Source of the DNA: Candidatus Spongiisociaceae bacterium | Lineage (GTDB): Bacteria > Actinomycetota > Acidimicrobiia > Spongiisociales > Spongiisociaceae | Direction of reading: 5' to 3' | NCBI GenBank assembly: GCA_965262915.1 | Contig: OZ253564.1 | Span: 224,001 to 288,000, forward strand | Length of the DNA stretch: 64,000 nucleotides | Shown: piece by piece, positions 1-64,000 of the stretch | How positions within the stretch are numbered: position 1 is the stretch's first letter | How the letters are laid out: every line of letters begins with the position of its first letter | Notes under the pieces: model-generated | What the model saw: the letters and a program-made list of their open reading frames with translations, nothing else | Database searches by the model: none | What the model was told of the DNA's origin: nothing | Made by a program: the position numbers and the translations under genes

Positions 1-532
1 AGGCCGCCAGCAGTCCCGGCGGTGTGATCTCCTCGGGCGTCTTGCCCCTGGCCCTCGCCACGTCCTCCGGACGCCGCTGGCCCTTGAGACCGTTCACCGT
101 TGCCCTGGCCACGTTGAGGTGGGTCGGGGAGCCCAACGACTTGGTGAGGGCGTCACGCACCCCGGCCGCCTCGAGGATCTGACGCACCGAACCGCCCGCT
201 ATCACGCCGGTGCCGGGCGACGCGGGCTTGAGGAGGACCCGTGAGGCGCCGTGCCTGCCCACCACCCGGTGGATGAGCGTCGTGCCGGCCATCGGGATCG
301 TGAACATCGACTTGCGCGCCGATTCGATGGCCTTCTGGATGGCGGTCGGGACCTCCTTGGCCTTGCCGTAGCCGATCCCGACCCGTCCCTTGCCGTCCCC
401 GAGCGCCACGAGGGCGGTGAACGAGAAACGGCGGCCGCCCTTGCTCACTTTGGCCACGCGGTTGATCTCGATGACCCTCTCGTCGTACTGGGGACCGGAG
501 TCGATCCCGCCTCTGCGTCTCCTAGAAGTCAA
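1..532 (-). CDS. rpsE: 30S ribosomal protein S5 (3' end runs off window; probable TTG start)
   Basis: Manual translation [27 protein letters not shown]...GYGKAKEVP; follows rplR in spc order. Confidence 0.95.
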
Positions 533-875
533 GTCCCGCCTCCCTTGCTGCCTGCGCCAATGCCTCCACCCGACCGTGGAAGGGATGCCCTCCGCGGTCA
601 AACACCACACCGGTCACGCCGGCCACCGTACCTCTGCCGGCGATGAGCCTCCCGACTTCGGCCGCCGTGGCCGAGGTCAGGGTCCTCGAGCGGAGCGTTT
701 CCTCCTGCGAAGAGGCCGCCGCCAGCGTTCGGCCGGCTACATCGTCGATGATCTGCGCGTATATGTAACGGTTGCTCCGGAACACGGCCAGACGCGGCCG
801 GGCAGCGGTTCCGCTCAACCGCTTCCGCACCCGCCGGTGGCGCCGGATCCGCGCCTGGTAACGCGTGCCGCTCAT
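522..875 (-). CDS. rplR: 50S ribosomal protein L18
   Basis: [20 protein letters not shown]...VFDRGG...AREAGLDF. Confidence 0.98.
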
Positions 876-1417
876 CGTGCCGCCACCCCGGTCTTACCGC
901 TCTTGCGCCGGACGTGCTCGTCGTGGTAGCGGATGCCCTTGCCCTTGTAGGGCTCGGGTGGGCGAACCCTGCGGATGTCGGCCGCCACCTGCCCCACCAG
1001 TTCCTTGTCGATGCCGTTGATGACGATGGTGGTCGCGTTGGGAACCTCGAAGTCGATCCCGTCCACGGGGGGGATCGGAACGGTGTGGCTGAACCCGACC
1101 TGGAGTTCCAGCCCCCGGCCTCTCGGGAGTACCCGGTACCCGACGCCGACGATGTTGAGCGTCTTGCGGTAACCCAGGGAGACCCCTGTGACCATGTTGT
1201 TTACCAACGCCCTGGCCAGCCCGTGGTAGGCGCGGCTGCGGCGCTCTTCGTCCCGCCGGGTCACCACGCACTTGCCGTCCACCAACGCGAAGCTGACGCG
1301 GTCCTCGAAGGTGCGTCGCAGGGAACCCTTCGGTCCTACGACCGTCACGTCCGCCCCGGAGACGGTGACCTTCACACCGGCGGGCACGGGGACCGGGATC
1401 TTTCCTATCCGGCTCAT
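872..1417 (-). CDS. rplF: 50S ribosomal protein L6
   Basis: MSRIGKIPV...[11 protein letters not shown]. Confidence 0.98.
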
Positions 1418-1419
1418 GA

Positions 1420-1821
1420 TCACCAGACCTCGCACAGCAGTTCGCCGCCCAAGCGCCGGCGCCGGGCTTCCCGGTCCGGGAGCAACCCCTGGGAGGTGGA
1501 CACGATCACCGTTCCGAGCCCTCCCTGCGATCGGGGCAACTCGTCGGCGCCCTTGTATATGCGCCGGCCGGGGCGGGACACCCGCCGCAGGCCGTGGAGT
1601 ATCCGGTCGCGGTTGCCCTTGCCCGCGTACTTGAGGCGGATGGTCAACTCGGTGCCCCGTGTGGCCGGGGCCACGTCGTACCCGTCCACGTAACCCTCCG
1701 ACGCCAGCAGCTTGGCGATCTGCTCCTTGAGCTTCGACGAGGGCATGGTCACCGTCGCGTGCAGCACCAGGTTGGCGTTGCGTATCCGGGTCAGCATGTC
1801 GGCGATGGGGTCGGTCATCAT
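1420..1821 (-). CDS. rpsH: 30S ribosomal protein S8
   Basis: MTDPIADMLTRIRNA...RVSRPGRRIY...GGELLCEVW. Confidence 0.98.
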   Translation of the reverse strand: MMTDPIADMLTRIRNANLVLHATVTMPSSKLKEQIAKLLASEGYVDGYDVAPATRGTELTIRLKYAGKGNRDRILHGLRRVSRPGRRIYKGADELPRSQGGLGTVIVSTSQGLLPDREARRRRLGGELLCEVW

Positions 1822-1828
1822 GTCGGTA

Positions 1829-2134
1829 TCACCACGAGGACTTCATCACGCCGGGAAGCTCGCCGCGGTGGGCGAGTTCCCGTAGCGCGATACGGGACAT
1901 TCCGAACTGGCGGAGGTAACCCCGCGGGCGCCCGGTGATCCCGCACCGGTTCCGGTACCGGGTGGCGCTGGCGTCGCGCGGCATCTTGGCGATGGCCGCG
2001 TAAGCCTGCCGTTTGGCCTCCAGAGTGGCCTCGGGGTCCTTGATGACCTCGACCAACTCGGCTCGGCGCTCGCGGTAGCGCTCGACGAGCTCCCCCCGCC
2101 GCTTGTTCTTGGCAACCATCGACTTCTTGGCCAT
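1829..2134 (-). CDS. rpsN: 30S ribosomal protein S14, long (101 aa) form lacking the zinc ribbon
   Basis: [10 protein letters not shown]...[12 protein letters not shown]...[11 protein letters not shown]; only one Cys. Confidence 0.97.
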
Positions 2135-2151
2135 CGTTCTCGCCTCACATC

Positions 2152-2721
2152 TCAGTTGGTCAGGGGCGCCGTCCGCCGGAACGGAAAGCCGAACGCGTCC
2201 AGCAATACCCGTGCGCCCCGATCTTCGGAGGCGGTCGTGCAGATGGTTATGTCCATACCGCGGACCGCCGTCACCTTGTCATAGTCGATCTCGGGAAAGA
2301 TGAGCTGCTCGCTCACCCCGAAGCTGTAGTTACCGCGACCGTCGAACGAGGCCGGGTTGAGACCACGGAAATCCCGGATACGGGGGATAGAGATGGTAAT
2401 CAACCTGTCCAGAAACTCCCAGGCCCGGTCGCCCCGGATGGTCACGGAACACCCGACCGGGTTGCCGGCACGCAGCTTGAAGCTGGCAATCGACCGGCGG
2501 GCCCGGTTGAGCCGCGGCTTCTGCCCGGTGATGGTGGCCAGGTCGTCCATGGCGGCGTGGACCTGCTTGGCGTCGCCCACGGCCTCGCCGACACCCATGT
2601 TCACCACGATCTTGTCGATCGTCGGCACCAGCATGGGGTTGTCGAGGCCGAGCTGCTCCATGATCCGGGAGCGCACGGTGTCCCAGTACCGTTGCTTGAG
2701 GCGGGGGACGGTCGGGTTCAT
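2152..2721 (-). CDS. rplE: 50S ribosomal protein L5
   Basis: [11 protein letters not shown]...PRIRDFRGL...[17 protein letters not shown]. Confidence 0.98.
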
Positions 2722-2746
2722 CGGTCGCACCGTTTTCTCATGGGAC

Positions 2747-3052
2747 TCATACCTCCGAGCCGCACTTCACGCAACGCCGGAACTTCCCGCCCGCCTCGCT
2801 GAACGCTGCCTCCACCCTCACCGGCCCGCACTCGTCGCAGACCAGCATGACGTTCGAGATGTGGATGGGCAGGTCCTTGTCGACGATGCCCGCCTGGAGG
2901 GTCCGGCCCCGGGCCTTCTGGTGGCGCTTGGCGGTGTTTATACCCTCGACGATCACCTTGCCCTCTTTGGGGAACACCCGGGCAATCCGCGACTCGCGGC
3001 CCCGGTCCTTGCCGGAGACGACCATCACCTTGTCGCCCTGCCGTATCGACAT
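2747..3052 (-). CDS. rplX: 50S ribosomal protein L24
   Basis: [16 protein letters not shown]...PIHISNVML. Confidence 0.97.
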
Positions 3053-3420
3053 CAGATGACCTCCGGCGCCAGGGAGACGATGCGCATGAAGCGGCGGTCC
3101 CGCAGCTCGCGGGCCACCGGCCCGAAGATGCGAGTGCCGCGGGGCAGGAGGTTCTCGTTGATGATCACGCAGGCGTTGTCGTCGAACCTGATGTAGGTGC
3201 CGTCTCTGCGGCGCTGCTCCTTGGCGGTACGCACCACCACGGCCCTGACTACCTCGCCCTTCTTGATCGCCGCCCCCGGGCTGGCCTGCTTCACGGTGGC
3301 CACGATGACGTCACCGATCCTGGCATAGCGACGGCGCGACCCGCCCAGCACACGGATGCACAGCACCTCGCGGGCGCCGCTGTTGTCCGCAACCTTGAGC
3401 CGCGACTCCTGCTGGATCAT
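3052..3420 (-). CDS. rplN: 50S ribosomal protein L14
   Basis: [16 protein letters not shown]...IVSLAPEVI. Confidence 0.98.
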
Positions 3421-3674
3421 CGGGCCCGCTCCAGTATCTCGACCAGACGCCACCGCTTGGTCTTCGACCGCGGGCGGGTCTCCGTGATCAGCACCCGGTC
3501 TCCGTTGCGGGCGTCGTTCTCCTCGTCGTGCACGTGCAGCTTCTTGGCCGTGCGCACGATCTTGTCGTAGCGCCGGTGGCGGGTGGCCCGCTCGATCCTC
3601 ACAGTGATCGTCCGGCTCCGGGCGTCCGAGACCACGACGCCCACACGGCTCTTGCGGGGGGCGCGCTCAACCAT
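3417..3674 (-). CDS. rpsQ: 30S ribosomal protein S17
   Basis: GVVVSD...HDEEN...[14 protein letters not shown]. Confidence 0.97.
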
Positions 3675-3888
3675 GGTGTCCTGCCCTAGTTCCGGCCTCC
3701 TCCAGGACGGCCTCGTGCATGACGGTCTTTATGCGGGCGACCTGGCGTCGGAGACGTCCCAACGACGCGGTGTCCTCCGATTGGCTCACCGCCAGTTGGA
3801 ACCGGAGGTTGAACAGCTCCTCCTTGGTGTCGTCCAGCATGTCGACCAACTCGGACGGAGTCAGGTCGCGCAGTTCCGAAGCCTTCAT
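3667..3888 (-). CDS. rpmC: 50S ribosomal protein L29
   Basis: MKASELRDL...ELFNLRFQ...VARIKTV. Confidence 0.97.
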   Translation of the reverse strand: MKASELRDLTPSELVDMLDDTKEELFNLRFQLAVSQSEDTASLGRLRRQVARIKTVMHEAVLEEAGTRAGHHG

Positions 3889-3931
3889 ACCCCTCCCCCG
3901 ATCATCGGTTCCGCTATCACCGGTACTCGCA

Positions 3932-4345
3932 TCACAGTGGCTCCCTCGTGACGAACTTGGTCTTGATCGGAAGCTTATGGCCGGCCTTGCGGATCGCCTC
4001 CCGCGCCAACTCCTCGGTCACGCCCGAGAGTTCCATCATCACCCGGCCTGGCTTGACCACCGCCACCCAGTACTCGGGATTGCCCTTGCCGGACCCCATC
4101 CGGGTCTCGGCCGGCTTGGCTGTCATGGGCTTGTCGGGAAATATGTTGATCCACACCTTCCCGCCCCGGCGCACCGTCCTGGTGATCGCCACCCGGGCCG
4201 CCTCGATCTGGCGCGCGGTGATGTGGGCCGGCTCGAGAGCCTGGATACCGTAGTCACCGAAGCACACCGACCTGCCGCCCTTGGCATAGCCCTTAATCCG
4301 GCCTCGGTGTACCTTGCGGTACTTGGTGCGTTTCGGCATCAACAT
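3932..4345 (-). CDS. rplP: 50S ribosomal protein L16
   Basis: [11 protein letters not shown]...[12 protein letters not shown]. Confidence 0.98.
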
Positions 4346-4349
4346 CGGC

Positions 4350-5318
4350 CTACCTCCGCTTGCCGCCGGGCGTGCTCTTGCCGGGACCGGGCTTACCACC
4401 GCCCCGAGCAGGCTGACCCCTCCCAGAAGCCGGCTTACCACCGCCCGTCTGGGTGGACTCGGCCTCGGCCCGGGCCGTGTCGTAGACCGACTTGGCCTCC
4501 GCGGCGGTGATCTTGCGGCCGCCCCCGGCTTCGATGATTCTCTTCCCGCCGCCGGCCTCGATGACCCGCGTGGAGCGGCGTCCGCCTGCTCGTTGTTCGG
4601 CGCGGCTCTTGGCCGGCGTCATGCGACGCCCGGCCGGCCGGCCGGCTGCCAGGGCTGCCTCGGCGGCGATCTTCTCTCGTGTGGTCTTGAGCGAGGTGAC
4701 CACATCACCCTTGTAGACCCAGACCTTCACCCCGACGGCCCCCACCGAGGTGGCTGCAGTGGCCTGGCCGTAGTCGATGTCGGCCCGGAGCGTGTGAAGC
4801 GGCACCCGGCCCTCGCGGTACCACTCGCGCCGGCACATGTCGGCGCCGCCCAGGCGACCGGCACACTCCACCCTGACCCCCTCGGCGCCCGCCTTGAGGG
4901 CGGTCTGCACGGTTCGTCTCATGGCACGCCGGAAGGCCACCCGGTTCTCGAGCTGGTCGGCTACCCCGCGCGCCAGGAGCTGCGCATCGGTCTCGGGATC
5001 CTTGACCTCGATGATGTTGAGCTTGACCCGGCGTCCGGTCATCTTCTCGATCCCGGAGCGGATCCGCTCGGCCTCGCTGCCCTTGCGGCCGATTACCGCC
5101 CCCGGCCGGGCCGTGTGAACGTCGACCTGGAGCCGCTCCCTCGTGCGCTCTATGTCCACCCGCGACACGGCCCCCCTCTTCAGTTCCCGACGGAGGTAGT
5201 CGCGGATCCGGAAATCCTCGTTGGCGAGCGCCGTGTACTCCTTCTCGGAATACCACCGCGACTTCCAGTCGGTGACGATCCCGAGGCGGAACCCGTACGG
5301 ATGCGTCTTCTGGCCCAT
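4350..5318 (-). CDS. rpsC: 30S ribosomal protein S3 with long C-terminal tail
   Basis: [13 protein letters not shown]...[15 protein letters not shown]. Confidence 0.98.
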
Positions 5319-5683
5319 CAGTCTGTCTCCTCCCGCCCGTCTGAAACCACGATCGTGATATGGCAGGTGCGTTTGCGGATCCTGGTGGCCCGGCCCCGGG
5401 CGCGGGGTCGGAAGCGCTTGATGGTCACGCCCTCATTGGCATAGGCCTCCACAAGGGTGACCTCGTCGGCCAACTCGTCGAGATCCTGGCCCAACTCGAA
5501 CTTGGAGTTCATGTTGGCCAACGCCGACCGGAGGCACTTGAGGATCGGCTGGGCGGCGCGCCGATTGGAGAACCGGAGCGCCACCGTGGCGCTGGCGGCG
5601 GACATACCTCTCACATGGTCGAGCACCACCCGCACCTTGTAGGGCGACTGGCGGACGTGGCGGGCGTGGGCGACGGCTCTCAT
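5318..5683 (-). CDS. rplV: 50S ribosomal protein L22
   Basis: [11 protein letters not shown]...[25 protein letters not shown]. Confidence 0.97.
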
Positions 5684-5693
5684 CTCGAATCTC

Positions 5694-5978
5694 TCATCTC
5701 CAGGACGCCCGTTCCCTCTTCGACCCGGCGTGGCCCCGGAAGGTACGGGTCGGGGCGAACTCGCCCAGCTTGTGATCCACCATCTGTTCGGTGATGTAGA
5801 TCGGGGTGTGCTTGCGCCCATCGTGGACGGCGATAGTGAGGCCGACCATCTCGGGGATGATGGTGCTCCGGCGGCTCCACGTGCGGATCATCCGCTTGTC
5901 CCCGGTCCGGTTGTAGACCTCCACCTTCTTCATCAGGTGCTCGTCCACAAAGGGACCTTTCCTGCGGCTGCGTGCCAT
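5694..5978 (-). CDS. rpsS: 30S ribosomal protein S19
   Basis: [12 protein letters not shown]...TWSRRSTI...[10 protein letters not shown]. Confidence 0.98.
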
Positions 5979-5981
5979 CGT

Positions 5982-6815
5982 CTACCTCCGACCCTTCTTG
6001 GTGCGGCGCCGCACGATATCGCGGTTGCTGGCCTTGTTCCGATTCCGGGTGCTCCCTTCGGACTTACCCCAGGGCGAGACAGGATGGCGGCCGCCCGACG
6101 AACGACCCTCCCCGCCGCCCAGCGGATGGTCCACCGGGTTCATCGCCACACCGCGTGTCTGGGGCCGTACCCCCTTCCAGCGGTTGCGTCCCGCCTTGCC
6201 CAACTTGATCAGCTCCGCCTCGCGGTTGCCGACCTGCCCGATGGTGGCGCGGCAGTCGAGCGGCACGTAGCGAACCTCCCCGGAAGGAAGGCGCAGGAGG
6301 GCCCGCTTTCCCTCCTTGGACATCAACTGGACTCCGGTACCCGCGGCCCTCGCCATCCTCGCCCCGCCTCCGGGTCTCAACTCGATGGCGTGCACGACGG
6401 TCCCGGCCGGGATGTTCCGGAGCGGCAGCGCGTTACCGGGATGGATCTCCGCGCCGGGACCTGACTCCAGCATGTCGCCCACCGAGACCCCGACGGGATG
6501 GAGTATGTAGCGCTTCTCCCCGTCGACGTAGTGGAGGAGGGCCAACCGGGCATTCCGGTTCGGGTCGTACTCGACCGCCGCCACCCGGGCCGGTACACCG
6601 TCCTTGTTCCTGCGGAAGTCGACGATGCGGTAGCGGCGCTTATGACCGCCTCCCCGGTGGCGTGAGGTGATCCGCCCGTGGACGTTACGGCCCGACGAAC
6701 GCTTCTTCTTGGCCAGCAGCGATTTCTCCGGCTTCGACTTGGTGATCGTCCCAAAGTCCGAGACGGTCTGGAACCTTCTCCCCGCCGACGTGGGTTTTCT
6801 CTTCTTCACCGCCAT
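5982..6815 (-). CDS. rplB: 50S ribosomal protein L2
   Basis: [17 protein letters not shown]. Confidence 0.98.
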
Positions 6816-6830
6816 ATCACACTCCCCGTC

Positions 6831-7118
6831 TCACACGCCGAAGATCCCGACCGTGTGACCCCGCGGCAGGGTCACCATGGCCCGCTTGCTGTCGGCCCGC
6901 CTGCCCGTCACGAACCCGGTTCGCTTGCGCTTGCCCTTGCGGTTGAGGGTGTTGACCTTGAGCACCGGGACCTCGAAGAGCACTTCGACAGCCTTCCTGA
7001 TCTCCTCCTTGCGGGCCCGGCGGTCCACTATGAAGGTATAGGTGTTGGTCCGCTCGATGAGGTCGTAGGACTTCTCCGATATCACCGGAAGCAGGATGAC
7101 GTCGCGCGGGTCCTTCAT
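6831..7118 (-). CDS. rplW: 50S ribosomal protein L23
   Basis: PVISEKS...YTFIVD...VNTLNRKGK. Confidence 0.97.
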   Translation of the reverse strand: MKDPRDVILLPVISEKSYDLIERTNTYTFIVDRRARKEEIRKAVEVLFEVPVLKVNTLNRKGKRKRTGFVTGRRADSKRAMVTLPRGHTVGIFGV

Positions 7119-7870
7119 GCTGAACCTCCTCCGAGCCCGACCCCTGCGACGGCACCGGCATCCCCGACGGAGTCGTCGTCCCGGATGAAGTCGTCGTCCG
7201 ACACGTCGTAGGGACCGGGAGCCCAGTCGACCGGCGACCCGGTGGTCTCCTCCAGGGCCCGGCCCGAGAAGACCACGGTGTCGGACCAGAGCACGTCGTA
7301 GGTGTTGAGATACCCGGCGCGTCTCAGCACGACGGGGGGGAGGTTACGGAAGGAGCGGGCCGCGGTCGCCTCGGACCGGTCCAGAACCACCAGCGCCTTG
7401 CCCTGTATACCGATCGCCTCGAGCAGGGCGGCGGCCCGCTTCGTCTTGGGCGACTCCCAATCGAAAACGTCGACGATCTTCACCGCTCCCTCCGAGGCCC
7501 GGGCCGACAGGGCGCTGCGCAGCGCCAGGGCCTTCATCTTCTTGGGGGTGCGCTGAGCGTAGCTCCTGGGCCGGGGACCGTGGGCCACCCCGCCGCCGAC
7601 CCAGATGGGAGAACGGATGGAACCATGGCGGGCCCTCCCCAGACCCTTCTGGCGCCACGGCTTGCGGCCTCCGCCCCGCACCTCGGCCCTCGTCTTGGCC
7701 TTGGCGGTGCCGGCCCGGATCCCGGCCAGGTACGCCACCACCACTTGGTGCATGACATCCCGGTTCGGTTCGATGCCGAACGCTTCGGAGTCGAGCGTCA
7801 CCTCTCCCTTGCGGACGCCCTCCGCGTCGTACAGGAATGCAACCCGGTCAGGCATCTCCCTCTCAACCAC
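7115..7870 (-). CDS. rplD: 50S ribosomal protein L4 (start may be 7855)
   Basis: [30 protein letters not shown]. Confidence 0.97.
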
Positions 7871-8504
7871 CCTTCACCGCTTCGCGCACGAACACCAATC
7901 CGCCCTTGGGACCCGGTACGGAGCCTTGCAGGACCAGCAGGTCACGCTCCGTGTCGACACCCACCACCACGAGGCTCAGGATCGTGGTGCGTTCCCCGCC
8001 CATGCGGCCGGGCAGCTTGGTGCCCTTGAAGACCCGGGCAGGAGTGGCGCAGGCCCCGATGGCGCCGGGCGATCGGTGGGTCTTGTGGACGCCGTGGCTG
8101 GCGCCCTGACCCCGGAAGTTGTGGCGCTTCATGACCCCCTGGAATCCCTTGCCCTTGGAGACACCGGTCACATCGGCCATGCCGCCCGCCTCGAACAGGT
8201 CACCGACCCGCAACTCCTGGCCCAGCTCGAAGGTCCCGATGTCGTCGACCCGTACCTCGACCAGGTGGCGGGCCGGCTGGACCCCCGCCTTGGCGAAGTG
8301 CCCGGCCCGCGGCTTGTTCGCCTTGTGGGGGGGCATCCTGCCGTAGGCCAGTTGCACCGCCGTGTAGCCGTCGTTCTCCTCGGTACGTATCTGGGTGACG
8401 TGGCAGGGGCCAGCCTTGATGACCGTCACCGGGATGGCCCGCGCCTGCTCGTCGAAGATGCGGGTCATCCCCAGCTTCTCTCCCAGGAGAGCGGCGGGGA
8501 TCAT
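7863..8504 (-). CDS. rplC: 50S ribosomal protein L3
   Basis: [12 protein letters not shown]...[14 protein letters not shown]. Confidence 0.97.
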
Positions 8505-8809
8505 GTCTCGATCTCCACTTCGACACCCGCCGGCAGGTCGAGCCTCATCAGCGACTCGATCGTGTTGTGGGTGGGCCGGAGGATGTCGATGAGGCGCTTG
8601 TGCGTGCGTATCTCGAAGTGCTCGCGGGAGTCCTTGTAGACATGGGGCGAGCGGATCACGCAGTATCGGTGGACCCTGGTCGGAAGCGGAACCGGACCAT
8701 GCACTATGGCCTGGGTACGTATGACCGTCTCGGCGATCTTGCGCGCCGACTCGTCCACCACCTGGTGGTCGTAAGCCTTCAATTTGATCCGGATCCGTTG
8801 TTCTTTCAT
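8501..8809 (-). CDS. rpsJ: 30S ribosomal protein S10
   Basis: [10 protein letters not shown]...GPVPLPT...RTHKRLIDI. Confidence 0.98.
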
Positions 8810-8862
8810 GACGCTTTCCCGCTGATATCCGAGCTATTCGCCCGTTTCTCGTCTTCCATCCG

Positions 8863-10050
8863 TTACTTGGTGATTTTGGTGACGGTGCCCGCACCTACAG
8901 TACGACCACCCTCCCGAATAGCAAACCGCAAACCCTCATCCATAGCAATAGCAAACCCCAACTCCACCGACATATACGTATTATCACCCGGCATCACCAT
9001 CTCCACACCCCCAGGCAACCCCACCCGACCAGTCACATCCGTAGTACGAAAATAAAACTGCGGCTGATACCCAGGAAAAAACGGATTATGCCGACCACCC
9101 TCATCCTTAGTCAACACATACACCTGCGCATCAAAACACGTATGCGGCGTAATCGAGGACGGCGCAGCCAACACCTGCCCCCGCTCCACATCCCCCTTAC
9201 GAACCCCCCGCAACAACACCCCAATATTGTCACCAGCCCGACCCTCATCCAACAACTTCCGAAACATCTCCACCCCCGTCGCCACCGTACGACGAGTCTC
9301 CCGAATCCCCACCACCTCAACCGTCTCACCAACCCGAACCACACCAGCCTCCACCTTCCCAGTCACCACCGTCCCCCGACCAGTAATCGAAAACACATCC
9401 TCAATCGGCATCAAAAACGGCCGATCCACCGGACGATCAGGAACCGGCACATACGAATCAACCGCATCCATCAACTCCAACACACCCCCAGCCGCCACCG
9501 GATCACCCTCCAACGCCCCCAACGCCGACACCGGAACCACCGGCACGTCATCACCCGGAAACCCATAATCATCCAACAGCTCCCGAACCTCCAACTCCAC
9601 CAACTCCAACAACTCCTCATCATCCACCAAATCAACCTTATTGAGCGCCACCACCACACACGGCACCCCCACCTGACGAGCCAACAAAACATGCTCCCGC
9701 GTCTGAGGCATCGGCCCATCAGCCGCCGACACCACCAACACCGCCCCATCCACCTGCGCCGCACCCGTAATCATATTCTTGATATAATCCGCATGACCCG
9801 GCATATCCACATGAGCATAATGACGAGCAACAGTCTCATACTCCACATGAGCAATAGCAATCGTAATACCCCGCTCACGCTCCTCAGGCGCCTTATCAAT
9901 CTCATCAAACACCGTAAACACATTCCCAGACACACGCTCAGACAACACCCGAGTAATCGCAGCAGTCAACGTCGTCTTACCATGATCAATATGACCCATA
10001 GTCCCAACATTCACATGCGGCTTAACCCGCTCAAACCTAGCCTTCGCCAT
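8863..10050 (-). CDS. tuf: Elongation factor Tu
   Basis: [36 protein letters not shown]. Confidence 0.99.
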
Positions 10051-10056
10051 GGTTCA

Positions 10057-12177
<2,121 letters not shown>

Positions 12178-12238
12178 CGCTTATTCTCTTACACCGAATC
12201 GTTCTGTTTCCCTGCTTCTGGTACTGCCGCGCCGGTTC

Positions 12239-12706
12239 TCACCAGCGGTAATGGGCGAAGGCCTTGTTGGACTCCGCCATCTTGTGGAGGTCTTCCTTGT
12301 GCTTGTGGGCCGTCCCCGTCTGGTTGGAGGCGTCCAGGATCTCGTAGGCGAGGCGCTCGGCCATGGTCTTCTCCCGGCGCCGCCTTGCATAACCGACCAA
12401 CCAGCGGACCGCCAGCGTCGAGGCACGCCGGGGCCGGACATCCACGGGTACCTGGTAGGAGGTTCCGCCCACCCGGCGGGAGCGGACCTCCACCTGGGGT
12501 CGGAGGTTGTCGATCGCCCTCTTGAGAACCACCAGGGAGTCCTGGCCACTGCGGCGGGCGACAAGTTCGAGGGCCCGGTAGACGATCTTGCGGGCCTTCT
12601 CCTTCTTGCCCTTGAGCAGGACCTGGTTGATGATCTGGCCGACGAGGATGTTGCGAAATACGGGGTCGGGCTCGATGGTCCGCTTCTCGGCAGGCGCTCT
12701 CCGCAT
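12239..12706 (-). CDS. rpsG: 30S ribosomal protein S7
   Basis: [13 protein letters not shown]...NKAFAHYRW. Confidence 0.98.
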
Positions 12707-12708
12707 GA

Positions 12709-13080
12709 TCAGCGACCCTTCTTGGAGCCGTAGCGGGAGCGGGCCTGCCGGCGGCCCTCGACCCCTGCGGCATCGAGCGTGCCCCGGATGACCTTGTAGC
12801 GAACACCGGGAAGGTCCTTGACCCGGCCACCGCGCACCAGCACGATGGAGTGTTCCTGGAGATTGTGGCCCTCACCCGGTATGTAGGCAGTCACCTCCAC
12901 GCCGGAGGTGAGGCGGACCCGGCATACCTTGCGGAGGGCCGAGTTGGGCTTCTTGGGCGTGATCGTGTAGACGCGGGTACACACACCGCGCCGCTGGGGC
13001 GACCCGGCCAGACCCGGTGTCTTCTCCTTGCGCGCCTTGGGCTTGCGACCCTGACGCACCAACTGCTGGATAGTCGGCAA
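12709..13080 (-). CDS. rpsL: 30S ribosomal protein S12 (TTG start, GAGGAG SD upstream)
   Basis: PTIQQLVR...[11 protein letters not shown]...[12 protein letters not shown]. Confidence 0.98.
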
Positions 13081-13425
13081 GTTTGCTCCTCGGGACAGGC
13101 AGGCAGTTACCCGCCCGGTCTCGTCCTCGATGTTCCGAGGATGACCGTGCGGGGACCGCATCCTATCGCGTACCGGTCGGCATAACCCCGTTACCGCCGC
13201 GCGGGCGGTCGTCGGCTGCCGAACCTTCCTACCTAATTGTGCTGGCCCCATGCCCAGAGTTCGTACCGACATGGGGTCACACCGGTAGCCCGTCAGGACA
13301 CGGAAAAACAGACGTGCATATGCACGGAGCGCAGTATATGGGATATGTACGGGATCGTCAATGGGAGAAGGGCCGGACGGCTTGGGGGGTGACCTCAAGG
13401 GGACACGGGGGGGGGGGGGGGGGGG

Positions 13426-13499
13426 CGCGGCCGGGAGGACTCGAACCCCCAACCTTCTGATCCGTAGTCAGACGCTCTGTCCATTTGAGCTACGACCGC
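13426..13499 (-). tRNA. tRNA-Arg(ACG)
   Basis: GCGGTCG acceptor stem, anticodon arm TCTGA-CT-ACG-GA-TCAGA, GGTTCGAGTCC T-loop. Confidence 0.96.
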
Positions 13500-13616
13500 A
13501 AGCGTTCAGGCGGGAACCTGGTGTGCGGTCCAACGGTAGTCGCCCCGTCCGGAAACCCAAAGGCCGGGAGCCGGTAACAGAGTGACCGCTACCCCACGAG
13601 ACAGCGGCCTGCACCC

Positions 13617-14450
13617 TCAGCGGGAGTAGGCACCTGCTCCGTGGGCGCGTCCGGGGGGCTCGCGGCCCAGCAGGTCCATCATCCTTCCACCGGTGCCGGT
13701 CATCCAATCGAACAGGATCTTGACGTCGCTGCCGATGCAGAAGTGCTTAACGCCCAGATCCAGGTACCGCTCGGCCCCCTCCCGGCCCCCCAGCTCGGCG
13801 CGGGGTGCTATACCCATCCGCAGGGCGGTCTCAATGACGTGCTCCTCGGCCTCCCTGACGCGAGGGTGGTCGACCTGCCCCGCCAGGCCGATGCTCATCG
13901 AATAGTCGGAGGGACCGAACTGGACCATGTCAACCCCCTCGACCGAGAGCAGCGCCTCCAGGTTCTCCACCGCGTCGTCCTTCTCGATCATCAGCGCCAC
14001 GACCGCCCGGTCGAGAGCTTCCACGAACGCCGGGGTGCCGACCTCGAGGACCAGACCTACGTCCCGGCGCATCCCGACACCGTGACGGCCGCCCGATCCC
14101 GGGGCCTCGGCCCGCACCGCGCTCACGCACTCCTCCACCTCTTCAACGGTTCTGGGATCCGAGAAGAGCAGGTTCTGGATCCCAGACCCGAGAGCCCTGA
14201 CTGCCAGGTAGGTGCGCGGTTCCTGTTCGATCTTCATCATCGACGACATGTGGTCGAATAGCTCGACAGCCCGGCCCAGGTTCTCCAGCGCGTAGAGGTC
14301 GTACGGTCCGTACTCCGCAACGAACTCCACATAGTCGAACATGCCGGAGTGCCCCACCAACTCCACGATCGACGGCCATGAACTCAGCAGGTGGGTTCCC
14401 AGGCTGGGCTGGTCCCCGTCGAGCAACTCCCGCAGTCGGTTCCGGCGCAT
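13617..14450 (-). CDS. HpcH/HpaI-family aldolase
   Basis: FDYVEFVAEY, LMIEKDDAVENLEALLSVEGVDMVQFGPSDYSMSIG motifs. Confidence 0.88.
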   Translation of the reverse strand: MRRNRLRELLDGDQPSLGTHLLSSWPSIVELVGHSGMFDYVEFVAEYGPYDLYALENLGRAVELFDHMSSMMKIEQEPRTYLAVRALGSGIQNLLFSDPRTVEEVEECVSAVRAEAPGSGGRHGVGMRRDVGLVLEVGTPAFVEALDRAVVALMIEKDDAVENLEALLSVEGVDMVQFGPSDYSMSIGLAGQVDHPRVREAEEHVIETALRMGIAPRAELGGREGAERYLDLGVKHFCIGSDVKILFDWMTGTGGRMMDLLGREPPGRAHGAGAYSR

Positions 14451-14504
14451 TCGACAATCCTCCTCGGGAAGGCACAGGGTCACGCTCCGGCCGGCGCGAC
14501 CCCC

Positions 14505-14594
<90 letters not shown>

Positions 14595-14800
14595 CGTGAT
14601 CCGCACCAGCCTAGCCCGAGTGCCCTCCTGTGGACGCTGCGGGGATGTCCTCGCGTCCGTCCTCCGGCCGCGGAGGGAGTGACCGCCGTTTGTTGGTCTC
14701 ACATGGTTTCTCAACATCCCAGGTCTCTTTTGAACACCCTGGTTATAGGGTATTTCTTGCTTCTTGCGGTCTCAGACCGTATCGTTTAATCCCACCGATA

Positions 14801-14824
14801 AAGTGATAACCCTAGGTGATAACC
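14801..14824 (+). repeat. Putative integrase arm-type sites (A(A/G)GTGATAACC x2)
   Basis: Copies at 14801-14811 and 14814-14824; same motif at 55624-55634 and inverted at 62590-62600. Confidence 0.65.
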
Positions 14825-14844
14825 AAAACGGGGAGGGGAGGCAG

Positions 14845-16032
14845 GTGAAACGTCCACGAATCCTATCAGCCGCGTTCGTGCGCACCGTCACCCAACCGGG
14901 ACGTTACGGCGACGGGCGGGGCGGGTACGGTCTCAGCCTGTTAGTCAAGCCAACCGCGAACGGGCGGCTTTCCAAGACGTGGAGCCAGCGGGTCCGTTTC
15001 CACGGGCGGGTCACCAACATCGGCCTAGGCGCCTATCCGATTGTCACTTTGGCCGAAGCCCGAAAAAAAGCGGTCGCGAACCGGCGGACGATCGAAGCGG
15101 GCCTCGACCCCCGCGGTAGCCGTGTACCCAGCTTCGAGGAGGCCACCGAAAAGGTTATCGCTATTCACGCGGCCGGGTGGAAACCGGGCGGCAAATCAGA
15201 AGCCCAGTGGCGGTCGTCGCTCATCACTTACGCGTATCCGCGTCTGGGACGCCGACCGGTGGATCGGATCACCACCGCGGATGTGATGGCTTGTCTGCTC
15301 CCGATCTGGCACACCCGCCCCGAGACAGCGCGGCGGGTACGACAGCGCATCGGAGCCGTCATGCGCTGGGCCATCGCGCAGGGATACCGGACGGACAACC
15401 CAGCCGGGGACGCGATCGGTGCCGCGCTTCCCTCCAACATGGGAAGACGTCGACACCACCCGGCGCTGCCCCACACCGACGTGGCGGCGAGTATCGCTAC
15501 CGTCCGGGCCTCCGCCGCGTATCCGACCACCGTCTTGGCGTTCGAGTTCCTAGTCCTCACAGCTTGCCGCTCCGGTGAGATACGGGGTGCACGATGGGAC
15601 GAGATCAAATCGGGCGAAGCCACCTGGACGATCCCCGCCTCCCGGATGAAAACCGCCCGCCAACACCGCGTACCCCTCCCCTCCCGCGCTCTCGAACTGT
15701 TGGCCGAAGCCGACCGGTTCCGGGACCGCAGCGGGCTGGTGTTCCCATCAGCCACCGGACGGGAACTATCCGACGCGACACTGTCCAAACTAATGCGAGA
15801 ACACAACATTCCCGCAGTACCCCACGGCTACCGGTCCAGCTTCCGGGACTGGGCAGCGGAGCTAACCGACACACCCCGCCAAATCTGCGAACTCGCACTC
15901 GCCCACGTCAACAACGATCGGGTCGAAGCCGCCTACCAGCGAAGCGACCTCTTCGACCGACGCCGCCAACTCATGCAAGACTGGGCCGACTACCTACACA
16001 ACCAGACTCCTGCTCTGCCAAACCCGGACTAG
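14845..16032 (+). CDS. P4-like tyrosine recombinase/integrase with N-terminal arm-binding domain
   Basis: GRYGDGRGGYGLSLLV..GLGAYP.VTLAEAR; catalytic R (ACRSGE), K (RMK), HGYR, LAH, Y (AAYQR). Confidence 0.95.
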   Translation: MKRPRILSAAFVRTVTQPGRYGDGRGGYGLSLLVKPTANGRLSKTWSQRVRFHGRVTNIGLGAYPIVTLAEARKKAVANRRTIEAGLDPRGSRVPSFEEATEKVIAIHAAGWKPGGKSEAQWRSSLITYAYPRLGRRPVDRITTADVMACLLPIWHTRPETARRVRQRIGAVMRWAIAQGYRTDNPAGDAIGAALPSNMGRRRHHPALPHTDVAASIATVRASAAYPTTVLAFEFLVLTACRSGEIRGARWDEIKSGEATWTIPASRMKTARQHRVPLPSRALELLAEADRFRDRSGLVFPSATGRELSDATLSKLMREHNIPAVPHGYRSSFRDWAAELTDTPRQICELALAHVNNDRVEAAYQRSDLFDRRRQLMQDWADYLHNQTPALPNPD

Positions 16033-16855
16033 GGCCCAGACCCCGACCAGCCGCCACAACCCGCCTCGTCTACGACCGCTCGGCAGACAGCAACTTGCTG
16101 AGGACCCTACGACGTATGCAGCCACGCTCTCCGAAGCGTTGCGGCGATGTGCCTGGTGGACCTTACGGAGGCGACCGTTGAAGAGCCTCACGCTTGCAAG
16201 CACCGATGGCAGCGGGCGGAGAACGATGAGCTGGGGATACAAGCCGAAAGAACACCTACCGGTGGGGAATCCCCCCGAACATCACGTAGAGGCCTTATCG
16301 GATGAACGGCTGACTCCGGACCGGCTCCGGGGTCTTGTCCGTTGCCCTCAGCCGGGAGATGGTCTGGGCCTGTGGTGTGTTGCTCGCGTCCAGCAGCCCG
16401 GTGGCGGGCCGAGAAGGTGAGCCCGATTCGCACGGTGCCCACTCCGGGTCGTGATGCCGACGAGATTGGCCTCTTCAGCCCGGCTGAGCACCGAAGCTTA
16501 GCTGCCCTCAAGGTGCTGGTGTCGACCAGATCAGGGTGACCAACACAGGAGACTGACACCGAGGGAGGCCAGTATCCGCGCAGCGTGACGGCGATCAGGG
16601 GCACTCGCGAGGGTGGCGCCTGAGGGCGGCCTGCGGCGGGTCCCACCCTTTCGAGAGGTGGCTGGTCTGCTCTCCCATGGCTCGACGTGAGACACGCGCT
16701 AATGCGCCAGATTCTCGGCGTTGATGTCCTCGTCCTCATCAGCTGTCGCCGACCGGTGGAGCGGGAGTCGCGCATGTAGCCCGATCTGAGATGGTGGGGC
16801 GGTCTAGCCCGGTTTCAGTTCCTCGGCGAACCTCTCCTTGAGCCCCCGCTTTAGG

Positions 16856-18288
16856 GGCTCTTCGGAAATGAGTGGGGAGTAGGGGATCTGCGGGGGGAGT
16901 GGTAATCCACTAGAAGTGATGGGGGGTCCTCCATAATCGGGTGTTGATAAGCGACATCCGAGGCAGGAGGACCCCTGTGGAAGCTGATCCTACGCGCATG
17001 TGCGAGAAGTTGGTAGGCCTAGGTGAGGTTGATCTGGTGGGGATCAACGACCCGGGCGAGGAGGCACCTTTGGAGGTGGTGATCGGGTCCCGCAAGGCCC
17101 GCCCGTTGTGTGTGGCATGTGGCGGGTCGGTGTGGTCGAAGGGCTATCGGACGGTAGTTTTGGTGGATTTACCGGCGTTCGGTCGGCCTGTGCGGCTGCG
17201 GTGGCGGAAACGGCGCTGGACGTGCCCGAACACCGACTGTGCGCTCAGGTCGTTCATCGAACAAGACCCCAAGATTGGTCCCCAACGGGCGTTGTTGACA
17301 TCGCGAGCGGCGAGGTGGGTGACCATCCAGGTCGGTCGGCGGGGCCGTCCGATCCAAGAGGTCGCCGCCGAGTTGGGTTGTGATTGGCATACGGTGAACA
17401 AAGAGGTTGGCCGCTGGGGCGAAGCGCTGCTGGAAGCAGACACCGATCGGATAGGCGAGGTCGGAGCTGTGGGCATCGACGAGACGTTGTTCTGGCGTCA
17501 GGGACAGTGGCGCACCAAAGTCTGGTGCACCTCTGTCGTCGACGTTGGCGGCCACCAGCTGATCGACATAGTCCCTGGTAGAACAGCAGAAAGCGCCGCA
17601 GCCTGGTTCCGATCCCAACCCCCCGAGTGGCTCGACGGGATCCGCTGGGCGGTGCTGGACATGTCCGGTCCTTACCGGAAGGCGTATAACCGGGTGTTAC
17701 CGAACGCTCTCCAAGTAGCAGACCCCTTCCACGTCATACGCCTCGCCAACCAGCGACTCGACGAAGTACGACGAAGAGTCCAAAACGAAACCCTGGGACA
17801 CAGAGGCCGCAAGGACGACCCGCTGTATCGGATACGGCGGCTCCTCACCGCTGCGCATGAGAGGATCAGCGACCGCGGCCAGGTCCGCTTGCGTGGTCTC
17901 CTCGATGCCGGTGACCCCTACGGGGAGGTACGCACAGCCTGGCACGCGAAGGAAACGGTCCGGGGCATCTACGGGATCGACACTCCGGTCCTTGCTCTCC
18001 GATACACCCTCCAGCTCGCAGACGACCTCCAGCACGAATCCTGCCCACCCGAGATCAACAAGCTCGGACGTACCATCGCCCGCTGGACCCCCCAGATCAC
18101 CAACTGGCACATCTCGAAGGTAACCAACGGACCCACCGAAGCCCTCAACAACCTCATAAAGCGGATCAAACGCATCGCGTTCGGGTTCCGCAACTTCGCG
18201 AACTACCGAATCCGCGCCCTTCTCTACGCCGGGAAACCCAACTGGGACCTCCTCGCCACCGTCACTCCCCACTGAAATCCGAAGAGCC
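16856..18288 (+). mobile_element. ISL3-family insertion sequence, complete
   Basis: IRs GGCTCTTCGGA..GTGGGGAGT at both ends; 8-bp TSD GCTTTAGG (16848-16855 and 18289-18296). Confidence 0.95.
16977..18275 (+). CDS. ISL3 transposase
   Basis: Zn finger CxxC..WTCPxxxC, GIDE, DMSGPY, DPFHV, TNGPTEALN..KRIAFGFRNF. Confidence 0.95.
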   Translation: MEADPTRMCEKLVGLGEVDLVGINDPGEEAPLEVVIGSRKARPLCVACGGSVWSKGYRTVVLVDLPAFGRPVRLRWRKRRWTCPNTDCALRSFIEQDPKIGPQRALLTSRAARWVTIQVGRRGRPIQEVAAELGCDWHTVNKEVGRWGEALLEADTDRIGEVGAVGIDETLFWRQGQWRTKVWCTSVVDVGGHQLIDIVPGRTAESAAAWFRSQPPEWLDGIRWAVLDMSGPYRKAYNRVLPNALQVADPFHVIRLANQRLDEVRRRVQNETLGHRGRKDDPLYRIRRLLTAAHERISDRGQVRLRGLLDAGDPYGEVRTAWHAKETVRGIYGIDTPVLALRYTLQLADDLQHESCPPEINKLGRTIARWTPQITNWHISKVTNGPTEALNNLIKRIKRIAFGFRNFANYRIRALLYAGKPNWDLLATVTPH

Positions 18289-18375
18289 GCTTTAGGCGGT
18301 CCGGCATCACGAAACACAACCCATCTGGACAATCCCGTCGGAGAGCGGCTCTGGCGGTACAGAGCGAGCGACAAG

Positions 18376-19207
18376 GTGAATCCGTCGCCCGTGGTGTCCG
18401 GCGGCGCGGTGTACGCCAGGTCTTTCGGCGGTGCTGTGCACGCTATGGATGCCGCCTCGGGAACGCCGCTTTGGGAACGCAACCCGGGAGGGCACTATCT
18501 CCTCTCGTCGCTCGTCCTGTCGGATAGCGCGGTGCATGTCGAGTCGTTTGACGATCGAAGCGTCTATGGGCTGGACACCGTCACCGGAGCGCTTCTCTGG
18601 CGATACCGGACGAGGGGAGAACCCCACTCACCCGCGTCGTTCGAGGGCGTCGTGTACGCGCAATCGAGCGACGGCGCCAGCGACTACGTGGCAGCCCTCG
18701 ACGCGGCCAACGGACAGGTGCTCTGGGAATACCGAACCGGCACCACCGGGGACGGCGGCACCGCGGATCATCCACCCGTGGTGTCCGGCGGCGCCGTGTA
18801 CGTGGTCACCGGCGGGTACCTGGACGCGGTGGACACCGTCGGCGGGGAACTGCGCTGGAGATACGAGCCGGGTCTGCCCGGCGTCTATCTGCCCATGGCG
18901 TCGGGCGGGGTCGTCTACGTCCGCTCGGAAGGCTACGAGGGTGGCTACCTCGATGCGTTGGATGCTTCGACCGGAGCCCGGAAGTGGCGATACGAGGGCA
19001 CGTGGTCGTGTACGTCCGCAGTGTTTCGGTGGCCGGGTGTACGTGGGCGGATTCGGAGGCGAAGTGCACGCAGTGGATGTGGCGACGGGCGGGCTGCACC
19101 AGCGATACACCACGGGTAGCGGTTACGTATCCTCGATCACCGTGTCCGGCAGCATCGTCTACGTGGGATCGAGTTCGGGGGTGCACAGCATCAAGCCCGA
19201 CTCTTGA
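18376..19207 (+). pseudogene. PQQ-binding-like beta-propeller repeat protein, frameshifted near 19020 and probably 5'-truncated
   Basis: Repeated (A/G)xDAxxG..W.Y motifs continuing across two frames. Confidence 0.75.
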
Positions 19208-19719
19208 CGGCGATGTCAACACCCACCGCCGACTCATCCCGGGCAGACAGTCGGATCTAGGCTGTGCCCGGATCAGATGACTAGTGCCTAGCCCCAATCC
19301 TTTAGGCTTGGAGGGCTACGCCGCCAAATAACAGTGCAGCAAGGACCTCCGACCTGGGATTATGAGTGTTGACGAGCCCCGGGTGTCCCATAACAGGCGT
19401 TTCGCCCGCAGGGTGATACGGCGAATACCAGCCTTTCACGGCTCCTACCTGGCCGGTCGTAGGCTCTTGGCCCGTGTGTCTGAAGAACCACGGCTAGTCG
19501 GTAATCGGCGATCGGTGGTTAGCGTAAGATCGGGTCGTTTTCCGGCCTCGCAAGCGCCGTCCGAGTTTCACGGCGCGCCGAGGGGTGCCTTCAAAAACTG
19601 AAGATAGTGGACCCGCGGCAAGAGAGACAGACGGATTCGAGTCACAGCTGTGGTGCGCAGTCGTTGTGTACCGATGGTTCAGTGTGATCGCTCCAGTCGG
19701 ACGGCTTGGAACTAATCAT

Positions 19720-20298
19720 CTAGGCTCCGGGCGCCCTCCGAGCAATCGTCGTGCCCATCACCTTATCGTGCAGCGCCTGGTTGTTCTCGTCCCACAACGC
19801 CCACAGATGATCGAGCAGCCACACGATCAGAAGAACGAACGACAGCCCGGCAGGGACTCCGGCATCACCCATGACGAGGCCGGAGAGGAAGTTCACCCAG
19901 AAAACGAACCCCTTGACGAGGAACTGCCTGACGAACATGCGGCCCCAACCGGTCGTCTCGCCGGTGGCAACGTCAACCGCCCGAATGCCGACAATCTGCT
20001 TACCCGGAGTCTGCCCGTTCCTGAGGGCGAAAAGCCACCATATCAAATAGGCCAAGACCAGAACCATGCCGATCAGCAGCAGCCCGATCGCGACCTCCAC
20101 CCAATCGGCCGCCTCATCCGCGAACGCGAAGAACAATGTGGAAAGAATCGCTACGCCGGCACTAAAGATCAAAAACGTGCCGCCTATCATGATCATCACC
20201 CAGTCCAGAACGAGCGCACCCAGGCGCGTCCCGATGCTGGCCAACTCGTATCGAGGCCCTTCCATCACGTCCTCCCCATCAATCCCGCGCAATGACAT
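19720..20298 (-). CDS. RDD-family membrane protein
   Basis: ASIGTRLGALVLD, GQTPGKQIVGIR, QALHDKVMGT. Confidence 0.9.
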   Translation of the reverse strand: MSLRGIDGEDVMEGPRYELASIGTRLGALVLDWVMIMIGGTFLIFSAGVAILSTLFFAFADEAADWVEVAIGLLLIGMVLVLAYLIWWLFALRNGQTPGKQIVGIRAVDVATGETTGWGRMFVRQFLVKGFVFWVNFLSGLVMGDAGVPAGLSFVLLIVWLLDHLWALWDENNQALHDKVMGTTIARRAPGA

Positions 20299-20717
20299 AC
20301 GGGGGCTTCCACCAGCGACCGATCACCCGGTGGGTCGTGATCTACTCGTGAACATGCCTTGTCCCTAGCTGAGGCTATAGGTGAACCGTACCGGGTTTCC
20401 CGGAGAGTGTTTTACTTGAGTCCAGCTAGCTGGACTCGGTTCTGCTCACGATGGTAGTTGGCCTCCTTTTCTGCTGGTGGGATGTCTCCGATGGGTTCGA
20501 GGAGTCGGCGGTGGTTGAACCAGTCGACGTATTCGAGGGTGGCGTACTCGACTTGGTCGAGGTCCTTCCAGGGAGCGCGTTTGTGGATGAGTTCTGTCTT
20601 GTATAGGCCGATGACGGATTCGGCGAGGGCGTTGTCGTAGGAATCCCCAACCGAGCCGACTGAGGGTTCGATGCCGGCTTCGGTGAGCCGGTTCGTGTAG
20701 CGAATGGACAGATATTG

Positions 20718-23109
<2,392 letters not shown>

Positions 23110-23292
23110 GACTCCATTATCTCCCAACTAATCGAGTCTCCGGGAAACCCGGTGCGGTTCAAGGAGACCATGGGTGTGAGAGGCTGTGACTTATTGGTGA
23201 CCACAGTGGTGAATTGCCGGTTACAGCCGGTGCTGTGAGGCTGGGTAGCGGGATACACTAACCGCAGAATCCCACCGAGAGCGACGCTCAGC

Positions 23293-23517
23293 CTTGAACC
23301 GAGCAGAGAAACCGGACGCGAATCCACAACGTCAGCCGCTGGGAGATCGCCTCTCCCGCATGAGCCCAGGCCAGCATCCGCATCACCGAGACCCTGGACC
23401 TGAACACCGTGCTGCAGGGAGTGGTAGACGGGGCCTGTTCCCTGACCGGCGCCCGGCGCGGCGGTCTCACCGTCCTCGACGACGGAGGACAGGCGCCAAT
23501 CTTCATCCAGCATCGGT
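23293..23517 (+). pseudogene. Fragment of a GAF-domain sensor protein
   Basis: ASIRITETLDLNTVLQGVVDGACSLTGARRGGLTVLD with upstream in-frame stop. Confidence 0.55.
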
Positions 23518-24766
23518 GTGGTTCAGAAGAACTTGACGGTGGGCGTCTACCTGTCTGCTCGGATTGTGACGGTCACGAATCTTGGATCGTTCGGGATCAG
23601 CCTCGACGAGTACGTGTTGTCTTGGACTGACGATACCGATTCGGGCAGTTATGAACATCCGATAGAAGACGTCACGGTGGCGGCCGGGTCGTCTCATGTG
23701 TTCGGTGTCGACAAGCCGCTTTCGGCTTCGGTGACGTTGAACAACCGGTACGCTCTGCAAGTAGCCTCCAGGGCAACCCGGTTACTCACGTTCCCGGCGG
23801 CTGCGGGCTGCCGGTGTCGTCGGGCGGGGGTCCCGGGCGCCTCGGTGAGTTGCCCTATCCGGAACACCCCACCATCACCGACAGCAACCGTCAGAGAAGG
23901 TCAACCGCGCCTGGTAGCAGTTCAACCCTGTAGCCCGATCAGATCCCGACGCCCGGCACTTGACGCGGGGTGGTTCTGCTCTCGGGGCGGTCAGAGGCGG
24001 GGGTACGATCCCGGTTGTCGCGGTCGGGTCCACGATGGTTGGCGTCGTCGCTCTCGAAGTGGAGACACCCGGCCCCCACCGACCTGCTGGCGCATACCTG
24101 GTCGTCGGCTGTGGTGGGCTTCCGACGACGACCTGGTGGCGGCGGACACTGCGGGCTGTGAATGGCGGGTGACCGAGATCGTCTCGTCGGGGCATCCGCT
24201 GTTGGTCTGGTACGACAACGACATGGGCGTGTGATCCGCAACGTCGCCCTGGGGCTGCGCACCGCAGTGGCTCGCTGTGTCGCCGACGCAGCGGGCCCAA
24301 GTCGAGGCGGCCGACAGGCGGCTGCTGAAACGGGTCGGGCTGGACGCTGCCGAGCACGACAAGTGGCTGGGCGGTTGGTGTGAGGTGGGGGACACGCCGG
24401 AGTCGAACTGTGTGTGGGGCATCCGCTCCCCGGTGTGTGGCAGTGGTCTCTGACGATCGGCTGGCGGAGTCCGGTTGGGTACCGGCAGCGGGACTTGACG
24501 GTTGCTTTGGGGATTACCCGGTTTTGGCGGTTCTCCGACGGGTTGGACAGACCGTAGCGGGTTCCGGGTGGCGGGCCGGGAAGGCGAGCACCTCGGGTGG
24601 CCACACCAGCCGCTCGTCGGCGGTGCTGGGCCGGTGGCTCACTCGGTAGGTGGCAGTGTGGTCGTAGTGGCCGCGGTCGTAAACATTGGGGAATTATATA
24701 TTTAGCTTGACGAACCCGGCGAATGCTGCTTAGATACTGGTATACAGCAGATGAGGATAGAACACA

Positions 24767-25780
24767 ATGACAGCTAAGGCCACTACCAGGGCACCGGGCC
24801 GGTCAGACCGCGAAGGCCTTTCGGTTATCGAACTGTTCGACATGTTCCCCACCGAGCAGGCCGCGGTGGAATGGTTCGAGAACATCCGCTGGCCCAACGG
24901 TGTGGACTGCTGCCCGCGCTGCGGTGAGATCGGCAACGTCTCCCCCGTAGCCTCCGGCAAGCCCATGCCTTACCGCTGCGCCGCCTGCCGGAAGTACTTC
25001 TCGGTACGCACCGGCACCGTCATGGAATCCTCACGGCTGCCTATCCGCAAATGGGTTGTCGCCCTGTATCTGTGCTCGACGAACCTTAAAGGCGTCTCGT
25101 CGATGAAGCTGCACCGTAACCTGCGGGTGACTCAGAAGACCGCATGGTTCATGCTGGGCCGCATCCGTGAAGCCTGGGCGGACGCCGCGAACGTCGTCTT
25201 GGACGGCACCGTAGAGGTTGATGAGACCTACATCGGCGGTAAGGAGAAGAACAAGCACGCTTGGAAACGTCAGAACGCCGGACGCGGCACCGTCGGCAAG
25301 GCCGCTGTCGTGGGTGCCCGGTCACGGGACCGGAAGGTTACTGCCACCGTCGTTGACGACACCACCCGCAAGACGCTGCACGGGTTCATCCACGATCATG
25401 TAGCCGACGGGTCGAAGGTGTTCACCGACGGAGCCGACGCCTACCGGGGAGTCGGCGAAGGCCACGACCTGGACCACGATGCGGTTCGGCATTCGGTCGG
25501 TGAGTATGTGCGGGGTGAGGTCCACACGAACGGCATGGAATCGTTCTGGTCCATGCTGAAGCGGGGCTACTACGGCACCTATCACAAGATGAGTTTCAAG
25601 CACCTACGCCGGTATGTGGCTGAGTTCGCTGCCCGTCACAACGTGCGGGACTTCGACACGATCGACCAGATGGCGGCGTTGGCTAAGGGCATGGAAGGCA
25701 AACGGCTCAAGTACTCGGATCTGACAGCCGGGGGACAGGTCTGCGGACCGCCACCCGGCACGTTCATCCGCTACGCCTGA
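24767..25780 (+). CDS. IS1595-family transposase
   Basis: RWPNG..CPRCG zinc ribbon, VEVDETYIGG, VFTD, HTNGMESFWSMLKR, YVAEF. Confidence 0.95.
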   Translation: MTAKATTRAPGRSDREGLSVIELFDMFPTEQAAVEWFENIRWPNGVDCCPRCGEIGNVSPVASGKPMPYRCAACRKYFSVRTGTVMESSRLPIRKWVVALYLCSTNLKGVSSMKLHRNLRVTQKTAWFMLGRIREAWADAANVVLDGTVEVDETYIGGKEKNKHAWKRQNAGRGTVGKAAVVGARSRDRKVTATVVDDTTRKTLHGFIHDHVADGSKVFTDGADAYRGVGEGHDLDHDAVRHSVGEYVRGEVHTNGMESFWSMLKRGYYGTYHKMSFKHLRRYVAEFAARHNVRDFDTIDQMAALAKGMEGKRLKYSDLTAGGQVCGPPPGTFIRYA

Positions 25781-26322
25781 TCCAGAGGTTCTTCAGCTTC
25801 TAAGCGGATAAGTTCATCCCGCAGCATTATCACGAGAACAGCACTCACCTGTTCGCGTGCGATACCGTGCTCATAGGCAACAAGGCGAGTTCTCTTGCCC
25901 ATAGGGGTAGCTACGAACTCCTCATCATCGTACACCAGGTACTCGAAACACTTCTCCTCGATAAGATCGGGCGGGTCACCTCTAACGCGCACCCGAAACG
26001 ACTGGACCGTTTCTTGTACCCATTTGTCTGCTTCTAGTTCTTGGGCTACCTCTTCACCGAATTTGGTTAGACTCAGCGGACTGGCTCCCTCGAGAGTCAA
26101 GCCACCTTCGTGACCAAATACCGTGAGGAGGAGCCGCTTGACCTCTCTCCGTAGCCTTGAGATAGAGGTTTTTGTCTCCGTCATGTGAGTGTCCACTCTT
26201 TTGACCCATTTGGGAGTCCACCCCCTGAGTGCAGCGATGCCAGTGGCGGTACCCACCAGCGACCCGACGGTGATAGCGCTGTAGAATATGATCAGAAGCC
26301 AGGTCGGGACTTCAGCCATCAC
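25771..26322 (-). CDS. Hypothetical passenger protein with N-terminal hydrophobic helix and coiled segment
   Basis: 183-aa ORF inside the IS1595 IRs, convergent with the transposase. Confidence 0.7.
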   Translation of the reverse strand: MMAEVPTWLLIIFYSAITVGSLVGTATGIAALRGWTPKWVKRVDTHMTETKTSISRLRREVKRLLLTVFGHEGGLTLEGASPLSLTKFGEEVAQELEADKWVQETVQSFRVRVRGDPPDLIEEKCFEYLVYDDEEFVATPMGKRTRLVAYEHGIAREQVSAVLVIMLRDELIRLEAEEPLDQA

Positions 26323-28157
26323 GACCCCTGACTACGTGTCCGCCTCTGGTCGGCTTGGGCGAAGATGGCCCGCGCTAGGTCCTGGGGGCTACGAGGGGGC
26401 CGCGCCTCTGCCACCCGCCGCTTCGACGATCTCGCAGGCTTGCGAGTATTGCTTCGAGAGTCGGCGAAAGCAGCCATGGCAGGGTCCCTCCTCGGTCGGC
26501 GAATTCGCTGTTCGCGTTAAAACGCCTACAGCGAATTCTAGCAGGTCTGTCAAATTCTTGGCTGGAGAACGCAAGGTCGACCGTCCCAGGTCTCAGCAGG
26601 TTCCCCGATAAGCCCTAGATGTCTCGGGGGTTCTGCTAGAGCAGGTGTCCGCTGTCCGGCAACGGGAACCTTACAGGACTTACAACAGTGTAACTTTACG
26701 ATGCGTTGCGGAGGGTCGGCCCTATCGGTGGCAAGGGCTACAGAAGGCGTGTAGAGTGGGGGTTGACTGGTTGTGCTAGCCGCTACAAAGTCAAACGGGA
26801 CAGGCGACGGAAGCCAAGTGCCGAGCGGTCGTTTCGGGGTTCACCTGGCTATTATCCGTCGCCTTCTCGTATCCTACCCCCTGCTCCTACTCACACGCTT
26901 GTAGTTCCCGAACCCTATCGGCACGAACCGCCCGGCGTCACGCTAAATATATAATTCCCAAACATTGAGGGTCGCCAGATCGCTGTGGAGGTGGTCGGGC
27001 GACCGGAAGGTGGCAGCGTGGTCTCCGAGGCTGCGTACCCGCTTAGCTTGGAAGGTCTTGGCGGTGTCCACGCGTTGTTCCTTTCGCCCCTTGTCCTGTC
27101 AGATACGAACGTTACCCCCGCGCGCAGATTGGTACAAGAGACTGCTGAGAGGCCTCCAGACGCTTGGGAGCGGCGCTTCGGGTGTTCGGGGGGGGTCTGG
27201 GGCCCGGAATTCGCCGTTTTGTGAGGGGGACGGCCCAAACGGGGCCCGAAACCTTGGGGGTGTTATTGGTGGAATCGGTCGGTTGCGGGCCGGGGAGTGG
27301 CGACGGCGCGTCGCGGTGCTCATCCGAGGCAGCCAGGGCACAGCCCGAGACCTTACCCGGACGCGTTGGCAGGTCGGTGCCATCAGATCCGACGACGGAA
27401 GCAACGATTGGCCATACCCTTCCCCGGATCCGGAACGGCCTCCCTACCCATCGACGTGGCCGATCCGGCTAGCCGGGATGACCCCGAGTCGCCGACGCGT
27501 GACGTCGGTAGCATCGGCATACCCTGACGAGATACCGATGACCCAGCCGACCACATCATCGTTGCCTCCTACACCCGCCGGTAGGGTCGTTCGGCGGCGG
27601 GTGCCTCTGACCGTGGCGGACCTACCGCCGCTCATGTCGGTCCCGCCCAGTGTGTTGACACCAGCCCGTACCGCTTCCCGCTGTCGCAGCTCAATTTAGG
27701 ATTGGAACGTTGCGGACGACCGGCCGACACTGATAGCCGAGGCCCCCATCTACAGAGGGCCCTGACTGGCTGTTGCTCCCCGGCGGTCACCGTGGCTGTC
27801 CACGCGCTGGCAGACCGTGGCGGGGTGCCCCTGCCGGGCTGGGTGTTCCGCTATCACTCCCCCCACGACGTGATGCAGTTCCCTTGGAGGTTCGACGGGG
27901 CCTACGCCCGGTGGGTACGTCCGCGGTCGCCGGCCGTGTGCGCCTACCATCGGGTCTGGTTCCACCCCCGGACGCTTGATAAGCGAACCCCCGCCCGGTG
28001 GCTGCCCTGGGACTGAGGTGCCCCCGGACGCTGGCGGTGCCCTGACCGTGGAGGGTTGTGGGGTCTGTTCGCGGCGGTGGATAACGTTGTCGCCCCCGCG
28101 GGTGTCATACGCCGACAACCGCAGATGAACGCAGCTGCGGGCTTATCCACAACCGTC

Positions 28158-28493
28158 CTATGAGCAGATGTCGATCGCCGGGGTTTGGTGGGGTTCGGTG
28201 GGTGTGGGGGTTAGCCAATAGGAGTGGACAGCTTGGGCTGATACCCCTATGAGGTTCCCGATCTGTCTCAGAGTGGCGCCTGTGTTGTGGAGTTCGGTGC
28301 ACACGGCTCGTAGTTCACGGTTTGTGTCCCCCAGGGCTGCCTGCTGTTGGCGGCGCCGCTCGGCGATCTGGGGGGCGCGTACCCACGGGGAATGGTAAGA
28401 AGCCGACAGCTCCGGCGACTTCGCCGGTCTGGCGTTGCGGGTACTGGCGGCGCGGCGTCGGGGTGGTGGCCTCTTTCTGCGTCGTCTAGCCAT
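28158..28493 (-). CDS. Small HTH DNA-binding protein (putative)
   Basis: TGATLRQIGNLIGVSAQAVH resembles an HTH. Confidence 0.5.
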   Translation of the reverse strand: MARRRRKRPPPRRRAASTRNARPAKSPELSASYHSPWVRAPQIAERRRQQQAALGDTNRELRAVCTELHNTGATLRQIGNLIGVSAQAVHSYWLTPTPTEPHQTPAIDICS

Positions 28494-28929
28494 CGTCTCG
28501 GTTCCCTTTCCTCAGACCCCAGTTAGGTGACTGGCATCTGTTACCCCGCCGGGTCCGGCCGCCCGGGGTCCTGCGACGGGGCATTGACCACTTCTGGTGG
28601 GCAGCCGAGCTGACCAGGCCGGGCCGTGACAGGTGCGGGACGACCGGCCAGGACCGGCCACAGTTGCAGATGCTGTCGGGATCCGATGAACCGGCCGCCC
28701 GGCCCGGTCGTGCAGCCCGACCGCCTCCAGCTCCCCGCACAGCCGCCTTCTGAAGTCGGGGACGCCAAGGCCCCGGCGGGAGACCCGCAGGGAGCTGGGT
28801 GGCCCCTTTTGCGGAGCCGTAGCGTCCGGGCTTTTGGGGGTTGGTGTCATGCTGCGGGTCGGAGACCGTTGAGCCAGTCATACACTTCGTGGTGTAACCA
28901 ACCCACAGCGCGCGACCGCTCGCTCAAAG

Positions 28930-29680
28930 GCGCGCTCGCCGCCAAAAGGCGCGCTCGCGAGCGCGCTCGTCTCTGACCTGGGGTTCCGCGACACCACAGA
29001 TACCGCCCCACCCCTCCCAACACCCGACCCCCAACATGAGATTGCCCATCCGGGTACCGCTGTACCCACCAGGTCCGTGCCCGCGTCGTGAGACAAAGAA
29101 AGGTCGTGCTCTTTGGTTTCTCATCTCGGGGTTTGCTTTCCGATCGAATTCCTGTATTTGGTTGCTGCGGCCCTCCGATAGGAGAGCCCCGCTATTTGGT
29201 CGGCGAACGTAGCGGCCCAGACCGTGCGCGACCGTGCGTTTAGCCCCAAACCGTGCGACTAACCGTGCGACTAACCGTGCGTCTGTCTCTGACCTGGGGT
29301 TTCGCGGCACCACAGATACCCCGTCCTACTCCCCTTCAACACCCGACCCGCAACATGAGATTGCCCATCCGGGTACCGCTGTACCCACCAGGTCCGTGCC
29401 CGCGTCGTGAGACAAAGAAAGGTCGTGTTGTCGGTTTCTCATCTCGGGGTTTGCTTTCCGATCGAATTCTGTTCTTGGCTGCTGCCCGTCCTGCCCGTGG
29501 GGGAGAGCCCCGCTATTTGGTCGGCGACCGTAGAGGCACCAACAGCGCGAGCGCGCTCGTCCCTGACCTGGGGTTCCGCGGCACCCGAGATACCGTCCTA
29601 CCCCCCTTCAACACCCGACCCCCGACACCAGATCGCCCCCACCTGGTATCCCTGTACCCCCGGTCCGTGCCCCCGCCAAA
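28930..29680 (+). repeat. Three tandem imperfect ~275-315 bp repeats with internal short direct-repeat arrays
   Basis: GTC(T/C)CTGACCTGGGGTT(C/T)CGCG anchors at 28969, 29285, 29559; about 77 bp identical at 29032-29108 and 29351-29427. Confidence 0.9.
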
Positions 29681-30030
29681 ACGGTCCCGGAGCGGCTACG
29701 AACAGGGCCGGATACCGCTGTACACCCTGCATCCGATGAGGTGTCGCGGGCCTAGGCACGGTAGGAGCCCTCAACGTTTGGAGGGGATCGCCGTCATCTC
29801 CCGCCTGCTGCCCCGCAAACCCGGTGTCCCAACCCCTTACCCGCCGGACGAGTGCCAGGTTCTGTGATGCCGGGGGAAGAGCCGGGGAGGTGGGGCTGTT
29901 GGACGGGTGTCTGTCGGATGGTCCCGGGACGGTGCGGGGTGTGGGACTGGGAGGAGGCCTTATGGGCCTGTTCGAGCTGGGGGTAGAGATCATGGCCGAT
30001 GTACGGGGGTAGTGGAGTACCCGGGGGTTA

Positions 30031-30190
30031 GTACCGGAGTATCCGATCGGGGGGGGGGGGGGGGGGGGGGGGGGTACGTGGGTATCGGGGGTGGGGTCGT
30101 GACCGGGGGTGAGAGGGTGTGTCAACCCGGGTTAAAAGCGAGGCACGTTTGCATTGAAATGCGGAAGCACGGTACCCCCCTGAGGTACCG
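30031..30190 (+). repeat. Left arm of a long inverted repeat (partner 40101-40246)
   Basis: GTGTCAACCCGGGTTAAAAGCGAGGCACGTTTGCATTGAAATGCGGAA matches the reverse complement within 40101-40175. Confidence 0.85.
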
Positions 30191-30455
30191 CGGTACCCCT
30201 CGTTGGGTATTGGGGTGCCGCACCCCTGGAGTGCGATCAGGTGGCCTGTTTGGCTGGGTGTCCAACTCTCCACGATCCTGCGTGGGCGACTCGTGTACGC
30301 GGAGGGAGAGGTCACGGGCCGGGGGCCCGGTCGCGGAAGGGTGTGTAGCCCTATGGTGTAGCCGGCCGGATGGCCAGACGGTTTGCTACATTCTGTGTCC
30401 TGCCGCATCAGGCGTCTCTGGCCACGGCAGTTTGACCATCGAACCGGGCAAATCC

Positions 30456-32906
30456 ATGGACACACAACACATCGCGTTTCTGGACTTGTTCAACTCGCAG
30501 GTGCAGTACGTAGTGCCGCGTTGGCAGCGCCGCTACTGCTGGGGTCAGTCCGACATCGAGAGGCTGGTCGAAGACCTCTTGGCCGTGGCACAATCGAAGT
30601 TGGGTTCTGAACCGGCTCACTATGGAGGCACCCTCCTCACCTTCCCGGAGTCACGGGCCGCGCAGCCGGTGACAGTCCACCGTGTCGTCGACGGGCAGCA
30701 GAGACTCACCACAGTCAGCATCCTGCTCGCCTGCATAGCGAGAGAGCTTGGTCTCGACGGGGAATGCGGAGTCTGGACCGGGCGGACCATCATGGACGAT
30801 CGCCTTACGAATCCGGGGAAGAGTGCCGACCGGTTCCGCAAACTTCGGCTGCAGGACGGTGATGAAGATGAGTACCGGTCGGGCCTCGACGGCAACCCGC
30901 ATGGTCCGGGCGCGGTTGCCCAAGCTTGGAGGATCGCTCGAAGGCTGGTCCGGCGAAGTGACATGGCATTGCTTCTGAAGGGTCTGGAACGGCTCCGAGT
31001 GGTGAGTATCGGCCTTGGAGACCACGACGATCCCCAACAGATCTTCGAGAGCCTGAATGCCACGGGACGGCCCCTCACCGAGAGCGAGAAGCTCAAGAAC
31101 TGGCTGCTCATGGGTTTGGAAGATGCGGAACAGCAGGAGCTCCACGATCGCTATTGGAAGCGGATAGAAGCCACGCTGGATGCGCGGTACTCTACCGATC
31201 CGATCGACATCTTCCTCCGCGACTTCCTGCGGTGGCAGACCGGCGAGTTGCGAGGTGTCAAGCGGGTCTACGAGGATCTGCGGCGGTGGGCCGTGCGGAC
31301 CGGCAAAGGAGAGGATCGACGGGCGCTCCTAGCCGATCTGGCCGACCTCGCCGCACACTATGGCGTCCTGATAGGTGCAAGCAAGCACCCGTACCGGGCT
31401 GTTGAACGGGAGCTCCGTCACCTGCGGGACATGGGCTTCGATACCCACCGACCCCTGACCCTGCGTCTCCTCCATGAAGCCCCTACGGCAGACGAGGTCG
31501 ACTGGACGGAGGCAACTCTGAGCAGAGTATTGGCTGGGATCGGGACCTGGGTTACTCGTTTCTGGCTATCAGACCGCCCGATGGCTGGGATGAACAAAGC
31601 GTTCGCCGAGCTTGCCCGCCGGCGCGGTCCGAGCAGTGAAGAAGATCCGGCCGAGTGCTGGCTGGAACGGATACGAAGGCTCCGCAACCAGCGCGTGGAA
31701 GTCCCCGACGACGAAGCGGTTCGGGCTGGGATCCGAAGTCGAAAGGCGTATGGCGGCAGCGCAACGCGTGCCACGAAGGCGGTCTTGTGCGCCATGATGG
31801 AATCGGAGCAGCGCGGCGACGCTCCCGCCCGACGACATCTTACGGTCGAGCACGTGATGCCTCGAAAACTCACCGACGAGTGGAGGTCGGTGTTGGGAGA
31901 GGACGCAGAGCGGATCCACAAGTCTTACTGCCACCAGCTCGCCAACCTCACCCTGAGCGGGGTGAACGCGGAAATGGGGGCGAAGCCCTTCGCGGAGAAA
32001 CAGGCGATCATGAAACGCAGCGGCGTGCTGCTGACCAGGCAAATCGCCGACGAAGAGTCCTGGGATGAAGACGTACTGGAACGGCGGGCCGAGGAATTGG
32101 CAGACCGGGCGCTAAGCCTCTGGCCATGGTCCGATCCTGATGCGCACCCGCACACACCACCAGGCAGCACATGGCGGATGCAATGGCGCACAGAGGGAGG
32201 CGACTGGCATAAGGAAACTTATGCCAGTCAGATGGTGTTGAACGTCGCCGGAGCGCTACTCAGCCACGACTCTGACAACGCGGAACGTCTCCGTGGTGAG
32301 ACACTCTCGCGGAACCTGCAGCTGGCCAGCCGATATCCACCGGGCAGCCAGGCCGGAACCATGACCATGCGAGCGGTGCCTGGCCACAAGTCCTACGTTC
32401 TGTACCCCTACCGGCGTGACTTCTCCGCTAGCGCCGCCGCGTGTCGAGAGATGGGCGAGCGATGCGGGACTCTGGTCGAGGTGGAGTTCCAGGACACGCC
32501 AATGATGAAGGCATTCTGGAGACGTCTCAAAGCAGAGACGGGAGGCCTACCCGGTCAGGATGACGAGTGGCGTAACTGGAGTCATTGGACAAGGGAGTTG
32601 AACGCTCTGGGCGATATGGTCGGCGTCAGTCTGCGCCGCGAGTCGATTGGACTGTACCTGAGGGCTTCTCCGTACAAGAACCCGTCCGGCCGAGCCCAGC
32701 GAATGCTCAAATACTCCCGAACCATCCGAGAGTCCATGTACGACCAGGAACTGGATGGGAATGAGATGTCCGAGAGCAAGAAGGGGAAGAGTGTGTCGGT
32801 TCGCCGGGCATGGGACCGAGACGAACAAGAAGCCTGGCCCGAAGCCGCCCTATGGATCAAAGACCAAGCCGACCGCCTGCAAGCCATCGCACAAGCCTTC
32901 CACTAG
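30456..32906 (+). CDS. GmrSD-type (DUF262 + DUF1524/HNH) modification-dependent restriction enzyme with C-terminal extension
   Basis: VPRWQRRYCW, VVDGQQRLTT, IFESLNATGRPLT, TVEHVMP, LANLTL. Confidence 0.9.
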   Translation: MDTQHIAFLDLFNSQVQYVVPRWQRRYCWGQSDIERLVEDLLAVAQSKLGSEPAHYGGTLLTFPESRAAQPVTVHRVVDGQQRLTTVSILLACIARELGLDGECGVWTGRTIMDDRLTNPGKSADRFRKLRLQDGDEDEYRSGLDGNPHGPGAVAQAWRIARRLVRRSDMALLLKGLERLRVVSIGLGDHDDPQQIFESLNATGRPLTESEKLKNWLLMGLEDAEQQELHDRYWKRIEATLDARYSTDPIDIFLRDFLRWQTGELRGVKRVYEDLRRWAVRTGKGEDRRALLADLADLAAHYGVLIGASKHPYRAVERELRHLRDMGFDTHRPLTLRLLHEAPTADEVDWTEATLSRVLAGIGTWVTRFWLSDRPMAGMNKAFAELARRRGPSSEEDPAECWLERIRRLRNQRVEVPDDEAVRAGIRSRKAYGGSATRATKAVLCAMMESEQRGDAPARRHLTVEHVMPRKLTDEWRSVLGEDAERIHKSYCHQLANLTLSGVNAEMGAKPFAEKQAIMKRSGVLLTRQIADEESWDEDVLERRAEELADRALSLWPWSDPDAHPHTPPGSTWRMQWRTEGGDWHKETYASQMVLNVAGALLSHDSDNAERLRGETLSRNLQLASRYPPGSQAGTMTMRAVPGHKSYVLYPYRRDFSASAAACREMGERCGTLVEVEFQDTPMMKAFWRRLKAETGGLPGQDDEWRNWSHWTRELNALGDMVGVSLRRESIGLYLRASPYKNPSGRAQRMLKYSRTIRESMYDQELDGNEMSESKKGKSVSVRRAWDRDEQEAWPEAALWIKDQADRLQAIAQAFH

Positions 32907-33155
32907 GCCCTCGCCTCACACGGTAGGCCACGCCGCCTGACATCTGCCAACCAGGCCAGCCCTACCCACAATCGCGCACTTGCCTCCAGGGGGTGAGGGA
33001 TCTCAGTGATCGAGAGTGGGGAGTTTTGCTGATCGTCAACATATGTTTCTCGTGCGAACGCCCGACAGGTGCAGACGAACGGACGCAACATCAGACATCA
33101 TGGCTTGCCGGCGTTCTGTTGATCAACGACCGATGGTGAATCCGTGGTCGCGGGA

Positions 33156-34265
33156 CTAGAAGGGAACCTCCTCCGAATAGTCGCCCATGGTTGCTGCCGT
33201 GCTCGTTCCCACGACTGTTAGCTCACCGTCCACCCGCGCTTCTAGTGAACGCATTGTGTTTCGCGCTGCAACGATCAGATCCTCGTAGGTTAGAACTTCT
33301 ATCCGGCTCAGGTGACTGTTGTAGGTGCGGATAGCCTCGCGAAATTCGGCAGGTGTCACGTCCGATTGCCGGTTGTGCCCTGGATACCCAACAATGACGG
33401 ACGCAAAGGCCCTTCGACACTCAATATCGTGCTCACCGCCGATCAAATGACGTTGCTCGTCGACGGACCGAAGATAATTCGCCGCCTGACCAACAGCGGA
33501 GTTCACCTCCGGACCAACTATGCAGTGCTGCCGGTGTCGACGCACTGCTCCTGGCACATTGGCCTTCTTGAGTTCAATCACGTGAAGAACCCCATCAGCC
33601 CGGAGGAGTGGTATATCGAACTGATCAAGGAGGGTCAGGTGCCTCCGATCAACCCGGGATACGTAGTTACCTCCGAGGAGCCACCAATTGTCCTCAAGGA
33701 CCGCCTGCAGTTGGGGTTCAGTCGACGCAGGATCACGAACGAGACGCTCGAACTGTTCGGTGACCTCCCGCTGTCGGCGAAGGTTGAATGCCATGCCCAA
33801 TAACTCAACACCTTCGATTTCGTCGAGTGTCGAGACCAACTCGACCTGCTTCGTCAACTGCTCTGCCAGCGCAGCAATGATGTCGGGGCCAACGCGACCT
33901 TGACGTATCTGCTTGATGAGCACGCCTAGGGCACCATCGGCTGAGACCAGCGAGTACTCACCGACCCCCGAGAGCTCGGCAGTCAGAAACTTCCGTAGTG
34001 CATGAACCTCGGCGTCGCGACAGGACCACCGGCGCTCTTCCGTTTCCGTCCAGTCGTTCCCAGACCGATGCCAGTCCCGACCGTGGAATTCGACGTGGCT
34101 AATGGTTTCTCGCGTCCTTCCGAACCAGAGCAGGGAGGCGGTCCTCCAAGTCTTCGGACCCTCCTTCAAGTAGGCAGTCTCGATACGCTGTAGCCCTGGG
34201 ACGGAGAAGCTGTCCCGGACGCGCACGCGTAGACTTTCGGGTTCGTTCACGCCACTATCTGACAC
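33156..34265 (-). CDS. Shedu-type (DUF4263) anti-phage nuclease
   Basis: EPQLQAVLEDNWWLLGG, FDIPL..VIELKK, AVGQAANY, IEVLTYEDL. Confidence 0.82.
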   Translation of the reverse strand: MSDSGVNEPESLRVRVRDSFSVPGLQRIETAYLKEGPKTWRTASLLWFGRTRETISHVEFHGRDWHRSGNDWTETEERRWSCRDAEVHALRKFLTAELSGVGEYSLVSADGALGVLIKQIRQGRVGPDIIAALAEQLTKQVELVSTLDEIEGVELLGMAFNLRRQREVTEQFERLVRDPASTEPQLQAVLEDNWWLLGGNYVSRVDRRHLTLLDQFDIPLLRADGVLHVIELKKANVPGAVRRHRQHCIVGPEVNSAVGQAANYLRSVDEQRHLIGGEHDIECRRAFASVIVGYPGHNRQSDVTPAEFREAIRTYNSHLSRIEVLTYEDLIVAARNTMRSLEARVDGELTVVGTSTAATMGDYSEEVPF

Positions 34266-34934
34266 GTCTGCCCTTCATAGCCAGCGATCATCGTCACATG
34301 TCTTCTCGACGCTGCCTTCGGTCTTCGCCCTGAGAACTGAACACGAGCGATATCGGAAACCCATGCCATAGTAGCCCCTGGGTTCAGCCTTCCTCGGCGA
34401 TATGCCACACCAGCAACGAATCGGAGGTTGCTACGAACGTGGGCCACGTTGACCGTCACCGCCTGCGAGGATCCTTGAAGTCCCCCCCTTGGTCTCGGCT
34501 TGGTCCTTCTTGGACGGCTGCGAAGTGCCAGGTCGTGGGTGGTGGAGATGTTCCCGTACGGGTGGTTGGTTGGCTCGTAGGGCTTGTTCGTTCGAGGCGA
34601 GCGGTTGCGGCCGTGCCGCTGGGGATGTCGGTCGGGGCGGTCTTGCGGGGAGGCGCTGGATCGGGTTTAGGGCAGTCCCCGGACCCGCATGGTTGGCCGG
34701 GTTTGCGTGGTGATGGGTGATCACCGGTGCTGGTGTGCTAACGGTTCGGGTTGTTGGTCGGACTCAGTTTCGGTCTGCCTAGGTCGCGTACCTGATCCCA
34801 TTCTGGATTGGAGCCTGTAGCGTGTGGAGTAGTGTCAGGCACGGGTTTGGGGTGGAACACCACGGGATCCGAGACCGAGAAGGGTTGGGCCGGGGGGCGA
34901 TTCTGGTCCGTGTGGGTAGCAGCGAGAGTGTGAG

Positions 34935-37900
34935 GTGGTTGTGCCGCTGGAGGGGTGGGCTGGCCCGGTTGGCGATCTGGGTCGTTATGTCTCGGAGGAG
35001 TCAGGCCGTTCGCTTGAGGGTTATAGCGTCCAGCCGAATTGGGTTGATGAGCATGCCAACGAGGAGCAGGATACGGCGCGGGGTGGTTACCAGAGTCGGC
35101 AACTGTTTGAGTTGGTTCAGAACAGCGCTGATGCGCTTTGGGCGGACGCGGGGGCTGGAGTTCGTGACCCTGCGTCGTTGGGGGTTTCTGGGCGTATCGG
35201 GGTGCGTCTGACAGCACAGTATTTGTATTGCGCTGATAACGGTGACCCGATCGACGCCGATGGTGTGAAGGCTCTGATGTTCTCTCGGCTGTCGCCGAAG
35301 CGGGGAACGGACCAGATCGGTACGTTCGGTGTCGGGTTCAAGGCTGTTCTTGGTGTTAGTGACTCACCGGAGTTCTTCAGCCGATCGGGCTCGTTCCGCT
35401 TTGATCGTGCCAGTTCGCAGGAGCGGATCAGAACGGTTGTCCCTGGTGCTACACGCTGTCCGGTGCTGCGGCTGCCGGAGCCGATCGATCCTGGCGACTA
35501 TTGGGAACAGGACGGTGTGCTGTCTGATCTGATGGGGTGGGCGGTGAACATTGTGCGGTTACCGCTCCGGTGTGGAGCCCGGGAGGATCTCCGCAGGCAG
35601 ATGGAGAAGTTCCCCGCGGAGTTCCTTCTGTTCGTGGCGCATGTCGGGTCGCTGACACTGACCGACGATTCCGGCTCGGTTGACCGTGTCCTGGAGTTGG
35701 AGAGCGTTGGCGATAGCTATCTGCTCGCCGAGGGTGATACGTCCAGCGAGTGGAGACTTTTCGAACGTGCCCACCGGCTGGGCAAAGACGCCTTTGCTGA
35801 CCGGCGTCCCGGCGACGAACGGGAGTCGGTTCCCCTCTGGTGGGCTGCACCGGTGGACCGGCTTCACCGGCGTGGTAGGTTCTGGGCGTTCTTTCCGACC
35901 CACACCGATAGCCTTGTCCCGGGAATCCTCAACGCTCCTTGGAAAACCAACGAGGACCGTCAGAATCTTCTCCCGGGTCCTTACAACGACGAGTTGATCG
36001 CCGCGTCCGCAGAGCTGATAGCTGACAAGTTGCTCCTGATAAGAACTGTGGAGGATCCCGCACGTCACTTGGACGTGCTGCCACGCGGTGAGGAGTGGCG
36101 TGACTCCCGTCACGAGAAGATGCTTCGAAAGCGAATACATGCGGTTCTGCACGGGCGACGGGTGGTCCCAGATCAGAGCGGCACACTCCGCCGCGTTGGG
36201 GATATTTCCTACCCGCCAGAGGTGCTGACTCCACGTGATGGGCTCGTTGCGGAGCCGCTCGAGCGGTGGGCGGCCTATGAGGGACGACCGAACGGCTGGC
36301 TGCATCACAAAGCGCTAAGCCGGACTAGGCGAGCGGCTGTCGACCGCCTGTTCCGTGCCCCTCACCAACCGGCTTCGAGGGTCTCACGGGCGCCAAGAGC
36401 GTCGCTCGCCACCTGGCTCGAAGCCCTCGTCAGCGAGGCTGGACGGGGAGACGCAGTCGCCGCGTCGATGGCGGCGATCCACACCGCGGCGTGCATCCCG
36501 GACACCATTCGAATACGCGCCGATCTCGGTAGGATTGTGTTGACAGAGTCCGGTCGCTGGCGCACACCAGATCCGCTATCGGTGTTCCTCCCGCTTGAGT
36601 CTTCGGGTGTCGTCGAGGCCGCCGATCCGGACTCGACGGTCAACTCGGAGTTGATAGCAGACCGGGAGACCCTTAGGGCGTTGCAGGCGCTGGGCCTCAG
36701 GCCACCTTCGCCCAAAGCGCGGTTCCGGGCTATCGCAAAGCGTGCACTCCGCAGCTTGTCTCGAAATGCCGACCTCCACACCGAGTTCTGGAAGGCATCC
36801 CGCGCTGTCGATCCGATCGACGCCGCAAAGGCGATCCGGGAACACTATTGGTGGCGCGACGCCGTGCGTGTCCGGACCCGAGCTGGCGGATGGCAGCAGC
36901 TTCGGGCCGTTCTGATGCCCGGTGGCATTGTTCCTGGCGACGGAACCCGCGACAACGAAGTGACCGTCGATTGCGAGTTCCATGACCTCGACAGGGAGCT
37001 ACTCAGCGCCGTCGGGGTGACCAGTACGCCCGTCGAAGGATACGACAAGGGACTGGAGAGGTCCCCGTTCAAGCAGTACGAGAAGCTGAGCGAGAAGAAG
37101 TACAGGCGCCGTACCGATCTGCCAGCTTGCCCGAGACGCGGCTACTTGGAGTTCACAAGCTACAACAACATCGGGCCATTGATGATCCTTCGGGACCTGT
37201 CTGAGGAGGGTGCTGCCGCCTATACAGATGCTTTGCTGAGTTTGGATGCCTGCTATCAGCCGTGGGTGATGTGGCATACAGGCACCAACCGCTGGCACTA
37301 CCCGGAATCTGCGTGCGAGTCACTCCCGATCTGGTACCTCCGCAGCTTCGGACAGATCCAGACACCCACGGGAATTGTGGCGTTGAGCGACGCGTTCGGA
37401 CCGCACCCCGCGAGCCCCGCAGCTCTAAACGCCTTGTTGCAGCATCGGAACGCCGACAAGATCAAGGCGGCTTTCGATCTGTCCGATCCAGCACCCGAGC
37501 TGTTCGGCGAAGGGCACCCGACCCTGCTGGTCGATGTCTGGCCCGGGCTACGCGAGTACCTGTCCCCGCATCGTAGGAACGCTCAACTGGTTCCATGCGA
37601 GCGAATCCTCGTCGGCGGGGACGATCGACCCTGTGCCTTCCATACGCCCGACATTTACCTCGTTGGAAACGTCGATGACGACGAACGCGGCGCTCTCGAA
37701 CTCGTTACCCAAGAACTGGATCTCAGGCTGGGATACGTTGAGATCGAGGCGATCCTGAACCGTCGTACTCCAGCCGAAGTCGAAGAGAGACGCACCGCGG
37801 TTAGGCAGCACCCAACCCATGCCGGGCGCCTAGTTGCGGCGGTGGGCGAACAGGCCCTTCGTTCCGGTCTGCCTCGATCACTTCTGGACGTTCTGGAAGA

Positions 37901-39407
37901 AGACCAGGCGACGCTCTCGCCGGTTGAGGTAGCAGAAGCCGCGATCGCGACCTACCACACCGACGCCCTGAGACACTTCAAGTGGGCTCTGGATCATCTA
38001 GGACCACCAGCACAATGGGCTGGATCCCCAAAAACTGTGGACTTCGTCCAATCGCTCGGGTTCCCCGACGAATGGGCAGGACAGCGCAAGAGACGACGCT
38101 CCGCGTTCCTAGACGTCGAGGGTCCCCGGTCACTTCCCGAGTTGCATGACTACCAAACCAGCGTGGCCAACAATATTCGTGTCATGCTCCGCTCGGCCAG
38201 TTCCGGAGGTATCGAGCGACGCGGGATGGTCAGCCTACCGACCGGGTCGGGCAAGACCAGGGTTGCGGTACAGGCCATCGTCGAGGCCATGCGATGCGAC
38301 GGGTTCCGCGGTGGTGTTCTCTGGGTCGCTGATCGTGATGAACTGTGCGAGCAAGCGGTTGAAGCGTGGGCGCATGTGTGGAGGAGTGAAGGAATCGACG
38401 GTGGCCAGCTTAGAATAACCCGGCTGTGGAGTGGACAGCCCAGGCCGTCGCCGACCACTGATGGCCACGTCATTGTTGCCACGATCCAAACGCTCAACTC
38501 CCGGCTCTCGAACCGGCCAGCAGAATACCGATTCCTAAAGGACTTCAAACTCGTGGTCTTCGACGAAGCACACCGATCGATCGCACCCACCTCCACATCG
38601 GTCATGGGAGAGATCGGACTGACCCACCGACGAAAAGAGGACGAACCCTTCCTCATCGGCCTAACGGCGACACCGTACCGCGGATACGACGAGGCCGAGA
38701 CCGCCAGACTCGCCAGCCGCTACAGCACCACCAGGCTCGACTCCGGCGCCTTCACCTATGACGATCCGCAGAAAGTCATCCACCAACTGCAGGACAGAGA
38801 AGTGCTCGCCAAAGTCGACCAAGAGGTAATCGAAGGCGACACGATTCGACTCAGCCCCGACGAGTGGGAACAGATCTTACGATTCGTTCCAGGCACACAC
38901 CGCCGGGAACTCCTGACGGCCTTTCTACCTCAAAGCGTGGAGAACCGCATCGCGCACAACACCCAACGCACCCGCCGCATCCTCGACGCGTACAAGAACC
39001 ACATCGGCGAGGACTGGCCAACGCTCATATTCGCCACCTCCGTCGAACACGCGCACACACTCGCAGCACTCCTCAACCGTGAGAGAATCACCGCCCGAGC
39101 AGTAAGCGCAACCACCGAACCCGCAACCCGGCGCAGGGTGGTCGGAGCATTCAGAAACGGCGAGATCAAAGCCCTCGTCAACTACGCCGTCTTCCAAGAA
39201 GGATTCGACGCGCCCGAGACCCGTGCCATCATCGTCGCCCGTCCCGTCTACAGCCCGAACCTCTACTTCCAAATGATCGGACGCGGCCTCCGCGGTCCAA
39301 AGAACCGAGGCAAAGACCGATGCCTCATCCTCAACGTTCAAGACAACATCGAAGACTTCGGTCACGCCCTCGCCTTCTCAGACCTTGACTGGCTATGGGA
39401 CCGGTGA
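34935..39407 (+). CDS. Sacsin-like GHKL ATPase fused to an SF2 (DEAD/DEAH) helicase
   Basis: ELVQNSADA, ADNG, IGTFGVGFKAV at the N-terminus; PTGSGKT, DEAH, GLTATP, EGFDAP, QMIGRGLRG at the C-terminus. Confidence 0.9.
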   Translation: MVVPLEGWAGPVGDLGRYVSEESGRSLEGYSVQPNWVDEHANEEQDTARGGYQSRQLFELVQNSADALWADAGAGVRDPASLGVSGRIGVRLTAQYLYCADNGDPIDADGVKALMFSRLSPKRGTDQIGTFGVGFKAVLGVSDSPEFFSRSGSFRFDRASSQERIRTVVPGATRCPVLRLPEPIDPGDYWEQDGVLSDLMGWAVNIVRLPLRCGAREDLRRQMEKFPAEFLLFVAHVGSLTLTDDSGSVDRVLELESVGDSYLLAEGDTSSEWRLFERAHRLGKDAFADRRPGDERESVPLWWAAPVDRLHRRGRFWAFFPTHTDSLVPGILNAPWKTNEDRQNLLPGPYNDELIAASAELIADKLLLIRTVEDPARHLDVLPRGEEWRDSRHEKMLRKRIHAVLHGRRVVPDQSGTLRRVGDISYPPEVLTPRDGLVAEPLERWAAYEGRPNGWLHHKALSRTRRAAVDRLFRAPHQPASRVSRAPRASLATWLEALVSEAGRGDAVAASMAAIHTAACIPDTIRIRADLGRIVLTESGRWRTPDPLSVFLPLESSGVVEAADPDSTVNSELIADRETLRALQALGLRPPSPKARFRAIAKRALRSLSRNADLHTEFWKASRAVDPIDAAKAIREHYWWRDAVRVRTRAGGWQQLRAVLMPGGIVPGDGTRDNEVTVDCEFHDLDRELLSAVGVTSTPVEGYDKGLERSPFKQYEKLSEKKYRRRTDLPACPRRGYLEFTSYNNIGPLMILRDLSEEGAAAYTDALLSLDACYQPWVMWHTGTNRWHYPESACESLPIWYLRSFGQIQTPTGIVALSDAFGPHPASPAALNALLQHRNADKIKAAFDLSDPAPELFGEGHPTLLVDVWPGLREYLSPHRRNAQLVPCERILVGGDDRPCAFHTPDIYLVGNVDDDERGALELVTQELDLRLGYVEIEAILNRRTPAEVEERRTAVRQHPTHAGRLVAAVGEQALRSGLPRSLLDVLEEDQATLSPVEVAEAAIATYHTDALRHFKWALDHLGPPAQWAGSPKTVDFVQSLGFPDEWAGQRKRRRSAFLDVEGPRSLPELHDYQTSVANNIRVMLRSASSGGIERRGMVSLPTGSGKTRVAVQAIVEAMRCDGFRGGVLWVADRDELCEQAVEAWAHVWRSEGIDGGQLRITRLWSGQPRPSPTTDGHVIVATIQTLNSRLSNRPAEYRFLKDFKLVVFDEAHRSIAPTSTSVMGEIGLTHRRKEDEPFLIGLTATPYRGYDEAETARLASRYSTTRLDSGAFTYDDPQKVIHQLQDREVLAKVDQEVIEGDTIRLSPDEWEQILRFVPGTHRRELLTAFLPQSVENRIAHNTQRTRRILDAYKNHIGEDWPTLIFATSVEHAHTLAALLNRERITARAVSATTEPATRRRVVGAFRNGEIKALVNYAVFQEGFDAPETRAIIVARPVYSPNLYFQMIGRGLRGPKNRGKDRCLILNVQDNIEDFGHALAFSDLDWLWDR

Positions 39408-40100
39408 ACACCGATCAGCGACCAATCTGAGCCGGTCCCTTTTCAGATACCCGCCCCCACCCCACGATTCCGCGAAGCCTCATGAATATGCGACGGCAGC
39501 ACAACCCGGCCCGAAGCCCGAACCAGGGACGATCGTCGACATCATCCGGAACCGACACGAAACGGTTAACCGGCAGTGGGACAACCCGGAGACAGCCATA
39601 GCAAACCCGTAGGCTACCCAGCGCACAACAAGCGCCAACCGACCACCGGTAGGCCTCGACCGACCGTCCGCCAACCAGGAATCGATGCTCCGAACAGCGA
39701 ACTTCCTCGAACCTACTATGATCGGCCCGTGGACCGGTGCCCGAAAGTCGGGACAGCCCTCGGTCACCAGCTTCTACTCAGACCCGCGATTTCCCCGCCC
39801 AATGCGCGCTGCCGAAACGCCTATCGAGGCCACGACCACCCCTGGGCACAGGGGGACTGGGACCCCGTATCCCAGCGACCAATGCGGAAGTCCGGGAACA
39901 GTCAGCGTAGCCACCAGTCCCCCGATCGGGACGCGGACCGATCCTGGACCGCTACGACACCGACTCGGCGGAAAACAGCGACTGTCGTAGCAGGCTACGG
40001 CCCAGCGGCTCCAGTGGATGGGCGGACGCCGTAGTCTGGGGCGGGCCAGACGGTTGTGCGGGCCAAGGAGATACCTCTGTATCACGGGGGTGGGATACTA

Positions 40101-40751
40101 CGGTACCTGGAGGGGGATACCGGGGTTCCGCATTTCTAATGCAAACGTGCCTCCGTTTTAAACCCAGGTTGACACCCCCCTTCTCACCCCCGCCAGCACC
40201 CATCCCCAACATACCCACATACCCCCCGAACAGATACACCGGTACACCCCCCGCACGCACCGCCCACCCCGGCACCAAACCCCCGAACCGCCCCACCCAG
40301 CCCAAACACCCGACAACCCGAACCGCCGAACCAAACCCCACCCACCACCACCTCTCGCCGAACACACCGTCACCGTCAGCAAACCCCCAGGTCAGCCCGC
40401 GAATACCAGCCCCGGCACACAGCCCACCCAGCCCAAACACCCGTCCTCCCGAGGCAAGAACCCGCCCCCTCCGGGTCTGGGCAAACCGGGCCCGCCATAC
40501 CCGACCCGGTCTCTGAACACGCCCACACCCCCCCACCCACATCCCCGAAGCCCCCGGTTGCCCGCTACGCGGCGAGGGGGAACCCGGCTCTGGTGGCTTC
40601 CCGCCCAGGGGTACCCGGGTAACCTCAGGGTCGGGAAGGGAGGTGATACGCCCCGTCGGCCTGGCCGGCGGCTGGTACCGCGGCCGCGAAACCCCAGGTC
40701 AGAGACACACGCACGGTTACTCGCACGGTTTGGGGGTGTAAACGCACGGTT
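40101..40751 (-). repeat. Right inverted-repeat region (homologous to 30031-30190 and 29231-29308)
   Basis: 40683-40751 reverse-complements to the ACCGTGCG array + TCTCTGACCTGGGGTTTCGCGGC. Confidence 0.85.
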
Positions 40752-40810
40752 TGGCCGGCGCCATCACGTGGGGTACCGCTGTCACCCTCGAGGGCGGTAC
40801 CCCAGAACAA

Positions 40811-41464
40811 CGCGTCTTGTCGATGCCCACAGCTTGGACCTCGCCTATCCGGTCGGTGTCGGCTTCCAACAGGGCTTCGCCCCAGCGGCCGACCTCGTTG
40901 TTCACCGTATGCCACCCACAACCAAGTTCTTCGGCGACCTCGTCGACCGGGCGACCCCGCCGACCGGGCGACCCCGCCGACCGACCCCGATGGTCACCCA
41001 CCTCGCCGCTCGGGATGTCAACAACGCCCGTTGGGGACCAATCGTGGGGTCTTGCTCGATGAACGATCTGACCCCACAGTCGGGATTCGGACATGTCCAA
41101 CGGCGTTTCCGCCATCGCAGCCGCACAGACCGGCCGAACGCCGGTAAATCCGCCAACACCACCGTCCGATAGCCCTTGGATCACACCGGGCCACCACAGG
41201 CCTCACAGGACGGCCGGGGCTTGCGGGAACGGATCACCACCTCCAAAGGTGCACCCTCTCGCCCGAGTCGTTGATCCCCACCAGGTCAACGTCGCCTAGG
41301 CCTACCAGCAGCTCGCACATGCGCGCAGGGATCAGCTTCCACAGGGGTCCTCCTGCCTCGGATGTCGCTTATCAACAGCCGATTATGGAGGACCCCTCCT
41401 CATTTCTGGTGGATTCCGATCCCCCCTGGCAGATCCCCTACTCCCCACCCATTCGCGAAGAGCC
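40811..41464 (-). pseudogene. Truncated, frameshifted ISL3 copy (5' third with left IR)
   Basis: IR ...CGAAGAGCC ending at 41464; homologous to 16856-17490. Confidence 0.88.
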
Positions 41465-41467
41465 CGT

Positions 41468-41668
41468 TTGGTGGGCCAGATGCAGTCGCTGGGGTTCGAT
41501 CTTCGGCAGGAGGCGATTCTCGAGACTCTGACCCAGGATGTTCACAAGTCCAGCGACATCGAGGGGGAACGGCTCGACCTGGAACAGGTCCGTTCCTCTG
41601 TCGGGCGCCACCTCGGTATGGACATCGGTGGTCTTCGCTATGCTGAGGACAAGGTTGAGGGCGTGGTG
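41468..41668 (+). pseudogene. Fragment of a Fic-family protein N-terminus (DUF4172-like)
   Basis: LGFDLRQEAILETLTQDVHKSSDIEGERLDLEQVRSSVGRHLG. Confidence 0.7.
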
Positions 41669-41830
41669 GGCGATCCGTCATGTGTGGTTGACCGATCTCA
41701 TCCACCAAGTCGACCAACGGTCACGCGGCACGTATGGGGCGCTGCGGATCCACGCGGAGTTGAGGTTGGGCTATGGGGGATCACGGTTGGGCACAACGCG
41801 GCGGCGATGCTGACGAGAAGGGCCGGGCCC
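41669..41830 (+). pseudogene. IS3 OrfB fragment
   Basis: IRHVWLTDLIHQV..RSRGTYGALRIHAEL. Confidence 0.6.
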
Positions 41831-42160
41831 CCAAGAGCTGGGCGCCATCCACTATGAGTGAATCTTTGATAACCGTCAACACTGTCATCGGGCCAGCACT
41901 GTCGGACGCTAAGGTAGACACCGACGGAGGAAGGCCTACGAGAGCGTCACCACCATGAAGCGGCGGACCACGGTGTCACAGCGTTACGTGAGGTGTCAGG
42001 CATTGCACGAGGGGTTCGGGATAATTGGTCAAGCACTGAAGCCGAGCTGCAGCGAGTGCAAAGTCCGTGACCGTAAGACGGTGCATCGGCTAACCGCCGC
42101 CGTACCCAGTCCGATGGATGAACGACTCCAGTACGGTAATCTAACCTTCGGCGTCAGAGG

Positions 42161-43042
42161 GTGCGCGGTGTGACCTCGTCAAGTGTGGATCTGCCCCGTT
42201 CAAACAGGTCTAACTCTCCGTTCCGGTATCCAGGCGGTAAGTTCTATGCACGCCGTCTTATTCTGAGGGAGATACCACCTCATCGTGACTATTGTGAACC
42301 ATTCGCAGGCGGTGCTAGCGTATTCTTTGCAAAACCGACGTCTGGTGGAACGTCTATTCTCAACGACCGTGATACCGACGTGATTAATACCCTAGTACAC
42401 ATTCGCGACGATGTAGAAGGACTGATCAAACTTCTCGATGGGGTAGAAGCTACCAAAGCTAACCATACGTACTACAAGAATCATTATACACCGGGTACCG
42501 ACCTAGAGAGGGCCTTCCGATGGTACTACTTGAACCGGACATCCTATAGTGGGATCATGCGACCCGAGAATTGCTACTGGGGCTTTGGGAATAAGTATTC
42601 GATGCGGCCTGAGAACTGGCCCCCACATTTACGTACTGTGTCAGATAAACTGCAGAATGTCATCCTGACTTGTTGTGATTTTGAAGAGGTCATCAACGCA
42701 CTACCCGATGGATGCTTCGTTTTCGTTGATCCTCCCTACTATTCAGCCGACCAGCAGAAGTTCTACAATGTAGTCTTTGAGCATAACGACCACGCGCGAC
42801 TAGCAGAATGCTTGAAGCGTAATTCGGATCGACTTCTGTTCCTCCTCACCTATGACAACGATCCGGATATCCGGGGTATGTACAGATGGGCTGATTCGAT
42901 CAAAGGTCGGCAATGGAATTACACCATCAATCGTACAGATGACCAACGCAATGGATTGAAAAGACGGGATGGATTCCGTAGAGGCAGAGAAAAAGGTAGC
43001 GAACTGTTTATTAGTAATTACGATGTGCACCCCTTACTCTGA
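42161..43042 (+). CDS. Dam-like (D12 class) N6-adenine DNA methyltransferase
   Basis: FRYPGGK, EPFAGGASVFF, ILND, FVDPPY; visibly more AT-rich than its neighbours. Confidence 0.92.
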   Translation: MRGVTSSSVDLPRSNRSNSPFRYPGGKFYARRLILREIPPHRDYCEPFAGGASVFFAKPTSGGTSILNDRDTDVINTLVHIRDDVEGLIKLLDGVEATKANHTYYKNHYTPGTDLERAFRWYYLNRTSYSGIMRPENCYWGFGNKYSMRPENWPPHLRTVSDKLQNVILTCCDFEEVINALPDGCFVFVDPPYYSADQQKFYNVVFEHNDHARLAECLKRNSDRLLFLLTYDNDPDIRGMYRWADSIKGRQWNYTINRTDDQRNGLKRRDGFRRGREKGSELFISNYDVHPLL

Positions 43043-43146
43043 TGCATTATCATTGAACAATGATAATGCCGACTATTTAGAGCCACTGTATCCCACCGGA
43101 CCAATTACTAGACTCCCATCTCTTGATCTGACATGATCTACTCTGG

Positions 43147-43275
43147 GTACCAGCCCGACAAGCCTCCAACGGCAGAATCGAAGCCGCCAACAACCTGCTG
43201 CGAGTGCTACGACGAACTGCTCATGGGTTCACCAACCCCACCGGCTTCGCCGCCGGGAAGCATGCTCTCGGCATG
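43147..43275 (+). pseudogene. ISL3 transposase C-terminal remnant
   Basis: RQASNGRIEAANNLLRVLRRTAHGFTNP, like the remnant at 48664-48926. Confidence 0.6.
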
Positions 43276-43344
43276 ATGATCCCGCCCGGTGCCAGCAACC
43301 CTCAATTCCACGCCTACGCGAAGGGCCAAGTAGATTCGGCATCG

Positions 43345-43896
43345 ATGCCAACGCACCTACCTACTCGGCCTGACCTCGACGCGATGTTTCGTCATGACCT
43401 CGGCGCCTCATCCGTGATCGACAGCGAGCCTCGCGAGAAGCCACTTCTGGCGACGATGACCGGCTTGCTCGGTCTGATGATCCAGGCCTACCTCTGGCAC
43501 GCTACGGCTCCGACCGAACGTGAAGTGGGAGTGCACAAGATTCAGATCACACTGCCAGGCTTGCCACGCGGCGCTAGGATCCACATCCCTTATGAGCCTG
43601 GTCGACTGGTCTTGTTCTGCGGGTTCGCGGCGCAGTTCGACACATGGATCCTGTGGGACGCTGAGCTATTCATGGTATATGAGGGAATCTCCTACTCGCG
43701 CAATCTCGGCGTGTCCGTCGAGGCACTGACAGAGGCTGTTGCGAGCGGTGTCTCGGTATCCACGAAGAACGTACGCCGGACCATAATCGGACCTGTACAG
43801 GCGAGCATCGTCGCCTGTCGCAGGTCTTTTCTGGTACAAGCCATCGAAACACGATTCCGGCTCGGCATCCAGAGGTCACTCACGGGAGATGACTGA
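43345..43896 (+). CDS. Hypothetical protein resembling the methylase-associated X1 (MTaX1) domain
   Basis: KPLL...YLW...VHKIQIT...LFCG...WILWD...VSVEALTEAVASG; stop overlaps the next ATG. Confidence 0.6.
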   Translation: MPTHLPTRPDLDAMFRHDLGASSVIDSEPREKPLLATMTGLLGLMIQAYLWHATAPTEREVGVHKIQITLPGLPRGARIHIPYEPGRLVLFCGFAAQFDTWILWDAELFMVYEGISYSRNLGVSVEALTEAVASGVSVSTKNVRRTIIGPVQASIVACRRSFLVQAIETRFRLGIQRSLTGDD

Positions 43897-46012
43897 AATG
43901 GGTTTTCGGGATTGGGAACCCACGGCCGAGTACTTCACCGATAGCCAGGATGTGGCAACTGGTTTCTATCGGCCTTGCATGCGGGACGCGGTTCGCTATG
44001 ACCGTATTACGGGCTACTTCAGTAGTGCTATATATCTCATCGTATGGGCGGAGATCGTTGGCTTTGCTGTTCGCGGTGGCCAGATCCGGGTCATCTGCTC
44101 CCCTCTGCTCAGTACTTTTGACGCGAAATCTATCGCGGACGCCTACCGGGCTTTGACTAACGACGAGCTCGCCAAGAGCCTCTTGTCGGAGTACCACAGC
44201 CTCCTTCAACACCCCTACCTTGCCGAACCTGCCAAGGTGCTCGCGGGACTGATTGTCGACGGCGTAGTCGATATCCGTATCGCACAGGTGTCTCCACATG
44301 CGAAGGCATCGTCAAGGGCGATGTTCCACGACAAGACTGGACTGTTCTTCGACGAAAACGAGGATGGAATCGGATTCCGTGGTGGGATCAACGAGACGTA
44401 TCTCGGTTTCGCAGTAGGGGGGAATGTCGACTCGATCACTGTGTGGACCTCCTGGGCAGGTGGCCGAGAGGCCGACCTCATCTCGTCGAACACCGAGAGG
44501 TTCGGAAGACTGTGGCGAGGTGAGGCACGGGGCGTGGACGTCCGTAAGGTTCCCGACATCGCTTTGGAGGAGTTCAGCCGCACCGCTTCCGAGAGCGACT
44601 CGTGGCAGATCAAGGCGGAAGCGCTCGCAGCTCAGGAGCACATAGCTCACCAACCCGCGCCAGTGGCACGATTCACCCTACGGCCGCACCAGCAGAAGGC
44701 AATTGAGGCGTGGGAGACGGCCGGTCGAGTCGGCCTTCTCAAACACGCCACCGCAAGCGGGAAGACCTTCACGGCGATCGCGGCCATCCGGCGCGAGCTA
44801 CGTGACGGATGGCGTCCCGTTGTTCTTGTCCCGAGTGTCGTTCTGCTCGATCAATGGACAAGCGAGCTTCGTGAGCATCTGAGTGATCTACGTGTTCGCG
44901 TACACCCTTGCGGCGCCGGTCACAGCGACTGGAGAAGTCTACTGGGGGCCTGGCTGGGACCAACTGAAGAGAACCGAGTCGTTGTTAGCACTGTCGCGAC
45001 AGCGGCCTCGCCAAAGTTCCTTGGTCACCTCAGAAGGGCGTCCGACCGCTTGTTCCTCGTTGCCGACGAAGCTCACCGGCTAGGTGCACCGCAGGCAATG
45101 CAGCTGCTCAAGGTTGCGGCAGTAGCTCGGCTGGGTCTAAGTGCGACGCCAGAACGAGCTGGCGACCCGCACGGCACCCGCGCATTGCTTGAGTACTTTG
45201 GTGGGATAGTCGATACTTTCACGCTACAAGACGCGTTGAACGCCGACCCTCCGATCCTGACTCAGTACGCGTACGAGCCCTGGGTCGTTCGGCTCTCGGA
45301 TGACGAACAGGATGAGTGGGATGAACTCTCGAGGCGGATTTCACGTCTGATCGCGCGATGCGCGGGACCTGATGAGTTGTCGCACCAAGCGCTGCAGCAG
45401 CCGCAGGTGAAACGACTGCTGATACGGCGAGCACGGGTGATCAAAAAGGCGAGGGCTAAGATACCTCTTGCTCGATCCGTGGTCGGGGAACATTACCGTG
45501 AGGGCCAACGCTGGTTGGTCTACTGCGAGGATCAGGACCAGCTTCGCGACGTAGTCGCCGAACTACTCGACGCCAATCTTCCAGTTACTGAGTACCATTC
45601 CGCCATGAGCGGGGACCGCGCAGCTACCTTGGGCAACTTCGCCACCAACGGTGGCGTGGTCGTTTCGATCCGTTGCCTCGACGAGGGTGTTGACATACCT
45701 GTAGCGACCCACGCGTTGATTCTCGCATCATCCCGCAACCCGCGCGAGTTCATCCAGAGAAGGGGTCGGGTTCTGCGCAGAGCAGAGGGCAAGGCGTACG
45801 CTCAGATATACGACACGATCGTCGTGCCTACACCCCCGTTAGAGCCCAGCGGCCGATCTATGATTCTTGGCGAACTCGCTCGGGCCGCCGAGTTCGCAAA
45901 CAGCGCCTTTACCAGGGCGGGCCTCGGCGAGTTGGACCACGCGTTCGTCGAGGCTGGCGGTAACCTCGCCGATCCAGACGTCTCTGGAGGATTCGAGTCC
46001 GACGATGACTAG
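43889..46012 (+). CDS. PLD-like nuclease + SF2 helicase (PbeA-like)
   Basis: YDRITGYFSS, FHDKTGLFFD..GGINET, ATASGKT, DEAH, GLSATP, DEGVDIP, QRRGRVLR. Confidence 0.88.
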   Translation: MTEMGFRDWEPTAEYFTDSQDVATGFYRPCMRDAVRYDRITGYFSSAIYLIVWAEIVGFAVRGGQIRVICSPLLSTFDAKSIADAYRALTNDELAKSLLSEYHSLLQHPYLAEPAKVLAGLIVDGVVDIRIAQVSPHAKASSRAMFHDKTGLFFDENEDGIGFRGGINETYLGFAVGGNVDSITVWTSWAGGREADLISSNTERFGRLWRGEARGVDVRKVPDIALEEFSRTASESDSWQIKAEALAAQEHIAHQPAPVARFTLRPHQQKAIEAWETAGRVGLLKHATASGKTFTAIAAIRRELRDGWRPVVLVPSVVLLDQWTSELREHLSDLRVRVHPCGAGHSDWRSLLGAWLGPTEENRVVVSTVATAASPKFLGHLRRASDRLFLVADEAHRLGAPQAMQLLKVAAVARLGLSATPERAGDPHGTRALLEYFGGIVDTFTLQDALNADPPILTQYAYEPWVVRLSDDEQDEWDELSRRISRLIARCAGPDELSHQALQQPQVKRLLIRRARVIKKARAKIPLARSVVGEHYREGQRWLVYCEDQDQLRDVVAELLDANLPVTEYHSAMSGDRAATLGNFATNGGVVVSIRCLDEGVDIPVATHALILASSRNPREFIQRRGRVLRRAEGKAYAQIYDTIVVPTPPLEPSGRSMILGELARAAEFANSAFTRAGLGELDHAFVEAGGNLADPDVSGGFESDDD

Positions 46013-46090
46013 CCCTGACACAGATGACTAGCCCTGACACATCGGTAGGCCACATACAACGCCAAATGCTACTCTGGCACGGAGGATTTG

Positions 46091-46273
46091 ATGCACGAAC
46101 AGTTGCAGGACACCGTTGAAGCTCTCCGGGCCGCTGAGTACCCTGAGTTGGATGCTGGACTCGTTGCGGAGATCTTGACGATCGAGCGAGCGCACCTCGA
46201 TCGGCGTTCGAGAGTCCTCGTCCGACTCGAGCAGGCTATCGACGCTTTTCTTCACAAAGCCGAGGCACAGTGA
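46091..46273 (+). CDS. Small helical operon protein
   Basis: GGAGG SD at 46081-46085; stop overlaps the GTG of the ATPase gene. Confidence 0.75.
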   Translation: MHEQLQDTVEALRAAEYPELDAGLVAEILTIERAHLDRRSRVLVRLEQAIDAFLHKAEAQ

Positions 46274-48201
46274 GACTCCACCGGCTCGGATACTCGAACT
46301 TTGGGCCGTTCAAGGGCGACCAAGCCATCGAATTGCCTGACCAAGACGGAGTCGTAGTGATCTACGGAGACAACAACCTTGGAAAGACTACGATCCTCAA
46401 TTCCGTTCGGTGGCTCTTCGTCAACAAGTTCATCGAGCGGACTGGCCAGACTCGGGACGACCGAGAGTTGGTGAATCGAGAGGCCATCGCGGAGGCTGGC
46501 GGAGAACCAGTCACCGCCAAGGTCTCGGCGACGGTCACCTGGAGAGGCGACAAATACACATTGACTCGGACCGCAACTCTTGAAGGCGACAAGCTCAAGC
46601 CTGGCCTTGACGTGATACGAGGCTCAGACGCTCTAGGTGCTGAGGAAGCGCTAGCGACTCTGCGGCAGATGATCCCCGAAGAAATACAGCAGTTCTTTCT
46701 CTTCGATGCCGAGGCCCTCAATCGGTATGAGGACCTCTTGCACGACTCGACTGCAGGCGCGGAACTGAAAAACGCGATCGAGCGGATACTCGGTGTACCG
46801 GTCCTGAAGAACGCCATTCAGGACCTCGGTTCGCTCACCGAGAAACACACTAAGGTCATCTCAAGACTGGAAACGCGGGACGCCAAGGCCAAAGCGGCCG
46901 CTAAGTCTCTCTCTCAACTGACTGGTATTCTTGGCAAATGTCGTGAGGACATCGCCAAAATCAAATCCCGCATCCATAAGCTTGAGAACACACGGAGTGA
47001 CATCGAGCAGCAGATGGCCGCCACTGAGAAAGCACGTGCTTTGCTGGATAACCACCGCCGCGCGGCCAGAGATCATAAGAGGGCGGAGGAAGAGTTCGAC
47101 GCTGCCCGCGAAAAGTTCAGGGAGGCGGCTCCACAGGCGTGGACCGCTGTGCTCACGCCAAAGCTTAGGACGATGTTGGACGAGCTAAACGCGGAGCGTG
47201 AGGAGATCGAGTTTGCGCAACGTGCTTTTGACCGAGCGCAGCTACTGATCCAACTTCGGACGGAGCTCAATGAAACGGGTCAGTGCCCATGCTGCGGCCA
47301 TCCAGCGCACCGTGCGGATGTAGAAGAGATCCACTCTGCTCACGATCAGAGCACCACCCTCGCAGTCATTAGGTCTCGCATCGAATCAATTGAGCGAATC
47401 CTTGATCCCGCTGCCGTCGTACGCTTGGACGAACGAAACAGGGTACTGCAGGCGGCGGCTATAAAGGTTAACGACCTCGCGTCTGACCTAGCCGACGCTG
47501 GGGAGCAGATCGAAGGGCTTGACGACCCGCGCCTCGCCGACCTTCCAACACAACTGATGAACACCAAGATGCAGCTAAACAATCGCCGGGCGGACCTCCG
47601 AGGTGCTGAAGCGTTGAAAAGCGAGGATACCGACAATGCCACCCGCTTGGCAGCAGTGATCGCAGAGCGCGGTGGAGAGGCCGGCGCGGCCGCAACGAAG
47701 AAACAGCATCTTCTCACAAGCCTTCAGCACATGTTCTCGGCCGCTATCGACAACTACCGCGAAGATCTCAAACAACGCGTAGAGCGGGAGGCGACAGACG
47801 TGTTCCTGTCGATGCGATCTGACCCGGACTTCGTCCGCCTCTCAATCAACGAGGACTACGGATTGTCGATTGTCCACAAGGACGGTGAATTCGAACCACA
47901 ACGCTCGGCAGGATACGAGCATATTGTCGCTCTCTCGCTCGTAGCCGCCCTCCAGAGGTGTGCTCCGGTACAAGGCCCGATCATTATGGACATGCCCTTC
48001 GCTCGACTCGACCCGAACCACAAGCTCGGTACCCTCAAGGCTCTTCCAACCGTCGCCCAGCAGGTGGTTGTTATCGTTCATGAAGGCGAGATCAATCACG
48101 GCGAAGCACAGAACACGTTGAAGTCGGCGCTGGTCTGCGAGAGACGGCTCACCCGTCGGTCTGCCCGGCACACCGACATACTCGAGTTAGGATCTCCCTG
48201 A
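46270..48201 (+). CDS. DndD/Rad50-like ABC (SMC-type) ATPase with zinc hook
   Basis: Walker A GDNNLGKTT, FFLFDAE, coiled coils with CPCCG, RSAG signature, IIMDMPFARLD. Confidence 0.9.
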   Translation: MRLHRLGYSNFGPFKGDQAIELPDQDGVVVIYGDNNLGKTTILNSVRWLFVNKFIERTGQTRDDRELVNREAIAEAGGEPVTAKVSATVTWRGDKYTLTRTATLEGDKLKPGLDVIRGSDALGAEEALATLRQMIPEEIQQFFLFDAEALNRYEDLLHDSTAGAELKNAIERILGVPVLKNAIQDLGSLTEKHTKVISRLETRDAKAKAAAKSLSQLTGILGKCREDIAKIKSRIHKLENTRSDIEQQMAATEKARALLDNHRRAARDHKRAEEEFDAAREKFREAAPQAWTAVLTPKLRTMLDELNAEREEIEFAQRAFDRAQLLIQLRTELNETGQCPCCGHPAHRADVEEIHSAHDQSTTLAVIRSRIESIERILDPAAVVRLDERNRVLQAAAIKVNDLASDLADAGEQIEGLDDPRLADLPTQLMNTKMQLNNRRADLRGAEALKSEDTDNATRLAAVIAERGGEAGAAATKKQHLLTSLQHMFSAAIDNYREDLKQRVEREATDVFLSMRSDPDFVRLSINEDYGLSIVHKDGEFEPQRSAGYEHIVALSLVAALQRCAPVQGPIIMDMPFARLDPNHKLGTLKALPTVAQQVVVIVHEGEINHGEAQNTLKSALVCERRLTRRSARHTDILELGSP

Positions 48202-48202
48202 G

Positions 48203-48580
48203 ATGGAGAAGACAACCGTAGCATTGACCCCCGATGGCACTGAGGCCTCCCGGCAAATGGACAGCTTCAACATGCCTGAGAAAGCAGACCTCGTGAGATT
48301 GGGGTTTGCCTACGCGGTCACCCGCGGATTCGATCTTGATCGTCCAGACAACTTTGGTGTACCGGGCGGCAAGGACAACTACACCGCCAACACAGGGACT
48401 CTCGATCCTGATCGGAAGATCGAAGGGCTAGTTGTAGCTGTCTATGGTGAACGCGACGAACCATACTTGGCTGTCGAAACCCTCGCCAACAAGGGGCTTC
48501 TGGCCATCGCCGAGGCACTAGATTCCGGTGAAATTGGCACCATCTCGGATCTCCTCCCAGAAAGTGATCCACTCCCGTAG
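48203..48580 (+). CDS. Small DndE-like/PbeD-like protein (putative)
   Basis: Starts 1 nt after the ATPase stop; DLVRLGFAYAV...TLDPD...PYLAVETLANKGL. Confidence 0.65.
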   Translation: MEKTTVALTPDGTEASRQMDSFNMPEKADLVRLGFAYAVTRGFDLDRPDNFGVPGGKDNYTANTGTLDPDRKIEGLVVAVYGERDEPYLAVETLANKGLLAIAEALDSGEIGTISDLLPESDPLP

Positions 48581-48663
48581 TTCGACGGTGCCCATGAGTG
48601 CCTTTCCATAGACCTTCTCAGCGTCGCAAGGTTCGGCGCTCACAGTGCCCTCAAGAAAATCGA

Positions 48664-48926
48664 GGCTGCGCGCAAACGTGGGTTTTGGCTGTGCTGGTCG
48701 GTGTGTGGGTCATGATGTTACGAGGATTGCTCGGGCTGCAAAGTTATCGGGGTTGGTGAACCCGTGAGCGACGCGTCGTAGGACTCGGGTGGAGGTTGTT
48801 GATCCCTTCGATGGGTCCGTTGGATGCTCGCCTGTTGCCGTGGTAGGCCAGGATTTCTTCTCCCCAGGCGATGATGGTGTCCACAATGTTGTGGTATTCG
48901 CGGTGTCTGTCCGGTGGCGAAGAGCC
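48664..48926 (-). mobile_element. Internally deleted ISL3-type remnant
   Basis: IR-like CGAAGAGCC at 48918-48926; encodes AWGEEILAYH..RASNGPIEGINNL. Confidence 0.6.
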
Positions 48927-49071
48927 GCTAAAGGGCCTCAACCTCAAAGCGGCTCTTCGGAAATGAGTGGGGAGTAGGGGATCTGCCAGGGGGAGTTGGA
49001 ATCCACCAGAAGTGAGGAGGGGTCCTCCATAATCGGGTGTTGGTAATGACATCCGAGGCAGGAGGACCCCT

Positions 49072-50370
49072 GTGGAAGCTGATCCTACGCGCATGTGCGA
49101 GAAGTTGGTAGGCCTAGGTGAGGTTGATCTGGTAGGGATCAACGACCCGGGCGAGGAGGCACCGTTGGAGGTGGTGATCCGGTCCCGCAAGCCCCGGCCG
49201 TTGTGTGAGTCCTGTGGCGGGTCGGTGTGGTCGAAGGGCTATCGGAGCGTGGTGTTGGTGGATTTACCGGCGTTCGGCCGGCCTGTGCGGCTGCGGTGGC
49301 GGAAACGGCGCTGGACATGTCCGAACCCGGACTGTGCGCTCAGATCGTTCATCGAACAAGACCCCAAGATTGGTCCCCAACGGGCGTTGTTGACATCCCG
49401 AGCGGCCCGGTGGGTGACCATCCAGGTGGGTGGGCGGGGCCGTTCGGTCGACGAGGTCGCCGCAGAACTTGGTTGTGATTGGCATACGGTGAACAAAGAG
49501 GTTGGCTGCTGGGGCGAAGCGCTGCTGGAAGCAGACACCGATCGGGTCGGGACCGTCGAAGCTGTGGGAGTGGACGAGACGTTGTTCTGGCGTCGGGGCC
49601 GTTGGCGTACCAAAGTCTGGTGCACCTCTGTCGTCGACGTTGGCGGCCACCAGCTGATCGACATAGTCCCTGGTAGAACAGCAGAAAGCGCCGCAGCCTG
49701 GTTCCGGTCACAACCCACCGAATGGTGTGAGGCTATCCGCTGGGCGGTGTTGGACATGTCCGGTTCGTATCGGAAGGCGTATGACAGGGTGCTACCGCAC
49801 GCGCTGCAGGTAGCGGACCCGTTCCACGTCATACGCCTCGCCAACCAGCGACTCGACGAGGTACGACGAAGAGTCCAAAACGAAACCCTCGGGCATCGAG
49901 GCCGCAAGGACGACCCGCTGTATCGGATACGCCGCCTCCTAACCGCCGCGCATGAGAGGATCAGCGACCGCGGTCAAACACGGCTGCGTGGTCTCCTCGA
50001 TGCTGGTGACCCCTACGGGGAAGTGCGCACAGCCTGGCACGCGAAAGAGACGGTACGAGGCATCTACGGGATCGAGAGTCCGGTCCTTGCTCTCCGATAC
50101 ACCCTCCAGCTCGCAGACGACCTCCAACACGAATCCTGCCCACCCGAGATCAACAAGCTAGGTCGCACCATCGCCCGCTGGACCCCCCAGATCACCAACT
50201 GGCACATCTCGAAGGTAACCAACGGACCCACCGAAGCCCTCAACAACCTCATCAAACGGATCAAACGAGCAGCGTTCGGGTTCCGCAACTTCGCGAACTA
50301 CCGAATCCGGGCCCTTCTCTACGCGGGGAAACCCAACTGGGACCTACTCCCATCGGTCACTCCCCACTGA
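49072..50370 (+). CDS. ISL3 transposase
   Basis: Near-identical to 16977-18275. Confidence 0.95.
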   Translation: MEADPTRMCEKLVGLGEVDLVGINDPGEEAPLEVVIRSRKPRPLCESCGGSVWSKGYRSVVLVDLPAFGRPVRLRWRKRRWTCPNPDCALRSFIEQDPKIGPQRALLTSRAARWVTIQVGGRGRSVDEVAAELGCDWHTVNKEVGCWGEALLEADTDRVGTVEAVGVDETLFWRRGRWRTKVWCTSVVDVGGHQLIDIVPGRTAESAAAWFRSQPTEWCEAIRWAVLDMSGSYRKAYDRVLPHALQVADPFHVIRLANQRLDEVRRRVQNETLGHRGRKDDPLYRIRRLLTAAHERISDRGQTRLRGLLDAGDPYGEVRTAWHAKETVRGIYGIESPVLALRYTLQLADDLQHESCPPEINKLGRTIARWTPQITNWHISKVTNGPTEALNNLIKRIKRAAFGFRNFANYRIRALLYAGKPNWDLLPSVTPH

Positions 50371-50384
50371 AATCCACTCATACT

Positions 50385-50580
50385 TAGAAGGTTCCTGGGC
50401 TGGGACGGGTCTGACCCAACTGAAATCTGGCTTTGTGCCTTTTCATCGATCTGTCGGCCTGTTCCCAGCTTGGGGGTGTAACCCCCTGGGCCGGGGCGGA
50501 TGTGACCTTATAGGAGCTTTGATCTTCCTCCACCGTGAGTGGCCTGTCCACCGCTTGCCGGGTCCGGGGATCGGAAATGA
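50385..50580 (+). ncRNA. Putative IS110 bridge RNA
   Basis: Two stem-flanked internal loops carrying ACTGAAATC/TCATCGAT (target) and ATAGGAGC/TGAGTGG (donor) segments; exact RNA ends unknown. Confidence 0.8.
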
Positions 50581-50607
50581 TTCTATCCCGCAGAGGAGGA
50601 AGGTGTC

Positions 50608-51837
50608 ATGGGAGAAGATGGTCGGGTTGTGTTCGGTGGGGTTGACACCCATCGTGATACCCATGTTGCGGCGGTGGTTGATGGCGCCGGTCGGGTCCTG
50701 GGAACGGCACCGTTCGGGGCTGATCCGGTCGGATATGAGCAGATGACCAGGTGGTCCGGAACCCACGGGCACCTGCTCCGGGTAGGAGTGGAGGGCACCG
50801 GCAGCTACGGCGCCGGCCTAGCCCGCTATCTGATGGCGGCGGGCATCGAGGTGGTAGAAGTGAACCGGCCGAACCGGCAGCTACGCCGCCAGCGGGGCGG
50901 CAAGACCGACAGTGTCGACGCCGAGGCGGCAGCTCGGGCAGCGGCCTCGGGGCAAGCTACCGCAGTTCCCAAATCTGGTGACGGACCGGTTGAGTGCATA
51001 CGGATGTTGTTGATGGCCCGCCGCTCGGCTACCAAGGCCCGCACCCAGGCCGCTAACCAGATACATTCTGTGACCGTTACCGCACCTGAGCCGCTAAAAC
51101 GCCAGCTCAGAGGTCTCAAGCTCAAGGCTCGGGTTCGGGTCTGTGCCCGCTGGCGTCCCGGTGAAGCACAGACCACAGCCGCGTACGCGAAGATGGCTCT
51201 ACGCTACCTGGCCCGCCGATACCAATCCCTCGACACAGAAATCGCAGAACTCAAGATCGAGATCCGTCGCCTCTGCGCCGAGGCTAACCCGGCTCTGTTA
51301 GCCGCCACCGGTGTGGGCCCTGACAGCGCTGCTGCGCTGCTAGTCGCTGCCGGCGACAACCCCGGGCGGATGAAATCGGAACGGTCCTTCGCTGCGCTCT
51401 GCGGCGCCAGCCCCGTCCAGGCATCATCGGGACAGACCATCCGGCACCGTCTCAACCGGGGCGGCAACCGCCAAGCCAACAGCGCACTCTGGCGGATCGC
51501 TACCACCCGGATACGCCACGACGCTGCCACCAAAGAATACGTGGCACGGCGCCAAGGGGAAGGAAAGAACCGAAAAGAGATCATCCGCTGCCTCAAGCGG
51601 CACATCGCCCGAGAGGTCTACCGCCTCTTGACCAACCCGCCACCAACCCCGAACTGCGCCCGGCTCCGCCGCCGACGTCAACACGCCAACATCACCGTCA
51701 CCCAGGCCGCCCAACAGCTCGGAACCCACCCCAGCCGCATCTCCGCACTCGAACGCGGCCGAGACCACAACCACCAACTCGCCAGCCGATACCAGACCTG
51801 GCTCCTAACCCACCAACCGGCCCCATCACCGACTTGA
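50608..51837 (+). CDS. IS110 recombinase/transposase with extra C-terminal XRE-like HTH
   Basis: GGVDTH, VEGTGSYG, KTDSVDA, GVGP, PVQASSG, RLNRGGNRQAN; tail LRRRRQHANITVTQAAQQLGTHPSRISALERG. Confidence 0.95.
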   Translation: MGEDGRVVFGGVDTHRDTHVAAVVDGAGRVLGTAPFGADPVGYEQMTRWSGTHGHLLRVGVEGTGSYGAGLARYLMAAGIEVVEVNRPNRQLRRQRGGKTDSVDAEAAARAAASGQATAVPKSGDGPVECIRMLLMARRSATKARTQAANQIHSVTVTAPEPLKRQLRGLKLKARVRVCARWRPGEAQTTAAYAKMALRYLARRYQSLDTEIAELKIEIRRLCAEANPALLAATGVGPDSAAALLVAAGDNPGRMKSERSFAALCGASPVQASSGQTIRHRLNRGGNRQANSALWRIATTRIRHDAATKEYVARRQGEGKNRKEIIRCLKRHIAREVYRLLTNPPPTPNCARLRRRRQHANITVTQAAQQLGTHPSRISALERGRDHNHQLASRYQTWLLTHQPAPSPT

Positions 51838-51869
51838 CAACCATAGGAGCATCGATGAGCCCTCAAAGC

Positions 51870-52596
51870 TCGGGTCAAGATCTGCGCGCGGTTCCGACCC
51901 GGCACAGACCACACCACCACCGCCCACGCGAAGGGTGCTCTGCGGCACCTGGTCCGCAGATACCAGACGCTCACTGCTGAGATCACCGAACTCGACACAC
52001 AGATCACAGATCTCTGCGCGAAAGCGAACCCGGCGCTTTTGGCAGCTCGCGGGGTCGGCCCTGACACAGCAGCGGCTCTCCTCGTGGCGGCAGGCGACAA
52101 CCCCCAGCGCATGAACTCAGCCACAGCCTTCGCTGCCCTAATGTGGTTCCAGCCCCGTCCCCGCATCATCGGGGAGAACAGTCCGGCATCGTCTCAACCG
52201 GGGAGGCAACCGCAAAACCAACAACGCTCTGTGGCCGATGCGCTACCACCCGGATACACAACGACGCCCGCACCCAAGCCTATGTAGCCAAACGAGAAGC
52301 GAAGGCAAGAACCGTAAAGAGATCATCCGCTGCCTCAAGTGGCACATCGCCCGAGAAGTCTACCGGCTGCTGCCCAACCCGCCCCCAACCCCGAACTGCG
52401 CCCGCCTACACGCCCGCCGCCGGGCAAGCCAACATCACTATCACCCAGGCCGCCCAACACCTCGGAACCCGCCCGGCCCGTATCTCAGAACTCGAACTCG
52501 GACGCAACCACAACCACCAGCTAGCAACCCAATACCAGAACTGGCTCCGCACCCGCCAACCGGCCCCGTCCCCGATTTGACAACCATAGGAGCATC
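51870..52596 (+). pseudogene. Degenerate 3' half of a related IS110 (a 24-bp piece lies at 48927-48950)
   Basis: Frameshifted homologue of 51120-51853 with the same end TTGACAACCATAGGAGCATC followed by GATGAGCC. Confidence 0.88.
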
Positions 52597-52779
52597 GATG
52601 AGCCCCATTAGTTACACTGGCCAGAGTTAGCGTTCTCATAAACAGCTATCTACCTGGGATAACAGGAAAACGGGCCCACAACTGTCGGTAAATGGGGATT
52701 ACAAACTTGTCTAGTCAAGTATGTAATCCCCTTCCTTTGCTCAGTCGTTCCGTCGGGTGTGTTCGACCAGACCTGCCGC

Positions 52780-53480
52780 GAATGAGCCTTCGGCGGCGGC
52801 GTCGGGGCCTGCCGACATTCGGCTGCTCGTGGACATACTCGGATACACCACCCCAGAAGAAGTAGAGGAAACCACCACATCCGTCTTCGGGAACGAACCC
52901 CTACCAGAAGGCTGCGTAGCCACCATCGCAACCCTGTTGACGTGACAGCACGCCCAGCATCCCGCGGTGCTCACAGTCGCGCTCCGGAACAGCTTGACAG
53001 CACCGAATGGTGGCCGGGGCCCCCGGTAGTGGCTCTGGACCGTGGTCGGGTTGCGGGCGGCGGCGTTGCGTGTGTACCAGTTGGGTGGAGTTCCCTGATA
53101 GGCCTAGGCGTTTGGCGCCTGTCCGGCTGTGTCAACCGATTTGCACGAATCGATCTCAGCGCTCGAAGTTCGTTGCCACCCGGAACAGATCGCCGGGGCG
53201 CTTGCTCTCGGACCCACCAGCCTCCGCGTGACTGAGCCCACCGCGGGAATGGTGGATCTCCAAGCTGGCATGAACGTGTGCTTCACTGGAACAGCCGTGA
53301 TCCATGGTGCCCCAGCAAACCGGCACCTGTTGGAGAAGATTGCCACACTGGTTGGGATGCGGTCGCTAAGTCCGTGACTAAGAAATGTGACCTACTCGTG
53401 GCTGCTGATCCCCTGTCGCAGTCCGGCAAAGCCCGAACCGCGCGGCAGCGAGGCATCCCGATCATCAGCGTTGAGACTTC
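52780..53480 (+). pseudogene. BRCT-domain protein remnant
   Basis: VCFTG...(frameshift)SVTKKCDLLVAADPLSQSGKARTARQRGIPII. Confidence 0.65.
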
Positions 53481-53926
53481 CTCAACGCAACGTGACACCT
53501 ACACCAGGGCACGACTGGCAGTCCGCCTGCGAAACCGCGGCGCTTCCCTGTCATGGGGGTCGATGAGCGTCGTCCTCTACGGGCAGGTCCCGGTCGAACT
53601 CTCTGAGCAACGTCCCGGGTCAGCTGCCGAGGACCTTGAGACAGCCGTCATCAACACCAACCTATGGGGCCGCCCGGCGGCGCTGGGTCACTCGCTCTGA
53701 GTGAGCTCGTAGTCAAGCCGCACGCTAGTGACACCGGTCGTAACACCGGCCAGGGTCAGCCTCCTCGAATCTACCTATCTACCAGGCACAATAGGCGGAG
53801 ATCGCTCGGTTGGGAGGGAAAGGTATATAATTCCCCAACGAATCGGTAGTTCAGGCTAAACCGAGGCTGATTGCACCGTCGAGCCTTCATCCGCCGGTCT
53901 TCGGCTAGAGAGAAACCTCGTGGTGC

Positions 53927-54202
53927 CTAGGTGTTCAGCCGTTTGGCTTCCGCACGGACATGCGGCGGTACCCGAGAGCGTGTGATGATCGACAAGGCGT
54001 CTCGGGCTCGGCCGGCCCGGATAATCCGCCGCGCGTTGCTCACGCGACTCCGGGTCGCTCTGGTTCTGTAGCCCCTGTCGTCTGCGAGTTGTGCCACGAT
54101 GTCGGCCGCTTCCACAGACTCGTCCGAGAACAACTCGTAGTACGCGACGAAACACTCTTTGCCGACAGATCGAAGAGCGCCACGAAGCTGGTAGTCGTTC
54201 AC
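53927..54202 (-). CDS. Hypothetical protein
   Basis: Protein-like 91-aa ORF LRSVGKECFVAYYELF...ARRIIRAG. Confidence 0.55.
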   Translation of the reverse strand: MNDYQLRGALRSVGKECFVAYYELFSDESVEAADIVAQLADDRGYRTRATRSRVSNARRIIRAGRARDALSIITRSRVPPHVRAEAKRLNT

Positions 54203-54644
54203 CAAGACGATCAGCGTCGCCGGATCAGCTCGACCGTGGCGTACATGGCCAGTCCCACCGCGAGCGCCCATAGCGCGTACGCTCCCGGCACGGACGCCTG
54301 TAATCCGACACCGAGGCCGAGGTAGCCCAGGATGACAGCGGCCAAGTACAGCCCGGCGACTTGGCGGCCTTCACTACTTGGGGCTGATCGCTCGGCTGAG
54401 CGACAGGCGGATGACCCGCAAACCCACCAGCACGGTAACAAGAGCGGCGCCGCCGGCCCACCACCCCACTTCTTCCCACACCAGCCAGCCGGTCGCGGCA
54501 AGCATCACGATCACGAGTATCCGCTTCATGGCATGGGCACCCGAGCAGCACTACGCATCCGCCGAGACCATACCCATCGTGAAGCAGTGTTGCAATAGGA
54601 ACGCGTAGGCTGGGAGGTCCGCAGATCCAGAGCCGGATCATCTG

Positions 54645-55469
54645 GTGCGGCATGTGCCGTCGCTTGCAGGGGCGGTGGAGGCCTTCCGCCAGTCCCTAGC
54701 CCCACTCGTCGAAGCAGAAGGCGACACCGGGCCTGTCACCGACCTCCAACCGGTGACGGCTGTGGTCGGGACGCGGTGGGATGGAGGCGCGCCGGTGCGG
54801 TGGAAGACCCGACGCGTCCATCCGGGCATTGCTACCTGGTGTGGGGAGCGGTGGCCCCTGGCCGAGGATCCGCTGGCCGGGGTGCCGCCCCGCCGACTGA
54901 GAGCCGATAACACGAGGGCGATCCCGCTCGGGGATCTCGAGGAGTTGTAGCGCCGCCGTCTGGTGCCGCTCCTGGAGAAGACGCTGCGGCGGATGCTGTA
55001 CGAAACCGGGGCCAAAGCGTCGGAGGTGCTAGCCCTCGACGTGGAGGACCTTGACCGTACGAGCTGGCGGGCCCGGATCCGTTCCTGACGCGACAATACG
55101 GACGTGGTCGTGTGGGCGGCGCCCACCGCCCGCCTACTTGGCCCCTACCTCGCCGACGGCACCACCGCCCGCTGTTACTGACCCGATGGAAGACCCGCAC
55201 CGTCCCCCCACGGCGTCCCCTGTACGAACCGACCGGCCAAGCCCGACACGCCTGCCGGACCGCCGCGGCCGACTTCCGCAAACGCACCGCCGAGTGGACC
55301 CTCCACCAGCTCCGCTCTCACCCATCTAGCTGAAGCCGGAGCCTACGCGGGCATGCTGCAGGCGAGAAGCCGGAACCAGGATCTACGTACTGCGTCGGTG
55401 TACACCCGACCCGGCATCGAAGCAGTCGCGCAACTGACCCCAGATCAGTTCGACCACCGGTCTAGCTGA
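54645..55469 (+). pseudogene. Degenerate XerC/D-like tyrosine recombinase
   Basis: MLYETGAKASEVLALDVEDLD, WTLHQLR, HLAEAG, VYTRPG across stops and frameshifts. Confidence 0.8.
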
Positions 55470-55678
55470 CCAGAACGCCACTTCCAACTGGCGAGCCGCG
55501 CCTAGATGTAATCGGGCCCGGGTCGGAAACGACGGGCGATGGACCCCGCAACGCACGGGGTCGTTCATCGCGATTCGATGTGATTAGCATGACCGCCGCC
55601 GTCCAAACACGAAGTTACAGGGGAAGTGATAACCAGTTATCCAAACTGGCCATCTAGCTGGGTATATGTACAATCTAA

Positions 55679-55770
55679 GGCGGAGGGAGTGGGATTCGAA
55701 CCCACGAGGCGCGGTATACGCCAACACGCTTTCCAGGCGTGCGCACTAGGCCAGACTATGCGATCCCTCC
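55679..55770 (-). tRNA. tRNA-Ser(GGA), island target
   Basis: Anticodon arm CACGC-CT-GGA-AA-GCGTG; GGTTCGAATCC. Confidence 0.96.
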
Positions 55771-55879
55771 AGAGTGGTGGATTGTAGGGTGTGTGCTCAA
55801 GAACGGGACTGGCGTTGGCCCGGCTCCGCTGCGGAGAGTGAGCTCGGGCAGCGGGCCAACGGTTCCCGCTAGACTCTCG

Positions 55880-56162
55880 GGGCGGCCGTGCTACGTGGGG
55901 CGCTAGGGGTGTCCTGTAGCCCGAAACCCTCTACATGCGGGGCGGAATGCCTGTCGAAGGGTGTCGGGGTCCCGTAGGTATGCGGTCGGCACGTGGTGTT
56001 GACGGCCGGGTCCTACGCAGCGGGACCTTCGTGAACCGGGTCAGATCCGGGAGGAAGCAGCCCTAAGCGAAGTGTTCCGGGTGCCGTAGGGTTGCCGGGC
56101 CCGAACCGGCGACCGGCTCGCGCCACGAGATCCGCATCCGACGGTGGGCTGCACGGCTGCCC
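55880..56162 (+). ncRNA. ffs: Signal recognition particle RNA, large (Alu-domain) type
   Basis: Domain IV motif GTCAGATCCGGGAGGAAGCAGC near 56040; terminal stem GGGCGGCCGTGC / GCACGGCTGCCC; TAGACT -10 at 55870. Confidence 0.85.
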
Positions 56163-56190
56163 GAATCCTTGCCCGAGCGTCGGTAGGTGT

Positions 56191-64000: not shown

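What the first reader, a model, noticed from the sequence alone, without database searches (positions are those of the whole stretch)
50366..51861. IS110 bridge RNA readable from sequence and programmed against the ISL3 terminal repeat
Seen: the left junction is ACTGAAATC-CACTCA and the right is ATAGGAGC-ATC-GATGAGCC. In the non-coding left end, one stem (GCTGGGACGGGTCTGAC / GTCGGCCTGTTCCCAGC) encloses ACTGAAATC (50419-50427, equal to the left target) and TCATCGAT (50443-50450, reverse complement of core plus right target). A second loop holds ATAGGAGC (50510-50517, the element right end) and TGAGTGG (50536-50542, reverse complement of the left end). Established: this is the target-loop/donor-loop layout of IS110 bridge RNAs. 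Inference: an RNA-guided recombinase with a TC/ATC core that parasitises and immobilises ISL3, and a candidate programmable tool.
Basis: partly seen in the sequence, partly recalled or inferred. Interest (0 to 1): 0.8.

Follow-up and report, generated by a model that had tools for sequence, protein, structure and literature searches.

The report
RNA-guided IS110 element targeting ISL3 ends
This is a jumping gene of the IS110 family whose own guide RNA is written to insert into the end of a second jumping gene (ISL3); it is a new example of a mechanism described in 2024, and sister copies in the same genome show the guide being naturally rewritten.

Summary
Window 50375-51853 (+) is a 1479-bp IS110-group element. 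It has a 233-nt non-coding left end, then a 409-aa DEDD/Tnp recombinase. It splits the right inverted repeat (IRR) of an ISL3 element, 8 nt from the tip.

The bridge-RNA reading is strongly supported. The same genome holds 25 end-defined relatives with 7 different target-loop guide pairs. In each, both guide segments track that element's own flanks: 13-14 of 14 positions cognate against a mean of 6.3 non-cognate, and 1 of 5040 permutations reaches the observed total.

Sixteen of 17 copies carrying the window's guides sit in ISL3 IRRs, and 16 of 33 ISL3 right ends are occupied.

- **Core:** it is not a shared TC/ATC. Donor and the common 18-nt empty site share one C.
- **"Immobilises ISL3":** plausible but shown only indirectly. 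Occupied ISL3 copies have broken transposase frames more often (8/12 against 1/16).

This is a new member of a known kind. Notable extras are four guide sets aimed at the ends of two ISL3-family elements, a C-terminal HTH tail and a one-nucleotide register slip.

The parts
50375..51853 (+). IS110-group element, 1479 bp. One of its two terminal Cs (50375 or 51853) is target-derived, so the net insert is 1478 bp.
   Evidence: Ends CACTCATA... and ...ATAGGAGCATC are shared by 25 end-defined copies in the genome. The empty ISL3 site defines the single-C overlap.
50375..50607 (+). Non-coding left end encoding the bridge RNA. The likely RNA runs from about 50391 to about 50560.
   Evidence: 233 nt lie before the ATG against 16 nt after the stop. 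The -10 box is at 50379-50384. RNA-library contigs end at 50516, 50517 and 50559. The RNA ends are inferred, not mapped.
50379..50384 (+). -10 half (CATACT; CATAAT in sister copies) of a promoter that is split between the two ends of the element.
   Evidence: It sits at the same position in 8 of 8 group representatives. No complete + strand promoter is found in the integrated state.
51834..51839 (+). -35 half (TTGACA) of the split promoter, ending 14 nt before the right end. Joining the ends gives a 17-nt spacer (18 if both Cs are kept).
   Evidence: The published IS621 circle-junction promoter is the precedent (PMC11208160 passages).
50399..50415 (+). 5' arm of the target-binding-loop stem.
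   Evidence: a 13-pair helix with 96.9% of cells paired and 2 pairs with compensatory changes.
50419..50427 (+). Left target guide (LTG) ACTGAAATC, same-sense with the 9 nt left of the insertion.
   Evidence: It covaries with the left flank in 7 groups.
50429..50439 (+). Small hairpin (GGC...GCC) capping the target-binding loop.
   Evidence: Invariant in 10 of 10 aligned sequences.
50443..50450 (+). Right target guide (RTG) TCATCGAT. The first 5 nt are antisense to the right flank GATGA. The constant GAU is antisense to the donor's last three bases, ATC, so it plays a core plus handshake role.
   Evidence: The handshake concept is from Hiraizumi 2024 (PMC11208158 passages).
50453..50469 (+). 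3' arm of the target-binding-loop stem.
50510..50517 (+). Left donor guide (LDG) ATAGGAGC, same-sense with the right end of the element.
   Evidence: Its first base is G in groups E2 and E3, where the right end also reads GTAGGAGC.
50536..50542 (+). Right donor guide (RDG) TGAGTGG, antisense to the left junction C-CACTCA. Its last base tracks the target base 5' of the crossover C.
   Evidence: that base is G where the target base is C, and U where it is A, in 5 of 7 groups. Related elements in other genomes behave the same way.
50608..51837 (+). Recombinase gene, 409 aa. It has a DEDD RuvC-like domain (D13, E62, D101, D104 by my reading), a Tnp domain (S274-G275) and a C-terminal XRE-type HTH (aa 351-386, nt 51658-51765).
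   Evidence: Pfam PF01548 2e-24, PF02371 3.8e-19, PF13560 2.8e-07. PDB ISCro4 2.4e-13 and IS621 1.5e-10, both matched only up to residue 346.
51843..51853 (+). Left donor half at the right end of the element (ATAGGAGCATC).
48951..50374 (+). Host ISL3 element, from the left inverted repeat (starts GGCTCTTCGG) to the inner part of the right repeat. The transposase gene is 49072-50370.
   Evidence: Pfam DDE_Tnp_ISL3 9.1e-58. 91% identical to the intact ISL3 at window 16856-18288.
51854..51861 (+). Outer 8 nt (GATGAGCC) of the split ISL3 right inverted repeat.
48943..48950 (.). Left copy of the 8-bp ISL3 target duplication CTCAAAGC. The right copy is at 51862-51869.
51862..52596 (+). 3' part of an older IS110 copy (77% identical) that the ISL3 interrupted. 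A 26-nt piece lies at 48925-48950.
   Evidence: plus the translation read.
52597..52604 (+). A second ISL3 right-repeat tip (GATGAGCC), directly after the older IS110's right end. The older copy had hit the same kind of site.

Best explanation
Window 50375-51853 is an intact IS110-group insertion sequence. It is moved by a DEDD/serine recombinase that a bridge RNA, encoded in the element's 233-nt left end, guides to its target.

The RNA carries two internal loops.
- **Target loop.** It reads the ISL3 right inverted repeat. The LTG (ACUGAAAUC) pairs with the bottom strand left of the crossover. The RTG (UCAUC, then the constant GAU) pairs with the top strand right of it.
- **Donor loop.** It reads the element's own joined ends. 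The LDG (AUAGGAGC) reads the right end and the RDG (UGAGUGG) reads the left end.

Insertion takes place 8 nt from the tip of the ISL3 repeat, always in one orientation. It separates the tip from the rest of the repeat, which most likely disables that ISL3 copy.

The promoter is split: -35 in the right end, -10 in the left end. Strong RNA and recombinase expression is therefore expected only from the excised, joined form.

Shown here:
- the anatomy of the element;
- protein family membership;
- guide/flank covariation;
- site preference;
- recent independent insertions.

Inferred:
- that the guide acts as RNA;
- the circular intermediate;
- the effect on ISL3.

Detail of the crossover (inferred, about 0.65). 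Donor and the common 18-nt empty site share only one C. The base 5' of that C stays with its own left flank at both junctions. This is what transfer of the top strand alone would give.
For: **Anatomy and family**
- Searches give the layout and the Pfam domains.
- The protein matches solved IS621 and ISCro4 recombinases.
- The catalytic D, E, D, D and S-G motifs are present. I read the residue numbers from the sequence.

**Motifs and fold**
- All four guide strings are at the stated places.
- The target-loop stem and cap are predicted for the single sequence and for 10 diverged relatives.
- 94.3% of cells pair, against 39-55% when partners are slid.

**Covariation**
- 25 end-defined copies in the genome give 12 distinct guide-plus-flank combinations and 7 guide pairs.
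- Cognate guide-to-flank matches are 14, 14, 14, 14, 14, 13 and 14 of 14. Non-cognate matches average 6.31, with a maximum of 10.
- Only the identity permutation, 1 of 5040, reaches the observed total.
- Donor side: the first LDG base and the matching right-end base are both G in groups E2 and E3, and both A elsewhere.
- My motif scan found a target loop in 8 of 30 loci from other genomes. Those elements show the same cognate matches.

**Site preference**
- 16 of 17 copies with the window's guides lie in ISL3 right repeats.
- 16 of 33 ISL3 right ends are occupied.
- 10 occupied copies keep a perfect 8-bp ISL3 duplication across the whole composite.

**Recent, independent movement**
- IS110 copies are 99-100% identical to each other while their host ISL3 bodies are 88-98% identical. 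One pair is 100% against 93.8%.

**Strand logic and split promoter**
- Both agree with the published system (PMC11208160 section 7 and passages; PMC11208158 passages).
- The split promoter sits at the same position in 8 of 8 group representatives.

**RNA hint**
- Contigs from three metatranscriptome libraries cover the end of ISL3 plus the left end (50300/50313/50367 to 50516/50517/50559).
- They cover the recombinase gene only as short pieces (33-38 nt, plus one 173-nt contig at 51429-51600 in X18).

**Crossover**
- Empty sites for groups A, B, C, D and E3 show a one-C overlap.
- An occupied ISL3 is 100% identical over 1424 nt to 10 empty copies that all carry the 18-nt site.
- 4 of 4 empty sites in three other genomes are the 18-nt form.
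Against: - No direct proof that the left end acts as RNA. The RNA evidence is assembled contigs from other samples, 90-96% alike, with no strand or end information. DNA carry-over is possible.
- No circle junction was seen. There was none among the 26 matches of a metagenome scan, all in unrelated contexts. There was no back-joint in about 2% of one raw DNA run.
- No Rfam family matches the region. I do not know whether Rfam holds a bridge-RNA model.
- The donor-loop fold is weakly supported. Its outer stem is only 4 pairs, and RNAalifold otherwise pairs the guides themselves.
- One copy with the window's guides (genome 3663632-3665110) sits at a site its own guides match at only 6 of 14 positions.
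- One ISL3 right repeat of 17 nt matches both guides perfectly and contiguously, yet it is empty.
- The 9-nt LTG match ends one base before the shared C in groups A, C and E2, but includes it in B, D, E1 and E3. The published geometry does not predict this.
- The link between occupation and broken ISL3 genes could simply reflect age.
Confidence: 0.9

Rival explanations
1. Same RNA-guided element, but with the canonical published geometry. There is a true 2-nt TC core shared by donor and target. The real target is the 17-nt form of the ISL3 right repeat (ACTGAAA-TC-GATGAGCC). The left end of the element begins one C earlier (CACTCA).
For: - Both guides match the 17-nt form perfectly and with the overlap seen for IS621: LTG 9 of 9, RTG 8 of 8, sharing ATC.
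- One such site exists in the genome.
- Group E3 fits this geometry exactly.
- Both junctions of the window element are compatible with it.
Against: - 16 of 17 empty ISL3 right repeats here are the 18-nt form, and so are 4 of 4 in three other genomes.
- Occupied copies occur in at least 5 ISL3 sequence variants. One is 100% identical over 1424 nt to 10 empty 18-nt copies. Each would therefore need its own prior 1-nt deletion.
- Group C shows the same extra C in 4 of 4 empty sites.
- The only 17-nt site is unoccupied.
Confidence: 0.15
2. The ISL3 end is only a neutral, multi-copy landing pad. The insertion has no consequence for ISL3, and the ISL3+IS110 composite may still move, so 'parasitises and immobilises' overstates the relation.
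For: - IS110-family elements are known to favour repeated, harmless sites such as REP sequences and transposon ends (reference titles seen; ISPpu9 abstract).
- 4 of 12 occupied ISL3 copies still have a full-length transposase frame.
Against: - The insert puts 1.48 kb between the outer 8 nt of the repeat and the rest.
- No two composites are near-identical in both parts. The best pair is 98.5% for ISL3 and 99.5% for IS110, so there is no sign of the composite moving as a unit.
- Occupied copies have broken transposase frames in 8 of 12 cases, against 1 of 16 for empty ones (Fisher p = 0.0012).
- The 10 identical copies of the currently active ISL3 clone are all empty.
Confidence: 0.2
3. Specificity is set by protein or by DNA, not by an RNA guide. 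For example, the C-terminal HTH reads the target, or the left-end motifs act as DNA sites that synapse with the target.
For: - The clade has an extra XRE-type HTH that IS621 and ISCro4 lack.
- Covariation alone cannot tell RNA from single-stranded DNA.
Against: - Seven different targets are served by recombinases that all keep the same HTH tail. The bases that change are exactly the two loop segments.
- The two segments match opposite strands of the target on either side of a hairpin, as in the solved RNA-guided complexes.
- The stem around them keeps pairing through compensatory changes.
- The protein is homologous to recombinases shown to need the RNA.
Confidence: 0.03
4. The matches between loops and flanks arise by chance, or are left over from nested insertions.
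For: The region is a nest of insertion sequences, and short repeats abound.
Against: - Four separate exact matches of 7-9 nt occur in 233 nt, in the expected order and strands.
- They are repeated with different sequences in six other groups.
Confidence: 0.01

Closest known systems
IS621 of Escherichia coli (IS110 group), bridge RNA plus recombinase (Durrant et al. 2024, PMC11208160; Hiraizumi et al. 2024, PMC11208158)
   Same: - Domain order: DEDD, then Tnp with the catalytic Ser.
- A long left end encodes the RNA.
- The target loop comes first and the donor loop second.
- LTG and LDG are same-sense; RTG and RDG are antisense.
- The bases 3' of the RTG and RDG fit the other DNA (handshake).
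- The promoter is split between the two ends.
- The last core base is near-invariant and the first is variable.
   Different: - Sequence similarity is low (phmmer E = 1.5e-10).
- The constant crossover base is C, not T.
- Donor and the usual target share only that one base.
- The LTG register differs by one base between sister groups.
- Groups A-D have no separate 5' stem-loop; groups E1-E3 carry an extra stretch of about 50 nt there.
- The recombinase has an extra tail of about 60 aa containing an HTH.
- The target is the end of another insertion sequence, not a REP-like site.
ISCro4 transposase (PDB 9t56)
   Same: It is the best solved-structure relative (E = 2.4e-13). Both catalytic domains align.
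   Different: The chain ends at the equivalent of residue 346 or so, so it has no HTH tail. I read nothing about its RNA or target.
[quoted passage not shown]
   Same: A DEDD-family element that specifically lands inside the terminal repeat of another transposable element, in one orientation.
   Different: They belong to the IS1111 group, where the guide lies in the long right end and there are sub-terminal inverted repeats. Here the right end is 16 nt and the guide lies in the left end. The victim is an ISL3-family insertion sequence, not a Tn3-family transposon.
CazIS110-1 (preprint 10.1101/2025.10.25.684509) and IS621 in cell-free reactions (preprint 10.64898/2026.08.31.748434); abstracts only read
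   Same: They report copy-out and insertion mainly of the top strand. The junctions here fit that: the target's base is kept at the left junction and the donor's T at the right junction, in all 7 groups.
   Different: Those are experiments on other elements. Here the agreement is only an inference from natural junction sequences.
ISPpu9 / ISPpu10 of Pseudomonas putida (abstracts seen)
   Same: IS110-family elements confined to one repeated sequence present in many copies in the genome.
   Different: Their targets are REP-type intergenic repeats. No family of sister elements retargeted to several sites in one genome is described in what I read.

Membership tests
IS110-group bridge-RNA insertion sequence | Recombinase with an N-terminal DEDD RuvC-like domain | tested here: met
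   PF01548, E = 2e-24, residues 11-155. D13, E62, D101 and D104 were read from the translation. The motif positions are my own reading, not a structural alignment.
IS110-group bridge-RNA insertion sequence | C-terminal Tnp domain with the catalytic Ser-Gly | tested here: met
   PF02371, E = 3.8e-19. In the alignment to ISCro4, query S274-G275 falls on that protein's S-G.
IS110-group bridge-RNA insertion sequence | Long non-coding left end upstream of the gene and a short right end | tested here: met
   233 nt against 16 nt. The published rule is in PMC11208160 section 12.
IS110-group bridge-RNA insertion sequence | No terminal inverted repeats and no multi-base target duplication | tested here: met
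   The ends are CACTCATA... and ...ATAGGAGCATC. Comparison with empty sites shows a one-base overlap.
IS110-group bridge-RNA insertion sequence | Left-end RNA with a target-binding internal loop closed by a conserved stem and capped by a hairpin | tested here: met
   13-pair stem, 96.9% of cells paired, 2 compensatory pairs, invariant cap.
IS110-group bridge-RNA insertion sequence | A second, donor-binding internal loop | tested here: inconclusive
   The guides are present and correctly ordered. A 4-pair outer stem is kept in 90% of cells. The inner fold is not resolved, because RNAalifold pairs the guides themselves.
IS110-group bridge-RNA insertion sequence | Target guides covary with the flanks: LTG same-sense on the left, RTG antisense on the right | tested here: met
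   7 guide pairs; 13-14 of 14 cognate against a non-cognate mean of 6.31; 1 of 5040 permutations reaches the observed total. Elements from other genomes agree.
IS110-group bridge-RNA insertion sequence | Donor guides match the element's own right and left ends | tested here: met
   8 of 8 and 7 of 7 matches. The first LDG base and the matching right-end base change together in groups E2 and E3.
IS110-group bridge-RNA insertion sequence | A core dinucleotide identical in donor and target | tested here: not met
   Only one C is shared with the common empty site. The base before it differs: T in the donor; C, A or T in the targets. For IS621 the first core base is also reported as loosely constrained, so this is a difference of degree.
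IS110-group bridge-RNA insertion sequence | A promoter rebuilt when the two ends are joined | tested here: met
   By sequence only. A TTGACA-type hexamer ends 14 nt before the right end, and a CATAAT-type hexamer starts at left-end base 5, in 8 of 8 representatives. No + strand promoter is found in the integrated state.
IS110-group bridge-RNA insertion sequence | A circular excised intermediate | tested here: inconclusive
   Not found in a metagenome scan (26 chance matches) or in about 2% of one raw DNA run. Neither is a sensitive test.
IS110-group bridge-RNA insertion sequence | The RNA is made and is needed for recombination | not testable with these tools
   The only hint is that metatranscriptome contigs from three libraries cover the left end, while the recombinase gene is covered only by short pieces.
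IS1111 group | Guide RNA in a long right end, with sub-terminal inverted repeats of 7-17 bp | tested here: not met
   The right end is 16 nt and holds no guide. All four guides are in the left end. The definition is from PMC11208160 section 12.

The most novel reading that the evidence does not exclude
This is one lineage of a radiating, HTH-bearing IS110 clade in Acidimicrobiia. Its bridge RNAs are repeatedly rewritten to strike the termini of co-resident insertion sequences.

Targets seen or indicated:
- the right repeat of one ISL3 family;
- both repeats and both sub-terminal regions of a second ISL3 family;
- in a relative, the promoter-bearing right end of IS110 itself.

All lineages keep the same donor arms, so guides can act in trans on each other's circles. 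One copy with the window's guides sits at a site fitting another group's guides at 12 of 14 positions.

The natural junctions record insertion by top-strand transfer that needs only one base shared between donor and target, with a one-base slip allowed in the left guide.
Probability: 0.4. Interest if true: 0.7.

Novelty: new member of a known kind. Interest (0 to 1): 0.55.

Why it matters
Bridge recombinases are being developed as programmable DNA-insertion tools, and most of what is known comes from IS621 and a few relatives. This genome offers a natural experiment. One scaffold carries seven or eight guide specificities, with matched empty and occupied sites for most of them.

That material could give:
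- reprogramming rules;
- the tolerated mismatches;
- a view of what happens at the crossover in vivo (one shared base, junction asymmetry, a register slip).

It also shows an ecological role: RNA-guided insertion sequences that live in, and probably disable, the ends of other insertion sequences. Half of one ISL3 family's copies in the genome are hit.

The extra HTH tail and the high-GC actinobacterial origin may interest people screening orthologues. None of this changes the known mechanism in kind.

Tried and rejected
**Searches that found nothing**
- Rfam scan of 50200-52000 at E up to 1: no match. This says nothing either way, because I do not know whether Rfam holds a bridge-RNA family.
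- Metagenome scan for the predicted joined ends: 26 matches, all in unrelated, mostly AT-rich contexts with no -35 box before and no loop scaffold after. They are chance hits, so a circle or tandem junction was not found.
- Raw Hi-C DNA run X22, about 2% read: no back-joint across the ends. This is too shallow, and too chimeric by design, to count against a circle.
- Integrated-state promoter scan: only one minus-strand consensus match, at 50609-50580. It was not followed up.

**Folds set aside**
- RNAalifold on the whole left end paired the first 7 bases with the RDG. I rejected this as a DNA-level consequence of the donor match, because those bases lie upstream of the predicted -10 box. I refolded from base 14.
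- The single-sequence fold energy is not unusual (z = -1.49). The argument therefore rests on covariation, not on energy.

**Ideas considered and rejected**
- *ISL3+IS110 composites spread as units.* No pair of composites is near-identical in both parts.
- *The 17-nt ISL3 site is the real target.* Kept as a rival at 0.15.

**Literature**
- Two searches found no paper that links an IS110-group element to an ISL3 repeat. This covers only the held library.

- I made no structure or complex prediction, because the family assignment did not need one.
- The motif scan recognised a target loop in only 8 of 30 loci from other genomes. The other 22 (more distant, truncated or differently spelled) were not examined further.

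Full report
**What is in the sequence**

The region 50375-51853 (+) is a 1479-bp unit.
- It starts CACTCATA and ends ATAGGAGCATC.
- It has 233 non-coding bases, then a 409-aa open frame (50608-51837) with a GGAGGAAGG ribosome site, then 16 bases.
- The protein carries the two Pfam domains of IS110-family recombinases (PF01548, 2e-24; PF02371, 3.8e-19). It also has a C-terminal XRE-type helix-turn-helix (PF13560, 2.8e-07, residues 351-386).
- Its closest solved relatives are the ISCro4 and IS621 recombinases (E = 2.4e-13 and 1.5e-10). Both align only up to residue 346.
- The D, E, D, D and Ser-Gly catalytic motifs are present at D13, E62, D101, D104 and S274-G275. These positions are my reading of the translation and of the alignment.

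**Surroundings**

The unit splits the right inverted repeat (IRR) of an ISL3 element.
- The ISL3 runs 48951-50374 plus 51854-51861. Its transposase gene is 49072-50370 (PF01610, 9.1e-58).
- It is flanked by an 8-bp duplication, CTCAAAGC.
- This ISL3 had itself landed in an older IS110 relative. That relative's 3' part (77% identical) follows at 51862-52596.
- The older copy's own right end is again followed by an ISL3 repeat tip, at 52597-52604.
- To the left lies a fragment of a second ISL3-family element, at 48666-48924.

The finding therefore sits in a nest in which IS110 and ISL3 elements have hit each other in turn.

**The decisive test: covariation inside one genome**

The window's genome (5.06 Mb, one contig) holds 43 BLAST pieces of this element. 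Twenty-five of these are copies with both ends defined.

The left ends align on a constant scaffold in which only a few short segments vary. There are seven guide pairs. In every group the 9-nt segment equals the bases left of that element, and the 5-nt variable part of the second segment is the reverse complement of the bases to its right.
- Scored over 14 positions, cognate pairs give 14, 14, 14, 14, 14, 13 and 14.
- The 42 non-cognate pairings average 6.31, with a maximum of 10.
- Only 1 of 5040 permutations, the true one, reaches the observed total.

On the donor side the guides are nearly constant, as are the element ends. Where the right end reads GTAGGAGC instead of ATAGGAGC (groups E2, E3), the donor guide changes with it.

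My motif scan recognised a target loop in 8 of 30 loci from other genomes (Acidimicrobiia assemblies, several from sponges). These show the same cognate matches: 8-9 of 9 on the left and 3-5 of 5 on the right. One left junction is cut by a contig end, and one right junction is not in the locus.

**Fold**
- This gives an internal loop with the LTG on the 5' side, a GGC/GCC-capped hairpin, and the RTG on the 3' side.
- With four helices written by hand, 94.3% of cells pair, against 39-55% when partners are slid. Four pairs show changes on both sides. The structure was derived from the same alignment, so this control is lenient.
- The donor loop is less well defined: a 4-pair outer stem, with the inner part unresolved.
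- Rfam gives no match.

**Agreement with the known system**

Durrant et al. 2024 (section 7 and passages) state three things:
- IS110-group elements carry the RNA in a long left end;
- joining the ends rebuilds a sigma-70 promoter.

All three hold here. A TTGACA-type hexamer ends 14 nt before the right end, and a CATACT/CATAAT hexamer starts at base 5 of the left end, in 8 of 8 group representatives. This gives a 17-nt spacer once the ends are joined through one C. The integrated copy has no + strand promoter by the consensus scan.

Hiraizumi et al. 2024 (passages) describe handshake bases 3' of the RTG and RDG that fit the other DNA after strand exchange. Two features here match that.
- The constant GAU after the variable RTG part is antisense to the donor's constant last three bases.
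- The base after UGAGUG in the RDG is G where the target base before the crossover is C (groups A and C). It is U where that base is A (B, D, E1, and the group-C relatives in other genomes). That is 5 of 7 groups.

**Target choice**
- Sixteen of the 17 copies with the window's guides lie in ISL3 right repeats, all in the same orientation.
- Of 33 ISL3 right ends, 16 are occupied, 16 are empty with an 18-nt site, and one is empty with a 17-nt site.
- Ten occupied copies keep a perfect ISL3 duplication across the composite.
- IS110 inserts are far more alike than their hosts. One pair is 100% identical over 1476 bp, in ISL3 bodies that are 93.8% identical. The insertions are therefore recent and independent.

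**The crossover**
- The empty site reads ...ACTGAAATCCGA(T/A)GAGCC. The occupied site reads ...ACTGAAATC + CACTCA...GCATC + GA(T/A)GAGCC. Only one C is common to donor and target.
- The same holds for groups B, C, D and E3, for which empty sites exist.
- An occupied ISL3 is identical over 1424 nt to ten empty copies that all carry the 18-nt site.
- Three other genomes have only the 18-nt form, in 4 of 4 empty sites.
- The base before the shared C is the target's at the left junction and the donor's T at the right junction, in all groups.

Two preprints report insertion mainly of the top strand (abstracts only). That would produce exactly this pattern. I offer the link as an inference.

One feature is unexplained. 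In groups A, C and E2 the 9-nt LTG match stops one base before the shared C, whereas in B, D, E1 and E3 it includes that C. The loop lengths are identical in both sets.

**Effect on ISL3**
- The insert parts the outer 8 nt of the repeat from the rest.
- Occupied copies have broken transposase frames in 8 of 12 cases, against 1 of 16 for empty ones (Fisher p = 0.0012).
- The ten identical copies of the apparently active ISL3 clone are all empty.
- No composite appears to have moved as a unit.

This fits disabling, but it could also reflect age. It is not a test.

**Expression**

Assembled contigs from three metatranscriptome libraries run from the end of the ISL3 gene into the left end: 50300-50516, 50313-50517 and 50367-50559. 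In these libraries the recombinase gene is covered only by short pieces (33-38 nt), plus one 173-nt contig at 51429-51600 in X18.

The contigs are 90-96% alike to the window and come from other samples. They carry no strand or end information, and DNA may be present in the libraries. I count this as a hint that the left end is present in RNA, possibly through read-through from ISL3.

**Wider pattern**
- Group B's site lies inside both 19-bp terminal repeats of a second ISL3-family element, with a 398-aa transposase (PF01610, 1.3e-57).
- The sites of groups D and E3 lie just inside its two ends.
- Group C's site is a palindromic repeat.
- A target-loop remnant in this genome, and a full element in another genome (L042), carry guides that fit the right end of IS110 itself.
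- One copy with the window's guides sits at a site they match at 6 of 14 positions, while group E1's guides match it at 12 of 14. All groups share the donor arms, so a guide acting in trans is a plausible cause.

**Verdict**

This is a genuine IS110-group bridge-RNA element aimed at the ISL3 right repeat (confidence 0.9). It is a new member of a known kind.

Noticed in passing
window 48925-48950 and 51862-52604: The ISL3 that hosts the element is itself inserted, with an 8-bp duplication, into an older and diverged IS110 copy. That copy's right end abuts another ISL3 repeat tip. The two families have therefore hit each other in turn at this locus.
   Followed up: partly
window 51658-51765 (protein residues 351-386): The recombinase has a C-terminal XRE-type helix-turn-helix.
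- Pfam finds it in 4 of 5 other clade members tested and in 0 of 3 relatives at 52-56% identity.
- By my count, about 67 of the 120 best database relatives carry the annotation.
- The solved IS621 and ISCro4 chains lack it.
Its role is unknown.
   Followed up: partly
genome G000:C1:3663632-3665110 (-), locus L005: A copy carrying the window's guides sits at a non-ISL3 site. Its own guides match that site at 6 of 14 positions, while the guides of sister group E1 match it at 12 of 14. A bridge RNA, or a single loop, may have acted in trans on another element's circle.
   Followed up: partly
genome G000:C1 near 4427096 (-); locus L042 from position 2482: A target-loop remnant carries guides (TTGACAAAC / TCTAT) that fit the right end of the IS110 family itself. 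In L042 a full element sits inside the right end of another IS110 copy, between its -35 box and its donor arm.
   Followed up: partly
locus L087 268-1611 (genome 689267-690610); window 48666-48924: A second ISL3-family element of 1344 bp has 19-bp terminal repeats and a 398-aa transposase. Its repeats hold the site of guide group B, and its two sub-terminal regions hold the sites of groups D and E3. The window carries a 259-bp fragment of it with unoccupied B-like and D-like sites.
   Followed up: partly
genome G000:C1 near 306078 (-): This is the only ISL3 right repeat of 17 nt, one C short. It matches both guides perfectly yet is empty, and its flanking duplication is imperfect (6 of 8). It could be an excision scar or a deletion variant.
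   Followed up: no
window 16856-18288: An intact ISL3 with an empty 18-nt right repeat and a perfect duplication, GCTTTAGG. Elsewhere in the genome 10 empty copies are 100% identical over 1424 nt, which points to a currently active clone.
   Followed up: yes
window 48964-48970: The ISL3 left repeat contains TGAGTGG, the same 7 bases as the donor guide RDG. Its reverse complement therefore equals the first bases of the IS110 left junction. This is probably chance, because the IS110 end is the same in groups that do not target this ISL3.
   Followed up: no
window 50388-50397 with 50511-50520: In the single-sequence fold, the leader AAGGUUCCU pairs with the donor guide region AGGAGCUUU. It could mask the donor guide, or it could be chance. 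The alignment fold did not predict it.
   Followed up: no
genome G000:C1:4464053-4466853: One copy is 1567 bp long because about 85 bp near its 3' end is duplicated. It is followed by an ISL3 tip and then by the 3' part of another IS110 copy. This is the same kind of nest as in the window.
   Followed up: no
window 50580-50609 (-): A minus-strand promoter-like match (ATGACA, 18 nt, TAGAAT; 10 of 12) overlaps the start of the recombinase gene. It could drive an antisense RNA, or it could be chance.
   Followed up: no
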